Shown here: positions 1 through 64,000 of the stretch, in pieces
Layout of the letters: the number at the start of each line of letters is the position of its first letter
Numbering within the stretch: position 1 is the first letter of the stretch
Assembly (NCBI GenBank): GCA_043816965.1
Contig: JBDRHK010000015.1
Coordinates: 3,548 to 67,547 of the forward strand
Length of the DNA stretch: 64,000 nucleotides
Direction of reading: 5' to 3'
From: Candidatus Iainarchaeum sp.
Lineage (GTDB): Archaea; Iainarchaeota; Iainarchaeia; Iainarchaeales; JAFCCJ01
Translations under genes and position numbers: made by a program
The notes under the pieces: model-generated
Seen by the model: the letters and a program-made list of their open reading frames with translations, nothing else
Database searches by the model: none
What the model was told of the DNA's origin: nothing

Positions 1-282
1 CACGCAGTGCACATCAACAGTAACCCCGGTCGCAAAATCATACCTGAATGCCCTTGCACAGTAACCATATGCTCCTGTTAATGGGGGAGGGATTCCTCCA
101 CCGGCAGGTCTCGTATAAAAAGAAACCATTGCAGCATCAATTGCCTGCTGCCTTGTGCTTTTGGCGGCCTCAACATCTGCCTTTTCAACAAGGTAAAGGT
201 TTGCATAGGCGGCCGCAAGAATAACAACCACAGCTATTGCAAACATGGCGTCAACACTGAAAGCAAAACCTTTATCAGACAT
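1..282 (-). CDS. Pilin-like protein with class III (prepilin-type) signal peptide; C-terminus lies beyond the window edge
   Basis: Absent from the ORF track because there is no stop in the window. Hand translation from ATG (282-280): MSDKG/FAFSVDAMFAIAVVVILAAAYANLYLVEKA... This is a short charged leader, then Gly, then about 20 hydrophobic residues. The ATG overlaps the stop of ORF 275..916 (ATGTCTGA). Confidence 0.55.
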   Translation of the reverse strand, partial: MSDKGFAFSVDAMFAIAVVVILAAAYANLYLVEKADVEAAKSTRQQAIDAAMVSFYTRPAGGGIPPPLTGAYGYCARAFRYDFATGVTVDVHCV

Positions 283-916
283 TCTTCCACACCTTTAGCG
301 TTATTGTCCCCTGCTCCAAAGGGCAACCTAAACTGTCATTGTCCCTAATGCAATTATGGTATAACTCTTTTTTGAATATCCACTCCTCAAACCCTGGGCC
401 TTGTGTGCCATTAAGAAAAACAACATCCCTTGTCGATGAATACACATTGCTTGCGGACCCGTCAAAAATAGCTCCGCATTCATTTGCAGTCAGGTTTAAT
501 TCAGCAGTGATATTGCCAGAAACTGAACCATTTCCAGTAATATTGCAGGAATAGTCAGATGGAATCCCCAATTTTTCCTTTGTTATTTCTAATTCCGGGG
601 GAGGAGCCGTGAAAAGAGGAATGCAGCCCATCACAGGCGCAAGAGAGGTAAGCGTACCTGCAAAATCGCGTCCTGCCATTCTGCAGGAAAAATATTCATT
701 ATCTGTCGCAAGAAAGGAAGGCTTGCTCATAAGGATAAGTGTGGCGGTCTCCCCAACTGAATAAAGTTCGTTATTGATTTCCGCCTCCCTTTGGTTGTAT
801 TCCTGCAACTCCATAAACTGAAGCATCAGCCCAATTGCAAGAATTATGATTGTGAGGGAAAGGATAAAATCCAATGAAAAAATCTGGCCTTTTTTATTCA
901 ACATATCACCCAACAT
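275..916 (-). CDS. Pilin-like protein (class III signal peptide)
   Basis: N-terminus MLGDMLNKKG/QIFSLDFILSLTIIILAIGLML: basic leader, G/Q junction, acidic residue near +5/+6, hydrophobic helix. Overlaps neighbouring genes within the pilus operon. Confidence 0.6.
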   Translation of the reverse strand: MLGDMLNKKGQIFSLDFILSLTIIILAIGLMLQFMELQEYNQREAEINNELYSVGETATLILMSKPSFLATDNEYFSCRMAGRDFAGTLTSLAPVMGCIPLFTAPPPELEITKEKLGIPSDYSCNITGNGSVSGNITAELNLTANECGAIFDGSASNVYSSTRDVVFLNGTQGPGFEEWIFKKELYHNCIRDNDSLGCPLEQGTITLKVWKNV

Positions 917-1364
917 CCACCGTTTCTCCGCATTTTATTGGAAAGGTTCCATTAAGGGTCGTTGTCTCCCTTGTTACAGCAACAGCCAGTTCCTCCGGGG
1001 CATCACCATAAATATTTCCCGCATCATCAAAATCAAAATTCATTGTCAATTTGTTGCCGGCATAATTTATCTCACAATCCAATGCCCGTCTCTCGCCAAT
1101 AAGAATTAGTTTTGGCACCGAATACGTAATATCAACAGTACTGGTGATTTCTGCCCCTGTTCCCGCAGTAAAAGACTGCGAAAGCTCCTCATTCAAGGTG
1201 TAAATCCTTGCAACCTCGTTTAAAATTGCCCTTCCCTGGGAACGTATTGAAATCGCCTGCTGGCTTTCAGTGACATCATCCATTAAAATTGCCATTCCCT
1301 GCACAAAAAGCATTGCCACCAAAATGGTTAATGTCAAATCAATGCTTACCTGACCCCTCTGCAT
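906..1364 (-). CDS. Pilin-like protein (class III signal peptide)
   Basis: N-terminus MQRG/QVSIDLTLTILVAMLFVQG matches the [KR]G/Q-x-S-x-[DE] plus hydrophobic-helix pattern shared by the locus. Confidence 0.6.
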   Translation of the reverse strand: MQRGQVSIDLTLTILVAMLFVQGMAILMDDVTESQQAISIRSQGRAILNEVARIYTLNEELSQSFTAGTGAEITSTVDITYSVPKLILIGERRALDCEINYAGNKLTMNFDFDDAGNIYGDAPEELAVAVTRETTTLNGTFPIKCGETVDVG

Positions 1365-2582
1365 TCAATCACCATAAAGAATTGCTTTTCCCGCAATATT
1401 AATCAGCTCAGGAACAAGATCTCTTCCGTTAATCCTCTGCAATCCCCCTGATGCGCAGGCCCTCTCCCCAAATTCCTTTACAGCATCAACCCTGACCCCT
1501 GGGCCATTTATCAGGATAGGGAGAGGGTCGCCTGAATGTGCCTTAAGTGAGCAGGGAGTTGAATGGTCCCCTGTAACCGCAATCACCGTATTCTTAAGTC
1601 CCCTTAATTCACCAATCGCCAAATCATCCTTCTCAATAAACTTCATTTTGCCCCTGCAATTTCCATCCTCACCCAAAGAGTCAGTTCCCTTTACATGCAG
1701 GAAGATGAAATCGTATTTATTCAGGGCTTTTTTCGCCTCCCTGAACTTTGCCCCGGCATTTGTTGCAGGGGTACCTGTCGCCCCCTTAACATCTATCAAA
1801 TCCATTCCCAAAAATCTGGCAACTCCCCTGTAAAGTCCCCCGCCTGCAATGCACCCTGCCTTCAGCCCAAACTTTTTCTCAAAACTTTCCAGTTTCGGGA
1901 CAAATGCCGCGCCCCTTATGAGGACATAGTTTGGAATAAGTTTTCCGGATTTTTTCCTTTTTGCATTTTCAGGATTTTTGGAAACCACATCCCTAGCCTT
2001 AGCCAGGAAGTTGTTCATAACCTTTGCGGTAAATTTCGCCTGCCTTGTATTTTTGGTGGGCCTTACGGCAAGAACATTCTCCCCCGCAATATGGGGGTCA
2101 TTGTCGGCCACATCCCCCGATAATCCTTTTCCCCTTGCAATAATTCCCATGCGGTGCGCGGTGCCTGGCTGAACCATAAATTTAATCCCGTTAATTGCAA
2201 TCCCATCCAGTTTCTTTGCATAGGGGGAAGTGTCACCAATCCTCCCTGCTCTCCGGTCTATTATTTTCCCGCCTTTATCCACGGTCGCAAGGTTTGCCCT
2301 GAAACAAACATCTCCCTTTTTTGGGTTCATCCCAATTCCCAAAACCTCAAACAGGCCCCTCCCTGCATAATACTTTTCAGGAGGAAAGCCAAGAATTGAA
2401 AGATGTGCTGTGTCACTCCCAGGCCTTACTCCCCTTCCGATTGTGTCCATTAAGCCAGTGATTCCATTTTTTGCAAGTTTGTTAAGGTTTGGGGTTTTCG
2501 CTTTCTCCAAAGGAGTAAGGCCCCCGAATTCCTTAACCGGCCTATCCCCGAGACCATCCAGAATTACAAGTAAAATCTTCAT
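1365..2582 (-). CDS. apgM: 2,3-bisphosphoglycerate-independent phosphoglycerate mutase, archaeal type
   Basis: MKILLVILDGLGDRP..., GSDTAHLSILGF and TGDHSTP motifs, 405 aa, typical of archaeal ApgM (alkaline-phosphatase superfamily). Ends with TGA. Confidence 0.9.
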   Translation of the reverse strand: MKILLVILDGLGDRPVKEFGGLTPLEKAKTPNLNKLAKNGITGLMDTIGRGVRPGSDTAHLSILGFPPEKYYAGRGLFEVLGIGMNPKKGDVCFRANLATVDKGGKIIDRRAGRIGDTSPYAKKLDGIAINGIKFMVQPGTAHRMGIIARGKGLSGDVADNDPHIAGENVLAVRPTKNTRQAKFTAKVMNNFLAKARDVVSKNPENAKRKKSGKLIPNYVLIRGAAFVPKLESFEKKFGLKAGCIAGGGLYRGVARFLGMDLIDVKGATGTPATNAGAKFREAKKALNKYDFIFLHVKGTDSLGEDGNCRGKMKFIEKDDLAIGELRGLKNTVIAVTGDHSTPCSLKAHSGDPLPILINGPGVRVDAVKEFGERACASGGLQRINGRDLVPELINIAGKAILYGD

Positions 2583-2602
2583 CAGAACCGATATTAATTA
2601 AA

Positions 2603-2968
2603 TCAAACTACTATAAATTCTTGTTGCTTTCCCCCAGAATCAAATGCAGCGATGGATTCCAGGTCATATGGATATGCTGCAATAAGATGGAAATCCCCGA
2701 ATTTTGTAAAACTGCTTAAATCCGCCATTGAGGGATATGCATTGGGGGATGGGTGGGAATGGACACTCCCCATTACCCTGGAATCTATGGGGATAAGCCA
2801 GCTCTTTATTGCGGTGAAATTTCTTCCATAAGTTGCGGGAACCACGACCAATTCATCAATAATGCCATTTTTCTTATCCCCGCCAAGAAGGGAAAAGAAC
2901 TCGTTAGGATAGGTATTGTGAGAAGCAATAATTATTGATTCTATTGTTTCCTTTTTAATTCGGTACAT
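2603..2968 (-). CDS. JAMM/MPN+ metalloprotease domain protein
   Basis: NEFFSLLGG (Glu) and HSHPSPNAYPSMADL (HxHx7Sx2D JAMM motif). The track ORF extends to 3022, but MYRIKKE (ATG at 2968) is the more plausible start. Confidence 0.75.
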   Translation of the reverse strand: MYRIKKETIESIIIASHNTYPNEFFSLLGGDKKNGIIDELVVVPATYGRNFTAIKSWLIPIDSRVMGSVHSHPSPNAYPSMADLSSFTKFGDFHLIAAYPYDLESIAAFDSGGKQQEFIVV

Positions 2969-3015
2969 CGGAACCCCAAATAATAAGGGCAGAAAAATTA
3001 AAATACCGCAACAAA

Positions 3016-3354
3016 TCAGCAATTTTCCAATTGGGAAGGAATTCCGTTTGGGTATTCCTTGGCAGAGCAGACTTGGTTTTTAACATACCAACAGCAACCC
3101 ATAGCATAGCTGGCTCCAGCTGGGGCGAAATCACCTAAATCTGATGGATCAGCCTTACAGTTATTTTCATCGCCACCATATGTATTAATACATGATATTT
3201 TTGCGCCAGACAGCCGGCTAGGGGGATCGGGATTGATCGGAGGTAATATCGAAATTAGCACCACCGAAACAACAACTACGACAACCAATGTCATCAGAAC
3301 AGCCGCACCGACAATCAAAATCAACTTCTTATCCATGCAAACGAATAAGCCCAA
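3016..3354 (-). CDS. Cysteine-rich pilin-paralog lacking the prepilin cleavage motif (membrane-anchored)
   Basis: The C-terminal ~60 aa align with pilin 7861..8193: SC[IL]NTYGG...LGDFAPA..Y..GCCW....VCSAKEY........C, with six conserved Cys and a C-terminal Cys. The N-terminus MDKKLILIVGAAVLMTLVVVVVV has no G/Q-x-x-x-E site. Confidence 0.6.
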   Translation of the reverse strand: MGLFVCMDKKLILIVGAAVLMTLVVVVVVSVVLISILPPINPDPPSRLSGAKISCINTYGGDENNCKADPSDLGDFAPAGASYAMGCCWYVKNQVCSAKEYPNGIPSQLENC

Positions 3355-3377
3355 ACTACTATTTATTTATGCCTGAT

Positions 3378-4568
3378 TCAAATTCCCAGGTAAAAAACTA
3401 TCACCGGCACCATCAGGAACGCCATGCAATTTGTCCTTTTTGTCCCTGTGCAAATTGTGAGCAACCCAACAGCTGCTGAAACAACCAGCAAAAGAATTCC
3501 AACAACCCCGCTAAACCAATAGACCAAAAAGAAAAGTAAAATAATTATTATTTTGTTAATTAGGGAGTAATCGAATCTCGAAAGATTCTTTGCAACAATT
3601 ATTGCCATCACCTCAGCGGCGATTGCCCCCACCCCAATCGCAATCAAGATAACCGCAATGAAAATCAGCAGGGTATTCCAGTCCAGTTTAACCAATTCCT
3701 TGACCGCAACAGCTGCTCCTGTCCTTGTTTTCCCAAGCAGGAAAAGGATAAAGAAACTGAAAATTATATTGGTTGTATTAATCCCGCCCAGCATTACAAG
3801 ATAGCCCTTGCTGCTCATTTTCCCCTTTAGTTTCCCTGCCATGAATGCTGCCTGGCTTGCCCCGACCCCGGGCAGTATGGAAACAAAACCCCCGGCCAGT
3901 GTGCTAAGAAGGGAATATTTTAAGACAGGATTTAATGGATATGAATCCTTTTTCACCAATTGTTTCCTCAATCTTGTTTTCACCCTTAAGGAGTTGAGCA
4001 GCGTGGATAGGCCAAAAAAACCAGTAACCAACGGAAATATTGGATTGCCTATTGCAAGGAAGTTCAGTGAAATTAATCCAATTACTGAGGAAAGCGCTAC
4101 AATAGCAAAACTCCACAGGATTTTATTCTGTTTCTTCTGCCAGAAAACCATAAAGAGAAGAATCAGGATAAGGATGAACGGAACAAACTGGTAAATTATT
4201 TTTCCCCATTCCTCAATGAAGAGAAAGTAAACAGGGGAAATCAGCACCGCAACAACACCCCCAAAAACCCCGCCAATGATTGTGAATTTTATCGCCGAAA
4301 CCCCCTCCCCCTTAAGCAGTAATTTATGCCCGGGAAGAACCGAAAGAAAAGTGCTTTCTTCCCCTGCCCCCAAAAAAACACTTGGGATGAAATCAACAAA
4401 TGACTGCACTGTGCTCATTGCGACAATCATCACCGCAACACCCAGGCCAAATTCCCCGAAAAGGCTGACCGCAACAAGGGCAACAGTGTTTGCATGGATT
4501 CCTGGAACCAGGCCTGTGGCAACTCCAAAAAAACAACCTACAAAAATAAAAAACAGAATCTCAATCAA
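3378..4568 (-). CDS. Polytopic membrane protein, DUF112/TctA-like
   Basis: About 10 or more hydrophobic segments. N-terminal GLVPGIHANT and the later LPGVGASQAA resemble the duplicated TctA/DUF112 motif. Assigned from memory of the family only. Confidence 0.5.
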   Translation of the reverse strand: MIEILFFIFVGCFFGVATGLVPGIHANTVALVAVSLFGEFGLGVAVMIVAMSTVQSFVDFIPSVFLGAGEESTFLSVLPGHKLLLKGEGVSAIKFTIIGGVFGGVVAVLISPVYFLFIEEWGKIIYQFVPFILILILLFMVFWQKKQNKILWSFAIVALSSVIGLISLNFLAIGNPIFPLVTGFFGLSTLLNSLRVKTRLRKQLVKKDSYPLNPVLKYSLLSTLAGGFVSILPGVGASQAAFMAGKLKGKMSSKGYLVMLGGINTTNIIFSFFILFLLGKTRTGAAVAVKELVKLDWNTLLIFIAVILIAIGVGAIAAEVMAIIVAKNLSRFDYSLINKIIIILLFFLVYWFSGVVGILLLVVSAAVGLLTICTGTKRTNCMAFLMVPVIVFYLGI

Positions 4569-4923
4569 CGCTTTCCACTTCCTCGGCGATGATTTCCAGC
4601 TGCCCCTTATATTTCTTAACCACGCCCCTGATTCTCACAAATTCATTTTCCCTTACCCCCGCCAATTCCCTGACAGTTGGGGAGAAAACAACAACCCTCA
4701 AACCCCCTTCCCCCCCGAGTGAAAAGAACAATGTGTCATTTGCGAAAAACCTTTCCCCAACCTTTCCCTGGGAAATAACTCTTTTGTCTAGCCAGCTTTC
4801 ATCAATTTCCCCGGGGGAGATTTCCAATGGCTCCTCCATAAACGCCAGAAACAGGAGCAGGATAATTCCTGCAAGGGAAACCAGGAGAGAAATCTTTTTC
4901 ACCAGAAAATCATTGAATTCCAT
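4561..4923 (-). CDS. Membrane-anchored OB-fold protein
   Basis: N-terminal TM helix, then a ~70-aa beta-rich region ending FVRIRGVVKKYKGQLEIIAEEVE, typical of tRNA_anti-like OB folds. Confidence 0.45.
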   Translation of the reverse strand: MEFNDFLVKKISLLVSLAGIILLLFLAFMEEPLEISPGEIDESWLDKRVISQGKVGERFFANDTLFFSLGGEGGLRVVVFSPTVRELAGVRENEFVRIRGVVKKYKGQLEIIAEEVESVD

Positions 4924-4956
4924 AGCTTATTTGGAAAAGAAAAGAAGATAAATAAT

Positions 4957-4970
4957 TCGTCAATTGACGA
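4957..4970. promoter_or_regulatory. Perfect 14-bp palindrome TCGTCAATTGACGA abutting a TATA-like box upstream of gene 4561..4923
   Basis: Read directly. On the minus strand the order is palindrome, ttatttatc (4947-4955), then ATG at 4923 about 23 nt later. The same arrangement occurs at 34283 and 31935. Confidence 0.45.
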
Positions 4971-4973
4971 ATA

Positions 4974-5567
4974 TTAGATTTTCTCTATTTCGACAGGCCT
5001 GGGCCCCAAAAGGCCCCTTTTAAGCCTAAGCTTAACCCTTTCCCCTTTTTTGAATTTCAAGCCTGATTTTATATTGTGCTTTTTCGCAACAGTCCAGGAC
5101 CTAAGATCAAATTCTGTTTCCACAAGGCAGTTCTCCCCGTCACTCATAATAACCTTTCCAAAACCATAGTTTCTTCTGAAAACCACCCAGAAAATTGCCA
5201 TGAAAATAAATAGCAGAATAATAAGCGCAAAAAAGAAAAAGCTCTGGCCTGAAAATTCAGGGGCAAAAACCGGCCCAAGCCAGCTCAGTTGGGCAATAAT
5301 AATCAAACCGACAAAGAAGTAGAGGTATGCGAAAAAATCCTCCTTGAATTCCTCCCGCCCCTCTGTTGCAAGCTCATAAAGGAGAATAACAATCAGAATT
5401 AATTCCGCAATCAAAAATAATTCATAAGGAATCAAAAATTTGAGAAAAACCCCTGCAATAATAACAAGCAGCAGAATCTGCATCTTGTAAACAAGATATG
5501 TGCGGTGGCTGAAATTGCCGACATTTTTCTCCAGGAATTTTTCAATCAAGCCAATCAGCTCGGGCAA
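4974..5567 (-). CDS. Hypothetical membrane protein
   Basis: Four or five hydrophobic helices followed by a soluble basic C-terminal domain. No recognisable motif. Confidence 0.4.
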   Translation of the reverse strand: MPELIGLIEKFLEKNVGNFSHRTYLVYKMQILLLVIIAGVFLKFLIPYELFLIAELILIVILLYELATEGREEFKEDFFAYLYFFVGLIIIAQLSWLGPVFAPEFSGQSFFFFALIILLFIFMAIFWVVFRRNYGFGKVIMSDGENCLVETEFDLRSWTVAKKHNIKSGLKFKKGERVKLRLKRGLLGPRPVEIEKI

Positions 5568-5980
5568 TTAGTGCTAGAAGGAATATTGTCCCTATCTGTG
5601 CCGTTAATGCACACATGCACAGTCTCATATTTGCTCCTCAAAATAATCTCGTCCCGAAGATAATCTTTGAATGCGGTGGTGTCTAGGTTCATGCTGCCCC
5701 CGGAAAGAATTAAATCCAGCTTAATTGTGTCATCGCCTACAGTCTCAAAAAGTATTTCCTCAATGTACTCCATAGAATCAATCTGGCTCAGTTTGTCGAT
5801 TGTTTTTTCCTTTGCAATTATCAGCGCAATTGTTGAATCTTTTATGACCACGTAATTGGAAAGAATCATGGTAACCAAACCTATTACCGCCGCGAAAACG
5901 ATAATCAGCTCATAGCTGACCTGGCCGGAATTACTAAGCCAATTTGACAGTGGTTGTAGAACCATCTTTTTCAACCTCAA
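5555..5980 (-). CDS. Pilin-like protein (class III signal peptide)
   Basis: ...LSNSG/QVSYELIIVFAAVIGLVTMIL. Overlaps the upstream gene. Confidence 0.6.
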   Translation of the reverse strand: MRLKKMVLQPLSNWLSNSGQVSYELIIVFAAVIGLVTMILSNYVVIKDSTIALIIAKEKTIDKLSQIDSMEYIEEILFETVGDDTIKLDLILSGGSMNLDTTAFKDYLRDEIILRSKYETVHVCINGTDRDNIPSSTNCPS

Positions 5981-6488
5981 GAGTTACCACTATTCCGGCA
6001 TAATTATCCATATTGTCTATTTTTAATCCGCCTGAGCAGTTAACACTGCTACTATCTAATAATAAGTCAAACACCTTGGCACATTTTTCATTATCCCCAT
6101 CAATGTCATTAATGCAGGCAGACGGGGCCGAGTAAGCATTCAATAAAATCCCGTCCAGCGCAACCTGGAAGCAGATCCCATTCACGCAAGTTGCGCCAAT
6201 ATCGCTTAACTGGCAGGTTAGGATGGTGTTCCCAGGCACAAAAAGAGTAATGGTCCTTTTATTTTCCCCGGGAGCAACGCTCACAGCATCAATGGTATTT
6301 GCAAGCTTTTCCGCGGCAAATCTCGCCTGGCCAATCCTTGCGGTTTCCTTGCCGCTTGCGGCGGCAATTGTAAGCGAAGGGTTAACGACAGTCTGAATGA
6401 ACAGGGCAATAATCATCACAAGCATAATTATTTCAATAGAGGCCTGACCCCGCCTGCCTAAATTTTGAAAAAAGGAAATAGAACCCAT
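5934..6488 (-). CDS. Pilin-like protein (class III signal peptide)
   Basis: ...NLGRRG/QASIEIIMLVMIIALFIQ. The start overlaps the end of the peptidase gene. Confidence 0.6.
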   Translation of the reverse strand: MGSISFFQNLGRRGQASIEIIMLVMIIALFIQTVVNPSLTIAAASGKETARIGQARFAAEKLANTIDAVSVAPGENKRTITLFVPGNTILTCQLSDIGATCVNGICFQVALDGILLNAYSAPSACINDIDGDNEKCAKVFDLLLDSSSVNCSGGLKIDNMDNYAGIVVTLEVEKDGSTTTVKLA

Positions 6489-7669
6489 AAAACATCCCCT
6501 ATCAATTGAAGCAACAAATAACCAATCAATATTCCTGGCACAAATGCTGTTGTTCCCTTCACCTCTATCTTTTTCGGAATTAAGCCCTTATTCGCAAGTT
6601 CCTTAATCTCTTTTAATTGCTCCCCTGTAAGGCCGCCGGCGCTTGAGGAACTTGCAACAACCCTTGCCCCTGGCTTAATCGCCTGGTTAAGGGCATCCAA
6701 ATTATTATCCATTAACTGCTTTATAAGTGTTCCTATAGAGGCCCCTTCCAGAATCTCTATTTTTCCGCCCTTTTCAACAATGGTTTTTAGCGGAATCTCC
6801 CCCTCCTCCAGGTCCCTGACATCTTTCTCCATTCCCAAAAGCCTTGCCAATGCCTTTTTTGGCCTGTGGTGCACAACAATTTCAATTGTGAGAGTAATGG
6901 TGAGAATGATAACAAAAACTACGGCAAAACTAAATATTGCGCTTGGCACAGAAAGGTAGAGCGCGAAGGCCAACAGAATGGCCGCAAGGAATTTCTGCAG
7001 GAGATAGCTTATTTTTTTAAGCCCAAGCAAGCCAATCACTGTAACAATTGGCAGATGGAATATTTCAGGAACTCCCAGGAAAATAAGAAGGGTTGCTGTC
7101 CCAACAATCGCCGCAGTTGTTATAACAATGCCGTTAATTTTTCTTTTCACCAATGCAACAACAACCCCCTTCAAATTCATTTTCTTTATCATTTCCCTTC
7201 TATCAATCATGCGCTTTAATGTTATTGCAGTCACCCATGGGACCATTGAAATAATGCTGAAAACGAAAAGCGAAAAAGGGAAGATTGGCTCTGAAACAGA
7301 CGCAAAATTAAAAGTAATGCCGAGAAGTGAAAGGCTTTCTAAACCAATTAAATCCCTGAGGACACCATGGTTTACTGTGTTGATTGTGGCAAGCCCTGTC
7401 ATCAGCTTAACATCGCCCCCCGCCCATCCCCCTGCCTTGTAAAGGAGCAATGAGCCAACGGCGGTGGCGAAGGTTACGGCGCCGGTTACAATGATTATTG
7501 AAGGGTCATTCGCAAGCAGGGACCTGATTCCCTGCAGAATCAGCCCGCCAAAAATAAGTGAAAATGTGAGTTTATTGGAAACAATCCTTTCCCGTAAATC
7601 GGTAAATGTGGCGATAATAAGGGCGATTATTGAAATTATGAAGAAGAAAATAGGAAAGCTGATAGGCAT
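6458..7669 (-). CDS. A24-family prepilin/preflagellin peptidase (FlaK/PibD/EppA-like) with an extra ~105-aa soluble domain
   Basis: Two catalytic Asp contexts: TFTD(24)LRERIVSN and GGWAGGD(86)VKLM (GxGDxK). Multiple TM helices. A soluble segment at aa ~267-373 precedes the last TM helix. Confidence 0.8.
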   Translation of the reverse strand: MPISFPIFFFIISIIALIIATFTDLRERIVSNKLTFSLIFGGLILQGIRSLLANDPSIIIVTGAVTFATAVGSLLLYKAGGWAGGDVKLMTGLATINTVNHGVLRDLIGLESLSLLGITFNFASVSEPIFPFSLFVFSIISMVPWVTAITLKRMIDRREMIKKMNLKGVVVALVKRKINGIVITTAAIVGTATLLIFLGVPEIFHLPIVTVIGLLGLKKISYLLQKFLAAILLAFALYLSVPSAIFSFAVVFVIILTITLTIEIVVHHRPKKALARLLGMEKDVRDLEEGEIPLKTIVEKGGKIEILEGASIGTLIKQLMDNNLDALNQAIKPGARVVASSSSAGGLTGEQLKEIKELANKGLIPKKIEVKGTTAFVPGILIGYLLLQLIGDVLWVLFPFFKI

Positions 7670-7673
7670 GTTA

Positions 7674-7844
7674 TCAGCCCATCAGAGATTCAATAGTTTC
7701 CGACCTGAATGAAAGAATTTTTGCCTGCGCAACATTCGCAATCGAAGCCAAGTTCATGGTTACAACCGAAGCTACCAAAACCAGCACCAGCACAAAGCCG
7801 ATGCTGATAAGGTACTCCAATGAAACTTGTGCCCTATTGTTCAT
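7674..7844 (-). CDS. Small (56 aa) pilin with class III signal peptide, not in the ORF track
   Basis: Hand translation: MNNRA/QVSLEYLISIGFVLVLVLVASVVTMNLASIANVAQAKILSFRSETIESLMG*. 171 nt including the stop. Confidence 0.65.
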   Translation of the reverse strand: MNNRAQVSLEYLISIGFVLVLVLVASVVTMNLASIANVAQAKILSFRSETIESLMG

Positions 7845-7860
7845 GCTTTACACATCATTC

Positions 7861-8193
7861 TTAGCAATCTGTAAGTGCGGGAAGTGGTGTAGCATATTCT
7901 TTTGCAGAACAAACCTTATCTATAGTGTCCCAACAGCAACCAGCAGCGTAGTCTGCATTAGCAGGTGCGAAATCACCCAAAGCTTTGTCTGTTGCGTCAC
8001 CCAAACAGCCAGTGCCGCCTACAGCTCCCATAGTACCGCCATAAGTATTCAAACAGCTTACTTTCGCAGCACTAATTCTTGCCGGTTTGTCGTCACTTAT
8101 GGTTGTCAGCAATACTATAACCACCACAGCAACAAGCACAGCACCGCCAATCAGCAGCAGATACTCAAGTGCACCTTGTCCTTTTCTATCCAT
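7861..8193 (-). CDS. Candidate major pilin, cysteine-rich C-terminal domain
   Basis: MDRKG/QGALEYLLLIGGAVLVAVVVIVLL, with six Cys in the C-terminal domain. A near-perfect Shine-Dalgarno (minus-strand AAGGAGGATGA; tcctcc at 8201-8206) lies 7 nt before the ATG, with TATA-like boxes upstream. Confidence 0.75.
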   Translation of the reverse strand: MDRKGQGALEYLLLIGGAVLVAVVVIVLLTTISDDKPARISAAKVSCLNTYGGTMGAVGGTGCLGDATDKALGDFAPANADYAAGCCWDTIDKVCSAKEYATPLPALTDC

Positions 8194-8278
8194 ATGTTCA
8201 TCCTCCTTTTGTTGGTTATAAATATGATATAATCTATCTAAACATATCCATTCTAGTATTTAAACCTTCTTCCGGCAT

Positions 8279-8443
8279 TTATCCAGTACTTTCCTCAAGC
8301 GCTTCGCCTGAAGTATCCTGGAGCTCCCGGCCAAGTGTTTTTAGATAAAAACCAACTGCCGCTGCAACTGCCAGAACCCCCCCTAAAATAAGGAGCATTT
8401 CAAGCGAACTTTGCGCCCTTTCCTCAAAAATCAATCCTTTCAT
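8279..8443 (-). CDS. Small (54 aa) pilin-like protein with class III signal peptide, not in the ORF track
   Basis: Hand translation: MKGLIFEERA/QSSLEMLLILGGVLAVAAAVGFYLKTLGRELQDTSGEALEESTG*. The ATG overlaps the stop of 8440..9414. Confidence 0.6.
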   Translation of the reverse strand: MKGLIFEERAQSSLEMLLILGGVLAVAAAVGFYLKTLGRELQDTSGEALEESTG

Positions 8444-9414
8444 GAAATACCACCCATTATTGACCTTGAACCAAACAATACAACTGTAAAGCAGATGTAT
8501 GCCACTAATAAGAGGAGTGGGAAGTATATAATACTTTTGCTCATCTTTCCATCTCTCATAAGTGAAATCATTATGCTTGCCGCAAGGGTTTCTATAAGAA
8601 CATATATCTGGATAAGCAGGGTTATGTCCTCCCTTGCCTTATCAGCAGCTTTGATTGCGGCATCATCTGCAACACCCTGGGCCGCAAGTATTAGGAAGCT
8701 TACAACAGTTGAAATAAAACCAAAGATTGCGGGAGCAACCAATGAGCCTGCAGTTACTAAGAAGATTACCTGCAGGCCTGTTTTTGACCTTCTTTCCTTG
8801 TTTATTCTATGTGTGGATCTGACATCTTCCGCAATCTGCTCAAGGATATCTGCCAATCCAGCACCTGCCTTGACAGAGTCAACAATTATTGTGACAGTTC
8901 TCTGTATAAGCCTTGAATCAATCTTGGAAAGAACTTTCAGCGAATTCTCGAAGTTTTCCCCCTCCTCAAGCTTCCTCAGGACATAGCCCATCTCCATTTT
9001 CAGTGCCCCATATTCGGATGCGGCAACTTCCCTCAGGGCATATTCATATGTTCCCCCGGCCCTCAATGTGTCGGCCATCTGCCTCAGCGCATCAGGCAGG
9101 GTTTCCTCAATTTCATCAATCCTTTTAAGTGCGTTCAGCAGGGGAAAGCCGATTGTAAGGTCAATGGCAACTATAAAAACTACTAATGGCAGGCCAGCCA
9201 GAACGCTCGTAAGAGAATCCATTTCAAGATAGTTTATCAGGGCATCAGAACCTGCCCAGGAACCGACAACAAGAAAAATCGACAAAAAAATGGAAAACAA
9301 AATCCAAAGGAAAGGGTCAAACCTGAATCCGCTCCATGCAAGCATTTTTGAGTAATATTTCAAAAAGCCTATGCTGTTCAGGACAGGAATCCTTTCCATC
9401 AGTCTCAATGCCAT
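8440..9414 (-). CDS. Type II secretion system F-domain membrane protein (TadC/FlaJ-like)
   Basis: T2SSF-like cytoplasmic helical domain (LPDALRQMADTLRAGGTYEYALREVA...AGAGLADILEQIAEDV) flanked by TM helices. Confidence 0.75.
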   Translation of the reverse strand: MALRLMERIPVLNSIGFLKYYSKMLAWSGFRFDPFLWILFSIFLSIFLVVGSWAGSDALINYLEMDSLTSVLAGLPLVVFIVAIDLTIGFPLLNALKRIDEIEETLPDALRQMADTLRAGGTYEYALREVAASEYGALKMEMGYVLRKLEEGENFENSLKVLSKIDSRLIQRTVTIIVDSVKAGAGLADILEQIAEDVRSTHRINKERRSKTGLQVIFLVTAGSLVAPAIFGFISTVVSFLILAAQGVADDAAIKAADKAREDITLLIQIYVLIETLAASIMISLMRDGKMSKSIIYFPLLLLVAYICFTVVLFGSRSIMGGIS

Positions 9415-9418
9415 AACA

Positions 9419-10570
9419 TCACACCGTCGGTTGCGCTATTTTTAGGTAATAAACAAGTAAAATCATTATCCCTGGCATAAGCACCAGGTAGAATATTCCC
9501 ATCATTGTGGGGTTAAGCCCAAGGCCGCCAACATTCGGCAGTGGGGAGTTTGTTATTCCCCCAATAACGGCAACAAACACAGGAATAACAATTGCCATAA
9601 AGATAAATATCACCCCGAAGAAATTCATCTTCTCCCCGAAATCCCTCATCGCAATCCTGAGCTCAAAAGAAACATCCTCGGCAATCTTGTTCATTATGTC
9701 CGAGAGGTTTCCCCCTGTCTTAAGCGCACGTATTATGTGGAGCAATGCGCTTCTTAAGGATTTGGATTCTGTCCTCAGTGCAAAGTGCCTTAGGGCAACT
9801 TTAGTGTCTGTTCCCTCCTCAACCTCGGAAATGGTCCTTGAAAATTCCTCTGAAAGGACGCCATAATCAGAAACAGCGATTGCCTGCAGTGTTTTGTAAA
9901 GCCCTATTCCTGCCTTTAATTCTGTTGACATATGCCTGAGGGCAAAGGGAAGCTCAACACTGATTTCCTTACCCCTCTTCATTGCCTTACTTTTTGGGTT
10001 GAGGAAGCAGATAATGGCTGCAAATAGGAACACAAAAATTGCAATAATCGGCGAAAGCAGCAAAATTAAGTTGTTGTCAAGGAACCAGCCAAGTCCTGCA
10101 AACAAAAGCAGCACAAAGAATGCAGCAATCACTGAAACAGAGGTTGAAATCGCAAGATATTGCTGGATGCTGTATTTCATGTTTGCGCTGTAAAGGTAAT
10201 AGCCTAACTCCCCCGCCCCCGGCATTCTTCTCAGAATCTTTGAAATGAACTTTAAGGGAAGCTCAAACAAAAGATAAACCCTGCCCAAGCTCCTGATTGT
10301 GGGGGAACTGAATTCAGTTAAATCCTCAATTCCCTGCACCCTTATTTTTGACAGCTGGCTTTCGGCAATTATTCCCCGCAGTTCGCTTAATCTGCCGCCA
10401 ACTTCCTCAAATTCAACTCCCTGATCCCGATATTTTTTTTTCATCCTGGTTACAATCTTGTCCACCGCATCAAGGTCGATTGATTCCTCATCCTTTTCAA
10501 TCGCGCCGAACTTTTTGGCCGTTTTCTTTTTTTCTTCAACCTGTTTTCTCAGATCATCAAGTTCAGGCAT
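9419..10570 (-). CDS. Type II secretion system F-domain membrane protein (TadB/FlaJ-like)
   Basis: [26 protein letters not shown]...[16 protein letters not shown] plus TM helices. Paired with 8440..9414 like TadB/TadC. Confidence 0.75.
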
Positions 10571-13500
10571 ATTCTCCCCTCTTCTTTAGCAGGTGGTCCT
10601 GGCAGGCTTTTGATACCTCTTCTATAGACCTTATCTTCTTGTCAACAAGGCTCTTAAGAAACCTTTCCCTGTCCTTAAGTTCGGCATCAATCTGCTTTTT
10701 TGACAGTCCGGTGTATTTTTCAAGTGTCCTGAGGTATGCGCTGGAGAAATTGGACCGAATGAGTTGATCAGTTATTGCATCCCTTTCGAAAAGGGTTTGG
10801 GTTGTTGATTTGCCCTCCAAGACCCCGCCAACCTCCGCCATCTCGGTAATTCTTCTAATGGTGCCTTTTTTCCTGTCATGAAGCCTGTGTTCTATAAGCA
10901 CGAAATCAAGCCCTGAAAGCATCATCTTAGGGACATTCATCGGAGGGCTTGTGACCCTTACTAGTGCCTCTTGGGGAGAGTTTGCGTGGACAGTCCCCAT
11001 GCAATTTGAAACAAACAAGCCATTGGCAATGTAATTGTGGTTATCTTTAACAGTCAGGTCGTAAACATATCCCTCGAATTCCCGGTCCTTCACTTCAACT
11101 ATTTCCTCGAACCTGAAATCAGATTCAACTAATTTTAAAAGTTCCTTTCCAATGGAATTTTCGGAAGTTATCATTGCAATTTTTTCCAGTTGCCCTCTCG
11201 ACGGATTTCTTTGGTTAGTTTCGTATGCCTCAATCGTTGACCTTGTTTTTGCATTCATAAAAGATGCCAATTCTGTTTGCGTTAAGTAACAATCGCTCCT
11301 CGCCCTTTTGATTAAACCGGAAATTTTCGGGAACAAATCCATCGAATTTTTTGAAACTTTCAATAGTCCTGCTAGTTTTTGCCTTTTTGCAGAATGCCTG
11401 AAGCCGATTTTCCCCTGGTATTTTTCAAGGTTATCCTTACCATAAATTGAAATTCTGTAGTAAGGGCCAATATTTCCTTTGCCGTCTTTTTCCTGAATAT
11501 TTGTTGAGGAGTGAATCCCGAATCTCTGGAGAATCATCGGAAGTTTTTTTGCCAGGTCGGGGTTTGATGTTGAGAATTGGATTGAGTTTGAATGCAGATT
11601 CACATGGGCCTCAGCATCGAAAAACCCGCATAATAATTCCCCGATATTTGACTCACTTGAACTTAAAGCCTTTTTCGTTATTTTGAATTTTTTTGTTTTA
11701 TTCCCTAGAGGAATATCATACTCCTCTTCAAAAAGTTTAACCAATTTTTTGTCAAAAACATTTACTCTGGAATAGTTTCCATAGTTTTTGACCGATACCT
11801 TGTTTTTGGTGGTTTTTCCAATCCCGTCCGCAAAATTTTCAATGACTGATTTTTCGTTGTTCACAAACTGAATCCCTTCGCTGTGAATGTGCCCATCTCC
11901 ATAAATCAATCCTGCCAAGTAGGGATGTTTTATTTTTTCCGTGGCACTAATCGTGATTGCCTTTGGAAATGCAATGAAATCCCCCCCCTTTGCCTCTTCA
12001 GAATTTATTTCCTGAATGCCATTATGTATCCTGTAAATCGGATGGTCTTTTGTCAAACAAATGCGTTTTCCTGAGCGGGTTTTTATTATTTTCATCATTT
12101 CTTTTGTTTTCTTCTTCCAGACCCGCGTAATTGGCCTGTTTTCAATTTTCAATGTCTTTTTGTTAAAGCTTGGGACAAGCAGTTCTTCACTTAATTCAAC
12201 AAATTTAAATTCTCCGTCGCTTATTGGACATGTTTCATTAAATTGCCTTTCAACAAAATCCCCAATTGCCTCAATATTCCCGTCTGAAAACTGAATTAAT
12301 GTTTCTCCATTTAATGCGCCTTCATGGCCGGTATTCATGGCGGTAAAAAGCGAGAATGCCTCATCATGCCTTATCTCACCAACTATAATTCTGTCAGGCC
12401 TCATCCTGAGGGAATTTTTAGTCAAAATATCCATTGTTATTTCCCCAGTTCCCTCCATTCCCGGGGGCCTTGATTCAAGCCTTATCCAGTGTTTTAAGGG
12501 AAGGTTCAGTTCTGCAGTGTCCTCAATTGAAACAATCCTTTCAGAAGCAGGAATAAATGAGGCAAGAACATTCAAAGTTGTTGTTTTCCCTGAACCGGTT
12601 CCTCCCGCAATCAGAATGTTTGCGGGCTTTACCCTCAATCCCTCAACACAAAGCCAGAGGAATGCAGCGGTTTCAAGGTTTACTGTATTGAGGTTCAGCA
12701 AATCAACTATTGACAACGGGTCTTCCCTGAATTTCCTTATAGTGAGGGTTGCACCACTTACAGATATGGGGGGGATGGTCGCATTAACCCTGCTCCCATC
12801 AGGGAGTCTTGCATCCAGCAAGGGGGCGGAAATATCAACCCTTCTTCCCACCTGCCTTCCTATCCTGTTTACGAGGTCCTCTATCTCGGACTCGGAAAAG
12901 AATTCAATATTGGTTTTCATCATTTCATATTCCCTGTGGAAAACATAAACCGGGCGTTTTGCGCCAATAACCATAATTTCCTCAAGCCTGTCATCCTTTA
13001 TCAGGGAATCAATAAGCCCATATCCGACCATCTCCCTCACAACAGCATCTGCATAAAACTCAAATCTTCTAGTTGGAATCCTTAACTCTTTCGAGGTCTG
13101 CAGGATTTCCATTATTTTCTGCTGGTAAACACTTCTCCTCTCTTCAGGGTCACGGATTTTGTAGGGGATTATGCTGATTATTCTTGTTGCAGCTTCCTTT
13201 ATTGTGTTGATTATTGTTTTATCCCCCTTCGTCGGCCTTGGCACAGGGGTATAGTAGTACATCAGGGGTTGGCCAGGAATTTCATATATTGTCGTATTTC
13301 CGTAAGATGCAACCTTAATTTTCTTTACATTTTCCATCTCCTTTTCGATTGTTGATTTATCCGGTTCTTCCTCTCCTTCTTTGGCGGGAATTCCCTCCAC
13401 CGAGGCAGGCCCCTTAGGCACTTCAGGGGATTTTCTCCTCTCAAAAATGTTCATAATCCCCTCCTTCCTGCTCTCAATTTCAGGAGTCTCCTCTTTTACC

Positions 13501-13682
13501 GGGGCAGCCACTGGCTCTTGGCGGGCCAAAAATTCATCTGCAGAAGGACCATTGGCTATAGGTTGCGAAGTTGCAGGGCCAGTTTCTATAGTAGACCCCT
13601 CTACCTTAATCCCCTTTTTTTCCTTTGCCTTTCTAATCAGATCATCCAAAGGGTTAGACATATATATCCCATTAATCAACAA
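10563..13682 (-). CDS. Type IV pilus/secretion ATPase (VirB11/FlaI/KlbA family) interrupted by an intein
   Basis: Walker [33 protein letters not shown]. The conserved AMNTGHEG...CMGTVHANS box is split by 438 aa. The extein alone would be ~601 aa with a low-complexity acidic N-terminal extension. Confidence 0.9.
11004..12317 (-). mobile_element. Intein (438 aa) with LAGLIDADG homing endonuclease and HTH insert; Ala1 ... Ser-Asn / Cys+1
   Basis: Boundaries by hand: GHEG|[10 protein letters not shown]... and ...[13 protein letters not shown]|CMGTVHAN. Block [18 protein letters not shown] motifs [13 protein letters not shown] and [13 protein letters not shown]. Visibly more AT-rich than the flanking extein. 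Confidence 0.85.
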
Positions 13683-13827
13683 CGTTTCTTTTATTTAATG
13701 GTTTTGGCACGGCTATTTCCCTCCGGGAACTTGCACCCTTCCGGGCACAAGCGAGCTCCGTGCACACGGCGGCTCCCTACGGGGAACCTTGTTCGCTGCG
13801 TTCGCCAATTTGAATTATAAAATCAGC

Positions 13828-15732
13828 CTATTCCTTAGTTTCAATTTCCTTTTTCAATTTTTTTACAAATTCGCCAATCTTAAGCGCCTTCAATACCTTT
13901 TCATCCCTTGTGCGGGGAGTTACGGTTTTTCCTTTTTCTTCCCTTTCACCGACAACAACCATGTAATTAATTTTTTTCATCTGCGCATCCCTTATTTTGT
14001 AGGAAACAGTTTCAGTCCTCAAATCCAGTTCGGTTCTGATTCCCCCGGCCAGCAGTTTTCCATTCACGTCCTCCGCATAATTATTAAATTTCTCACTGAC
14101 AGGAATAACCTTAACCTGAACAGGGCTCAACCAAAGTGGGAACCGCCCGGCATAATGCTCAACAAGAATCCCCATAAACCTTTCAATCGAGCCATAGCAC
14201 GTCCTGTGGAGCATGGTTGGCCTGTGCTCTTTGTCATCCTTTCCGATATAGGAAAGTTCAAACTTCTCAGGCATAGTAAAATCAAGCTGGATTGTTCCGC
14301 ACTGCCAACTCCTTCCCAAAGCATCATTGATATGGAAATCAATCTTTGGCCCGTAAAATGCGCCATCGCCCTCATTCAATTTGTAATCAATCTTCTTTGC
14401 ATTCAATGCATTTTTCAATCCTGATTCTGCGGCCTCCCACATCTCAGCAGAACCCATTGCCTTCTCTGGTTTTGTGCTTAATTCGATTCTGTAATCCTTG
14501 AAGCCAAATGTCCCGTAGATGAAATCAAAAAGATCAATCACGCCGATAACCTCGCCCTTAATCTGCTCGCTTGTGCAATAAATGTGGGCATCATCCTGGG
14601 TAAATTTCCTCACCCTGAACAAACCATTCAGAACCCCGGAAAGCTCATGCCTGTGAACAGTTCCCAGCTCGGCAATCCTTAATGGCAAATCCCTGTAGGA
14701 ATGCCTCCTGGTTTTGTAAATTAAAATTCCTCCAGGACAGTTCATTGGCTTAACAGCATAATCCTCCTCATCAATTTGCGTAAAATACATGTTCTCCTTG
14801 TAGTGGTCCCAATGCCCTGACTTTTCCCACAACTCCCTTTTCAGGATTATGGGTGTGTTGACCTCGCCATAGCCTCTCTTAGAATGCTCATCCCTCCAGA
14901 ATTTCAGGAGCTCATTCCATATCACCATTCCATTCGGATGGAAGAAGGGAACCCCCGGAGATTCAGGGTGGAATGAGTAAAGCTCCAGATCAGTTCCAAT
15001 TTTGATGTGATTTCTTTTCTCTGCCTCTTCAATCAAATGCAGCCACTCATCCAGCATTTTTTTCTCGGGAAAAGCAATTCCATAAATTCTTGTAAGCATT
15101 TTATTTTTTGAGTCTCCTCTCCAATAAGCCCCTGCAATTTTTGTCAATTTAAAGGCGTTAATATAATGCGTATTTGGAACATGTGGCCCTTTGCATAAGT
15201 TATCAAATTCGCCCTGGCGATAGATGCTGACTTTCCCGCCCTTAACTGCATTAACCAGTTCAGTTTTATATGGGTCATTTTTGTAAAAGGCGAGTGCCTC
15301 TTTTTTGGGAACATCCCTTTGGCTTATCCCCCGTTTTTCCTTCACAATCTTCCGCATTTCTTCCTCAATTTTTTTTAGGTCCTCGGGATGCAGTTCTTTT
15401 ATATCATAATCCTGGTAAAAACCGTCATCTATTGCCGTACCCACGCCCAAACCAATATTTTGGCCTTTAAAGACCCTTAATACTGCCTGGGTCATAATAT
15501 GGGATGCGCTGTGCCAGAAAACGCTTTTTCCTTCATCATTTTTGAAAGTGATTATCTCAATCTTCCCATTTTTTTCAATCGGCTTGTTCAAATCCAGCAA
15601 TTCATCATTTACCTTAACCGCGAGCGCGGCCCTTGCAAGGCCGCTGCCTATTGATTCCGCTATCTTCCCGCCGGTAATGCCCTTCTTGAACTTCTTTTTC
15701 GAATTATCCGGAAATGTAAGTTCAATATCCAT
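13828..15732 (-). CDS. thrS: Threonyl-tRNA synthetase (TGS + bacterial/eukaryal-type N2 editing domain + class II core + anticodon-binding domain)
   Basis: MDIELTFPDNSKKKF (TGS), FWHSASHIM (editing-domain His motif), class II motifs, 634 aa from ATG 15732. The track ORF start at 15960 adds 76 implausible residues over the promoter region. Confidence 0.9.
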   Translation of the reverse strand: MDIELTFPDNSKKKFKKGITGGKIAESIGSGLARAALAVKVNDELLDLNKPIEKNGKIEIITFKNDEGKSVFWHSASHIMTQAVLRVFKGQNIGLGVGTAIDDGFYQDYDIKELHPEDLKKIEEEMRKIVKEKRGISQRDVPKKEALAFYKNDPYKTELVNAVKGGKVSIYRQGEFDNLCKGPHVPNTHYINAFKLTKIAGAYWRGDSKNKMLTRIYGIAFPEKKMLDEWLHLIEEAEKRNHIKIGTDLELYSFHPESPGVPFFHPNGMVIWNELLKFWRDEHSKRGYGEVNTPIILKRELWEKSGHWDHYKENMYFTQIDEEDYAVKPMNCPGGILIYKTRRHSYRDLPLRIAELGTVHRHELSGVLNGLFRVRKFTQDDAHIYCTSEQIKGEVIGVIDLFDFIYGTFGFKDYRIELSTKPEKAMGSAEMWEAAESGLKNALNAKKIDYKLNEGDGAFYGPKIDFHINDALGRSWQCGTIQLDFTMPEKFELSYIGKDDKEHRPTMLHRTCYGSIERFMGILVEHYAGRFPLWLSPVQVKVIPVSEKFNNYAEDVNGKLLAGGIRTELDLRTETVSYKIRDAQMKKINYMVVVGEREEKGKTVTPRTRDEKVLKALKIGEFVKKLKKEIETKE

Positions 15733-15855
15733 ATTCACCACTATAATGCTTACTATGAATTCATTAATAAATAATTTAATATAATAAGCCCATAAACTGA
15801 ATTTTACCAATTTCGCGCAGAAGCAGATTAAAGCACTTCTTTCCCAAAATTTTAT

Positions 15856-17088
15856 ATGATTTCGCCCTCGTTCTGCGTAAGGTGCAAGGGAAGGGGCTGG
15901 TGTGGGGGAAACTGCAGAATTCTCGAAAAGCACACCAACCAGCTGAAGGCTCTTTCCCAATTCTCAGGCACAGAACTGCATGGAAACAGCCCTCCTGCGC
16001 TTTTTGTGGGAAGATACGGCTACCCAAAAGTGAATTTAGCCCCGCTTTCCCCGCCATCGATACTCAAGGATTCCTCCATTCTGGAATCCCCTGAAAGGTG
16101 GTTTGGCCTGTCGCAGGAAAAAATAATTTCCATGCGCGAGCAGTTGGTTAGGGGCAATATAAAGGTTGAAATCAATTCAGCAAGGGACCCCTCCTACCAA
16201 ATCGGCGAAATTCAGGAAACCGCAATGGCAGCCTCCCCGGTAGAAGTTGAAATTGATTTGAAAAACCGGCCCATCCCAAAACTTTCCTTCTCAGATTCCT
16301 CTGCACCAATGGGGCCTAGTGCGGAGATGAAAAAATTCACCCTCACTGAAAATCCATCAATTCCCACTAAAGTGGATTACCTGGTTTCTGATACTGATGT
16401 GCTAAGCACAACCGCCCTCAACGAATTATACCGTTCAGGAATTCCTGTTTCTTCCCTGAGCAAATTATTAAGTGCCGGCCTTTTAGGTGTGAAAAAAAGA
16501 AGAAAGTTTGTTCCGACCAGGTGGGCGATAACAGCTGCAGACTCCAACATCGCAAAAGAGATGGTTGAGGAAAAGGTAAAGGGATTCCAGCAGATAGGTT
16601 CCCATTTCCTGTTCAATTCCAACTACCTTGACAACAACTTTTTTGTCCTCCTGATTCCTGGCGAATGGCAGTTCGAGCAGCTTGAGGCATGGGCTCCTGG
16701 AGGAGTGTGGACAGAGGGGGCGAAAGAACCGAGTGTAATTTCTGATTTCGAATTTTACGGAGGGAGGAAGAAATATGCGGACAATGTTGCAGGCGCCTAC
16801 TATGCGGCAAAGCTTGCAGTTGCAGAATATCTGGTGAAAGAGAAGAGGCAGGCAGGGGCGTTAATTTTCAGGGAGATTGGAGCTGGCTACCAGACGCCAA
16901 TGGGCGTTTGGGTAATTCGCGAGGTGGTAAGGAATGCCTTCTCCAAAAAACCAATGGAATTTTTCGATTTGAATTTGGTGCTAAAATACATCGAATCCAG
17001 ATTAAAAATCCCGATGAAATTCTACCGAAAGGAAAGCAAAATCCTCGAAAGAATAAGAACACAGCGCAAATTGAGTGAATGGTATTAA
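15856..17088 (+). CDS. nreA: NreA-like (Nre family, DUF650/DUF651) DNA repair protein with C-terminal PIP box
   Basis: N-terminal Cys cluster CVRCKGRGWCGGNC, ~410 aa, and a C-terminal QRKLSEWY* fitting Qxx[LIM]xx[FWY][FWY]. Family assignment is from memory. Confidence 0.6.
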   Translation: MISPSFCVRCKGRGWCGGNCRILEKHTNQLKALSQFSGTELHGNSPPALFVGRYGYPKVNLAPLSPPSILKDSSILESPERWFGLSQEKIISMREQLVRGNIKVEINSARDPSYQIGEIQETAMAASPVEVEIDLKNRPIPKLSFSDSSAPMGPSAEMKKFTLTENPSIPTKVDYLVSDTDVLSTTALNELYRSGIPVSSLSKLLSAGLLGVKKRRKFVPTRWAITAADSNIAKEMVEEKVKGFQQIGSHFLFNSNYLDNNFFVLLIPGEWQFEQLEAWAPGGVWTEGAKEPSVISDFEFYGGRKKYADNVAGAYYAAKLAVAEYLVKEKRQAGALIFREIGAGYQTPMGVWVIREVVRNAFSKKPMEFFDLNLVLKYIESRLKIPMKFYRKESKILERIRTQRKLSEWY

Positions 17089-17705
17089 TCAGAACTTTCC
17101 AGTTCCTTAATCCCTTTCTCAATCTCCGCCTTTAATTCCTCATATGTGTCGGTAATTGGAATCCCGTGCTTTTCTTTTATGATATTTTTGGGCGGCCTGA
17201 AGAAAACCCCCCTATCCGCCTCCTTCAAAAACGTAATATCGTTGTAACTGTCCCCGACCCCAATTATTTTAAAACCCATTTCATGGAATTTTTGAACGGC
17301 CTTCTTTTTCCCGTCCTGCTGCCTTAGGGAGTAACCAATCAATTCCCCGTTTCCATTAACCTCGATGTTGTTGCACAACAGCGGCGGATAGCCAAGCTGC
17401 GCAACCAATGGCATTGCAAACTCGTAAAATGAATCAGAAAGAATGATTGGAACACTCCTTTCCCTTAACCACTGGATGAAATCTTTCGCTCCCTCAAGAA
17501 CACCCATTGAGCCAATCACTTCCTGTATCTCTTTCAGCCCAATGCCGTTCTCTTTCAGGATTCCAAGCCGCCATTTCATTAATTTATCATAATCTGGCTC
17601 ATCCCTGGTTGTTTTCCTCAGGACCTCAATACCTGTTTTTTCAGCCACTCCAATCCAAATCTCAGGGGTAAAAACACCCTCAAAATCAAGGCATACAAGA
17701 ATCAT
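17085..17705 (-). CDS. thrH: HAD-superfamily phosphoserine phosphatase / homoserine phosphotransferase (ThrH-like)
   Basis: MILVCLDFEGVFTPEIWIGVAEKTGIEVLRKTTRDEPDYDKLMKWRL..., ILSDSFYEF and GDSYND, 206 aa. Very similar in length and motifs to Pseudomonas ThrH as I recall it. Confidence 0.75.
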   Translation of the reverse strand: MILVCLDFEGVFTPEIWIGVAEKTGIEVLRKTTRDEPDYDKLMKWRLGILKENGIGLKEIQEVIGSMGVLEGAKDFIQWLRERSVPIILSDSFYEFAMPLVAQLGYPPLLCNNIEVNGNGELIGYSLRQQDGKKKAVQKFHEMGFKIIGVGDSYNDITFLKEADRGVFFRPPKNIIKEKHGIPITDTYEELKAEIEKGIKELESSD

Positions 17706-17782
17706 CGCTTATTCACTTTAGTGATTGACTATAATTAGTTTTTTAATTGTATTAGTTAACGCCGTTATTTTTCCACCATCCC

Positions 17783-18388
17783 CTAATCCTTCGGCAAGTG
17801 GCTTTCAAGTAAATCTCTATTTAGATTAACGCTCGGGTACTTATACCTTGCTTCTTCTTCCAGGAGCTTTAAAATGACTGACAAGCCATAATTTGCGCTT
17901 TCAGCAGTTACCGATTTCTTAACCATGCTGCCCAGTTCTTTGGAATATCTGCTGATTAGTTCATCCCCCTCAGGTTTCCTGCCAACAGTTCTGGCGTCGC
18001 CCCTCCGATGCGTGAACCATTCAAAAGTATGTGGCATTGAAATCTGATTTTTCCCGTAAAACAGCCTAGATACCTCTACTTTGGCACCAGTCAGTTCTTT
18101 CAATTTATTCGCGAGAATATGGGATGACGGCACAGTTTTCCAACGTCGTGAATAATCGCCTATAAATATATCGACGACCGTTATTTCTTTTGGAAATTCC
18201 CCTTTATTTTTAGGCAAAACGCGGTATTTTTTCAGTGCTGTTTGAAACTTTTCATTTTGTGTTTTATCATCCTTGTTTCTATCGGCACTAAATGGCAGAA
18301 GGATTAGCCGGTTTTTCGCTTTTCCATTCTTTGCGCCCCTTGCAACTGCATTAGCCATTTGGTAACCAATTCTTGCCCCTACATCCAT
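17783..18388 (-). CDS. Hypothetical protein
   Basis: ORF only. 32 open codons lie upstream in frame back to a TGA (see finding). Confidence 0.4.
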   Translation of the reverse strand: MDVGARIGYQMANAVARGAKNGKAKNRLILLPFSADRNKDDKTQNEKFQTALKKYRVLPKNKGEFPKEITVVDIFIGDYSRRWKTVPSSHILANKLKELTGAKVEVSRLFYGKNQISMPHTFEWFTHRRGDARTVGRKPEGDELISRYSKELGSMVKKSVTAESANYGLSVILKLLEEEARYKYPSVNLNRDLLESHLPKD

Positions 18389-18484
18389 GAAAATTATTTT
18401 ATCCGCCTCACTTTGGAGAAGCCCCCTAAAATAATTAACAATGCTGGCTGCATCATAATGCGAAAATTTTTCAAAGAATCTTTT

Positions 18485-18811
18485 TCAGTTCAAGCTCAGA
18501 TTTTCGGCCTCTAAACGCGCCATTAGTTCTCCTTCGTGCGCCCGATTTCTTCGCACGTTTCTATTAAATGCTTCAGTTTCAAGCTCCTCGAGCCTTTTGT
18601 TGAACAATCGTTCTCTGGAATTTATTAATCTTTTTACTAGGGCATGAAATTGCTTTTTCGGCATTGAATTTTTTCCTTTGAGAAGCCTTTCATCGGCGCG
18701 CATCATGGACAGGACTTGCTCACGCAATCTCCCCCGTTTTAAAGAGTTTTTTCTGGCCAGCACTTTTTGCAAAGGCACACTTTTTCTGGCCAGCACTTTT
18801 TTCAAATCCAC
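18485..18811 (-). CDS. Hypothetical highly basic coiled-coil protein with an 11-codon internal duplication
   Basis: KKVLARKSVPLQKVLARKNSL. The DNA repeat tttttctggccagcactttt occurs at ~18747-18768 and 18781-18803. Confidence 0.4.
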   Translation of the reverse strand: MDLKKVLARKSVPLQKVLARKNSLKRGRLREQVLSMMRADERLLKGKNSMPKKQFHALVKRLINSRERLFNKRLEELETEAFNRNVRRNRAHEGELMARLEAENLSLN

Positions 18812-18813
18812 AC

Positions 18814-19776
18814 CTACTTCTCAGGCTTCATAAACTGCGCCAGCAGCGCCTCTAATTGAATCCTCTCGTTCGCCCCTTCAACCAACCTAAAATTATACTC
18901 CCCAATTGTATCAATCAGGTCAATTTTCCTCTTGTCATCAATAACCGATTTATCAAGGTTTACAAGTTCGCGGTACATCTGAACAATTATGTCCTCCCCA
19001 CTCAGCCCATACTCGTAGAGCAATTTATCCAGCTTGTCCCTTGCCTCCATGAATTTCTTCCCGAGCGCAAGTTCGATTAATTCCTTAACCTCTTCAGGCC
19101 TTGCGCGTGAGGAAACACTGTAAACAATTTTCTCAGAAATATCCTTGTCAAGTGTTGAAGCTGCCTGCAGTATATTCACGGCCTTCCTCATGTCCCCCTC
19201 TGAAACATAATTGATGGCAACCAATGCATCATTTGCAATTTTAATTCCCTCAATTTTCGCTATCTTTTCCAGTCTTGCATCAACATCTTTAGATGAAAGC
19301 GGCCTGAACCTGAAAATCACGCACCTGGACTGAATAGGGTCAATTATTTTGCTGGAGTAATTCACATTCAGTATAAACCTGCAGGTTTTTGTGTATTTTT
19401 CCATAGTCCTTCTCATGGCCTGCTGGGCCTCAGGAGTTAAAGCATCTGCCTCATCAAGGAAAATAATCTTGAATTTAGTGTTAAATGCAAGGGTCCTTGC
19501 AAAATCCTTGATATTTTTCCTTACAATCCCTATTCCCCTGTCGTCAGAGGCATTCAATTCAAGGAAATTCTGCCCAAAATGCTCGCCAAAAAGTTCATTA
19601 GCAAGCGCAACAGCTGCAGATGTCTTTCCCACCCCTGCAGGGCCTGAAAACATCATGTTCGGGACATTGCTGTTGGAAACATATCTGCTAAGCCTTTTAG
19701 TAATTTCTTCCTGGCCGATTACCTCATCCAAATTCTTTGGCCTGTATTTTTCAACCCAAGGCAGCTCTAAATCCAT
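18814..19776 (-). CDS. rfcS: Replication factor C small subunit
   Basis: [26 protein letters not shown] (Walker A), FLDEADALT (Walker B), SRC motif (IQSRC), 320 aa. Confidence 0.9.
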
Positions 19777-19847
19777 CTTCCCACCGAAAAAATCATTCCA
19801 TCAAAACAGTTTTAAAGTAATAGATGTTATATTTTAGTGGTGTTGCA

Positions 19848-20204
19848 ATGGCCGAAATTAATACCGAAAAACCGGAAAAAGGGATTCAGATAGTTTCCCT
19901 TGAAAATGTGCCTGGCTACAGGACAGTGGAGATAAAGGGCCTGGTTTGGGCAAGCAGTGTAAGGGCCAAATTTATTCTCAGTGACATAATTGCGATGGTA
20001 AGGATTTTTCTTGGCGGGGAAATTCACGAGTACAGGGACCTCATGAATGAGACAAGGCACGAAATCCTCCAGAGGCTGAACAAAAGCACAAAAGAACTGG
20101 GGGCAAATGCAGTCCTTAATGTGAGGATGGTTTCCTCACAGATAGTTCCCGGAACAATTGAAATCCTCGCCTATGGAACCGCGGCAATAATTGAAAAAGA
20201 GTGA
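19848..20204 (+). CDS. YbjQ/UPF0145 family protein
   Basis: GYRTVEIKGLVWASSVRAKF...GGEIHEY...GANAVLNVRM...ILAYGTAAI is typical of the DUF74/UPF0145 fold. ATG at 19848 follows a TATA-like box. Confidence 0.75.
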   Translation: MAEINTEKPEKGIQIVSLENVPGYRTVEIKGLVWASSVRAKFILSDIIAMVRIFLGGEIHEYRDLMNETRHEILQRLNKSTKELGANAVLNVRMVSSQIVPGTIEILAYGTAAIIEKE

Positions 20205-20737
20205 TTTTATTGGAATTTAACCGCCCACTTAAACTGTTAGCGCTTTTTGCAGTAAGTTACATACTGCTCTATTTCCTGCCGGCCTTGACCCAAATGATCG
20301 GAATTTTCCCCATGCATCCCTGGGGAGATTTAAGTGTCGGGCTTGGAAATCTGGATTACATGTTTTTCCTTATCCCAATTCCGGGGTTCTTCCTGATTTA
20401 CCTCCTTATTGGCTGGATGGATGAATACTTCAATACTGAATTTGGCCATTCGCTATGGTTTCCGATAGTGTTTTTCCTGATGGCAGTACTTGCATTCTAT
20501 GTTGCAATCTTCTGGCAGAACTGCAATTTGCTAACTCTTTCCCCGAGTGTAGGCGGGGAGGTGATACCCTTTACCGGTTGCAGTTCTGAAGCTGCCGGAA
20601 AGCTGCTCCCTGCACTGACTGCGCAATTTGCCGAAAACCTTAAGGAATCAGCATTCCTCATATTTGTCCTTGCCGGAATTCTTGGCTGGGCGTCAAAAAT
20701 GGTACTTGAGAAAATTGAGGAAGAGCCAGAGGATTAA
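20201..20737 (+). CDS. Hypothetical membrane protein
   Basis: Four or five hydrophobic helices and an acidic C-terminus. Confidence 0.4.
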   Translation: MILLEFNRPLKLLALFAVSYILLYFLPALTQMIGIFPMHPWGDLSVGLGNLDYMFFLIPIPGFFLIYLLIGWMDEYFNTEFGHSLWFPIVFFLMAVLAFYVAIFWQNCNLLTLSPSVGGEVIPFTGCSSEAAGKLLPALTAQFAENLKESAFLIFVLAGILGWASKMVLEKIEEEPED

Positions 20738-20775
20738 TTTATAACCCTCATGCAGCCAGATTTTTTGGGTAAAAT

Positions 20776-22020
20776 ATGAAATTCCATGTAGAGGGCTATG
20801 GCTGCTCACTTAACAGGTCTGATACCGAAAAGATACGCCATTTCCTGTCCAAGCACAACTGCACAATTTACCCACTTGATAAGGCTGAAACAATAATAAT
20901 CAACACCTGTGCGGTGAAGGAACCTACCGAATTCAAGATGCTGAACCGCATAAGGGAACTGAAGAAAATAAGCGATTCAAATAATGCCGAACTTATTGTG
21001 TTTGGCTGCCTTGCAGGAATGAATGCCGCAAAGGTGATGGAAATATCGAAGGATATTATCCTAATTCCCCCAAGCCTGGAAGAGCTCGCCAGGCATTTAG
21101 GCATTGAAGAAACTGAATTCTCGCCTGCAATTGAAAGCATAAGGGAGAATGAATTTGTTGCAATAATCCCCATCTCAAGAGGCTGCAGAAACAACTGCAG
21201 CTACTGCGGCGTAAAACAGGTCAGGGGAGAACTAAAAAGTTACGGGATAAAAGAACTTAAGGAGAATTTCACAAAGGAAATTGCAAGGCCTTGCGAGGTC
21301 TGGCTTACCGCGCAGGACACCGCAGACTATGGCTTTGATTTGGGAAATTCCCTTCCTGAATTGCTGGGGCAATTGCTGGAGATTGAGGGAAACTATATGA
21401 TAAGGATTGGGATGATGAATCCCAAAAATTTGATGCGGATTAAGGACGAGCTGATTCCGCTGATGCAGGATGAAAGGGTTTACAAATTCCTCCATATTCC
21501 TGTGCAGTCAGGCTCTGACAGGATTCTGAAAGCAATGAAAAGGAATTACATTGCCGCAGAATTCCTTTCCCTGGCAAAAGAACTCAAGGAAAAAATCCCC
21601 GGGCTGAATATTTCGACAGATGTAATCGTTGGCTTTCCCGGGGAAAGCAAAGATGATTTCAAAAAATCCGTCGAATTGCTGAAAGAGTTAAAGCCAGGGG
21701 TTGTCAACATTTCCCGATATGGGGACAGGCCAAATACTGCTGCGGAAAAGATGGATGGAAAGATACATGGAAGGGATAAGAAGGCAAGGAGCAGGGAACT
21801 TTCCTCCCTTTGCAGGGAGATTTTTCTTGGCGAAAATAAGGCGATGGAGGGAAAAACCCTTAAAATTTTTGTTTCAGAGAAGGGCCCAAAGGGCGGTTTT
21901 GTGGGCAGAAACCTTTCCTACAAGCCGGTTGTAATAGGGAAGGATTTGATGGGTAAAATGGCAAAAGTGAAGATTTTAAGGGCCCATCCATTTTATCTGG
22001 AAGCAATGGCTGAGCTATAA
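20776..22020 (+). CDS. Radical-SAM methylthiotransferase, MiaB/CDKAL1-like (archaeal type)
   Basis: UPF0004 N-domain (GYGCSLNRSD...NTCAV), radical-SAM CRNNCSYCGV and a C-terminal TRAM-like region. Confidence 0.85.
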   Translation: MKFHVEGYGCSLNRSDTEKIRHFLSKHNCTIYPLDKAETIIINTCAVKEPTEFKMLNRIRELKKISDSNNAELIVFGCLAGMNAAKVMEISKDIILIPPSLEELARHLGIEETEFSPAIESIRENEFVAIIPISRGCRNNCSYCGVKQVRGELKSYGIKELKENFTKEIARPCEVWLTAQDTADYGFDLGNSLPELLGQLLEIEGNYMIRIGMMNPKNLMRIKDELIPLMQDERVYKFLHIPVQSGSDRILKAMKRNYIAAEFLSLAKELKEKIPGLNISTDVIVGFPGESKDDFKKSVELLKELKPGVVNISRYGDRPNTAAEKMDGKIHGRDKKARSRELSSLCREIFLGENKAMEGKTLKIFVSEKGPKGGFVGRNLSYKPVVIGKDLMGKMAKVKILRAHPFYLEAMAEL

Positions 22021-22055
22021 ATATTTAATCACTTCCCAATTCAATAATTCAGTGG

Positions 22056-22829
22056 TTGGGAATGGTTTTTAGGGAATCTTTGAAGCAATATGTGCAGAAC
22101 TACAAGACTGCTTTGGGCTTTGCCCTCCTGCTTGTTTTTGTGCTTTTCTTTGTCCTATCCCAGAATTTCTTTGTTTCATCAGGGTCAATCTTCGCCGATT
22201 TCAACATTATCAAGAGCGGAGCAATCGATGCAGTGCTTGCCCTGCTTGCCATTGCGGTCTTTGAGTTTTTCTATGCGATACTTATTACCCTTGTTGTTTT
22301 TGCGGTCAGGAATAACATGAGCAAAGTGAGGGTACAGTATTATCTTTCTGAGAAAATACAGAAATTCTCCTTCAAACTGTTTATTTTCTTCTTTGCATTT
22401 ACCCTTGCGGCCCTTGCCCTCCAGTCATTTCTCCCCCTAGTGGGAATACCCATCGCGGCCGTTAATCTGCTTTTACTTATTGCATCACTTCTATTAATCT
22501 TCTTCCCTCAGGCAGTGGTCATTGACGAATCAGGAATAAGAAGCTCAATAATTGCAAGTGCGGAATTTCTCATGTCCCACCTTAAGGAATCTGCCCAAAT
22601 AATTATTGCCGGGGCGCTAATGCTCATTGCATTGGGGATTTTTGAGTTTGCCCTTGACCAGTTTTTTTTTGCGGGAAATTTCATCACACCCCTGATTTCA
22701 CTGGTGTTCATAATCCCCTTCCTGGAAATAGTAAAATCGGTTATTTACCTGCACAAATTTGAGTTGGTTAAATCCGTTAACAGGGAAATAAAACCAAAAG
22801 CGGCACCGGCATCAGTCAATGCCAACTAG
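22056..22829 (+). CDS. Hypothetical polytopic membrane protein
   Basis: Six or more hydrophobic helices and no motif. Confidence 0.4.
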   Translation: MGMVFRESLKQYVQNYKTALGFALLLVFVLFFVLSQNFFVSSGSIFADFNIIKSGAIDAVLALLAIAVFEFFYAILITLVVFAVRNNMSKVRVQYYLSEKIQKFSFKLFIFFFAFTLAALALQSFLPLVGIPIAAVNLLLLIASLLLIFFPQAVVIDESGIRSSIIASAEFLMSHLKESAQIIIAGALMLIALGIFEFALDQFFFAGNFITPLISLVFIIPFLEIVKSVIYLHKFELVKSVNREIKPKAAPASVNAN

Positions 22830-24413
22830 GTCTGTTCCACTGTCGATAATTTTTCCGGCATCTTTCAAATTTCCGGCCCTGGCCAGGCTGAAACATCCCC
22901 CACAATCTCCACAGCCCCATCTCTCTGATTCCATCCCGGTTTTTTTAAGGGCTTCCCCGTTAACTTTCCCAAATCTTCTAATGCCCCCAACATCGCCGAA
23001 CATGTTGGTATGCATGCCGTTTTTAGAATGCACTAAATCAACAAGCTTCTGGCGCAGTTCCCTGCAGGATGTTTTCTTTTCCGAAAACTTTTTCAGCGCA
23101 AATTCCATGCCATAAAACCCAACAAATGAAACAAGCTCCTTTGCTTCAATTCCTGCTGAAGGAAGGTAATCCCTCCTGGCGAGATTTTCCTCCTTAATCT
23201 TAACAAGCCCGCCAATTCCCTCAATCACTTTGGCGGCATTTTGCAGGAATTCCGGTTTATCCTGTGAATTTTCCGCAATCTTAATCAGATTGACCCCACA
23301 ATTAAGCAGCACCCCTGAAGCATTCTCCAGAACAAAGCCATTGCAGTTTCTTGTCCGGTCCTTTTTCGCATTCAGAAGGCTTACTCCTGATAATTTGATG
23401 TCCCCATCAATCAGCTTGGTTTTGAATTTACTGTCGACAGAAAGGCATGCCTGGAGAAATGGATTTTTATTCGCACGCAAAAATTCATTTGCAAAGAAAA
23501 ACGCATCCTCTCTTGAGGAATTAAAGTCCAGGAGATGGTCGGGAATAAATAGGCCAAGATTGATGGTTGCGGGGGAATTTCCCGAATAGGAGGAGTCCAG
23601 CAATTTGGAGAAAAGCCTGACAATCCTTTCCTTATTTTTCCTGCTTTTTCCGGAAAGGAATTTTGATAAATATATATTTGGGGATGCGATAGACGGCGCG
23701 AATGAAAGCACCGGTTCAAGCTTATTGATTTTCGCATTCAGCCCTATAAGCATTTCCTCAAAGCCATCCTCATTTTCAGGCTCAATGCAATATGCCAAAG
23801 GCCTTGTTGAAAAATCAGCCACATTTGAGATATGGATTACTGACTCAAAGTGCAGGGCCCTCATATCTTCAGGAATCACCTCAAGAAAATTGTACTCCCT
23901 CAGTATTTCCCTCTCGTTTGTGAGCTTGCCAATCCTGTTTTTCACATCATGCACTGGCAGGCCAAGGCGGGTATACTGCCTGTGCGCAATCTCATGCCCA
24001 TACTCCAGAAGCTTAACATCAGCCATCTCCCTTATGAGTGAGGTGGTAATAAAGCCAATGCTTAGGTCCTTTATTTTGTCCTCAACCTCAGAACTTATTT
24101 TCTCAGCAACAGTTCTTGAAAGGCTTGTTTCCCGAAGAAGGGATTTGGTTATGTTTCCCCTGTCAAATGCCTCCTTACTCTCCCCTGAAGTGTAAACCTG
24201 GAGCCGTTCAAAAGAGCTATAGACCTTTGCAGCTTCAGGATTCAGTTCCCACAATATCTCGAGAGCCAGTTTCCTGAGTTCTTTCTCCCCGCCCCCAATG
24301 CCTGAAATCTCCTTGATAACCTTCATTGCCTCGAATTTAGTTGCACCAGCCTCCCGGCATTCATTGGCAATCTTACCTATAGTTTCCTTTACTGGCTTTG
24401 ATTTTACTTTCAT
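22812..24413 (-). CDS. ATP-cone domain protein with large uncharacterised C-terminal region
   Basis: The ATP-cone pattern spans LQVYTSGESKEAFDRGNITKSLLRETSLSRTVAEKISSEVEDKI...SLIREMADVKLLEYGHEIAHRQY. The C-terminus has CGDCGGC but no glycyl-radical RVxGY motif. Confidence 0.45.
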   Translation of the reverse strand: MKVKSKPVKETIGKIANECREAGATKFEAMKVIKEISGIGGGEKELRKLALEILWELNPEAAKVYSSFERLQVYTSGESKEAFDRGNITKSLLRETSLSRTVAEKISSEVEDKIKDLSIGFITTSLIREMADVKLLEYGHEIAHRQYTRLGLPVHDVKNRIGKLTNEREILREYNFLEVIPEDMRALHFESVIHISNVADFSTRPLAYCIEPENEDGFEEMLIGLNAKINKLEPVLSFAPSIASPNIYLSKFLSGKSRKNKERIVRLFSKLLDSSYSGNSPATINLGLFIPDHLLDFNSSREDAFFFANEFLRANKNPFLQACLSVDSKFKTKLIDGDIKLSGVSLLNAKKDRTRNCNGFVLENASGVLLNCGVNLIKIAENSQDKPEFLQNAAKVIEGIGGLVKIKEENLARRDYLPSAGIEAKELVSFVGFYGMEFALKKFSEKKTSCRELRQKLVDLVHSKNGMHTNMFGDVGGIRRFGKVNGEALKKTGMESERWGCGDCGGCFSLARAGNLKDAGKIIDSGTDLVGID

Positions 24414-24427
24414 TTATTTAACTGTAT

Positions 24428-24997
24428 TTGCAACAATTCTTAACTATTGCCAGGCAAAAGTGGATTTTCTTTGAAAAGCAAACTTTTTATTTGTTTTCGC
24501 TTAGAATTACTAATGGTGCTAATTTGGAAATAACCCTTGATAAGACCGACCATAAGATTATTCAGTGCCTTCTTGAGGATGGGCGCATGAGTTTCAGCAG
24601 CATAGCAAAAGACGTCCAGCTTACCGATGTTGCAATAAAGAAAAGGGTTGAAAGGCTTAAGAGAAAGGGCGTGATAAATTCAATAACTGCCGATTTGAAC
24701 CTCAAGGTTTTGGGCTATGAAAATCCGATTTTTGTGCAAATCCGCTCCGAAATGGGCAAGACAAAAAATTTGGTTAAGAGGCTTTCTGATTTTGATTATG
24801 TGATAGAACTCTACCAAATTCTGGGCGAGTATAATCTCCTTGCGAAGTTAGTGCTTCCGGACATTGATTCTGCCGAGAAATTCATTAACCAGCTTGGGGT
24901 TTTGGATGGGATTCTTGACATAAAAACCCAGATGATTCTTAGCGAACTGAAGAAAAGCAATTCTCTCCCCATATTCTCCTTCCAGAAAAAACTTTGA
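24428..24997 (+). CDS. Lrp/AsnC family transcriptional regulator
   Basis: LDKTDHKIIQCLLEDGRMSFSSIAKDVQLTDVAIKKRVERLKRKGVI (HTH_AsnC) plus a RAM-like C-domain. The true start is probably downstream (in-frame TTG at 24524, about 30 nt after TATA-like ctttttatt). Confidence 0.8.
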   Translation: MQQFLTIARQKWIFFEKQTFYLFSLRITNGANLEITLDKTDHKIIQCLLEDGRMSFSSIAKDVQLTDVAIKKRVERLKRKGVINSITADLNLKVLGYENPIFVQIRSEMGKTKNLVKRLSDFDYVIELYQILGEYNLLAKLVLPDIDSAEKFINQLGVLDGILDIKTQMILSELKKSNSLPIFSFQKKL

Positions 24998-25092
24998 TTT
25001 CAATTACGCTTATGGCGCCCTGTATTTTTATGCTTTTTGATGTAAGAAAATCTAATGTTGATTTGTTGATGGGTTTTTGTTGGTGAGCTGAC

Positions 25093-27234
25093 TTGAGAAT
25101 AATAATCGCAGAAAAGGCAATAGCAGGAAGGAGAATTGCGTCAATTCTGGCGGGAAAAGATGTCCCATCCACCATGCTGGGCAATGCACAGGTTTTCAGT
25201 TTTGGGTCTGGTGAGGGCAAAAATATGGTAATTCCCCTGCGCGGCCATATATCTGATGTTGAATTCCCAAAGCAGTACAGCTACTGGTTAGGCACTGATT
25301 TGAAAAAACTGGTTGATGCAGATATAGAGTACATTGGCAAGGAAGTGGCAATAATTTCGGCGCTCAAAGCGGCGGCCAAGGATGCAGACAGTGTTGTAAT
25401 CGCTACTGATGCCGATAGGGAAGGGGAAGCTATTGGTGTTGAGGCACTGAATTATATGAAAGAGACAAATCCGAAAATCAAGGTTGAGAGGGCATATTTT
25501 TCTGCAATAACCCCTAAAGACATTGAAGTTGCGTTTTCCAAATTTTCAAAGGTTGATTATAATTATGCAGATTCCGCAGATTCAAGGAGGGAAATTGACC
25601 TCATCTGGGGTGCTGTTCTAACAAGGTTCCTTTCGCTCATTTCAGGGAGGTTAGGGAAAGAATTCCTTTCGGCAGGAAGGGTTCAGACACCGACACTTGC
25701 AATAATAGTTGACAGGGAGAATGAAAGAAGGGCATTCAAATCAAAAAAATACTGGGATCTGAATGCGGAGTTTGAAAAGGATTCCAAAAAATTCGAGGCC
25801 CAGCATAAGGAAGGGAAGTTTTGGGATAAGGAAAAGGCTGAAAAGGCATTTGAGAAAGGCGGGAAGAAAGGAAAGGTCATAAATGCCATAAAGAAGAAAA
25901 GGATACTGCAAAGGCCAATCCCCTTTAACACAACAGGCTTTCTTCGTGCGGCAACGGCTATCGGCTACACCGCAGGAGAGGCAATGAGTATAGCGGAATC
26001 CCTGTACCAGTCAGGCTATACCTCATATCCAAGAACAGACAACAGCGTCTATTCCCCCACGCTAGACCTGAGAGAAATACTCAATGAACTTTCCAAAATT
26101 CCTGAATTTTCACTGATGACTGGGAAACTCCTCGCAATGCCAAAGTTTGACCCATCAAAAGGAAAGGAATCCAAGGATCATCCACCCATACACCCGGTTA
26201 CCGCCGCACCAAAAGCAAAGATCAGTGAAAAGCAGTGGAAAATCTATGAGCTCATATGCAGGAGGTTTTTCGCTACCTTATGGGAGGAGGCTATAACAAA
26301 CAATGTTACTGTTGAAATTGACCTGAATTCAGAGATTTACCTTGCCCATGGCCAGGTGCTGGAGAAAGCCGGCTGGAAAGAATTTTATCCCTACTCCACC
26401 TTGAAAGAGGTTCATCTCCCTGAGATGGAGAAGGGCGATGAAGTTGACCTTGTAAAACTTTCAATGGATGGGAAGGAAACCCAGCCGCCAAACCGCTACA
26501 GCCAGGCAACGCTCATAAAGTTGATGGAGGATAATGGCTTGGGGACTAAATCAACGCGGCATACAATAATCCAGAAGCTTTTTGTGAGGCATTACATCTC
26601 CGGCCTTAAGGCAATTGAGCCAAATGAAATTGCCTTCTCAGTGATAGGGGCGCTGGAGAAGTATTCTGAGGATCTTGCAAAACCAGAGATGACAGCCAAA
26701 CTCGAAAAGGAAATGGATGAAATTTCTGCCGGAAAGAAAACCAGAAAAGAAGTTGTTACAGATTCAAGGGAAATGCTGAAAAGGATGCTCCTTGAGCTCC
26801 TGGAAAATAAGGACAAAATAGGGGCTGATTTAAGGAAGGCCCTTCAGGCAGATTCAATTCTGGCTAAGTGTGATGTGTGTGAAGGGGATTTGAGAAAGAT
26901 AAAGAGCAGAAACAACAAGTGGTTTTTGGGCTGTACCAATTACCCAAAATGCACAAACACATATCCCCTTCCCCAAAAAGGAAGAATCATTACTGCGACT
27001 GAACTCTGCAAGACCTGCGGCAAAGGGGCAATAAAGGTTTTTGGAAAACGCTATCGCTATGAAATGTGCATTGACCCAAATTGCGCAAGCAAAAAGGACT
27101 GGGCAAAAAAGAAGGAAGAGAAGGAACAAAAAGAGAAAGAAAAGAAAGATGCAGAGGAAAGTGCCGCAAAGGAAACCAAGAAATCAGCTGCAAAAGAAAA
27201 GAAGCCCAAGAAAGCTGCAGCGAAGAAAGATTAA
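25093..27234 (+). CDS. topA: DNA topoisomerase I (type IA) with C-terminal zinc ribbons and a Lys-rich tail
   Basis: TOPRIM MRIIIAEK...DADREGE, active-site SYPRTDN, Cys4 fingers CDVCEG...CTNYPKC and CKTCG...CIDPNC. TTG start. Confidence 0.9.
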   Translation: MRIIIAEKAIAGRRIASILAGKDVPSTMLGNAQVFSFGSGEGKNMVIPLRGHISDVEFPKQYSYWLGTDLKKLVDADIEYIGKEVAIISALKAAAKDADSVVIATDADREGEAIGVEALNYMKETNPKIKVERAYFSAITPKDIEVAFSKFSKVDYNYADSADSRREIDLIWGAVLTRFLSLISGRLGKEFLSAGRVQTPTLAIIVDRENERRAFKSKKYWDLNAEFEKDSKKFEAQHKEGKFWDKEKAEKAFEKGGKKGKVINAIKKKRILQRPIPFNTTGFLRAATAIGYTAGEAMSIAESLYQSGYTSYPRTDNSVYSPTLDLREILNELSKIPEFSLMTGKLLAMPKFDPSKGKESKDHPPIHPVTAAPKAKISEKQWKIYELICRRFFATLWEEAITNNVTVEIDLNSEIYLAHGQVLEKAGWKEFYPYSTLKEVHLPEMEKGDEVDLVKLSMDGKETQPPNRYSQATLIKLMEDNGLGTKSTRHTIIQKLFVRHYISGLKAIEPNEIAFSVIGALEKYSEDLAKPEMTAKLEKEMDEISAGKKTRKEVVTDSREMLKRMLLELLENKDKIGADLRKALQADSILAKCDVCEGDLRKIKSRNNKWFLGCTNYPKCTNTYPLPQKGRIITATELCKTCGKGAIKVFGKRYRYEMCIDPNCASKKDWAKKKEEKEQKEKEKKDAEESAAKETKKSAAKEKKPKKAAAKKD

Positions 27235-27240
27235 AAGTTA

Positions 27241-27320
27241 GGGAACGGGGTTCAAAATAAACCAATTAGCTTGGTGAGCCTAACCCCGTCCCTTGGTTTT
27301 TATTTTTTTGATTTTTTTTA
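27241..27320 (+). terminator. Hairpin plus oligo-T tract downstream of topA
   Basis: gggaacggggtt (27241-27252) pairs with aaccccgtccc (27282-27292, one bulge), followed by ttggtttttatttttttgatttttttta. Confidence 0.45.
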
Positions 27321-27400
27321 CTTTTTAGGATTGGATCCCCCCAATTTCTTGTACGATATAATTACTGCTTATCCACCTTAAAAGTATTTAGTAGTTTTAG

Positions 27401-28006
27401 TTGTACAAAAAAGTACATTTAATTGCCTTTCGTTATACAATATGTTATAATTTACAGGTGGTAATTATAGCATCCAATAAACAAATAGATGACGAGATAA
27501 GGCTGAATATCCTTAATGCCCTGCTAGGGAAGGGGACAGTGCAGCCAAACATAAGGCGGCTGCAAAAAATCACCGGCTACCACAAAGCAACGATAAAGGC
27601 AAGCCTTGATTTTCTGGAAAAAGAAGGGGTTCTTGAAGGCTATGGCCCAAAGGTTGGCTTTAAAAAATTCGGCTACAACCTTGAGGCAAAGGTAATGCTG
27701 CAGATTGACAGTTCAGAAAAGGACATATTCAAAAAATTCCTGAAGCAGGCAGAGGGTGATCCCCACCTCTACAGGATGACGGCAATAATTGGGTCAGGCA
27801 ACCTGAACATTATGACCAACCACATCTATCCTGATGTGGAATCCTACCACAAAAATGTTCAGGAAAGATATTATGAGTCCATTCCTGGAATTTACAAGCT
27901 GATAAAGGATCGGCAAATATTTTATGCCACCGAACCTTATTACAAAAACGTTTCAAGGACAAGTTCAGTGATAGAGCTTATAAGGAAGGAAAAGGGATTC
28001 ACGTGA
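27401..28006 (+). CDS. Winged-helix transcriptional regulator with Lrp-like C-terminal domain
   Basis: LNILNALLGKGTVQPNIRRLQKITGYHKATIKASLDFLEKEGVLEGY. The start is likely GTG 27458. The stop overlaps the next gene start (GTGA). Confidence 0.5.
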   Translation: MYKKVHLIAFRYTICYNLQVVIIASNKQIDDEIRLNILNALLGKGTVQPNIRRLQKITGYHKATIKASLDFLEKEGVLEGYGPKVGFKKFGYNLEAKVMLQIDSSEKDIFKKFLKQAEGDPHLYRMTAIIGSGNLNIMTNHIYPDVESYHKNVQERYYESIPGIYKLIKDRQIFYATEPYYKNVSRTSSVIELIRKEKGFT

Positions 28007-28809
28007 AGGTAATAATAAACCTGAAAAAATCCCTGCAGGAGAATGCCAGCCTCTATTTTGATGCCGGGAAGAAATCCAAAAGAAAGCTAATTGGTTTGGA
28101 AAAGGCCCTGCTTAGTTCTGAGAAAAGGAAAAGTGAGCTGGAAGAGAAGGCAGCAAGGCTTGGGGATGCAAAGGCAATAATGAAAAGGAAGAAGAATTGG
28201 TTTGAAAAATTCCACTGGTGCAATTCAAGCGATGGTTTCCTCATCATTGGGGGGAGGGATGCAAAGAGCAATGAGATTGTGGTAAAGAGGCATATGGAAA
28301 AAGATGACCTTTACTTCCATGCGGAAATCCAGGGAGCCCCTCATGTAATAGTTAAGGCAGATGGGAAAAAGGTAAGTGAGGCGACAAAAAAAGAGGCCGC
28401 AGAATTTGCCGCCGCCTTCTCAAAGGCATGGAGGGAAAAAATACCCGCAATTGATGTTTATTCTGTTTCCCCGGAACAGGTCAGCAAAAACGCCCCAAGC
28501 GGCGAGGCATTGGGCACAGGGGCATTCATGATTTATGGGGAAAGGGAGTATTTCAAGAAAACAGCGCTTGCCTTTGCAACTGGCCTAATTGAGGAAGAAG
28601 GTTCATTTATCGTAATTTCCGGGCCTGAATCTGCGGTGAAAAAGCAGACAAAACACTTTCTAAGGCTTAAACAAGGCCCTTTGGAGAAAGGGGCTGCGGC
28701 AAAGAAAATTAAGCAGATTCTTGAGAGGAAGATTGGAGGGAAAAATCCGGTTGATTTGGATGAGATTAATTCCATGCTCCCGAATGGCGGAATTGAAATC
28801 AGGGAATAG
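28003..28809 (+). CDS. NFACT-R (DUF814) domain protein, short CCDC25-like form of the Rqc2/NEMF family
   Basis: A coiled-coil N-part, then [54 protein letters not shown], the hallmark DUF814 core. Confidence 0.75.
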
Positions 28810-28852
28810 ATATATAAGTATATTTCGGCTAATTGGATTTAGAGGGAGTTCA

Positions 28853-31210
28853 TTGATAGATAAATTGAAGGAAATTGTTTTGAGGGTCCAGGACCCTGAC
28901 CCAAGCCATGTGGGAAGAAATATTATTACCCTAGATAGGCAGTCCAAGGAAAAATTAGGGGTTACATCAGGAGACATAGTCGAGCTGGAAGGCTCAAGAA
29001 AAACCGCGGCAGTCATCTGGCCTGCAAGGCAGGAGGATGAGGGAAAGGACATTATTAGGATGGACAACCTCATAAGGCACAACTCGGGCATAGGTTTGGG
29101 GGAAAGAGTAAGGGTAAGGAGGGCGGCTTATACTGATGCAAAAAGGGTTGTTCTTGCGCCGACACAGGAGGTAAGGATTATTGCCTCAGGATATGACCGG
29201 ATATTGAAGAAAAATTTTATCGGCAGGCCATTGACAAAAGGGGACAATGTCTGGATTTCAGTTTTCGGCTCTGGCTTTGTTTATTCTGTTATTGACACAA
29301 ACCCGCGGGGAATAGTGAAGATTACTGATTTCACCCAATTTGTCCTGAAGCAGGAACCTGTCAAGGATGATTTGGCTGGAATTCCACGCATTGCTTATGA
29401 GGACATTGGCGGATTGGAGGCCCAGGTGCAAAAAGTCAGGGAAATGATAGAGCTTCCTATGCGCCATCCGGAAATTTTCAATAAGCTGGGCATTGCCCCC
29501 CCAAAAGGGGTTTTGCTGCATGGCCCCCCGGGAACCGGAAAAACCCTTTTGGCAAAAGCGGTTGCAAACGAAACCCAGGCACACTTTATTTCTGTTGCCT
29601 CGCCCTCAATAATGAGTAAATTTGTCGGGGAAGCGGAAGAGAGAATAAGGAAACATTTTAAGGATGCCGAGAAAAATGCCCCATCAATAATTTTCTTTGA
29701 TGAGATTGATGCAATTGCCCCAAAAAGGGATGAAGTGGTCGGCGAGGTTGAGAGAAGGGTTGTTGCCCAGATACTTTCCGCAATGGATGGCATGGAGGCA
29801 AGGGGAAATGTGATTGTAATTGCCGCCACAAACAGGCTTAATTCACTGGATGAGGCTTTGCGAAGGCCAGGAAGGTTTGACAGGGAGATTGAAATAGGGG
29901 TGCCTGATGTTACCGGAAGAAAAAAGATTATGCAGATTCACACAAGGGGAATGCCAATCGCTCCGCCATTGGAAAAGGAAAGCATTGACCATGCCCTTAC
30001 TAAAATAAAGGAAAATTATGCGTCTGAAACCACTAAAGAATTGCTTAAAAAGCTTTCAGAAACAAAAACAATGGATGAAAAGAGAAAGTTAATGTCTTCC
30101 TTGGATGAAAAATCCAGAAGCGATTTATCAAACCTGCTGGTATCTGTTTTTTTGGATGATTTGGCAGCCATAACCTATGGTTTTGTCGGGGCTGATTTGG
30201 AGGCCCTTGCAAAAGAGGCTGCGATGAAAGCCCTGAGAAGGTATCTTCCGAAAATACATCTGGAAGACGAAACAATCCCTCCCGAGGTATTGGAATCCCT
30301 TGAGGTAAACAGGAATGATTTCATGAATGCGCTTAAGGAGGTTCAGCCCTCGGCCCTGAGAGAGGTCGCAATAGAAATCCCCAATGTCAGGTGGAAGGAT
30401 ATAGGTGGGTTGAAAGAGGTTAAGCAGGAACTGCAACAGGCGGTTGAATGGCCGCTGAAGAAACCTGAAGCTTTCAAAAAATTAGGGATATCCCCGCCGA
30501 GGGGGGTTTTGCTTTACGGGCCGCCAGGATGCGGAAAAACAATTCTCGCGAAAGCGGTCGCAACAGAGAGTGAGGCAAATTTCATTTCAATCAAGGGCCC
30601 GCAGCTGATTTCAATGTGGGTCGGCGAGAGCGAAAAAGGAATCCGGAAGGTCTTCCATCGCGCAAGGCAGGTTTCCCCGTCAATAATTTTCTTTGATGAG
30701 ATTGATTCCATAGCCTCAAGGAGGGGAGGCAATCATGACGCAGGAACAGGGGAAAGGGTTGTTAACCAGCTGCTTACTGAATTGGACGGAATTGAAAACC
30801 TCAAAGATGTTGTTTTCATAGCCGCCACAAACAGGCCTGATTTGCTTGACCCTGGCCTGATTAGGCCTGGGAGGATTGATAAAGTTATAAGGGTCACCGC
30901 ACCCGACAAGGAGACTAGGCTTGCGATTCTTAAGGTGCATACAAAAGATGTCCCCTTGGCCAAGGACATATCCCTTGAGGAATTGGCAGATAAGACTGAA
31001 GGCTATAGCGGAGCCGATTTGGAAGGCGTGATAAAAGAGGCTGCGCTAATAGCGCTGCAGGAATCCAATTTCAAGGCAATTGTGGTCGATAAAAAGCATA
31101 TTGATGCCGCCCTTCTTAAAATAGTTCCAAGCATCAGCCAGGAAACAGCAGACGCATATGCTGCTTTCAGGACCCAGATGGCGGAATTCAAGCCAAGTTA
31201 TGCCAGATAG
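28853..31210 (+). CDS. cdc48: CDC48/VCP-like AAA+ ATPase (two AAA domains)
   Basis: N-domain ([21 protein letters not shown]...GDIVELEG). D1 [16 protein letters not shown] and D2 [16 protein letters not shown]. Likely TTG start at 28853 after agagggag and a TATA-like box at 28811-28825. The track start 28721 overlaps the previous gene. Ends with TAG. Confidence 0.9.
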
Positions 31211-31216
31211 GCTGTT

Positions 31217-31837
31217 TCAGAATATTGGCTGCAGGATTAAAAAATAAATCCACGGGGCAAACACACCTATTGCGGCAATCGCCATTGCCACCCCCCAAAC
31301 AGGAATGCTCCATGTAAAAACCTTGGAGCCATCCAAAGGCCCAATAGGGAGAAGATTGAACAGGGCGAGGAAGAAATTTATCATTGCCGAATAAGAGAAA
31401 ATGTCTGACACCAAATCCGTCGGCTTAAACACGGCAAGCAGGATAAGGAACATGAATGCCACAACAATATTTGTGGCAGCACCGGCAACAGAAATTAGCC
31501 CATTTTGCTCCCTTGTTATATGGCTGCCAGATATGTAAACTGCGCCAGGTGCGGCAAACAAAAACCTTCCAAAAGTTATCAGCGGAAGGAGTATTGTGAA
31601 AAGCAATCCTGTTGTCCATGCCCTGTATTCTGCGTTAAGCCCATAATATTTGGCAACCTGCCTGTGCGCAAGCTCATGCAAAATAAAGCCAGTTCCAACC
31701 CCGACCAGTGCGATGGGAAGTTTTTCCCCAAAATCACCAAAATTCAGAAATTCCGACAGCACCCATGCAAACCCAAGGCTGATGGTTAACCATGAAATGA
31801 TTAAATCGTTTCTTTCCCTGGATTCCAAAACAACCAC
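31217..31837 (-). CDS. M50 (site-2 protease) family membrane metalloprotease
   Basis: HELAHRQVAKYYG (HExxH) and NLLPIGPLDGSKV (NxxPxxxLDG) within TM helices. Confidence 0.8.
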   Translation of the reverse strand: MVVLESRERNDLIISWLTISLGFAWVLSEFLNFGDFGEKLPIALVGVGTGFILHELAHRQVAKYYGLNAEYRAWTTGLLFTILLPLITFGRFLFAAPGAVYISGSHITREQNGLISVAGAATNIVVAFMFLILLAVFKPTDLVSDIFSYSAMINFFLALFNLLPIGPLDGSKVFTWSIPVWGVAMAIAAIGVFAPWIYFLILQPIF

Positions 31838-31934
31838 CTAAAAGCAGTAATTATTTGTTATCGGCATCACTTAAATAAGCTTTAGGTCTGTTTATCGCCC
31901 CTTTTTGCGTACTAATTTCTTTAAATATAAATAT

Positions 31935-31946
31935 CGTCAATCAACG
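31935..31946 (+). promoter_or_regulatory. Degenerate copy (CGTCAATCAACG) of the CGTCAATTGACG motif abutting the TATA box of the second pilin-like cluster
   Basis: atatcgtcaatcaacgtaatatttaag, with ATG 31982 about 24 nt after the TATA-like aatatttaag. Confidence 0.35.
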
Positions 31947-31981
31947 TAATATTTAAGTTATTTTCCCAGCACCATTATTGC

Positions 31982-32554
31982 ATGAATCCCCGAGGAATTT
32001 TCTCCTTCATATTGGTTTTGCTCTTCATCCAGCTAATTGTTGTTTCTGCAGGAATCAATTCCTCAACCAGCAGGGAAATTGGGGAAGCCATAAACACCCT
32101 CATTGAACTTGAAAACTCCTCCCTGAAAAGGGCCGAGCTGGAGCAGAATCTGGATTTCCTGATAAAAAAGGCTGTTGAGAGGGAGGTTTTCTTTGGAAAT
32201 TCCGAGCCTGAGTTGATTGAGCAGAAACTAAACCATGAAATTGATTCCTTTGTTTCCCAAACTGAAAGCATTTACGGTGCAAGCCCGAAAATGGAATTCA
32301 ATTTAGTTCAGGATTTCCAAAGATTGAAAATTCCCCAAAAAAAGGCCCGCAGGAAACTGGGAAAAGGGGAGCTGCACAACTACTTCAATGTAATGGTTCT
32401 GAACCTTGAGGAAAATATTTTCATCGTGGAATTTGATTATTCCGGGGGCCTGATGAAAGACCATCGCTTCTTTGCGGTAATTTCCTCTCCAAAAACCGAG
32501 CAGTTGTTTGAGATTCCGGCAGGATACACGCAAATCATTACGGTGGTTAGATGA
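31982..32554 (+). CDS. Pilin-like protein (class III signal peptide-like N-terminus)
   Basis: MNPRG/IFSFILVLLFIQLIVVSAG. Confidence 0.5.
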   Translation: MNPRGIFSFILVLLFIQLIVVSAGINSSTSREIGEAINTLIELENSSLKRAELEQNLDFLIKKAVEREVFFGNSEPELIEQKLNHEIDSFVSQTESIYGASPKMEFNLVQDFQRLKIPQKKARRKLGKGELHNYFNVMVLNLEENIFIVEFDYSGGLMKDHRFFAVISSPKTEQLFEIPAGYTQIITVVR

Positions 32555-32892
32555 TAAGTATTGAGGCGATGATTTGCTTCCTTGTGTTTGTAATACTTCT
32601 CGGAATTATTGCCGCAGGAATTGGGGAACAGATTCAATTGTTTGATTTTTCATCAGGCGCATTCATTGCAAGAAATGAATCAGAAAAATGCGCGGTTCTT
32701 GTTGATGCCCTCTATTCGAATGGAGGGGGGACACTGAATGAAAACAAATTTGGCTGCTTTATTTCGGAAAACGGGATTTCCTCAAAGTTTGGGGATTGGG
32801 AAAAGGCATCCCTCACTGTAAGCAATTCTGCAGTGCAGGTTGAGGGGGATTTAAGCATGATTGAGGTTAATGGGGATGGCCATTATAGGTGA
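32551..32892 (+). CDS. Pilin-like small protein (very short leader)
   Basis: MISIEAMICFLVFVILLGIIAAGI: x-S-x-E followed by a hydrophobic helix. ATGA overlap with the upstream gene. Confidence 0.4.
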   Translation: MISIEAMICFLVFVILLGIIAAGIGEQIQLFDFSSGAFIARNESEKCAVLVDALYSNGGGTLNENKFGCFISENGISSKFGDWEKASLTVSNSAVQVEGDLSMIEVNGDGHYR

Positions 32893-33361
32893 GAGGGGCC
32901 TTATATTCAGCCTGGATTTGGCTGTGGCGGTGATGGTTATGTTTGCGATTGCCTTTCTCATACTCCTGCATTCAGCCTCACTAATCGAAAATAACGCTTC
33001 CCTCCAAAACAGGCTCTCTTTGGAAAGAAAGGCAATCTATCTTGCGGATTCCCTTGTAAAAAACCGGAGTCCTGAAAATCCGCTTTTAGGGTCGGCCAGT
33101 TACAATCCTCTCCTGAAAAGGGTGGAAACAAACAAAATTGATTATTCACTACTCAAATCAATTTCAGATAAAAATTTTGGCCTTAATGGAATTTCAATTT
33201 CACTTTTGGAAATCGAATACAAAAACAGGGAAAAGGAAAAAATAATTGAAAACCCCCTTTCTGGCGAATGCATCTCAGTTGAAAGATTTGTCCTGATGCA
33301 AAAAATCTTGCCTGAAAAGGCATTGTTAAGGCTGGTGGTGTGTGATGCATCTCTCAACTGA
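32861..33361 (+). CDS. Pilin-like protein (class III signal peptide)
   Basis: ...IIGERG/LIFSLDLAVAVMVMFAIAFLIL. Confidence 0.55.
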   Translation: MRLMGMAIIGERGLIFSLDLAVAVMVMFAIAFLILLHSASLIENNASLQNRLSLERKAIYLADSLVKNRSPENPLLGSASYNPLLKRVETNKIDYSLLKSISDKNFGLNGISISLLEIEYKNREKEKIIENPLSGECISVERFVLMQKILPEKALLRLVVCDASLN

Positions 33362-33686
33362 GGCCCTATTTTCCCTCTTTCTGCTTTGCTCAGTCCTGCT
33401 GCTCCCAGCCTCCTTTTCCAGCCCATCCTATTCCGAGGTGCTGCTTGTGCAGAAGGGGAATGACCTATTGGCGGTATGGATGATGCAGCGCTCATTTTCG
33501 CAGAGGGAAATCCTTTCTGACATCCAATTGGTTTTTCCCATGCATGCTGTTCTTGTTGAAATTGACGGAAGTGAATACTGGCACAATAAAAGAAATTTTG
33601 CGGGAATGGACGCAACGTCCTCATCAATATTTTTTCTTGATGATTCCCTCCAGCTGAAAGAATTAAGGCTCACCATTTACCACTGA
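33342..33686 (+). CDS. Pilin-like small protein (short leader)
   Basis: MMHLSTEALFSLFLLCSVLLL. Confidence 0.4.
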   Translation: MMHLSTEALFSLFLLCSVLLLPASFSSPSYSEVLLVQKGNDLLAVWMMQRSFSQREILSDIQLVFPMHAVLVEIDGSEYWHNKRNFAGMDATSSSIFFLDDSLQLKELRLTIYH

Positions 33687-34076
33687 AACTTTCCCGGAAT
33701 TTTTTTCCAGTTTCAGCCTGATTTCATTTTCGGCCCTGAAAGGTAAAAGGGAAAAATTTGCATTCACTTCCCTCTCGAGTTTCTTCCCTCTCCCAAGTTC
33801 TGAACTTTCAACTATCAGGATTAATTTCATGTTCTCGTTTTTGAGTTCCCATTGATTTATCACGTTAGAGGAAATTTGGAGGGAACTTCCATCACCAAGG
33901 ACATTCATCCTCTCTATCCCCAATTTTAAATCATCAATAAAGTGCTCGGCATTCCTCACATCCAGGCCAAACTTGGCGGCCTGGACAGTATTGTTTATCG
34001 CAGGAACAAGGAAAAGCAGGCAGGAAAAGAATGCGGCCAGAAGTATGATATATTCCAGGCTTAGTTGTCCGCGCAT
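33663..34076 (-). CDS. Pilin-like protein (class III signal peptide)
   Basis: MRG/QLSLEYIILLAAFFSCLLFLV. Confidence 0.6.
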   Translation of the reverse strand: MRGQLSLEYIILLAAFFSCLLFLVPAINNTVQAAKFGLDVRNAEHFIDDLKLGIERMNVLGDGSSLQISSNVINQWELKNENMKLILIVESSELGRGKKLEREVNANFSLLPFRAENEIRLKLEKNSGKVSVVNGEP

Positions 34077-34247
34077 TCAGATATCCTCAATCTGCTCGAA
34101 TATTTCGCTTGTTTTGTTGTCGATTACCTTTGCCCCCTCCTCGGTTGTTTTCTGGAGCTGGCTTACGAGAAGCAAAACTATCGCAACAACCGCGGCAAGG
34201 ACAATAATCATTTCCACAGAAATCTGCGCTTTTTCCTCATAAAACAT
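34077..34247 (-). CDS. Small (56 aa) pilin with class III signal peptide, not in the ORF track
   Basis: Hand translation: MFYEEKA/QISVEMIIVLAAVVAIVLLLVSQLQKTTEEGAKVIDNKTSEIFEQIEDI*. The stop abuts the ATG of 33663..34076. Confidence 0.6.
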   Translation of the reverse strand: MFYEEKAQISVEMIIVLAAVVAIVLLLVSQLQKTTEEGAKVIDNKTSEIFEQIEDI

Positions 34248-34282
34248 AAGGAAATGATGAAGGGAAGTTATTTTAAATATTA

Positions 34283-34294
34283 CGTCAATTGACG
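34283..34294. promoter_or_regulatory. Palindrome CGTCAATTGACG abutting the TATA box of small-pilin gene 34077..34247
   Basis: On the minus strand: atattcgtcaattgacgtaatatttaaaa, then 23 nt, then ATG 34247. Confidence 0.45.
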
Positions 34295-34316
34295 AATATA
34301 ATCAATTGCCCTTTTT

Positions 34317-34345
34317 TGCCTAGGGTTTCGGAAGGCATAAATACC
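34317..34345 (+). promoter_or_regulatory. Promoter copy 1: tgcctagggtttcggaaggcataaatacc
   Basis: 26/29 identical to 34763-34791. The TATA-like ataaata lies ~25 nt before ATG 34368. Confidence 0.5.
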
Positions 34346-34367
34346 AGTTTGGGCTTATTTGTGAGTT

Positions 34368-34679
34368 ATGGATATTACTTCAGTATGTATTTTTTTCTCA
34401 GCTATCGTGAGCATAATTTTTTTGATTAGCGGAATTCTTATTATTATTTTTAGTAAAAAATGTGCAGATTTTATTGTAAGATTTGAAATAGGATTGCCAG
34501 ATTTCCTGCCACCTAAAATTATTTATAACACTGTTTTCAATAGTGATGAAAAAAGTTATGGGTCTTTTAGAAGGATTATTTTTATTTTGCTCGGTCTTTT
34601 TTTAATTATTGGTTCCCTTTTGAACTTTTTAGTTTGGAGTTTTTTGTTTTGTGGGCTATTTCCCCCACTCACTCTGTAA
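34368..34679 (+). CDS. Hypothetical small membrane protein
   Basis: Three hydrophobic helices in an AT-rich gene. Confidence 0.4.
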   Translation: MDITSVCIFFSAIVSIIFLISGILIIIFSKKCADFIVRFEIGLPDFLPPKIIYNTVFNSDEKSYGSFRRIIFILLGLFLIIGSLLNFLVWSFLFCGLFPPLTL

Positions 34680-34762
34680 AGGTCTTTTTGCTCAACCCCC
34701 CACACCCCGAAAGGGTTGGTGGCTGCCTGAAGATGGATTTTGCACAAAAAGGGAGCTGGCGC

Positions 34763-34791
34763 TGCCCAGGGTTTCGGAAGTAATAAATACC
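34763..34791 (+). promoter_or_regulatory. Promoter copy 2: tgcccagggtttcggaagtaataaatacc
   Basis: See copy 1. The TATA-like box lies ~23 nt before ATG 34812. Confidence 0.5.
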
Positions 34792-34811
34792 GTCACGAAC
34801 TTAAATTATGC

Positions 34812-35828
34812 ATGGTTAGTAAAAGGAAATTTCTATCTGTGCCATTAGATGCTTTAAAAAGGGCGAGAGCAAAAACAAGAACTGCTGAAAAATCATCCTC
34901 TCCAAATCAACCAAAAAAGAAATTTTCGAGAAGGAAAATGCTTGGTTTATTGGGAACTGGTGCCGCAGCAGGTACTGGATTTTACCTATCCCGAAAAAAA
35001 AGATATTTTGGGGTTTTAAAGTTTTTAGGCAGGGAATGGCCCTATTCAGTAAAGCTTTTTTTTAGTTCACATGGGGAAAGAAATAATGCACAAAAAATTT
35101 TAGAGGAGTTAGATAAATCCAAAAAGAAAGGAAGAAAATATGACCTCGTTTTTTTGGAGGGCCCCATTAGTGAAGAAATGAAAAAACAATTTATGAATGG
35201 TTTTTCAAGAATTCGAAGTAACTATTTAAGTGGAAAATATCGGGATGAAAAGGGGATTCAATCTGATCTTCAAAAAGAGTATGGTAAACTGGTTCCTTTT
35301 CCTGAATTTACCGTTGAATTGTTTGCCGGATGTATAAAAAGAGGAGTATCTATTGAGCCTATCGAGGTTTATTCTCCTAACAGGTTTGTAAAATTGACTA
35401 GTCATGAATTGTATAAGGATGACTCTCTTCGAAATTATAGAAAAATTCCAAAAACTGATATTGAATCAAAAAAGAAAGCTGCAATGGAATACTTAGTTGC
35501 CAGAACAAATTATTTAAGATTTAGAAATAAAATGATTGAAATAACTTTAGAAGATAAAGTAAAAGAAAGATTTAAATCTTTAAAGGTTAAAGATGGAAGA
35601 TTAACTGATATGCTTTTTGTTGGAGCAGATCATCAGTCACTTTCAGATACCTTTGCTAAAAAAAGAAGCTGGGATTTAGATTATGAATTTGAGAGTGTTT
35701 TGCCCTCTAGATTTGAGACAGTATTTAAGCAAACCTTGTTAAGAATGGTTGAAGATCCAAAGTATGTTCCCAGTGAAAGAGATTTGGAAAAAATAATGAA
35801 CTATCTGGATATGGGACATGACTTGTAA
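34812..35828 (+). CDS. Hypothetical protein with N-terminal RR-containing signal/anchor (weak TraB/GumN/TIKI-like motif pattern)
   Basis: FSRRKMLGLLGTGAAAGTGFYL (Tat-like RR plus hydrophobic stretch). FFSSHGE...DLVFLEG...LFVGADHQ loosely recalls the TraB/TIKI GxxH..E..GxxH pattern. The track start 34740 lies inside the promoter copy. Confidence 0.35.
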   Translation: MVSKRKFLSVPLDALKRARAKTRTAEKSSSPNQPKKKFSRRKMLGLLGTGAAAGTGFYLSRKKRYFGVLKFLGREWPYSVKLFFSSHGERNNAQKILEELDKSKKKGRKYDLVFLEGPISEEMKKQFMNGFSRIRSNYLSGKYRDEKGIQSDLQKEYGKLVPFPEFTVELFAGCIKRGVSIEPIEVYSPNRFVKLTSHELYKDDSLRNYRKIPKTDIESKKKAAMEYLVARTNYLRFRNKMIEITLEDKVKERFKSLKVKDGRLTDMLFVGADHQSLSDTFAKKRSWDLDYEFESVLPSRFETVFKQTLLRMVEDPKYVPSERDLEKIMNYLDMGHDL

Positions 35829-35897
35829 AAAGATATTCAGGTAATTCATCTAAGTAATCTAATCATATTGCCCCTGGTTCAAACCCCCCACAGCCAG

Positions 35898-36602
35898 TTA
35901 CCCCTTCCTCTTCCTAATTAAAACCGCCGCGAAAAAGCCCACAATAAGTGCGGTTGCGACTATTGGGATAAGGAACAAAATTGCCTGCTCAAAAGTAATT
36001 ATCGGGTCTGTGGGGATATCGGTCCACATTACCTGTTTATCTTCAGGAACCAGATTTTCCCCGGCCTTCCCTATCTCATCTTCCCTTTCAGCAGCTGGTT
36101 TTGGCTCCTCCCCGCCTGCCACAGTGGTTCCTCCTCCGGAATCGACTAAATCCTTATCAGCCACAGGTGCCACAATATTGTCCACCCCGCCATCACCGAA
36201 CATTTGAGGAGGGGCCATTGTTTCAGAGGATGCAAGTGTGCCTGTTGACATATAATAAATTCCAAAACTGCTTGCAAACAAAAGCAAAAATCCAACCAAT
36301 GCAATTGCCGAGATTGAAAGAACTATCAGTATTGTTGTATCGCTCTCATCCCCCTCAAGAAGGTTCTTCCCCTTCCTTGTGAGCGTATAATACTTCCATT
36401 TTCTCCCCTCATCAATCTGCTCAATAATCTCTGACTTAAGGAGAATGTCCAAATGCTGCTTAATGCTGGGAGAAGCCATCTCCATTTTAGAGGCAATTTC
36501 AGTAAGTGTGTGGTTCCTCTCCTTTAGCAGCTTAATTATTTGCACCCTGGTATCAGAACTCAGGGCCTTGAATTCTGTTGATGAAAGTGTCAGTTCAGCC
36601 AT
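35898..36602 (-). CDS. ArsR-family wHTH regulator fused to TM segments (membrane-anchored)
   Basis: FKALSSDTRVQIIKLLKERNHTLTEIASKMEMASPSIKQHLDILLKSEIIEQ...KYYTLTRKG, followed by two TM helices flanking an acidic/Gly-rich loop. Confidence 0.75.
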   Translation of the reverse strand: MAELTLSSTEFKALSSDTRVQIIKLLKERNHTLTEIASKMEMASPSIKQHLDILLKSEIIEQIDEGRKWKYYTLTRKGKNLLEGDESDTTILIVLSISAIALVGFLLLFASSFGIYYMSTGTLASSETMAPPQMFGDGGVDNIVAPVADKDLVDSGGGTTVAGGEEPKPAAEREDEIGKAGENLVPEDKQVMWTDIPTDPIITFEQAILFLIPIVATALIVGFFAAVLIRKRKG

Positions 36603-36612
36603 GCAAATCACA

Positions 36613-36675
36613 TAGTTAGCTAATTACATAACTATCCTTTTTAAGCTTTAAATAGCTTTCATTTTAGTTAGCTAA
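36613..36675. promoter_or_regulatory. Two exact copies of TAGTTAGCTAA (core palindrome TTAGCTAA) in the divergent ArsR/membrane-protein intergenic region
   Basis: Copies at 36613-36623 and 36665-36675, spaced 52 bp apart. Confidence 0.5.
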
Positions 36676-36728
36676 CCGGCTTTCTGAAAGGATTAAATAC
36701 TCGAATGGAGTAATAAATTAGGGTCAAA

Positions 36729-37562
36729 ATGGTTGATTTGAACACTCTGAATGTGGAGCAAATAGCTACGGATAGCGTAAACTACATCCAGAACAACTTT
36801 ATCCCCAGTGTTTTTGCCCTTGACCCGGGTGCGATTGCAATAGTGGGGATTGCGGCATTAATCCTGATTGCAATTATATTCAAAACAAGCCAGATTCTTT
36901 TCACCTTGGTAAAAAAATTATTCCTCCTTATAATTGTCGGCTTCTCCCTTTTCTTTTTCATTTCAACTTTTGGGGAAAAGCTTCTGGCCGAAGGCTTTAG
37001 TGGCCAACTAATAATAGTTGGTGTTGTGGGCATTTCCCTGGGGTTGGTTGCACTTGTAATGGCTCTTCTCTCTGCGCACAGGCACACAAAAAGTGCAATT
37101 GCCGGAAGCAGGTCTGAGGTGTTTGAGGAAAAAGTGGCGAAAGAAAAGAAGGAACCGCTGCAAGAGGGCAAAACAACATTTTCTGCCAGCGGCTTCCTGG
37201 ACTCAATGCAGAACGACAGGAGCATTCTTGCGGTTTTGAGCTATGTGATTATCGCCCAGTTTGGCGTTTTCAGTTCAGTTACCCTTGCCGCCCCAAATTC
37301 AACAACAGGAATGGTGCTTGCTGCCGTTTTCTTTATCGGGGCATTTATTTTCATAAAGAGCTCATACCACAACTATCTCACAGGGGTAAAGCATCTCCTG
37401 ATTGCTGCGGCATTTGCCCTGGTCCTTTCTGTCGTGCTTGGGCTTTACTGGGCCGAGATTCCACAGGATATTTTGTTTTCAATAGAATATTTCGCATCGC
37501 CCTCGATGATTGCATTTGCAACAAGCATAGCGGTAAGCCTCTTGATGGGAAGCAAGGAGTGA
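36729..37562 (+). CDS. Hypothetical polytopic membrane protein
   Basis: Seven or more hydrophobic helices. Divergent from the ArsR-like gene. Confidence 0.4.
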   Translation: MVDLNTLNVEQIATDSVNYIQNNFIPSVFALDPGAIAIVGIAALILIAIIFKTSQILFTLVKKLFLLIIVGFSLFFFISTFGEKLLAEGFSGQLIIVGVVGISLGLVALVMALLSAHRHTKSAIAGSRSEVFEEKVAKEKKEPLQEGKTTFSASGFLDSMQNDRSILAVLSYVIIAQFGVFSSVTLAAPNSTTGMVLAAVFFIGAFIFIKSSYHNYLTGVKHLLIAAAFALVLSVVLGLYWAEIPQDILFSIEYFASPSMIAFATSIAVSLLMGSKE

Positions 37563-37843
37563 TTCAAATGCCCCTTGATGTTGGATGGCCTGGTGGCAAG
37601 AAGAAGGCAAAGAAGCATGAAAACCAGGTTATGGCCGACTCTGGAAAGGAAAAGATTGAAGAGATTCTTATCAGCTCATTAAAGAAGGAAATTGGCGGGG
37701 ATAATGTATTTTTCCTAATTAAAATGGAGCCGACAAATGTGGGGTGGCGTGCGGAAGTGAAAATAAACAACGCCCTGTATGAAATAAAACTCAACAAGTT
37801 TGGCGAACTCATGAGCTATAGTGAAATTTCAAAAGCTAAGTGA
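37559..37843 (+). CDS. Hypothetical small protein
   Basis: ORF with ATGA-type overlap to the upstream gene. Weak PepSY-like feel only. Confidence 0.3.
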   Translation: MIQMPLDVGWPGGKKKAKKHENQVMADSGKEKIEEILISSLKKEIGGDNVFFLIKMEPTNVGWRAEVKINNALYEIKLNKFGELMSYSEISKAK

Positions 37844-38663
37844 TCTTTCTCAAGTATTTCTGCATCTTCAGCGCATCTTCCTCTAAATTGGGGCTTTCAC
37901 AAATGACCGTTCCTGAAACACCCGATTCCTTCAATGCTTCAATTGCAAGTTTGTAATTCAGGGTGTTTCCCGCATCATCAAAATTCAAATGCTTCCTCTC
38001 ACCCTTCTCAGTGAATTTTATTCCCGAACAATGGAAGTGCGCGTCCTTCAGGAACTTTTTATCCACAGTGCCCAATGCCTTAATGAAATCTTTCTTCTCT
38101 TTAAGGCAGCCAACACCTCTTGCATGGAGATGGGAAAAATCAATCACAGGATAGACAGAATCAATCTCATTGGAGAGGGTAGCGATTTCCTCCAGCGAAC
38201 CAAACTGGCTTCCCTTGCCCGTAGTTTCCAGGCCAATTTTGATTTCAATCCCCTCGTGTTTCAACTGCTCATCAATTTTCATCAATGCCCCCTCCACACT
38301 TACATAAGCAATTTCAGATCCCATCCCCAAATAGAAACCAGGGTGTGCAACGATGATTTTTGCCCCTGCCGCGGCACCGATCCTCGCGCTGTCAAGAATC
38401 CTCTTTTTGCTTGCCTCAAGTTTTGCCCTTTCCTTTGCATTAAGGTTGATGTAATAAGGGGCATGTACACTCAGTGAAATATCCTGTTTTTCCGCAACTT
38501 TCCTGACCTCTGCAGCAAGTTCCAATCCCATATTTACTCCATAAACAAACTCCAGCTCCATTGCCCCCAAACCCAGTTCGGCAACCCTTTCAATACCAGA
38601 AACAGTATCCTGCTTTTTTGTGGAACATGGGATTCCTGCAGTCCCAAAAAGAATTTTCGCCAT
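37836..38663 (-). CDS. Xylose-isomerase-like TIM-barrel protein, endonuclease IV (AP endonuclease 2) family
   Basis: ILFGTAGIP...GLGAMELEF, SVHAPYYINL, VAHPGFY, IGLETTG, DFSHLHA: the metal-ligand pattern of the Nfo-like family. Confidence 0.65.
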   Translation of the reverse strand: MAKILFGTAGIPCSTKKQDTVSGIERVAELGLGAMELEFVYGVNMGLELAAEVRKVAEKQDISLSVHAPYYINLNAKERAKLEASKKRILDSARIGAAAGAKIIVAHPGFYLGMGSEIAYVSVEGALMKIDEQLKHEGIEIKIGLETTGKGSQFGSLEEIATLSNEIDSVYPVIDFSHLHARGVGCLKEKKDFIKALGTVDKKFLKDAHFHCSGIKFTEKGERKHLNFDDAGNTLNYKLAIEALKESGVSGTVICESPNLEEDALKMQKYLRKIT

Positions 38664-38699
38664 ATTAGCAATTAAATTGTAAAATTAATAAAAAGGCAA

Positions 38700-39575
38700 T
38701 CATCCTTTCCTCTGTGTCTGCCGATATGCGTCCTGACTTACCTCTTTTATAAGATTCCCCAGTATTTCAATATCCCTTTTTCCTCTAATTGGCAATTTAT
38801 TAACAATTTTCTGCGCCTCTTCAAGTTTTCCTGATAATGCAAGACAGATAACAACCATGCGAACATTGCCATCTCTTCTATAGTTCCTCGCAAGATTTTC
38901 AAGAGTGGTATGCGTCTTAATTTCTTCAGTAATTAAACTCCTTACAGTTCTTGCATCCTCCGATTTCATAAGAAGTAATTTTTCATAAATCTCAAGAGCT
39001 TTTATGAATTTTTTGGCTATGCAAAAATTTATGGCGGCAAGTCTATACTTCCCCCGCCTAAGAGAAATATTCCCCAATTTTTCTAATGCTTTCCTATCAT
39101 TTAATGCTTCTGCTATGCTGGAAGCCACTGAAAAATTCCCCCGCCTTTCAGCAGATGCCATCAGATCCCCCATCAAACCGATCTGCCCCATCCTCCTAAG
39201 AATGAAAGGAATATGCTCAAAGTCCTTCATCCCTGAATTTAATAACCTCTTAAGTGTTCTTTCTGCCGCATTATTTTCGCCATTAATCATATGATTTAAA
39301 GCGGTTTTTAAAATAATTTCATCAGGGCTAAGATGAGACTTATTCAAATCTGCCAATATTTGAGAAAGGGCCTGTTTTTTAGGTTTAAAACTCCTGGCGG
39401 TTTTTCCTTTATGGCTTACAGCCCGCTTGTCAACGGATGAAGGTTTACTTTGAGTTGGTTTGAGAAGGATTAAGTTGGTAGTTTTCCTATTACCCATAAA
39501 AGAAGAACACTTCCACGAAATATAATAATTTGCTTCTTTAAAAATTCCGAAAAAACCAATAAAAACAGAATTCAA
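38700..39575 (-). CDS. Hypothetical alpha-helical repeat protein
   Basis: ORF only. TPR-like helical periodicity. The start is possibly the internal MGNRK. Confidence 0.3.
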   Translation of the reverse strand: MNSVFIGFFGIFKEANYYISWKCSSFMGNRKTTNLILLKPTQSKPSSVDKRAVSHKGKTARSFKPKKQALSQILADLNKSHLSPDEIILKTALNHMINGENNAAERTLKRLLNSGMKDFEHIPFILRRMGQIGLMGDLMASAERRGNFSVASSIAEALNDRKALEKLGNISLRRGKYRLAAINFCIAKKFIKALEIYEKLLLMKSEDARTVRSLITEEIKTHTTLENLARNYRRDGNVRMVVICLALSGKLEEAQKIVNKLPIRGKRDIEILGNLIKEVSQDAYRQTQRKG

Positions 39576-39578
39576 AAT

Positions 39579-39815
39579 TCACATTTTCCTTATTCCGTCG
39601 CAGGAAGGATATGCCGCGCAGCCCCAGAAATTTCCATATTTTCCAACTCTAGGAGCCATCGCAATCCCGCATTCAGGGCATAGTGGCGCTTTCCCGATAG
39701 TTTGGGTGTGCTTGCCGCAGACAGGCTGTTTTGCCTTGTTATAGGCCACAGCATTTCCATCGCATACAGTGCATTTCATCAAAATCAACCTTGCCGGATT
39801 ATATGTAAGACTCAT
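39579..39815 (-). CDS. Stand-alone topoisomerase-type C4 zinc-finger protein
   Basis: CTVCDG...CGKH and CPECG...FWGCAAYPSCDG (zf-C4_Topoisom signature). Confidence 0.7.
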   Translation of the reverse strand: MSLTYNPARLILMKCTVCDGNAVAYNKAKQPVCGKHTQTIGKAPLCPECGIAMAPRVGKYGNFWGCAAYPSCDGIRKM

Positions 39816-39891
39816 ATGTTTAAATTACTTTTCACGAAGGGGACTCAATTCTTTTTTAATATTGTTTTTACAACTATTAAATAGGTACAAT

Positions 39892-41019
39892 ATGAAAAGG
39901 AACATTTTTGACAATGCCAGGGGTGAAAAGCGCATTTTCAAGGACGAAAGATATCTCTATCCGGAATTTGTCCCTGAGAGGCTTTCCCACAGGGATTCTG
40001 AAATCAACAGCCTTGTATACGCATTCAATCCTGTTGCCAAGGGCGGAAAACCCCATAATGTTTTTGTCACAGGGGCAACAGGGACAGGGAAAACAGTGAG
40101 CGTGAAATATGTCCTGAACGAACTGGAGGAATACAGCGACAGGGCTAAGAAACTATACCTGAACTGTTTTGAATACAATTCCCGCCATGCAATCCTATCA
40201 AAAATCGCGAATTTTCTTGGGGCGCCGATTCCAAGAAGGGGCCTTGCAACAGACGAGATTTACTCCAAGATGCTGGAGGCAATGAAAAAGGTGGATTTCT
40301 TCCCGATAATAATCCTTGATGAAATCGACCAGATAATGAACATAACAGAATCCTCCAATCTGCTTTATGATTTATTGAGGGTAATTGAGTATCAGAGAAA
40401 CCGTTTCGGACTTGCGATAATTTCCAATGACCCGTCTTTCACCTCAAAACTTGACTCAAGGGTCAAAAGTTCCCTTGCGGAGGAGAAAGTTGTTTTCAAT
40501 CCCTATACCCCGATCCAGATTAAGGACATATTGAAAGAAAGGGCAAACTACGCTTTCCAGGGGGATGCGCTTAATGAAGAGGTAATCCCAGTTGCCGCAG
40601 CCCATGCCGCGAAAAGGGGAGGGGATGCGAGGGTTGCGATAGAGGCGCTCTGGAAAGCAGGAAGGGAAGCTGAAAGGGAAAATGCGGGGAAAGTTGAATT
40701 AAAGCATTTGAAAATGGCATTTGAGATTGTGGATTCGGTTTCTGCCCTGAAGCACGTGAAGGAGCTTGATGACAACGAAAAGGCGGTTCTCAAAATCATC
40801 GCCGAGCTTAGCCCAATCGCTTCAGGGGATTTGTATGAGAAATACTGCGCTTCAGAAAAGGAGCCCCTTTCCCAGCGCAGGGTGAGTGAATTCGTAACCA
40901 ACCTCGAAAAAAGGAATTTAGTTTCTGCAGCTCTTATAAGCATGGGCAACAAGGGAAAAACAAGGCAGATTTCCCTCACTGCGCCAAAAGATGCCGTGCT
41001 GAAAGAATTAACGGATTAA
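39892..41019 (+). CDS. orc1/cdc6: Orc1/Cdc6 replication initiator
   Basis: YLYPEFVPERLSHRDSEINSL, Walker A GATGTGKT, Walker B ILDEID, RGGDARVAIEAL and a C-terminal winged helix. ATG 39892 rather than the track start 39769. Confidence 0.9.
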   Translation: MKRNIFDNARGEKRIFKDERYLYPEFVPERLSHRDSEINSLVYAFNPVAKGGKPHNVFVTGATGTGKTVSVKYVLNELEEYSDRAKKLYLNCFEYNSRHAILSKIANFLGAPIPRRGLATDEIYSKMLEAMKKVDFFPIIILDEIDQIMNITESSNLLYDLLRVIEYQRNRFGLAIISNDPSFTSKLDSRVKSSLAEEKVVFNPYTPIQIKDILKERANYAFQGDALNEEVIPVAAAHAAKRGGDARVAIEALWKAGREAERENAGKVELKHLKMAFEIVDSVSALKHVKELDDNEKAVLKIIAELSPIASGDLYEKYCASEKEPLSQRRVSEFVTNLEKRNLVSAALISMGNKGKTRQISLTAPKDAVLKELTD

Positions 41020-41100
41020 TTCGATAACACCTTCTTTCGTACGCCGCACCGGAAACCCACTCCCGAAGGCGTATTTAAAGACCCAATACAAAATTTTATT

Positions 41101-42363
41101 ATGGGTATTAAAGGACTTGATTGTAAAACAGAATATCATTGGTTTGATGAGCCAGATACTGTAAGAGTTAGATTAGAAAAAGAGCTCTGGGAAATATTTA
41201 TAAATAAGGCAATTGCGAAGGCAGGCTCAAGAACCAGATTAGCAAATGCAACTGGACTATGCAAGGTAACTGTTTTCAATTATTTCCACAATATAAGTTT
41301 GACCGTAGGAGGGGTAAAGAAAATTCTTAATTTTTTAAACATTGATTACATGTCGGTTGAAGATAAAGTTAGGGAAATTGCTTGGACTAAAAACATTAAA
41401 TTGCCAATAAAACTTAATACGCCATCTATGGCTACTATTTTAGCAGCAGTAATTGGAGATGGAACTATTAGTGAAGTGCACGTAGAATATAAAAACAAGG
41501 ATAGTGAGCTACTGAATAAAGTCGAGAAAGAAATAAAAAAGACTTTTGGAAATGTTAAAATAGATCATAGAATTTCTGAGAAGGGCATTCCTTATATAGT
41601 TGCTAACAAAATTGTTAAAAGAGTTTTAATAAACGTTGGAGTGCCCGTTGGCAAAAAATTAAATAAAAATTCTGGAGTTCCAAAGATTATTGTGAATGGT
41701 TCAAAAAGAATGCAAAAAGCATTTATTCAGCAATTATTTGATGATGAAGGTTGGGTTGAAAACACCAATTATAAAATTGGATTATCGCAAGCCAATGAGT
41801 GTACTAATGCAATTAACAAAAAATTTTTTTCTGGAATGAAAATAAACAAGCCCTACAGCATAAATAAAATCCCCGAAGAAAATCGAAATAATGTTTTGCC
41901 TCCTCAACTCTTAACAGGCATAAGAAAAATCCTACATGAAAAATTTTTAGTCGAGTCCAATCTAAGGCTAAAAAGAATAATAAGGCGGAGAAAAGGATAT
42001 GTTACTGCATTCTGGGAACTTAATGTGGGCAAGAAAGAATCATTATTAAACTTCAAAAATAGAATTGGATTTTATTGCAAGAGAAAAAGAAAAGACTTTG
42101 ATTTAATGGTTGGATTAAGAGAAAGCATGGTTCCAAAAGACATTCTAAGTCAAATATTTTACGAAGGAGCGAATCTTTCGAAGGAAAATGGGAGGTTTAA
42201 AGTTAAGGAAATATCCAAAAAGGTAAATCTCCACCCGTCCCGTATCAGGAAGAGGCTACAGACTCTCGTAAAAAGAGGTGTTTTTTATAAGAAAAATGGC
42301 GACTATGGCCTAAATCATAGTTATTTAATTAAAACCTTTTTTAACTCAACTAATAGGGGTTTA
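41101..42363 (+). mobile_element. LAGLIDADG homing-endonuclease-like ORF (421 codons) with HTH/wHTH segments, open in frame into the downstream GTPase
   Basis: LAAVIGDGTIS and FIQQLFDDEGWVE (two LAGLIDADG motifs). HTH-like GSRTRLANATGLCKVTVFNYF. Markedly AT-rich. No stop before ATG 42364. A TATA-like tatttaaag lies ~25 nt upstream of 41101. Confidence 0.7.
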
Positions 42364-43560
42364 ATGCAAATAGGTTGTGTGGGTAAACCATCGAGTGGTA
42401 AGAGCACGTTTTTCAGTGCTGCAACACTTACTGATGTTGAAATTGATATGCGGCCATTCACAACTATCAAAGCTAATATTGGAACAGGATATATAACGAC
42501 AAAATGCGTGCATGGGGAATTTGGCAAACAGTGCCAACCCCAGAATAGTAAATGCGTAAATGGCATTAGACTCATACCAATTCAACTTTTAGATGTTGCA
42601 GGGCTAATTGAAGGTAGCTGGCAAGGTAAAGGACTTGGAAATTCTTTCATGTCGGATTTAATGCAAGCAAGTGCTTTAATCCATGTTTTGGATGTTGCCG
42701 GAATAACAGATGCGCAGGGCAATGTCTGTGGTTCAGGAACGCATGATCCGGCAGTTGACATTAAGTTTCTCGAGAGGGAGATTTCATATTGGATAAAAAG
42801 CATTTTAACAAAAAACTGGGCTAAAATAAGTAAACAATCCGGATTGAATGAGAAGGGTCCTGGAGTAGCATTGGCAAAACAGTTGAGCGGATTGGGAATA
42901 AGTGAAGATTGTGTGAATGATGTTTTGAAAGAAGGCAATTTCAGTGATAAGCCATATTCATGGAACGAAGAAGAAATTTTGAGATTTAGCGGGCTGGTTA
43001 GGGATAAAAGCAAACCTTTGTTGATTGCTGCCAATAAGATAGATCTTGCTGGGGCGCGAGAAAAATATGAAAAAATAAAGAAAGAATTTCCAAATTATAA
43101 GATTTTTCCAACTTCCGGAGCGGCAGAGCTTGCATTAAGAAAAGCAGAGAGAAATGGGATAATAAAGTATGTTCCAGGTGAAGATAAGTTCGAGATTGTA
43201 AAAGGAGATATTGATGAAAAGCAAAGGAAAGGATTAGATTTTATTCAGAAAAATATCCTTGATAAATATGGTTCGACCGGGATACAGAACGTGTTAAATA
43301 AAACAGCATTTGAACTTTTGGATTTGATAGTAGTTTATCCTGTTGAGGACCAGAATAAGTGGACAAGTGGGCAGGGAAATATTCTCCCAGATGCTTATTT
43401 GTTGAAGAGAGGAAGTACTCCAAAAGATTTATCTGGCAAAATTCACAGTGATTTTATTGATAAGTATATTGGGTCAATAAATTGCAAAACAGGCCAAAAG
43501 ATTTCTGAAAATTATAAACTGCAAAACAACGATGTTATCAAAATTATGCTCTCTCACTAA
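42364..43560 (+). CDS. YchF/OLA1-like P-loop GTPase with C-terminal TGS domain
   Basis: MQIGCVGKPSSGKSTFF (G1), DVAGL (G3), NKID (G4) and a TGS-like C-terminus. 398 aa from ATG 42364 is the normal family length. Confidence 0.85.
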   Translation: MQIGCVGKPSSGKSTFFSAATLTDVEIDMRPFTTIKANIGTGYITTKCVHGEFGKQCQPQNSKCVNGIRLIPIQLLDVAGLIEGSWQGKGLGNSFMSDLMQASALIHVLDVAGITDAQGNVCGSGTHDPAVDIKFLEREISYWIKSILTKNWAKISKQSGLNEKGPGVALAKQLSGLGISEDCVNDVLKEGNFSDKPYSWNEEEILRFSGLVRDKSKPLLIAANKIDLAGAREKYEKIKKEFPNYKIFPTSGAAELALRKAERNGIIKYVPGEDKFEIVKGDIDEKQRKGLDFIQKNILDKYGSTGIQNVLNKTAFELLDLIVVYPVEDQNKWTSGQGNILPDAYLLKRGSTPKDLSGKIHSDFIDKYIGSINCKTGQKISENYKLQNNDVIKIMLSH

Positions 43561-43707
43561 CATTATATAAGATTTTATAAGATTTAAGAATTTACCAACA
43601 ATTCCTATCTGCATTCAACCACAATTAATCAATTTATGGAAAAAGCCTTATTAGGATATACTAAAATTCAGTCAATATATTTATGGATTTCCCTCAGAAT
43701 ATATATT

Positions 43708-45081
43708 ATGGCTGATTTATGGACAGACAAATATTCCCCGAAAACTCCTGAGGAATTTGTCGGAAACAGCGAAATTCTCGCAAAAGCCCTTGATTGGGCC
43801 AATGGATGGGGCCAGGGGAAAAAACAATCCCCGCTGCTTTTATGGGGCCAGACAGGCTCAGGGAAAACATTGCTGGCATATTTGATTGCAAAGCTGCAGG
43901 ATTGGGAGATGTTTGAGTTAAATGCATCTGATTTCAGGTCCAAAGATATAATTGAAAGAATTGCAGGTGCGGCGGCGGCAAATGCGAGCTTCTCCGGAAA
44001 GAAAAGGCTTGTGCTGATTGATGAGTTGGACGGGCTGCACGGCACCAAGGACAGGGGCGGAGCCGGAGCGATTGCTTCTGTAATCCGGCAGGCGCAGAAC
44101 CCGATGATTTTAACCGCGAATGACATTTACTCCAACAGGAATATTTCCTCCCTGAGGTTTGCCTGCACAACACTGGAATTCAAGAAAATAAATTACCTTT
44201 CCATTGCAAAACGCCTGAGGGAAATTCTGGATGGGGAGAATGCAAAGTATGATCCTGAAGCAGTAAAGGAACTCGCAAAAAACTCCGGGGGGGATTTTCG
44301 TTCTGCGCTTCTGGATTTACAGACCCTTGCAATGGAGGATGAAATAGGGATGAAGGAAGTCCAGTCCATGGGGGGGAGGGAAAGAAGCGAAAAGATATTT
44401 ACAGTTATGAAATACGTCTTTAAAGGAAAGGATTTAGGGGAGATAAGGAAGGCAAGGATGGCATCTGACCTAAGCAATGATTTATTGCAAAGATGGGTTG
44501 AGGAAAACATCCCTAGGCAGTATTCCGGCGCAGATATGGCAAAGGCATTTGACAGGTTCAGCAGGTCTGATATTTTTAACGGGAGGATAAGAAGGATGCA
44601 GTACTGGGGCTTTCTCCGTTATTCATCAGAACTTATGACCTCAGGAATTGCATTTTCTAGGGAGAATGATTACAGTTCATTTGTCCCCTACCAGTTCCCA
44701 ACACTCCTCTCTAAACTTTCAAAATCCCGCCCAATAAGGGAGCTGAAAAAAGGGCTTGGGAGAAAAGTGGGGAAACAAATACACTCCTCAGCAAGGGATG
44801 TTATGGCCCATGACCTCCCTTTTATGCAGATGCTTTTCGAGCAGAAAGAACTTGCCCCAAGAATCGCCGCCCAGTTTGACCTGAATGAGAAAGAAGTTGC
44901 GTTCCTAATGAACACAAAACCAGAAACAAAGAAAGTGCAAAAAGTAATTGAGGAGGCTGCTGAATTGAGAACCCAAAACATTACTGAAAAAAGGTCAATC
45001 TTCCGCGAAAACTTCAGCTCCAAGGAAAAAATCGAAGAGAAACCGGAAGAAGAAAGCGGCAACCAAACCAAATTATTCTAA
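43708..45081 (+). CDS. rfcL: Replication factor C large subunit
   Basis: LWTDKYSPKTPEEFVGN, GQTGSGKT (Walker A), LIDELDG (Walker B), acidic/basic C-terminal tail ending NQTKLF. Confidence 0.85.
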   Translation: MADLWTDKYSPKTPEEFVGNSEILAKALDWANGWGQGKKQSPLLLWGQTGSGKTLLAYLIAKLQDWEMFELNASDFRSKDIIERIAGAAAANASFSGKKRLVLIDELDGLHGTKDRGGAGAIASVIRQAQNPMILTANDIYSNRNISSLRFACTTLEFKKINYLSIAKRLREILDGENAKYDPEAVKELAKNSGGDFRSALLDLQTLAMEDEIGMKEVQSMGGRERSEKIFTVMKYVFKGKDLGEIRKARMASDLSNDLLQRWVEENIPRQYSGADMAKAFDRFSRSDIFNGRIRRMQYWGFLRYSSELMTSGIAFSRENDYSSFVPYQFPTLLSKLSKSRPIRELKKGLGRKVGKQIHSSARDVMAHDLPFMQMLFEQKELAPRIAAQFDLNEKEVAFLMNTKPETKKVQKVIEEAAELRTQNITEKRSIFRENFSSKEKIEEKPEEESGNQTKLF

Positions 45082-45143
45082 TCATGAATTAACCTACCCA
45101 AAAGAATAAATATAATAATCTGCCTAATTATGTCGGTGTTTTT

Positions 45144-45569
45144 ATGAGAAAACCAAGAAAGCCATCTACCCCGACTCCTGATGGGAAAATGGTAAAAGGA
45201 GAACAAATGGAAAAAAGGCTTGGCGACAGGCGTCAAATAGAAACCTGGACTAAAGAGCACCCGCTGCCTAAAGAAATTTACGGTAGACGAAACCCCCCCC
45301 TTAGTTATGCAATTGTTAATGGTGCCGGAAAAAACAGAAAAGTTATTGATTTACGTGAGTCTGAACATGGGGAGCCGTATCCTTATAAGGAAGGGCTGAA
45401 AGTAGTAAAAGGAAGAAGAGATGGTCTGGTTAAACGTGTTATTAAACGTGTTATGAAAACAAATTCCAAATACCCTTTTCTCAATGGAAAGGTCATAACT
45501 TCGGAAGATGCAGGGCCGCGATTAGCAACCACGAGAAGAGAAAGAGGGGAAAGGCGCATAAAAAAATAA
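45144..45569 (+). CDS. Hypothetical basic protein
   Basis: ORF only. Confidence 0.3.
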   Translation: MRKPRKPSTPTPDGKMVKGEQMEKRLGDRRQIETWTKEHPLPKEIYGRRNPPLSYAIVNGAGKNRKVIDLRESEHGEPYPYKEGLKVVKGRRDGLVKRVIKRVMKTNSKYPFLNGKVITSEDAGPRLATTRRERGERRIKK

Positions 45570-45586
45570 AACCAAGGGCCAGCTTT

Positions 45587-47224
45587 CTAAATTTCAATTT
45601 CCATAACACTAACAGGCATTTCCAAACCAAACGCATCAAGGGTTTTCCTGTTTATTTCCCCGAGAACACCCCTCTTCTTTCCCATTGAAATTTCCCCGCT
45701 TTTCCCCTTCTCAAATGCAGGGTCGCTGGAATCTGAAATGGAATAATTAATTCCCAAATTGCTGCAGACCGCATCGAGGACAGATTTCATCTGGGTAAAC
45801 CCAAATCTCCTGTCGCTTACCACAATACATAGCTTTTCCATTTCCTTAACGCCAGTTTCGTTTTTAGGGCCCAGTTCAAGTGCCCTCCCTATTTCAAAAA
45901 TCCTCTGAGGATAATCTGCGTTCTTGTTCCTGAATAAAAATCCCAAATGCTCGGGGTAAAGCCTTTTTCGCATAATTACCCAGTTAAGTGAAACAGGATT
46001 GGCAAGCTCAACAAATTTCTCGCCCTTAAGGCCAATCTTTCTCTCCTGCCTCTCCCTGGAGCTAAGGACAAAAGTGAGAATTTCCTGCAGGCCCAAACCA
46101 ACACAGACATCCCTCACCTTATCAAGGTAAATGCTTTCCACCCTTTCATGCCCGACAACATCCATCTCCACCTTTTCCGGTTTTATGGAATTAAATCCCT
46201 CACTAATAAGCACATCCTCAATAACATCCACTGCATGTATTATATCTCTTCTATAATCCGCATAAGTAACCTCAACTTTCTTACCCTTCAATTTCCCGAC
46301 CATTCCTGATTTCTGAATTAGGGAAAGGAAATGTCTAGATGTAAAATCAATTCCCGACATCTTCCTTGCAAAATCCAAATCAACAGAAATTTTCTTCGTT
46401 CCAAATTCAGGAGTTGTTAATTTCTTTCCATTATACTTAATCTCGACAGATTCAATCTTCCCGCCCCTGTCTGCCAAAGCCATGCAGATTATTTTCAGCG
46501 CGGTGTTAATCTTCTCCTGATCAAAACCAGTGACATCAACAAACAAATTCCTTGTTTTTTCAGTTATCTTCCCGCTTCCAGCAGAATTGATGATTGGCGG
46601 CATTGAAAGAACCTCGCCCTTGCTGTCCACCAGCAGTGGAAACTTGTCAAACTTCGCAATTAAATGTCCGTACTCCTTTCCCTTCGGATGCTCCTGCAGA
46701 ATTTCATCCAGCCTCATTTTCACACCATAATCAAGCGGAATAAATTCCTCACTCTTCTTGGCGGCATAGTACTTAACATTTCCATGAACCTGATCCAAAT
46801 CAAATAAACCTATTGCAACTTCATCCCGTTTCCTGCCAAAAGTCATGCAGATTTTCTCCTGCAACTGAACTATCTGGCGAATAAATTCATCAGTAACTTT
46901 AACCCCCCTCGCAATCGCATATGCTGCCTTTGGCCTTATATTTTTGAGAGCAGGGTCAACCTCAGCTGAAATCCCTGATTTCTTAACCTTGTATTCAGGC
47001 ATTCCTTTCCTTATACCCAATCTCCCCTTAAGTTCCCTTGCAATTCCTTCAGTGCTCCACAAATCTGGCCGGTTGGTATCTTTCATATCAACCTTTAGCA
47101 AATCCCCTTCCCAGGCATCAACCTCGCCCTTGACATACATGAGCGCGTCCTCAAGTTCCTGCTTGGAGAATTTCTTCCCGATTAATTTTTCCAGATCTTT
47201 CTTCTCAACTTCCACAGTAGGCAT
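45587..47224 (-). CDS. pheT: Phenylalanyl-tRNA synthetase beta subunit (archaeal type)
   Basis: MPTVEVEKKDLEKLIGK... B3/4 and B5 domains, 545 aa, directly downstream of pheS. Confidence 0.9.
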   Translation of the reverse strand: MPTVEVEKKDLEKLIGKKFSKQELEDALMYVKGEVDAWEGDLLKVDMKDTNRPDLWSTEGIARELKGRLGIRKGMPEYKVKKSGISAEVDPALKNIRPKAAYAIARGVKVTDEFIRQIVQLQEKICMTFGRKRDEVAIGLFDLDQVHGNVKYYAAKKSEEFIPLDYGVKMRLDEILQEHPKGKEYGHLIAKFDKFPLLVDSKGEVLSMPPIINSAGSGKITEKTRNLFVDVTGFDQEKINTALKIICMALADRGGKIESVEIKYNGKKLTTPEFGTKKISVDLDFARKMSGIDFTSRHFLSLIQKSGMVGKLKGKKVEVTYADYRRDIIHAVDVIEDVLISEGFNSIKPEKVEMDVVGHERVESIYLDKVRDVCVGLGLQEILTFVLSSRERQERKIGLKGEKFVELANPVSLNWVIMRKRLYPEHLGFLFRNKNADYPQRIFEIGRALELGPKNETGVKEMEKLCIVVSDRRFGFTQMKSVLDAVCSNLGINYSISDSSDPAFEKGKSGEISMGKKRGVLGEINRKTLDAFGLEMPVSVMEIEI

Positions 47225-47225
47225 T

Positions 47226-48665
47226 TTATTTCACCATTTTGCTGTTTCTTAACCAGTTCAAATCTTCGCTGAACAAATATCTAATATCTTTAATCCCAAG
47301 CTTAAACATCGCCAACCTGTCAATTCCAATCCCCCAAGCAATTGCCTGGCCCTTAATCCCCAAATTCTCCAGCATCTCAGGCCTGAACATTCCACTTCCC
47401 CCCAATTCAATCCACCCTAAATCAGGGTGCTTGGCGGAAAGTTGCACAGATGGTTCTGTAAATGGATAATAATCGGGATAAAATTTCACTTCTTCAGCCC
47501 CCGCAAATTCAATCGCAAACTGTTTCAACATCCCTAGCAGATGCCTGAAATTCAAATCTTCGCCGACAATAAATCCCTCACACTGGTTGAACTCAATCAA
47601 ATGCGTGGCATCCAAAACATCAGGCCTAAAGCATCGCGCAATCGCAAAATATTTCCCAGGAACCTGCAGATTGTGAATCAGCTGCCTTGCCGAATGTGCG
47701 GTCCCATGCGCGGCAGGCATCAATTTTGCCGCAATTTCCTCAACCCAGCTATAACCCCAGCCAGAAGAGGCAGAAACACCTCCTGTTTCGTGCGCATCCT
47801 TCACTGCCTTGACAATTTTCTTGTCAGGCAACTTTCCCAATTTAGGATTCTTCAATTGATAGGTATCGGACCAGCTCCTTGCAGGATGGTTCTGCGGCTG
47901 GAAGAGAACATCAAAATTGTAAAACTCCTGAACAACTAGAGGGGCATACATTTCCTTAAAGCCCAGTTCAGTTAACTTCCTCCTAACACTATTAAGGAAC
48001 TGAACATAAGGCTGCTTCTTTCCAATAAATATTTTCGGAACCTCGCCATGGATGTTATACTTTCTTTCCTTAACTCCCTTAAGCTGGGAAAGAACCTTCT
48101 CCCCTGGAGAATTAATCTTCACCTTCCTTTCAACAGCCTCTCTCTTCTCAACCAGCCCCCGCTTAATCAAATTCGCAACTTCAGATTCGGCCGTATTTTC
48201 AATTTCCGAGAGAATGCTTTTCCCGGATTTCCTTGAAAGAAAATCCTTCCCAACCTCTGTAATTTCAATCTCCTGTTTTCCGGGAACAATCGCAATATAC
48301 GCATTCCTCTTGTTCAAACCAAGAGCAATATTGAATTCCTGCTGGTCCAATTCAGCACTCTTTTTCAAATCATCAAAGCCCTGCCTTTCCCTCCCGCTCA
48401 AAGAATTCAGCATCCTTTCCTCAGGAAGCCCTTTCTCCAAAGCAGTCTTCCCCTTGGCAGTAAGCCCAAGCATAATTTCTCCGCTTTCGCTTAGGTCAAC
48501 AATCTTTTTCTCAGCCATCCATGCCATTGCCCTCCGCGCAGAATCAATTCCAATTCCTGCCCTTTCGCCCAATTCCTTGGCATTCATTTCCCCCCCTTCA
48601 GAGAGGGCCTTAAGCGAATCCTGCTCTATTTTTGACAAACTCTCGGCAATTGCTTTCAGATCCAT
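47226..48665 (-). CDS. pheS: Phenylalanyl-tRNA synthetase alpha subunit (archaeal type)
   Basis: Class II core motifs (HPARSWSDTY, FRPD..DATHL.EF.Q.EG, GSGMFRPE), 479 aa. Confidence 0.9.
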   Translation of the reverse strand: MDLKAIAESLSKIEQDSLKALSEGGEMNAKELGERAGIGIDSARRAMAWMAEKKIVDLSESGEIMLGLTAKGKTALEKGLPEERMLNSLSGRERQGFDDLKKSAELDQQEFNIALGLNKRNAYIAIVPGKQEIEITEVGKDFLSRKSGKSILSEIENTAESEVANLIKRGLVEKREAVERKVKINSPGEKVLSQLKGVKERKYNIHGEVPKIFIGKKQPYVQFLNSVRRKLTELGFKEMYAPLVVQEFYNFDVLFQPQNHPARSWSDTYQLKNPKLGKLPDKKIVKAVKDAHETGGVSASSGWGYSWVEEIAAKLMPAAHGTAHSARQLIHNLQVPGKYFAIARCFRPDVLDATHLIEFNQCEGFIVGEDLNFRHLLGMLKQFAIEFAGAEEVKFYPDYYPFTEPSVQLSAKHPDLGWIELGGSGMFRPEMLENLGIKGQAIAWGIGIDRLAMFKLGIKDIRYLFSEDLNWLRNSKMVK

Positions 48666-48730
48666 AATAACCCTACTATTTGAACAATGAATTAATTAAA
48701 TATTAAATAGGTGTATATATAAGTTGTCTT

Positions 48731-49123
48731 ATGAAAGATAAGAAAAAAGAGTTAATTCTGCTGGATTCCAGCGCGGTCCTAAATGACTTCAATTTCGAGT
48801 TTGATTCTGAAAAGGGCTATTACACAACCTCGAAAGTATTTGGCGAATTCAGGGATTTAAGGTCAAGGGCATTGGTTGATAATGCCCTGAAAATGGAAAC
48901 CCTGAAAATTGTCGACGCCTGCCCATTGAGCGTCCAGAATACAATGAAAGAGATTGGAAGAACCAGGCTTAGCGATGCCGATATTTCAATAGCGGCACTT
49001 GCAAGGGATTTCAAAAAAAAGAACGAAATTTTCTTAGTAATAACCGATGATTTCAGCCTGCAGGCCGCGCTGAAAAAAATCGGAATAAAATTCAAAGGGG
49101 TTTTCCGCGGAAGCATAAAATAG
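48731..49123 (+). CDS. PIN-domain protein (Nob1-like), no zinc ribbon
   Basis: LLDSSAVLN...SDADISIAALA...VITDDFSLQ matches the acidic PIN residues. 130 aa. Confidence 0.55.
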   Translation: MKDKKKELILLDSSAVLNDFNFEFDSEKGYYTTSKVFGEFRDLRSRALVDNALKMETLKIVDACPLSVQNTMKEIGRTRLSDADISIAALARDFKKKNEIFLVITDDFSLQAALKKIGIKFKGVFRGSIK

Positions 49124-49936
49124 CTATGCTTCAATTTCAACTTCAATTTCCTCTTCACCAATTCCTGTTTCGAGTTCCGAGTGATTAACGATATATTCCT
49201 GAACCCTGCCGCTTATTTCTTTTCTTTTGAGATAGGCGCCCCCAAAGACTATCAGCAAAAACAAACCGGAAAGGACTAGCAAGTTATAATCCGAAATAAT
49301 TTCGAGGACAATTCCGCTGATTAGGCTAAACAGGTCAAGCCCTTCGGGAACAATCGGCTTAGGTACCCTGTATTCGATATTGATGATTGTCCTGTTTGTG
49401 CCGTGCAGCTCAACATTGTTAGGCCCAAAAAGCGTTGCCTCCGGCGGGAGAAGGTCAGCGGAAATCTCTGCCTCAAAAGGCAAGATAAATTGTATTTTGG
49501 TTTCATCCGGTATAGAAATCAGCCCGCCGCTTATGAAATTCTGAAACACATCCTCCCTGAATTTCCAGTCTGTTTCCCTTAAAGTATCTGATTCAATAAC
49601 CGCAATCCCGTCCAGCCCATACTCAAAAGTAACTGAGTTTTCACCATAACTTATGCTCACATCATGGATTCTATTTTCCCCCTGTATTTCGCCAAAGTGC
49701 GGGCCAAACCAGGAGAAATCAGCCCTCCACGCATCAATGCTTGATGTGTTTTCACTCGCGGTTTGGGCAAAGATATCCCTTTCCCCGGCGAAAAAACTGA
49801 GCTCATATTTTTCAGTTATTTTCGCATTGCCCTCATCGTCAACCTCAACCGTAATAATATTCTCCCTTACACTGAGAGAATTTACCACGGGAACAATAAG
49901 GCAGAATAACAGGGCCAGTGCAATAAATTTCTTCAT
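49124..49936 (-). CDS. Secreted/anchored hypothetical protein
   Basis: Signal peptide MKKFIALALLFCLIVPVVNS, a C-terminal TM helix and an acidic tail. Confidence 0.4.
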   Translation of the reverse strand: MKKFIALALLFCLIVPVVNSLSVRENIITVEVDDEGNAKITEKYELSFFAGERDIFAQTASENTSSIDAWRADFSWFGPHFGEIQGENRIHDVSISYGENSVTFEYGLDGIAVIESDTLRETDWKFREDVFQNFISGGLISIPDETKIQFILPFEAEISADLLPPEATLFGPNNVELHGTNRTIINIEYRVPKPIVPEGLDLFSLISGIVLEIISDYNLLVLSGLFLLIVFGGAYLKRKEISGRVQEYIVNHSELETGIGEEEIEVEIEA

Positions 49937-50125
49937 AGTATTATAAGTGCTTTAATTGATTATAAATTTATTCATTTTATGAGTGCCGAAAAATATCCTG
50001 AAAAAATAAAAATTGCGGAAAGTATCCCAATTAATTTTATTTAGTTAATGAATTTCATTTTTTTCCCTTAAAACATTGATTTAAATTCCCCCCAGATTTA
50101 TCTATTATAGTTCTATGGTGTTTTG

Positions 50126-50812
50126 ATGAAGATTCAGTACCTTGCCCACTCGTTTTTCAAGTTTTCATTCAAAGGGCTGAATGTTTTGGTTGACCCTTTC
50201 ATCAATCACAACTCGAAAGATGCGAAGTACAAATCACTCATCGAATGCCCTGTTTGTGAGGATGATCTTAATGACATAAGCCTTATTCTAGTCACCCATG
50301 AGCATTTCGACCACTGCGACAGGCAGGCAATTGAGTGCATTGCGAAAAGGGACTCAGCCTGTGTTGTTGCCCATGAAAGTGTCATGAGGAATCTGGATAT
50401 TCCCGATACGCTGAAAAAGCCGGTTTCAATAGGCGAGAATATAAATTTTAAGGGCGCGGCTGTAAAGGCATTTCCTGCCCATCATCCAAGTTCATTTTAT
50501 CCAATGTCATTTCTCCTAACCTGTGATAATCTTTCACTTTTCCATGCAGGGGACACTGACATACTTGATGCCTTCAATAGCATCACTCCTGATATTGCCC
50601 TCCTCCCAATAGGCGGGAATATGACAATGGACCTGATTGATGCCGTAAAGGTAACCAAAACAATGAAGCCAAGAGCAGCGATACCAATGCACTACAACAC
50701 ATTTGATTTCATAATGGCCGATCCAAGTGAATTCAGCTACAGGATTAATAAGAGCATATTGAAAACAAAGCCCATTATCCTTGAACCAGGCAAATCATTT
50801 TCCCTTGAATAA
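50126..50812 (+). CDS. Metallo-beta-lactamase-fold hydrolase (UPF0173-like)
   Basis: MKIQYLAHSFF...LVDPF, LVTHEHFDH, HAGDT. Confidence 0.75.
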   Translation: MKIQYLAHSFFKFSFKGLNVLVDPFINHNSKDAKYKSLIECPVCEDDLNDISLILVTHEHFDHCDRQAIECIAKRDSACVVAHESVMRNLDIPDTLKKPVSIGENINFKGAAVKAFPAHHPSSFYPMSFLLTCDNLSLFHAGDTDILDAFNSITPDIALLPIGGNMTMDLIDAVKVTKTMKPRAAIPMHYNTFDFIMADPSEFSYRINKSILKTKPIILEPGKSFSLE

Positions 50813-51514
50813 TTCTTCCGCACTTTTCAGGTCTTCCTTATCGCCAATATCTGCACAGAGCCCATCATAAATTTTAACCATTACTTTCCCTTCTTTGGCG
50901 AGGGCATTAATGGCGTCAACAATTTCATACTCCCTGCGCTTGCTCATCTTGACTTTTTCTATCTTCTTGAAAATCTTTTCATTGAAGCGGTAAATGCCTG
51001 CATTAATTATTTTGGAACTGATACTCCCGAATTCCGGCTTCTCCACAATTTTTTCCAGCCTCTCTCCCGATAATTCCATAACCCCATATCTCCAGGGGTC
51101 ATCAACCTCCCTTCCCACAACAACCGCATCAGATGTATCGAATTCATCCTTGTGGGCAAGGCCCGTTATCAGTTCCTTTTCAACAACAACATCTCCATTC
51201 ATTACAAGAAAATCGCCCTCACCTATAAACTCCTTTGCAAGCCCGATTGCATGGGCAGTCCCCAGCTGTTTTTCCTGCCAGAGATAGTTGATGGGAACTC
51301 CCCTATAACTTCCCTTGAAATAGTTCTCAACATTTTCCTTCAAATAACCGACAACAATCTCAATCTCCCCAATCCCTGCATCCACCAATGAATCAAGAAT
51401 CCTCTCAAGAATCGGCCTGCCGCCCAACTTAACCATGACTTTTGGGATTCCATTTGTAAGGGGCCTTAACCGCACTCCCTTTCCTGCCCCAAGAACAACA
51501 GATTTCATCATCAC
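50795..51514 (-). CDS. Sugar-phosphate nucleotidyltransferase
   Basis: VVLGAGKGVRLRPLTNGIPKVMV (GxGxRLxPLT), 239 aa. Confidence 0.8.
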   Translation of the reverse strand: MMMKSVVLGAGKGVRLRPLTNGIPKVMVKLGGRPILERILDSLVDAGIGEIEIVVGYLKENVENYFKGSYRGVPINYLWQEKQLGTAHAIGLAKEFIGEGDFLVMNGDVVVEKELITGLAHKDEFDTSDAVVVGREVDDPWRYGVMELSGERLEKIVEKPEFGSISSKIINAGIYRFNEKIFKKIEKVKMSKRREYEIVDAINALAKEGKVMVKIYDGLCADIGDKEDLKSAEELFKGK

Positions 51515-51516
51515 AC

Positions 51517-52428
51517 CTATAATTCAATCTCCATAAGGTCCTTGGCAGCATAGCTTTGGGCAAAAACCATCCTTGCCTCATTTTCCATTTTTTCGGTTTC
51601 CTTATGCCTTGGGGAAATATGGGTCAGGTATAATTTTCCGGCCCCTGCCCTTTCAGCGAGCCTTGCAACATCCTTAACCATGGAGTGTTTTGTTTCAACA
51701 GCACGGGATTTCATCTTTTCGGTGAATGATGATTCATGAATTAAAATATCTGCCCCGCTAATTTCCTCAAGGTAACTCTCACTCACAACAGTGTCCATCA
51801 CAACCGCAATCATTTTACCCTTTCTCCCTTTCGAGTAATCCATCACCTGCTCAGGCTTGAATCTTTTATTGCCGACTTTAACACTCTCTCCCTTTTGCAG
51901 TTTGCTCCAAAGAGGCCCCTCAGGAATTTCCAGTTTAAGTGCCGTTTCCCTTGAAAACTTTCCGGCCTTTCCCTCCTCCCTGAAAACATATCCCCTTGTC
52001 GGCACCTCATGCTTCAGTGGAAAGCTGCTTACCTCAAAACCATTGCCATTCAGGATTACGCCGTTTTTTGCCTCAACACATTTAATCTCGAAATTCGGTT
52101 TCAGCCCGATAAGATTAATGCTCTTTTCCACGAATTCCTTTACTCCCTTTGGGCCATATACCTTGACCGGATAATCCCTCCCATGCAAAGCCATTGTGGC
52201 AAACAATCCTGGAAGGCCCAAAACATGGTCTGCATGGAAATGGGAAAGGAAAATATTCTGGATTTTCATATAGCTGACCTTTGCCCTAATCATCTGCCTT
52301 TGCGTTCCCTCAGCACAGTCAAAAAGGAACCACTCACCATTGAACCTGAGGGCTATAGAACTCAGGTTTCTGTCCTTCGTGGGGTTGCTGCACCCTGTCC
52401 CTAAAAAAATGATTTTCATTTTCTCCAT
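51517..52428 (-). CDS. rnz: Ribonuclease Z (tRNA 3' endonuclease)
   Basis: IIFLGTG..., LFDCAEGTQRQ, HFHADH (HxHxDH), 303 aa. Confidence 0.85.
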   Translation of the reverse strand: MEKMKIIFLGTGCSNPTKDRNLSSIALRFNGEWFLFDCAEGTQRQMIRAKVSYMKIQNIFLSHFHADHVLGLPGLFATMALHGRDYPVKVYGPKGVKEFVEKSINLIGLKPNFEIKCVEAKNGVILNGNGFEVSSFPLKHEVPTRGYVFREEGKAGKFSRETALKLEIPEGPLWSKLQKGESVKVGNKRFKPEQVMDYSKGRKGKMIAVVMDTVVSESYLEEISGADILIHESSFTEKMKSRAVETKHSMVKDVARLAERAGAGKLYLTHISPRHKETEKMENEARMVFAQSYAAKDLMEIEL

Positions 52429-52531
52429 TAGGAATTACTTGCCTGAAAAGATTTAATAAAGAAATCATGCCTTACTGGAACGATTAACCGCAACATTAGG
52501 TTAATTAATTTGTTTATTTACTATTCTAACT

Positions 52532-53554
52532 ATGGCTGAGAAATCCAAATACCCGGATACCAATAAGATAGAGGTTCCCCGCAAGCTTATTGACCAGGTT
52601 ATCGGGCAGGAATCTTCAGTGGAGCTTATCCGGAAAGCCGCCGCGCAAAAAAGAAATGTATTGCTTGTAGGCCTCCCAGGAACTGGAAAATCAATGCTTG
52701 CCCAGGCAATGTCTGAAATTCTGCCGATTCAGCGTTTGGTGGATGTCCTAATTTACCCCAATTCCGAGGATGCCAATACCCCGAAAGTGAGGGTTATGAG
52801 GGCAGGAGAGGGGCAGAAAGTTCTCCAACGGGCAAGGCTGGATGCAAAGGGCCAGGAAGACAATATTAGGCTGATGGGCCTGCTTCTCCCTTTGGGCTGG
52901 TTTATAATAACCTGGCTGATGTATGCTGTTTTTGGCTTAATGCATGTGAATGTTTATGCCGCAAGCCTTATTTTGGGCGGATTCCTTATAGTCGCACTTG
53001 CATTAGGGAGCCAGATGAAAATAAGGCAGGGAACAACAATCCCAAAACTCCTAATTAACAATGCCGGAAAAAAGATTGCCCCTTTTATTGAGGCAACTGG
53101 TGCAAGGGCAGGTGCATTGCTAGGGGATGTAAGGCATGACCCGCTGCAATGTTTTTACGGCTTTAACGTGCTTTATTTACAAAAAGAAGATCAAAATGGA
53201 TCTGAATTTGTAGAAAAACCATTTTTAGAGCTTTGGGAAGAAATGTACGAAAAGTATGGCAAAGAAGTTATACGAAACAGTAAAGGATACGAAGCAATAA
53301 TGATTCCGCCTGAGGAAAAGATTTATACTTTGGGGCATAAAGATGGCAAGGTCATTTTATCAAGAATACTTTCCCTTAACAGACAGCCTTTTGAGGGAGA
53401 GCTTGTTGAATTAAAAGTTGGAGATAAGACAGTTTCATTGACGCCAGAGCATAAAGTAGATACTGCAAAAGGCGACAAAGAGGCAGGTCAGATTTCTGAA
53501 AGAGACGGTTTGATTAAACTGGTTAAGGTTGAACTTGCCAAGATTCTCAGTTAG
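52532..53554 (+). CDS. lonB: LonB protease N-terminal fragment (AAA+ Walker A + TM hairpin) fused to intein N-fragment
   Basis: VIGQESSVELIRKAAAQKRNVLLVGLPGTGKSMLA, two TM helices, GALLGDVRHDPLQ, then Cys207 onwards is a Hint N-region. Stop at 53552-53554. Confidence 0.85.
   Translation: MAEKSKYPDTNKIEVPRKLIDQVIGQESSVELIRKAAAQKRNVLLVGLPGTGKSMLAQAMSEILPIQRLVDVLIYPNSEDANTPKVRVMRAGEGQKVLQRARLDAKGQEDNIRLMGLLLPLGWFIITWLMYAVFGLMHVNVYAASLILGGFLIVALALGSQMKIRQGTTIPKLLINNAGKKIAPFIEATGARAGALLGDVRHDPLQCFYGFNVLYLQKEDQNGSEFVEKPFLELWEEMYEKYGKEVIRNSKGYEAIMIPPEEKIYTLGHKDGKVILSRILSLNRQPFEGELVELKVGDKTVSLTPEHKVDTAKGDKEAGQISERDGLIKLVKVELAKILS
53150..53551 (+). mobile_element. Intein N-terminal splicing fragment (IntN, 134 aa)
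   Basis: CFYGFNVLYLQ... (block A, Cys1) and VSLTPEHKV (block B TxxH). Terminated by a stop about 30 aa after block B. Confidence 0.75.
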
Positions 53555-53607
53555 AGATATGCCCTATCTTGTTGATAAGGGGCAGCCTCCAGAAAATTAA
53601 CGTTCAA

Positions 53608-54108
53608 TTAGGCTTCAACAAATTGCCCTGTTTCTAGATTTCTTTTGCATTTGTCCCAAGTATAAACTCTGCCATTCATTGCAATGTAAACGCCGTTCTC
53701 AAGGACATTTATAAGGCCAATTGCCACCCCGATATTAAATGAGGCATCTGAATTAGAGAATTTTTCTGGCCTCATAGCGCCTGTCAAAATTATAACTTTA
53801 TTAATATCGCTTAGATTTTTGGCAGTTTCAATCATTGTATCTGTTCCATGGGTAATTATAATTTTATCAGCATCTGCCTTTTGGCAAGCAGCATATATTT
53901 TCTACCTGTCTTTTTCTGTAATGTCTAGGCTATCTTTTTTGAGAACTGAGATCACTTCAAAATCAAAGCAGGGATTTACTTTTTGCAGTATTCTTGTTAC
54001 GGCAGGTTCAGCGATTTCAAAGGCATACCCATTTGTCGTTCTTGGATAGTCTTTATCAATTGTTCCCCCAGTTTGAATGAAAAATATCTTCATAGTATAA
54101 CCAAGCAA
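53608..54108 (-). pseudogene. Short L-asparaginase-family (N-domain) gene interrupted by one in-frame TAG
   Basis: MKIFFIQTGGTIDKDY (TGGTI) ...EKDR-TAG(53902-53904)-KIYAACQKADADKIIITHGTDTM (HGTDT)...ILTGAMRP. The two track ORFs (53902..54108 and 53608..53835) are in the same frame. Confidence 0.6.
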
Positions 54109-54319
54109 TAAAATAGTTTAAATAACATAGGATTCAAAGTAGGCCGTATTTTTAAAAAATTCACCACCTCCAATAGAGAATTTTTTCTAAGGACTCTGAT
54201 TTTCTCGGCTTAAACCTTTGCACGCCTGATTTCTACTTTTGGTGCAAAGGATTTAATGCCTCCAAAATCAGCAGAGACGTCCACGAAAAAATTCATTATT
54301 CTTGGAGGTGGTTTGATTG

Positions 54320-54451
54320 ATGAATTTTCAAAATATTCAACTTCCCACAAGGGGAGAGATAAGGATGGCTGAAGAACTAGCCAGGTCAAATCCGGAGAAC
54401 CTGACAGACAGGGAACTCTGGATTCTGAAAGAGACAGTGGGTGATTTCTAA
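54320..54451 (+). CDS. Small ORF (43 aa) with strong SD, translationally coupled (TAATG) to the LAGLIDADG gene
   Basis: GGAGGTG at 54304-54310, ATG at 54320. MNFQNIQLPTRGEIRMAEELARSNPENLTDRELWILKETVGDF*. The stop overlaps ATG 54451. Confidence 0.4.
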   Translation: MNFQNIQLPTRGEIRMAEELARSNPENLTDRELWILKETVGDF

Positions 54452-55527
54452 TGCTTTTCCCGCATCGGAAGCCTACTCCCAAAATAGTTTATAAGAGTGA
54501 AAAACAGAATTTTAACAGAAGGGCTATAATGTTGATCACTGAACAAGACATAATTAATACTTATTCACAAGAGGAACAATGCTCTTGTAGAAAATATGTT
54601 GAATACAAGGAACTAATGCGAGAGAATCCTTCTTTTGGTTATAAGCGTTGTGCAAAACTATTAGGCGTTTCTCAGGGCAGAGTAAGGTGGTGGCATACCA
54701 AAGGGGCAAAGAGAGCAGTTCCATTAGCCCTGAAGGCGGTTGAGAAACTTAAGAACGTTGGCATAATTCCATTTACTGAAGAGCACAAACACGCCAACGT
54801 AATTCTCAATATTTTAGGGACCCTTTTTGGAGATGGCGGAATTGACAGAAGGCTCAATACAGCGGCGTTCATCTCCTCAGACAAAAAGGATGTTGATTTA
54901 TGGAAGAAAGATTTGCTCGAGGCATTTCCCTTTGCAAAAAACAAAATGAATCTTGTAGAAGGGGGAGAGTGGGGGCATTCATATAACATTAGGACTTTTG
55001 ATAGGAGTATTATAAGATTCTTTGTTGCATTAGGAGCGCCAGTTGGGGATAAGGTTGCTATAAAATACAGTTTGCCAAACTACATTTTCAACGTATCCTA
55101 CGAACATAGGATTGCATTTTTGGATGGTATGTTAGCATCAGAGGTCTCAGTTCCGAGATTTAGGGACGATTCTTACCAGAACAAGAGATTCACAGATTTC
55201 AGTTTAAGTTTATCAAAAATTGATACATTACAAGACGAGCATAGGCTTTTTATGAGGAGTTTTGAAGATTTATTAAATTCTGTTGAAGTGGCCACAACAG
55301 GTAATCTGAGAAAAGATTTTCATCTAAAAAGAAAAAGAAAGGACGGTCATTTAAGTTCGCCTTACAGGATTTTCATTAGAACAATTTTTTGGAGAGTTTT
55401 ATATTTCAACAATTTATTTCCTTTAAGGTACTGTCATGGCAAGAAAAAACGTCTGCAAAAAGAAATTGAATTTGCAGTAAACTACAAGCAGAAATCTGTT
55501 AAACGGGGATTGGAGAAATGCCTATGA
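54451..55527 (+). mobile_element. Free-standing LAGLIDADG homing endonuclease gene with N-terminal HTH
   Basis: ILGTLFGDGGID and IAFLDGMLASEVS (two LAGLIDADG motifs). HTH-like YKRCAKLLGVSQGRVRWW. Alternative start ATG 54529. Confidence 0.7.
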
Positions 55528-55637
55528 AATCTGTTTTAAAAATACTATTGGTGTTGGCTATACTTGCTGGTTTTATTTTTTTAGCATCCTATGTATTTGG
55601 TTTTATTAATATGCTTGTTTTTTCTACAATTTTCTAA
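55524..55637 (+). CDS. Small hydrophobic peptide ORF (37 aa), ATGA-coupled to the endonuclease gene
   Basis: MKSVLKILLVLAILAGFIFLASYVFGFINMLVFSTIF*. Hand translation with no further support. Confidence 0.25.
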   Translation: MKSVLKILLVLAILAGFIFLASYVFGFINMLVFSTIF

Positions 55638-55726
55638 CTGCGGCAAATCGAGTTGTAGAAATGTAATTTTATTGTGATATCCTTGCAATGCAAGATATTT
55701 AATAATATTGTAATTATTATCTATTT

Positions 55727-55849
55727 ATGGAACATAAATCAAAAACAGAGAGGGTTTCTTCAGTATCTAAGCGGCCTTTTAGGGGTCATGTCTATAATGT
55801 TACAACTGAAACAGGCAACCTCTTTGTTGAGGATGTTCTGGTTCACAAT
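55727..55849 (+). mobile_element. Intein C-terminal splicing fragment (IntC, 41 aa; blocks F and G, His-Asn / Ser+1)
   Basis: [22 protein letters not shown] followed by Ser at 55850-55852. Confidence 0.75.
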
Positions 55850-57148
55850 TCGGGCGGGTTGGGAACACCCCCTCACTTGCGTGTTGAGCCAGGAATGGTC
55901 CACAGGGTTAATGGAGGGGTTCTCTTTTTGGATGAGATTTCCACTCTCTCCCCAAAATCCCAGCAGGAATTGCTTACAGCAATGCAGGAAAAGAAATTCT
56001 CAATTACGGGCCAAAGCGAGATGAGTTCAGGTGCAATGACAAGGACAGAGCCGGTTCCATGCGATTTTGTCCTTATTGCCGCAGGGAATTACAATGATTT
56101 GAGAAAAGTTCATCCTGCACTTAGGAGCAGGATAAGGGGCTATGGTTATGAGGTCTATATGAACCTTGAAATGGAAGACAATGAGGAGAACAGGAAAAAG
56201 ATTGTGCAGTTTATTGCGCAGGAAGTAACAAAGGATGCCAAAATCCCGCATTTCTCGGCAGATGCAATTGAGTCAATTATTTTCGAGGCAAGGAGAAGGG
56301 CAGGAAGGAAAAATAAACTCACCCTTAAGTTAAGGGATTTAGGCGGGCTGGTCAGGGCCGCAGGAGACATTGCAAAGGAAAAAGGCCATGGCCTGGTTGA
56401 CGCACAGGATGTTCTCGAGGCAAAGATGTCGGCAAGAACCCTGGAACAGCAGATGGTTAACAAAATTATTGATGAAAAGAAGGATTATGATGTTTACCTT
56501 TTTGAGGGAAGTGCCATTGGGAGGGTTAACGGCCTTGCGGTTTCAGCAGACGGGGATGCGGGGCTCATCCTGCCCATAGAGGCAGAAGTTGCCCCTGCCC
56601 AGAGCAGTGCTGAAGGCAAGCTAATTGCAACCGGAAAGCTTGGGGAGATAGCAAAGGAAGCTGTGCAGAATGTCTCCGCAATAATAAAGAAATTGAGCGG
56701 AAAAGACATTGCCAGCCATGACCTCCATATTCAGTTCCTCCAAACCTACTCAGGTGTTGAGGGCGACAGCGCGTCAGTTAGTGTTGCAACAGCGGTGATT
56801 TCCGCGCTTGAGGGAATTCCTGTAAAGCAGAGCCTTGCAATGACCGGTTCTTTAAGTGTCAGGGGAGAGGTTCTGCCAGTGGGAGGTGTTACGGCGAAAG
56901 TTTCAGCTGCAATCTTTGCTGGATTTAAGGAAGTAATTGTCCCATATGCAAATAAGGACGATATTATTCTTCACAAAGAACGCCTGGATAAAATAAAAGT
57001 AATTCCCGCAAAAAACCTTTCCGATGTCCTGGAAAATGCATTTGAAAAATCCCCTAAAAAGAAAAAGTTCATGACCTCCTTGAAAAAACTGCTTCACATC
57101 GAACTTTCAAATGTAGTGGAAAAAGTGATTCCCAAAACAGTGGCATGA
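55727..57148 (+). CDS. lonB: Intein C-fragment fused to LonB C-terminal part (Walker B, sensor regions, Lon protease domain)
   Basis: [41 protein letters not shown]|[31 protein letters not shown]...GDSASVS...GGVTAKV. Confidence 0.85.
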
Positions 57149-58420
57149 TTAAACAATCTGAATTCTTCCGTCGCGGAAAATGAACTCTTTTTTATTAAGT
57201 TGGAAATCCTTTTTTGAGCCAAAGCCCTTTACGGCAATTGAATTTTTTGCCTTTTCAATTTCCCCCACCTTTCCAACCCATTTTCCATCTTTATTGTAAA
57301 CAGGAAGGCCAATCATCAGTTTTGTGATTTTATCCCTGACCTCAAATACGCCGGATGCCCAGGTGACTATTAGCGCAACAACAAAGCTTGCAAAGGCGCT
57401 CAGGATAAACACATACAAATCTATGTTTTGTATAATAACATGCTTGCCTGCTTCAAGGACAAAAAGAATCAGAAGCACATAAATCCCGCTGAGGAAATAT
57501 GTTCTTAAGTAGAACGCCTTCTTGAGGTGAATGGCGTCTATTGCCCTGCCAATAAGAAAAACAATTATTGCAAGTGCGCCGAACTCCATAAGCCCGCCCA
57601 AACCATTGGCCGCATTATTAACCACATTATCCGTAACCCCTGCAGAATAGTACTCGAATAACGCCGTTATAAATTTCGGGTATGCGGTAATGCCCCCGAA
57701 GACAAAAAGCAGAAGCACAACAACATATGCAAATACTGAGGTCCTTTGGAGGGAAAAACTCCTTGCGAAAGAGACCACAAATTTCTCAATTTTTTCCTCA
57801 AGCCCAAGCCCCCTCAGAATTGCGTAAAGGCCGACAATGGCTGCAATTATCATGATAAAAAGTTCCTGCCTCCCTATCGCATAGAGGATTGCCCCAAAAA
57901 GAATTATTATCCCCGGGATGAGAAAGAAAATCCTCGCAAGTGCAGGGTCCTTTAAGGCGGCCTTTATTGTGTAATATGTGGATTCCACCTGCTTTGCCTG
58001 CTTTATTATCAGGATCTCTTTGGAAATTATCGGGAGCCTGCTTTGCAAAATCGGAATAACCTGGTCATCTTCCGCGCCATCAGTAACCAGGACAAAGCCA
58101 TCGGCGGGAAAATTCTCCAACACCTTGTCAATCTGCTGATTAATCTTCTTGTCTGACTCATAATCTGTTTTACCATGCCCTGTAAGGGTCACAATTTCCG
58201 CAGCGGCAGAATGCTTCTTTACCTCGTCAAATTTCTTAACCGCGGCAAAAATGCTGTTTACATCACTATCGGAAGGGTCCTTTATCGCGAGTTTTGCGGC
58301 GGCATTAATGTTTGCCTTTCTCCCCAATATCGGGCCGGTAATTCCTGCCTTTATCCCGAGGTCGTTGTCCCTATCAACACATACTACGAGAATATTGTTC
58401 AGTTCAGCCATTGCAAACAA
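57149..58420 (-). CDS. DUF373-like archaeal membrane protein
   Basis: N-terminal soluble domain ILVVCVDRDNDLGIKAGITGPILGR...DPSDSDVNSIFAA, six or seven TM helices and a small C-terminal beta domain. Family recalled from memory. Confidence 0.5.
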   Translation of the reverse strand: MFAMAELNNILVVCVDRDNDLGIKAGITGPILGRKANINAAAKLAIKDPSDSDVNSIFAAVKKFDEVKKHSAAAEIVTLTGHGKTDYESDKKINQQIDKVLENFPADGFVLVTDGAEDDQVIPILQSRLPIISKEILIIKQAKQVESTYYTIKAALKDPALARIFFLIPGIIILFGAILYAIGRQELFIMIIAAIVGLYAILRGLGLEEKIEKFVVSFARSFSLQRTSVFAYVVVLLLFVFGGITAYPKFITALFEYYSAGVTDNVVNNAANGLGGLMEFGALAIIVFLIGRAIDAIHLKKAFYLRTYFLSGIYVLLILFVLEAGKHVIIQNIDLYVFILSAFASFVVALIVTWASGVFEVRDKITKLMIGLPVYNKDGKWVGKVGEIEKAKNSIAVKGFGSKKDFQLNKKEFIFRDGRIQIV

Positions 58421-58492
58421 CCCTTAGTAAGTTATTTATATTATTGTTAGCATCTAATATAAGTATATTACGGCTATACAAACAATAAAAAA

Positions 58493-59467
58493 ATGCCTTT
58501 TTGGGGCCTGAAAATGGATACTGAAAAAATGAAACAGGTTGTATTTTTGGTGGTGGTTGCCATAATTGCGGCTGCCCTGCTGATTGGCTTATTTGCAATG
58601 GATTTCATCATTGCGAATGCGCCAATAATTCTGGGAATTATCTTCATTATAGTGCTCCTCATAATTCTGCTTAATTTCGGGCTTATTATTTTCCTCAAGG
58701 ATTATGAAAGGGCAGTAATTTTTCGTTTTGGAAAGGTGAACAGGGTAGGCGGGCCTGGATGGGCCATAATGATTCCTGTTCTTGAGAGCTTTACAAAAGT
58801 TGATACAAGAGTTCACACAATTGATGTAACCAAACAGGACGTGATAACAAAAGACGGAATTGAGGTAAGGGCAGATGCGGTAATCTACATCAGGGTTAAG
58901 AGGGACAAGCAATCCGTGATAAATTCTGTTATTGAGGTTGAGAATTATGAAAAGGCGTCATTGCTTTATGTTGTTGCATTAATCCGTGATATTGCGGGTT
59001 CACTGGAATTGAATGAACTCATCTCAAATATTGACGCATTGAATAAGCGCCTTACCGATGGCCTGGATAAAATTTCCGTAAACTGGGGAGTTGACTGTGA
59101 GACCGTTGAAATAAAGGACATCCAAATTCCAAGGCTGGTTCTTGATGCGATGCACGAGGAAAAGGCGGCGGTCCAGCAGAAGCTGGCGAGAATGGAATCT
59201 GCAAAGGCCCACCAGGCAGAAATTGATGCAGTTAAGGAGGCAGCGGAAAACTTAAGTGACAGGGCACTTGCATACTATTATGTGAAGGCACTTGAAAAAT
59301 TGGGGGAAGGGCAGAGCACAAAATTCATTTTCCCAATGGAGCTGACCAAGCTAGCCTCAGCTGTTAGTGGCGGAGGCTCCAAGAGCGAGGATTTGGAGGA
59401 GCTGTTCAGGAAATATGCCCCTGCAATAAAGAAAATCGTCGGTGCAGCGGCAAAGAAAAAGAAATAA
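58493..59467 (+). CDS. SPFH/band-7 (stomatin/prohibitin-like) protein
   Basis: TM anchor, then YERAVIFRFGKV...GPGWAIMIPVLE...VDTRVHTIDV...TKDGIEVRADAVIYIRV. Confidence 0.85.
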   Translation: MPFWGLKMDTEKMKQVVFLVVVAIIAAALLIGLFAMDFIIANAPIILGIIFIIVLLIILLNFGLIIFLKDYERAVIFRFGKVNRVGGPGWAIMIPVLESFTKVDTRVHTIDVTKQDVITKDGIEVRADAVIYIRVKRDKQSVINSVIEVENYEKASLLYVVALIRDIAGSLELNELISNIDALNKRLTDGLDKISVNWGVDCETVEIKDIQIPRLVLDAMHEEKAAVQQKLARMESAKAHQAEIDAVKEAAENLSDRALAYYYVKALEKLGEGQSTKFIFPMELTKLASAVSGGGSKSEDLEELFRKYAPAIKKIVGAAAKKKK

Positions 59468-59485
59468 CCATTTTTTTTCATAAAT

Positions 59486-60481
59486 CTACTTTTTCAGAAT
59501 CACAAATGCCGCAACCAAGCCCATGATTAACCATGAGCCGAGTGTGACAAGCAGAATAAGCATTGAATCCCCTGAAACAATTGCCACTGCCTCAATAATC
59601 CCCCCAATGAGAAGGAAGAAGAGGGCGAAGAAAAGCAAAATCAAAACATCCTTTGCAATAATCTCAAATTCATGGGTCATGTATTTCTTTTTTGTAATCG
59701 CGACCGAAATAATTCCCCCCGCAATCGCGCCTATGAAATAACCCACCAATTCAGGAATTCCATGCGGCACAAATGAAACCGCCCTTAGAATTCCCATCCC
59801 GATATCAGTTGTCAAAATTTCCTTCCCTATAAACAAGCCCATTACAGATGCATTCCAGCTTAGGAGCCAGAGGGCACCTGCCCCTAGAAGAAATGAAAGC
59901 AGCACTGCAAGCAGCAAAACCATCGTGTTGTTCATGAAGACCAATTCAAAGCATGCCGGAATTGATTTTGTTGAATCGTTCTTGCATTCACTGTAACCCT
60001 TGCCAACCTCAACGGCTTTTGCGGTTGTGATTTCGGTGAAATTGCCCCCTGTTATCGCCCTCCAGCTGTTCTCCTGCTCCATGAAAACTTTGTCTTTGGT
60101 GGGCATAATGCACTCAAATCCACCTCCCTCAGCGCAGTTTTGGGGCTTTTCCAAAGGGAGTACTACAAACCAGAAACTGTAGCTTATAACCAGGCCTATG
60201 AAGAACCAGCCATAGATTTTTACTAAACTAAAATGCCTTGCCATAAACCCCAAAGTCGGACCTGGATGCCTTGCCTCGGCGGTTTCCTCAGCCACGAAAA
60301 TGCTGTGTATTATTGGCATAAGGCCCAATGCCACAATCAGCAATGCGGAAACACTTGCCGCATTCGGGAACAAATGATAGCTGATAAAAATCGCAAAACT
60401 TGAGAGCAGAATGGACATTACAAGTATCTTTACAGGATGGGTCCTAACCCCAGAATAACTGAAAATCGCTTCCAGAACCAT
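59486..60481 (-). CDS. SpoIIM/DUF95-like membrane protein
   Basis: VPHGIPELVGYFIGAIAGG motif with multiple TM helices. The ATG at 60481 follows a TATA-like box and avoids overlap with csl4. Confidence 0.5.
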   Translation of the reverse strand: MVLEAIFSYSGVRTHPVKILVMSILLSSFAIFISYHLFPNAASVSALLIVALGLMPIIHSIFVAEETAEARHPGPTLGFMARHFSLVKIYGWFFIGLVISYSFWFVVLPLEKPQNCAEGGGFECIMPTKDKVFMEQENSWRAITGGNFTEITTAKAVEVGKGYSECKNDSTKSIPACFELVFMNNTMVLLLAVLLSFLLGAGALWLLSWNASVMGLFIGKEILTTDIGMGILRAVSFVPHGIPELVGYFIGAIAGGIISVAITKKKYMTHEFEIIAKDVLILLFFALFFLLIGGIIEAVAIVSGDSMLILLVTLGSWLIMGLVAAFVILKK

Positions 60482-60614
60482 AATATTGAGATTACAGCAC
60501 CGCAATTTATATATCTTTCTAATTAAAAGAATCTTATAGGCATAGAAAAGTATAAGCAGTTTTATTGCAGGCAAAATAACTGATTTTATGCGGTTTTTTA
60601 AAGAGGGGATTTGA

Positions 60615-61181
60615 TTGAAAAAAGACAAGGAAATGGTTTATCCAGGCAGCTTTCTTTCAACTGAAGAGGAATTTGTTCCTGGAAAAAATGCATATGGTGA
60701 TGAGGAAGGCAATGTCACTTCGACCACTGTTGGCGAAAAAGACCTTGACATGGAAACAAGGGAAGCCAATGTGATACAGAAAACCGGCGAGGTAAAGCCC
60801 CTTGATGTTGGGAGCATAGTTATTGCAAGGGTATCTCTTGTGAAGGACAGCTCGGCAATGGTTGAGATGCTCTCAGCGGAGAAAGATGGCGAGGAAAGGA
60901 AAATACTGAAATCCTATGCAAGCATTCCTGTCTCAAATATCAGCACAGAATATGTCAGGAATGTCAAGGACATGTTCAGGATTGGGGATTTTGTAAAGGC
61001 AAGGGTCGCAAAAGTTGTTCCTTGGGGAATTGATTTGGAAACAAGGGACAAAGGACTGGGGGTCATAAAGGCATACTGCGTTGAGTGCAGGAAGCCGATG
61101 GAATTGTTTGATGGTAATTTGAAATGCCCTGGCTGCGGGGCATCAAGCCCAAGAAAAGTTTCCGCAGACTACGTACATTAA
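60615..61181 (+). CDS. csl4: Exosome complex RNA-binding protein Csl4
   Basis: VYPGSFLSTEEEFVPGKNAY, an S1 domain and a C-terminal zinc ribbon CVECR...CPGCG. Conserved csl4-rpoL adjacency. Confidence 0.8.
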   Translation: MKKDKEMVYPGSFLSTEEEFVPGKNAYGDEEGNVTSTTVGEKDLDMETREANVIQKTGEVKPLDVGSIVIARVSLVKDSSAMVEMLSAEKDGEERKILKSYASIPVSNISTEYVRNVKDMFRIGDFVKARVAKVVPWGIDLETRDKGLGVIKAYCVECRKPMELFDGNLKCPGCGASSPRKVSADYVH

Positions 61182-61194
61182 AGGAGGAATTCAA

Positions 61195-61470
61195 TTGGAC
61201 ATAGAAATTGTAAAAAATGAAAAGAATTTGCTGGAGTTTATTCTGAAGGGGGAGAGGCACACCTACCCAAACCTTTTGAAAAGCGCACTTTTGGAGGATT
61301 CAAGCGTTGAATTTGTTTCCTATATCCTTGACCATCCAATGGACAATGATTCAAGGTTTGTGGTGAGAACCAAAAAATCCACCCCGAAAAAGGCGCTGGA
61401 AGATGCAACAAAAAAGATTGAATCAGATATTAATGCATTTGATTTGGCGATGAAAAAGGCCCTTAAATAA
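61195..61470 (+). CDS. rpoL: DNA-directed RNA polymerase subunit L (Rpo11)
   Basis: LEFILKGERHTYPNLLKSAL...VEFVSYILDHP...RFVVRTK, 91 aa. Confidence 0.8.
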   Translation: MDIEIVKNEKNLLEFILKGERHTYPNLLKSALLEDSSVEFVSYILDHPMDNDSRFVVRTKKSTPKKALEDATKKIESDINAFDLAMKKALK

Positions 61471-61509
61471 TTGCATTAATTTAAATAAGTCTCCACTCAA
61501 TTCATATTC

Positions 61510-62355
61510 ATGCTTAAGGAACTAAAGGAAAAATTAAGGTGGCTGGACCCCTTCACCTATGTTGACATGTTTATTGTTGATAAGGTTAAGGGACAAAACA
61601 AAACCATCCAGAACATAGTTTTCCTTTTCAGCATGGCTCTGGTCTCGGTTTTATTTTACCTATTTGCAATTAAGGGGGCAGAACTTTCATTCCTCCCCAT
61701 AATAATTTTCATTGTATTTACTGCACTCATATATTTCGTTTTGAAAGAAGAATATGTTGAATGGGGCATTTACCTTGCAACAGCATTCATTCTTGCACTG
61801 GTTGTTTTTTCAGCTTCAGGATTAATCCTTGGCACAGATTCCCCGATGGTGATAGTGGTGAGTGGTTCAATGGAGCCATTCTACTATAGGGGGGATGTTG
61901 TCTTTTTGCAGGGAGTGCCACCCGAACAACTCGTGGGCAAGGAAGTGACAATTGACCGTTCCCTTAAGGGCATTCCACTAAGCCAGTTGGGCCGGATAAT
62001 AAGATCCAATGGCGAAACAACCGCAATCCAGTTCAACGATGGCCCTCTTTTGGAACTGGATGCTAAGGGGGATATTGTTGTTTACCCATCCAGCTACATA
62101 AACGGCCCGGTAATCCATCGCATTGTGGCAAAAATTAATGCAAAGGACGGCATTTACCTAATCACAAAAGGGGACAACAATACCAAACTCGATCAGGAAA
62201 CTGCAATAAGCCCAACATTAGTGGATGCCTCAAAAATAACTGGGAGGAGTGTTTTCGACATTCCTGCAATTGGGTATGTAAAGCTCATACTTTTTGATGA
62301 CCTGTCAATTTTAATTTTCGGCTGCCCAAATCAATTGGGATGCCCCTTTCCATGA
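61510..62355 (+). CDS. Signal peptidase I (archaeal/ER S26B type)
   Basis: VVSGSMEP (catalytic Ser), GDVVFLQG, VIHRIV (His), TKGDNN. Confidence 0.8.
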   Translation: MLKELKEKLRWLDPFTYVDMFIVDKVKGQNKTIQNIVFLFSMALVSVLFYLFAIKGAELSFLPIIIFIVFTALIYFVLKEEYVEWGIYLATAFILALVVFSASGLILGTDSPMVIVVSGSMEPFYYRGDVVFLQGVPPEQLVGKEVTIDRSLKGIPLSQLGRIIRSNGETTAIQFNDGPLLELDAKGDIVVYPSSYINGPVIHRIVAKINAKDGIYLITKGDNNTKLDQETAISPTLVDASKITGRSVFDIPAIGYVKLILFDDLSILIFGCPNQLGCPFP

Positions 62356-62573
62356 GATATTGTGTATAAAATGCTGAATTTATGCGTAGAAATCAGTTTT
62401 TAGGCATTTTTCAGATTAAGTATCTATTATTAATAGAATTCTCAAAGGGAAAAATTTTAAATACTACTTCATATAATATGTAATAGATAAGTCCCCCGCC
62501 ATTCTGTAAGGAACGGCGGGCTTTCTCTTATTTTAACATTGTTTTTTATTGTTTTCATGGCCTAATTTCTTGG

Positions 62574-63212
62574 ATGAGTCAAAATAAAAATTTGAGAAAG
62601 GTCTTGTTTATAGACGGCAGTAATTTGTATCACAGTATGAAGGATAACGACTACGACCCCAACAATCTCCATTTTCTAAAGTTTTGTGAAAAAATTTCGA
62701 GGGAGGAGAAGCCTGTCGTTCGCTATTATACTGCCCCGAGAAAAAGGCAAGATGGTCTCAGAAAGTATGTTAATCAACAAAACTTCCATGAGAAAATAAA
62801 GGGACAAAACCCTAACCTATCTATCTATTTTGGGAGATTACAGAGCAATCATAGAATAAAAGACCTTTATGATAATGCGATTATGAAAAGTTTTGGGTTT
62901 GATGAAGAAACTATCCTAAAAATTCATACTTTAATGAAAGCATTGAAACTACATACACTTCATAAAGAAAAGGGGGTTGATGTAAAAATCGCTGTTGACT
63001 TAATAGATATGGCACAAAGAAATGAATACGACATTGCCATTTTGGTTTCCGGGGACGCGGATATTACCCCGTCTGTAAAACTTGCCAGAAGAGAAGGCAA
63101 AAAAATCATCAACGCCCATTTTTACAAGTGCAGTTCTTCAGAGCTTCGAATGGCCTGCAATTCACATTTTGTTTTAGCTGAAAAGACCTTTGAAGGGTGT
63201 TGGATTAGCTAA
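62574..63212 (+). CDS. NYN/LabA-like domain protein
   Basis: VLFIDGSNLYHS...KGVDVKIAVDLIDMA...DIAILVSGDADITP matches the NYN acidic residues. Confidence 0.7.
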   Translation: MSQNKNLRKVLFIDGSNLYHSMKDNDYDPNNLHFLKFCEKISREEKPVVRYYTAPRKRQDGLRKYVNQQNFHEKIKGQNPNLSIYFGRLQSNHRIKDLYDNAIMKSFGFDEETILKIHTLMKALKLHTLHKEKGVDVKIAVDLIDMAQRNEYDIAILVSGDADITPSVKLARREGKKIINAHFYKCSSSELRMACNSHFVLAEKTFEGCWIS

Positions 63213-63310
63213 TATGCAAATATTATTGCACAGAACCTTATCCAGAATTAACCCCTTCCCATGAGAGAGGTTTTTAAGGATAATCAAACTAAATGGTTTT
63301 AGTGGTAAAA

Positions 63311-64000
63311 ATGACTGAACTAATGCTTGAGAGCGCAACCAATTTCAAGAAGTGCATTGATGCAATTTCCGTGCTTATAGATGAGGCGGAATTCACAATC
63401 GACAAGGAAAAACTGAGCCTAAAGGCAACAGACCCAAGCCAGATTTCAATGATTGATTTCGAGATTCCAAAATCAGCATTCAAGGAATTCAATCTTGCCG
63501 CACCTACCAAAATCGGCCTTGATCTGGATTATTTAAGCCAGATAATGGCAAGGGCAAGCGCAAAGGACTCGCTGAAACTCTCTTTGGATGAGGAAAAATC
63601 AAGGCTGAAAATCACATTCAAGGGGGATTCAACACGCTCCTTTTCTGTTTCGCTTGTTGATGTCAGTGCAACTGAGCCCCCATCACCGAAAATAGAATTC
63701 GACGCCGAGATAAGGATAAAGGCAGACGCCCTGCAGAACGGGCTCAAAGATGCGGCACTTATTTCCTCGCACATAACAGTCGGGGCAGATGCAGAGGAAT
63801 TCTATATCAAGGCATCTTCCTCAAAGGGAAATTTGAAAAACGACACAAAGAAGGGCGATGCCTCTCTTGTAGAAATGAAGGTGAAAAACCCGGCAAGCGC
63901 AACCTTCCCCCTGGATTACTTGGCAGATATGGTAAAGGCAGCCAGCTCAGACACAGATGTAACGGTAAACCTCAAAAACGACGCGCCAATTGAAATCTCC
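63311..64000 (+). CDS. pcn: PCNA sliding clamp, 3'-truncated by window edge
   Basis: Not in the track because there is no stop. Hand translation: MTELMLESATNFKKCIDAISVLIDEAEFTIDKEKLSLKATDPSQISMIDFEIP...FPLDYLADMVKAASSDTDVTVNLKNDAPIEIS. Confidence 0.85.
   Translation, partial: MTELMLESATNFKKCIDAISVLIDEAEFTIDKEKLSLKATDPSQISMIDFEIPKSAFKEFNLAAPTKIGLDLDYLSQIMARASAKDSLKLSLDEEKSRLKITFKGDSTRSFSVSLVDVSATEPPSPKIEFDAEIRIKADALQNGLKDAALISSHITVGADAEEFYIKASSSKGNLKNDTKKGDASLVEMKVKNPASATFPLDYLADMVKAASSDTDVTVNLKNDAPIEIS

Follow-up and report, generated by a model that had tools for sequence, protein, structure and literature searches.

A candidate natural split intein in archaeal lonB, with a free-standing LAGLIDADG endonuclease-like gene between its halves

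Introduction

In cyanobacterial DnaE, the intein halves are found at distant loci, always split and without an endonuclease, with an IntC of about 36-41 aa and an IntN of about 102-123 aa. The split intein of Nanoarchaeum equitans PolB interrupts a DNA polymerase, and its halves are encoded at widely separated places in the genome, with no endonuclease gene in between. The locus described here is a lonB gene in the window, the whole 64,000-nucleotide stretch of Candidatus Iainarchaeum sp. DNA that was analysed. Like PolB, it would be a natural split intein of a cellular DPANN archaeon whose halves carry no endonuclease, but PolB concerns a single organism, whereas the LonB split intein forms a family with intermediates; Neq Pol is cited in PMC11766414. 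Like DnaE, it has the canonical split between blocks B and F (PMC4760082), and the split has likewise become fixed within a clade, where it would be needed to assemble an important enzyme. It differs from DnaE in its 134-aa IntN, which has a helical stretch inserted after block A, and in being a polymorphic cassette that close relatives may either have or lack.

The 'fractured genes' that Dassa et al. (2009, PMC2677866) described from marine metagenomes share further features with this locus: a single gene that a split intein divides in two, halves in their original order and orientation, and an RNA hairpin upstream of the endonuclease gene. Their endonucleases, however, are GIY-YIG or Vsr-like and are thought to have invaded mini-inteins, and their hosts are DNA-metabolism genes, mainly of phage. 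In lonB, the endonuclease is of the LAGLIDADG type and homologous to the intein's own domain, the interrupted gene encodes a membrane protease of a cellular archaeon, a separate promoter precedes the C-terminal gene, and the gap carries unrelated cargo. Phage Aeh1 NrdA (PMC3045599) is likewise an enzyme with fragments that must reassemble, its gene being interrupted by a mobile endonuclease gene, but there assembly is non-covalent and involves no intein, whereas the lonB break is flanked by complete Hint halves with conserved splice residues. Finally, 10 LonB inteins were listed in Euryarchaeota by Novikova (2016; PMC4760082). The contiguous one of Thermococcales (Thermococcus nautili, WP_042693108.1) has the same insertion site (...HDPFQ/intein/SGGLGTP...), homologous Hint parts, a homologous LAGLIDADG domain and a matching unusual block F, but it is one cis-splicing polypeptide, while the version in the window is made of three separate genes.

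Anatomy of the interrupted lonB gene

The original prediction was that lonB is broken exactly at an intein, and every feature on which it relied was found in place. There are two lonB ORFs, 52532..53554 (340 aa) and 55727..57148 (473 aa), each in frame 2; the first encodes LonB residues 1-206 followed by IntN, and the second IntC followed by the rest of LonB:

52532..53149, + strand: LonB N-extein (residues 1-206), TIGR00764 E 2e-55
53150..53554, + strand: putative IntN, the N-terminal split-intein half (134 aa), with 27 distinct homologues and matches to TIGR01445 and the KlbA mini-intein
55690..55703, + strand: predicted archaeal-type promoter of the IntC-LonC gene, a BRE-like GCAAGA plus the TATA box TATTTAAT
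55727..55849, + strand: putative IntC, the C-terminal split-intein half (41 codons), with 14 distinct homologues
55850..57148, + strand: LonB C-extein from Ser+1, TIGR00764 642 bits, Lon_C E 8e-33

The NCBIfam LonB model TIGR00764 is matched at positions 3-196 by residues 6-207 of the first ORF and at positions 189-607 by residues 34-453 of the second. The N-extein, which is colinear with the uninterrupted LonB of locus L038, carries the Walker A motif GLPGTGKS and a two-helix membrane hairpin, and it ends in ...GALLGDVRHDPLQ. The C-extein carries Walker B (VLFLDE), the AAA lid and the Ser-Lys protease domain, and is 93% identical to the intein-free LonB P0267. As predicted, Cys1 of IntN (CFYGFNV...) is Cys207, at nt 53150; block B reads TPEH, 134 codons lead to the stop TAG at 53552-53554, SGGLGTPP directly follows the 41-aa IntC, and 2,172 nt separate the halves. 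The claim that the joined exteins make a continuous LonB also held: they align without gaps to the intein-free LonB of T. onnurineus (3k1j/4zpx, E ~5e-60), and at 1,917 nt they are exactly as long as the lonB gene of a syntenic relative, which is uninterrupted. No second lonB was found within the 64-kb window.

Sequence features of the intein halves

The alignment to Hint and intein profiles that had been proposed as a check supports the homology of the joined halves to the Hint domain, including contiguous mini-inteins across the break. Joined, they score 28.6 bits against TIGR01445, above its cut-off of 24.5, and also match the NrdJ-1 split intein (2e-4) and a VMA mini-intein (1e-3). Their profile finds the KlbA mini-intein 2jmz (E 5e-8), with an alignment that spans the break, and PF14890 is matched by 13 of 13. 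The Pfam Intein_splicing score of 26.5 bits is under the gathering threshold of 35.8, the TIGR01443 match is weak, and the AF2 model of the joined halves (pLDDT 54.8) is unusable. No consistent pattern of charge complementarity between IntN and IntC was found.

The putative splice residues are retained. Position 1 is Cys in 24 of the split sequences and Ser in 3, with Thr instead in some of the two-piece and contiguous forms; neither TPEH nor the terminal Asn varies, and Ser+1 is kept. Block F is atypical, with Asn and Gly (VYN, ETGN) in place of the usual Asp and His, and some relatives have Cys, Ser or Lys instead of the penultimate His. Both replacements would suit a reading in which the halves are an association module only, holding the LonB fragments together non-covalently with the peptide bond never formed; Aeh1 NrdA, whose fragments assemble without splicing according to PMC3045599, provides a precedent, and splicing itself is deduced from sequence. 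We nevertheless consider this reading unlikely, since position 1 is only ever C, S or T, and TPEH, the terminal Asn and Ser+1 have all persisted although divergence is saturated; a pure docking module would have no need of these residues. Moreover, the same block F variant (YN..TTE.GN) is present in contiguous LonB inteins, that of T. nautili among them, where LonB could not work without cis-splicing.

The spacer and its genes

The spacer was predicted to hold a reverse-strand asparaginase-like pseudogene and a forward three-ORF cassette including a LAGLIDADG endonuclease, and all of these were recovered:

53608..54108, - strand: asparaginase N-domain-like ORF, cargo, PF00710 E 1e-23 on the joined reading
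54191..54282, + strand: long predicted hairpin upstream of the orf44-endonuclease pair, core CGGCUUAAACC...GGAUUUAAUGCC
54304..54311, + strand: Shine-Dalgarno site GGAGGTGG for orf44; 16 of 17 loci have it at constant spacing to the ATG
54320..54451, + strand: orf44, a small, conserved acidic ORF (43/44 aa; 43 when counted from the ATG at 54320) with the motif EEI..NP..L[TD]xRELWIL
54451..55527, + strand: 358-aa ORF, free-standing LAGLIDADG homing endonuclease by predicted fold and homology
55518..55637, + strand: 39-aa hydrophobic ORF, uncertain as a gene, with weak similarity in L021 (E 0.012) and L031 (E 0.47)

The asparaginase-like ORF, interrupted by a single in-frame TAG, is probably a pseudogene; TAG is a common stop in the source genome (15 of 53 long ORFs). 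It is absent from all related loci and was seen in the window only. The hairpin has a folding energy of -31.5 kcal/mol (z -4.4), and compensatory double changes affect 12 of its 18 pairs, with 94% paired, a result equalled in 0 of 500 shuffles; it matches no Rfam family. Homologues of orf44 occur in about 17 loci, where it travels with the endonuclease; it has no Pfam or PHROG match and no counterpart in the contiguous inteins.

On its AF2 model (pLDDT 92.7), the middle ORF is a LAGLIDADG-fold protein: Foldseek matches it to I-Tsp061I, I-DmoI, TliVMA and PI-SceI (prob 1.0, TMt 0.66-0.72). The conserved domain begins at Met27 (nt 54529) and contains the motifs LGTLFGDGG (D128) and AFLDGMLASE (E231). 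There are 114 free-standing homologues, and the protein would have endonuclease activity and drive homing.

Conservation of the split among relatives

The split arrangement is a widespread DPANN family. In all 31 related loci whose IntN end is readable (27 distinct IntN sequences with 54-76% IntN identity, from DPANN MAGs and metagenomes), the split is kept at the same codon positions, and the more divergent members L033 and L035 have the identical site. IntN runs for 121-138 aa before its stop, and an ATG stands 39-41 codons ahead of the junction in 15 of the 17 loci holding IntC. This ATG, predicted along with a TATA-like element upstream, has its TATA box at 55696-55703, 31 nt away, and the element is conserved: in each of the 15 distinct loci, TAT[TA]TAA begins between positions -30 and -32 relative to the IntC ATG, in spacer sequence that is otherwise unrelated among them. 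Such a spacing implies a leaderless mRNA.

Synonymous sites are saturated (pS ~0.75-0.80), and dN/dS is 0.16 for IntN, 0.10 for IntC, 0.13 for the endonuclease, 0.13 and 0.08 for the exteins and 0.22 for orf44. These values weigh on the second option of the original prediction, a recent inactivation of lonB through disruption of a normal intein, which would make the ORFs decaying pseudogene pieces. The spacer does contain the asparaginase-like pseudogene, and both lonB ORFs of the window are missing from the protein collection in which the endonuclease is present, which suggests that the depositor's pipeline called lonB a pseudogene. Yet all of these loci have the split, as do 69 of the 120 nearest LonB clusters, neither half has an in-frame stop at any locus, the intein halves and exteins have dN/dS of 0.08-0.16 despite saturated synonymous divergence, and the promoter of the IntC gene is conserved. 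Chimeric misassembly of the spacer could be suspected in a metagenome-assembled genome, but the same part order recurs in independent assemblies from many projects (NCBI, ENA, JGI, Logan), and the flanks are colinear with L038 over 20 kb. Because the split is conserved across independent assemblies, we regard both as excluded, inactivation being highly improbable and misassembly even more so.

The original prediction also pointed out that the halves share their frame phase. This is true in the window, where the spacer is a multiple of three and holds a conserved hairpin, features that would suit RNA splicing, RNA trans-splicing or ribosomal bypass joining the halves into a contiguous cis-splicing mini-intein precursor. 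Relative frames differ among related loci, however, and the shared frame is thus a coincidence. Spacers range from 281 to 4,705 nt with genes on both strands, no intron-like RNA family was found, and IntC has its own ATG and TATA at fixed spacing. IntN ends in a stop of its own, for which all three stop codons are in use, so that recoding is not involved. Joining at the RNA or ribosome level is therefore very unlikely.

Proposed assembly of LonB

The right reading is very probably a natural split intein whose three genes follow a 'fractured' layout, with LonB assembled by trans-splicing and the endonuclease as an independent gene; the conserved split, low dN/dS and splice residues all favor it. 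The first gene would produce the membrane-anchored N-terminal part of LonB fused to IntN, and the third, from its own TATA promoter and a leaderless mRNA, IntC fused to the remainder. We infer that IntN and IntC associate into one Hint domain, which would excise itself and ligate ...DPLQ to SGGLGTP..., giving the junction peptide ...HDPLQSGGLGTP... This would bring Walker A and Walker B into one chain, and so a continuous AAA+ module and an active LonB. Between the halves would lie the intein's former LAGLIDADG domain, now a separate gene preceded by the conserved hairpin, a strong Shine-Dalgarno site and the small conserved ORF.

Origin and mobility

The comparisons with known Lon inteins and with relatives that had been suggested bear out the proposal that a full intein with a disrupted endonuclease region gave rise to the split. 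At one LonB site, there are contiguous, two-piece (verified on contigs), three-piece and endonuclease-free versions, and the intein parts of the window map colinearly onto contiguous inteins at the identical site, including that of T. nautili. The LAGLIDADG type of the endonuclease and its homology to the corresponding domain in these inteins indicate that it arose by fission rather than by invasion.

The stretch that starts with the first intein codon and ends with the last (53150-55849) behaves as a mobile block that may be gained or lost as one unit, precisely at the LonB site, with a gap that would accept unrelated cargo such as the asparaginase-like pseudogene. No clear co-conversion tract marking recent homing was seen against the empty-site syntenic allele. 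In that relative (85.5% nt identity), lonB is uninterrupted, and the indel is a codon-exact block of 2,700 bp. The distribution is patchy: of the 120 nearest LonB clusters, 69 are split and 50 intact, with at least 23 changes of state.

The two halves of LonB

The lonB gene of the window is a real natural split-intein locus, in which two open reading frames, both in frame 2, are separated by a 2,172-nt spacer that no reading frame crosses. That LonB is divided between exactly these two ORFs had been proposed in the original prediction, and the ORF limits and the matches to the archaeal LonB model TIGR00764 bear this out. The features that we will refer to are the following.

Features of the split lonB locus and its spacer
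52532-53554, plus strand: ORF1, 340 aa, frame 2, LonB N-extein followed by IntN (N-terminal intein half); TIGR00764 model positions 3-196
53608-54108, minus strand: asparaginase N-domain-like ORF, 166 codons with one in-frame TAG, between IntN and the hairpin; seen in the window only
54191-54282, plus strand: hairpin, about 92 nt long, preceding the small ORF and the endonuclease gene
54320-54451, plus strand: small acidic ORF (43 aa) with the motif EEI..NP..L[TD]xRELWIL; dN/dS 0.22; about 17 related loci
55518-55637, plus strand: hydrophobic 39-aa ORF, a doubtful gene, that overlaps the stop codon of the endonuclease; matched weakly at similar positions in two related loci, L021 and L031
55727-57148, plus strand: ORF2, 473 aa, frame 2, IntC (C-terminal intein half) followed by the LonB C-extein; TIGR00764 model positions 189-607, 642 bits

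IntN starts at Cys207 of ORF1 (nt 53150) and runs for 134 residues to a TAG stop, and IntC corresponds to the first 41 residues of ORF2, which end in ...LVHN and are followed by SGGLGTPP. A domain search also placed the LonB lid and the Lon_C protease domain in ORF2. Once joined, the exteins make up a full-length archaeal LonB (TIGR00764), with the Walker A and B motifs, the membrane hairpin and the Ser-Lys protease domain all present, and across their junction they align gaplessly with the LonB of Thermococcus onnurineus, which has no intein (3k1j/4zpx, E about 5e-60), the window reading GALLGDVRHDPLQ/SGGLGTPPH (slash, splice junction) and T. onnurineus GALLGDVRHDPFQSGGLGTPAH. The joined length is also that of an intact LonB from a related contig, so the continuity of LonB across the predicted junction is confirmed.

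An exact look-up found neither ORF1 nor ORF2 nor the neighbouring RNase Z in the protein collection, where the endonuclease of the window is present (P0004, 'MAG: hypothetical protein ABID38_01150 [Candidatus Diapherotrites archaeon]'). This suggests that the window lonB halves are annotated as a pseudogene in the public record, and halves of this kind probably receive the same label in DPANN genomes. The 64-kb window has no tRNA gene and, at gathering score, no match to an Rfam family.

Hint features of the intein halves

The first intein residue, which in the window is the class 1 nucleophile Cys207, is a Cys in 24 of the 27 distinct split homologues and a Ser in the other three, and it is a Thr in two further LonB inteins, one in two pieces (P0124) and one contiguous (P0127). 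Block B (T98-P-E-H101) does not vary in any aligned sequence. At the other end, IntC terminates in ...LVHN/S in the window and in ...LV(H/C/S)N/S across the set; the terminal Asn is invariant, and a few relatives have Cys, Ser or Lys just before it. The usual Asp and His of block F are not present (VYN...ETGN in the window vs TYD...STHN in NrdJ-1). This unusual block F is also found in contiguous LonB inteins at the same site and, because those must splice in cis, it reads as a family trait compatible with splicing rather than as decay.

A profile of 13 joined IntN and IntC sequences matched the Mja KlbA mini-intein (2jmz, E 5e-8) in an alignment that spans the break point, and also the natural split intein NrdJ-1 (8ubs, 2e-4) and a VMA mini-intein (4o1s, 1e-3). 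All 13 joined sequences match positions 14-155 of the 155 of Pfam Intein_splicing (PF14890), below its gathering score. The joined halves reach 28.6 bits with TIGR01445, above the cut-off of 24.5 (12 of the 13 members match), and match TIGR01443 weakly. Together with the 2jmz alignment, this agrees with the predicted Hint assignment, and IntN and IntC appear to be the halves of one Hint domain. An AF2 model of the joined halves, built from a shallow alignment of four sequences, had a pLDDT of 54.8 and left IntC unmodelled; charge complementarity between IntN and IntC followed no consistent pattern.

Conservation of the split state

A protein search with IntN returned three short proteins with 59-65% identity and a common end point, and their alignment, used in a further scan, led to 14 genome loci, from MAGs labelled Iainarchaeum, Diapherotrites, Micrarchaeota or 'archaeon', and to 15 metagenome loci. 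IntN stops after 121-138 residues in all 31 loci that hold its end (27 distinct sequences), with TAA, TGA and TAG all serving as the stop. In 15 of the 17 loci holding IntC, an upstream in-frame stop is followed by an ATG 39-41 codons before the junction; the version of L012 (= L026) has 69 codons. Between the intein halves lie 281 to 4,705 nt, depending on the locus, and the frame of one half relative to the other also varies.

The original prediction had left room for a recent inactivation of lonB, and a break in the gene could also come from faulty assembly. Nei-Gojobori estimates on 14-26 distinct sequences gave a dN/dS of 0.16 for IntN, 0.10 for IntC and 0.13 for the endonuclease, and of 0.13 and 0.08 for the N- and C-exteins, with synonymous sites saturated (pS about 0.75-0.80). 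Since the split is conserved in every locus that holds the end of IntN and dN/dS of the intein parts is 0.10-0.16 at such divergence, a recent lesion and an assembly artefact are both ruled out, and the split state is kept by selection. Between the divergence of the intein parts and that of the exteins, the Pearson coefficient is 0.43-0.63 at this saturation.

Trans-splicing, the other reading originally offered, is the best-supported mechanism for uniting the LonB halves, and the conserved split, the selection, the splice residues and the Hint match make it highly probable. IntN and IntC would then associate with each other and splice.

The endonuclease gene in the gap

The 358-aa ORF of the spacer gave no match to the Pfam LAGLIDADG families and none in a sequence-profile search of the PDB. 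It matches the endonuclease part of the intein-containing RtcB model NF038162 (6e-17), as well as phrog_14115, of unknown function. Its AF2 model, built with 31 homologues, has a pLDDT of 92.7, and Foldseek aligned it with I-Tsp061I (2dch, 5.7e-8), I-DmoI and the endonuclease domains of the TliVMA and PI-SceI inteins (TMt 0.66-0.72). The predicted structure is that of a LAGLIDADG fold with two pseudo-symmetric halves. Across 32 sequences, D128 of the LGTLFGDGG motif is invariant and E231 of AFLDGMLASE is kept in at least 90%. The prediction that a LAGLIDADG endonuclease forms a gene of its own between the halves is upheld by this confident model and these conserved residues, and the protein would be expected to be active as an endonuclease.

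From contiguous to split inteins at one LonB site

A word-indexed search found 114 homologues of the endonuclease, all free-standing in size and one of them the window protein itself, and a full-library profile search found relatives embedded in LonB proteins. Some of these are contiguous LonB proteins, 1,070-1,159 aa long, that carry an entire intein at this very site (P0127, P0134, P0136 and P0141, the last being the Thermococcus nautili LonB WP_042693108.1), which makes the insertion site identical to that of a catalogued Lon intein. Others are two-piece forms (P0121, P0124, P0145), in which LonN, IntN and the endonuclease are fused in one ORF and an IntC-LonC ORF lies directly 3' on the contig, after a gap of 10 nt in L036 and with an ATGA overlap and a GGAGG site in L037. 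Split forms lacking the endonuclease are found in L007/L019, L021 and L014.

The IntN, the endonuclease (from residue 26-28) and the IntC of the window correspond, in the same order, to successive stretches of the contiguous inteins. This colinear mapping, and the KlbA alignment across the break, place the split at its canonical position, between blocks B and F, where the endonuclease is inserted in full inteins. The middle gene is the intein's own LAGLIDADG domain, now separate. The comparison of relatives thus yielded both contiguous and split versions, plus two-piece and endonuclease-free forms, so that all stages from homing intein to clean split intein coexist at one LonB site. The derivation of the split from a full intein broken in its endonuclease region, as had been supposed, finds support in the colinear mapping and in these intermediates.

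Probable mobility of the intein block

The nearest relatives of the window C-extein are intein-free LonB proteins (P0267, 93% identity; P0268, 89%), and other split forms are 72-81% identical to it. L038, the contig carrying P0267, shares synteny with the window for about 20 kb, with 85.5% of the nucleotides identical, and the alignment breaks exactly at 53148 and 55850, the empty site reading ...GACCCCCTTCAG/TCCGGAGGGTTAGGAAC... in L038. With the block taken out, the window gene measures 1,917 nt, as does that of L038, and the joined LonB is 92.5% identical to the intact one. The exact break and the equal lengths thus define a codon-exact indel of 2,700 bp, which starts with the first intein codon and finishes with the last.

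Of the 120 LonB clusters nearest to that of the window, 69 carry the split and 50 are intact, and the state changes at least 23 times, against a mean of 38 with shuffled labels (an approximate count on a crude average-linkage tree). IntN similarity is also out of step with extein similarity, L018 sharing 76% identity in IntN but 55% in the N-extein. A co-conversion tract near the insertion site is not convincing, with just a slight synonymous dip relative to L038 (0.82-0.83 vs 0.858). Overall the block seems to behave as a mobile unit, and the data fit a gain in the window as well as a loss in L038. Site-specific cleavage and homing would be in keeping with the codon-exact indel relative to an empty allele and with the patchy distribution, both indirect support.

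One may go further and propose, tentatively, since we lean slightly against it, that the cassette of IntN, of the hairpin, 43-aa ORF and endonuclease, and of the promoter and IntC is an actively homing element. It would move as a block between DPANN lonB alleles, with arbitrary cargo (including a complete diversity-generating retroelement), and would be seen at every stage from contiguous to clean split, including cysteine-less pairs and a LonB with two split inteins. If this is true, one could directly observe and test how split inteins arise when a homing intein undergoes fission, and a split-intein gap could serve as a safe landing site for genes.

Signals in the spacer

In all 15 distinct loci, a TAT[TA]TAA box starts at -30 to -32 from the ATG of IntC, preceded by a GCAAC-like element, and the rest of the spacer around both is unrelated among loci. 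Such spacing is the geometry of an archaeal BRE/TATA promoter with a leaderless mRNA, so the IntC-LonC gene probably has its own promoter and is transcribed without a leader. A scan with bacterial promoter and terminator models, not relevant for an archaeon, stayed at chance level.

The hairpin has a folding energy of -31.5 kcal/mol (z -4.4), and 12 of its 18 pairs have compensatory double changes, which no shuffle or slid register comes close to. No Rfam family matches it; a role in translation control, in processing of read-through transcripts or in insulation is possible. The ribosome-binding site GGAGGTGG before the 43-aa ORF is conserved; this ORF has no counterpart in the contiguous inteins and no match in the family search.

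Relation to described systems

Natural split inteins are few. To our knowledge, the only cellular ones are those of cyanobacterial DnaE and of one archaeal protein, the N. equitans PolB, and the remaining ones belong to phage-like metagenomic DNA-metabolism genes. The host in the present case is not a replication protein but a membrane protease with a housekeeping role, and the split inteins form a large archaeal family, which counts 69 or more cluster representatives within the nearest LonB sequences. A literature search, covering part of the journals, turned up neither a split LonB intein nor any split intein from the DPANN phyla of these loci; contiguous LonB inteins are already known in Euryarchaeota (PMC4760082).

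Of the arrangements described so far, the 'fractured gene' of marine metagenomes (Dassa et al. 2009, PMC2677866) comes nearest; the window lonB shares its layout, and hairpins precede 15 of the 16 endonuclease genes in that set. Fractured genes carry GIY-YIG or Vsr-like endonucleases in phage DNA-metabolism hosts, whereas the window has a LAGLIDADG enzyme in a cellular archaeal LonB of DPANN MAGs. Unlike in fractured genes, the endonuclease comes from the intein itself, the C-terminal gene has its own promoter, the gap carries cargo and all intermediate forms are present. The coexisting intermediates and the empty-site allele in a syntenic relative make the long-debated origin of split inteins testable by comparison and experiment. 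The family may also provide new split-intein pairs, probably orthogonal.

Cargo genes and additional inteins

The asparaginase-like ORF is probably a pseudogenised cargo gene. Recoding of its TAG was rejected, because TAG, like TAA and TGA, is a common stop in the window and also ends IntN. Other loci carry different genes between the LonB halves.

Genes in the gap of related loci
L012 1913-4968 (= L026): complete diversity-generating retroelement, with an Lcl_C-type target protein, a bAvd accessory protein and a reverse transcriptase
L010 11915-12598; L014 4025-4708 and 5980-6663 (two copies); L020 4008-4691; L031 12343-13026: Zn-dependent phospholipase-C-like gene, 227 aa
L014 and L001: nucleotidyltransferase
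L031: HNH endonuclease

In two loci (L010 13032-16132, L017 11574-14640), LonB is broken a second time, at ...EPIP/C...VHN/CDFVL, by a different split intein in the two-piece form, its IntN fused to an endonuclease of its own and followed by an overlapping IntC ORF. Broken twice, this LonB is spread over four genes as three extein pieces and would need two split inteins. In L007 (6223-9195, = L019), where the first LonB site has a 281-nt spacer without the endonuclease, a further intein, this one contiguous, interrupts the IntC-LonC gene just 13 residues past the split site (...HLRVE/C...HN/CGLIHK...).

Natural split inteins with Ser1 and Ser+1 occur in L014 (3451-3855 and 7096-7218) and also in L002, L005 and L035, and the L014 pair has no cysteine anywhere; cysteine-less Ser1/Ser+1 pairs are sought for protein ligation under oxidising conditions. 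The small DPANN genomes of the split-lonB type hold several inteins. In L033 (1433-3739, minus strand), which comes from a more distant relative, the Cdc6/Orc1 gene adjoining the split lonB carries a contiguous LAGLIDADG intein.
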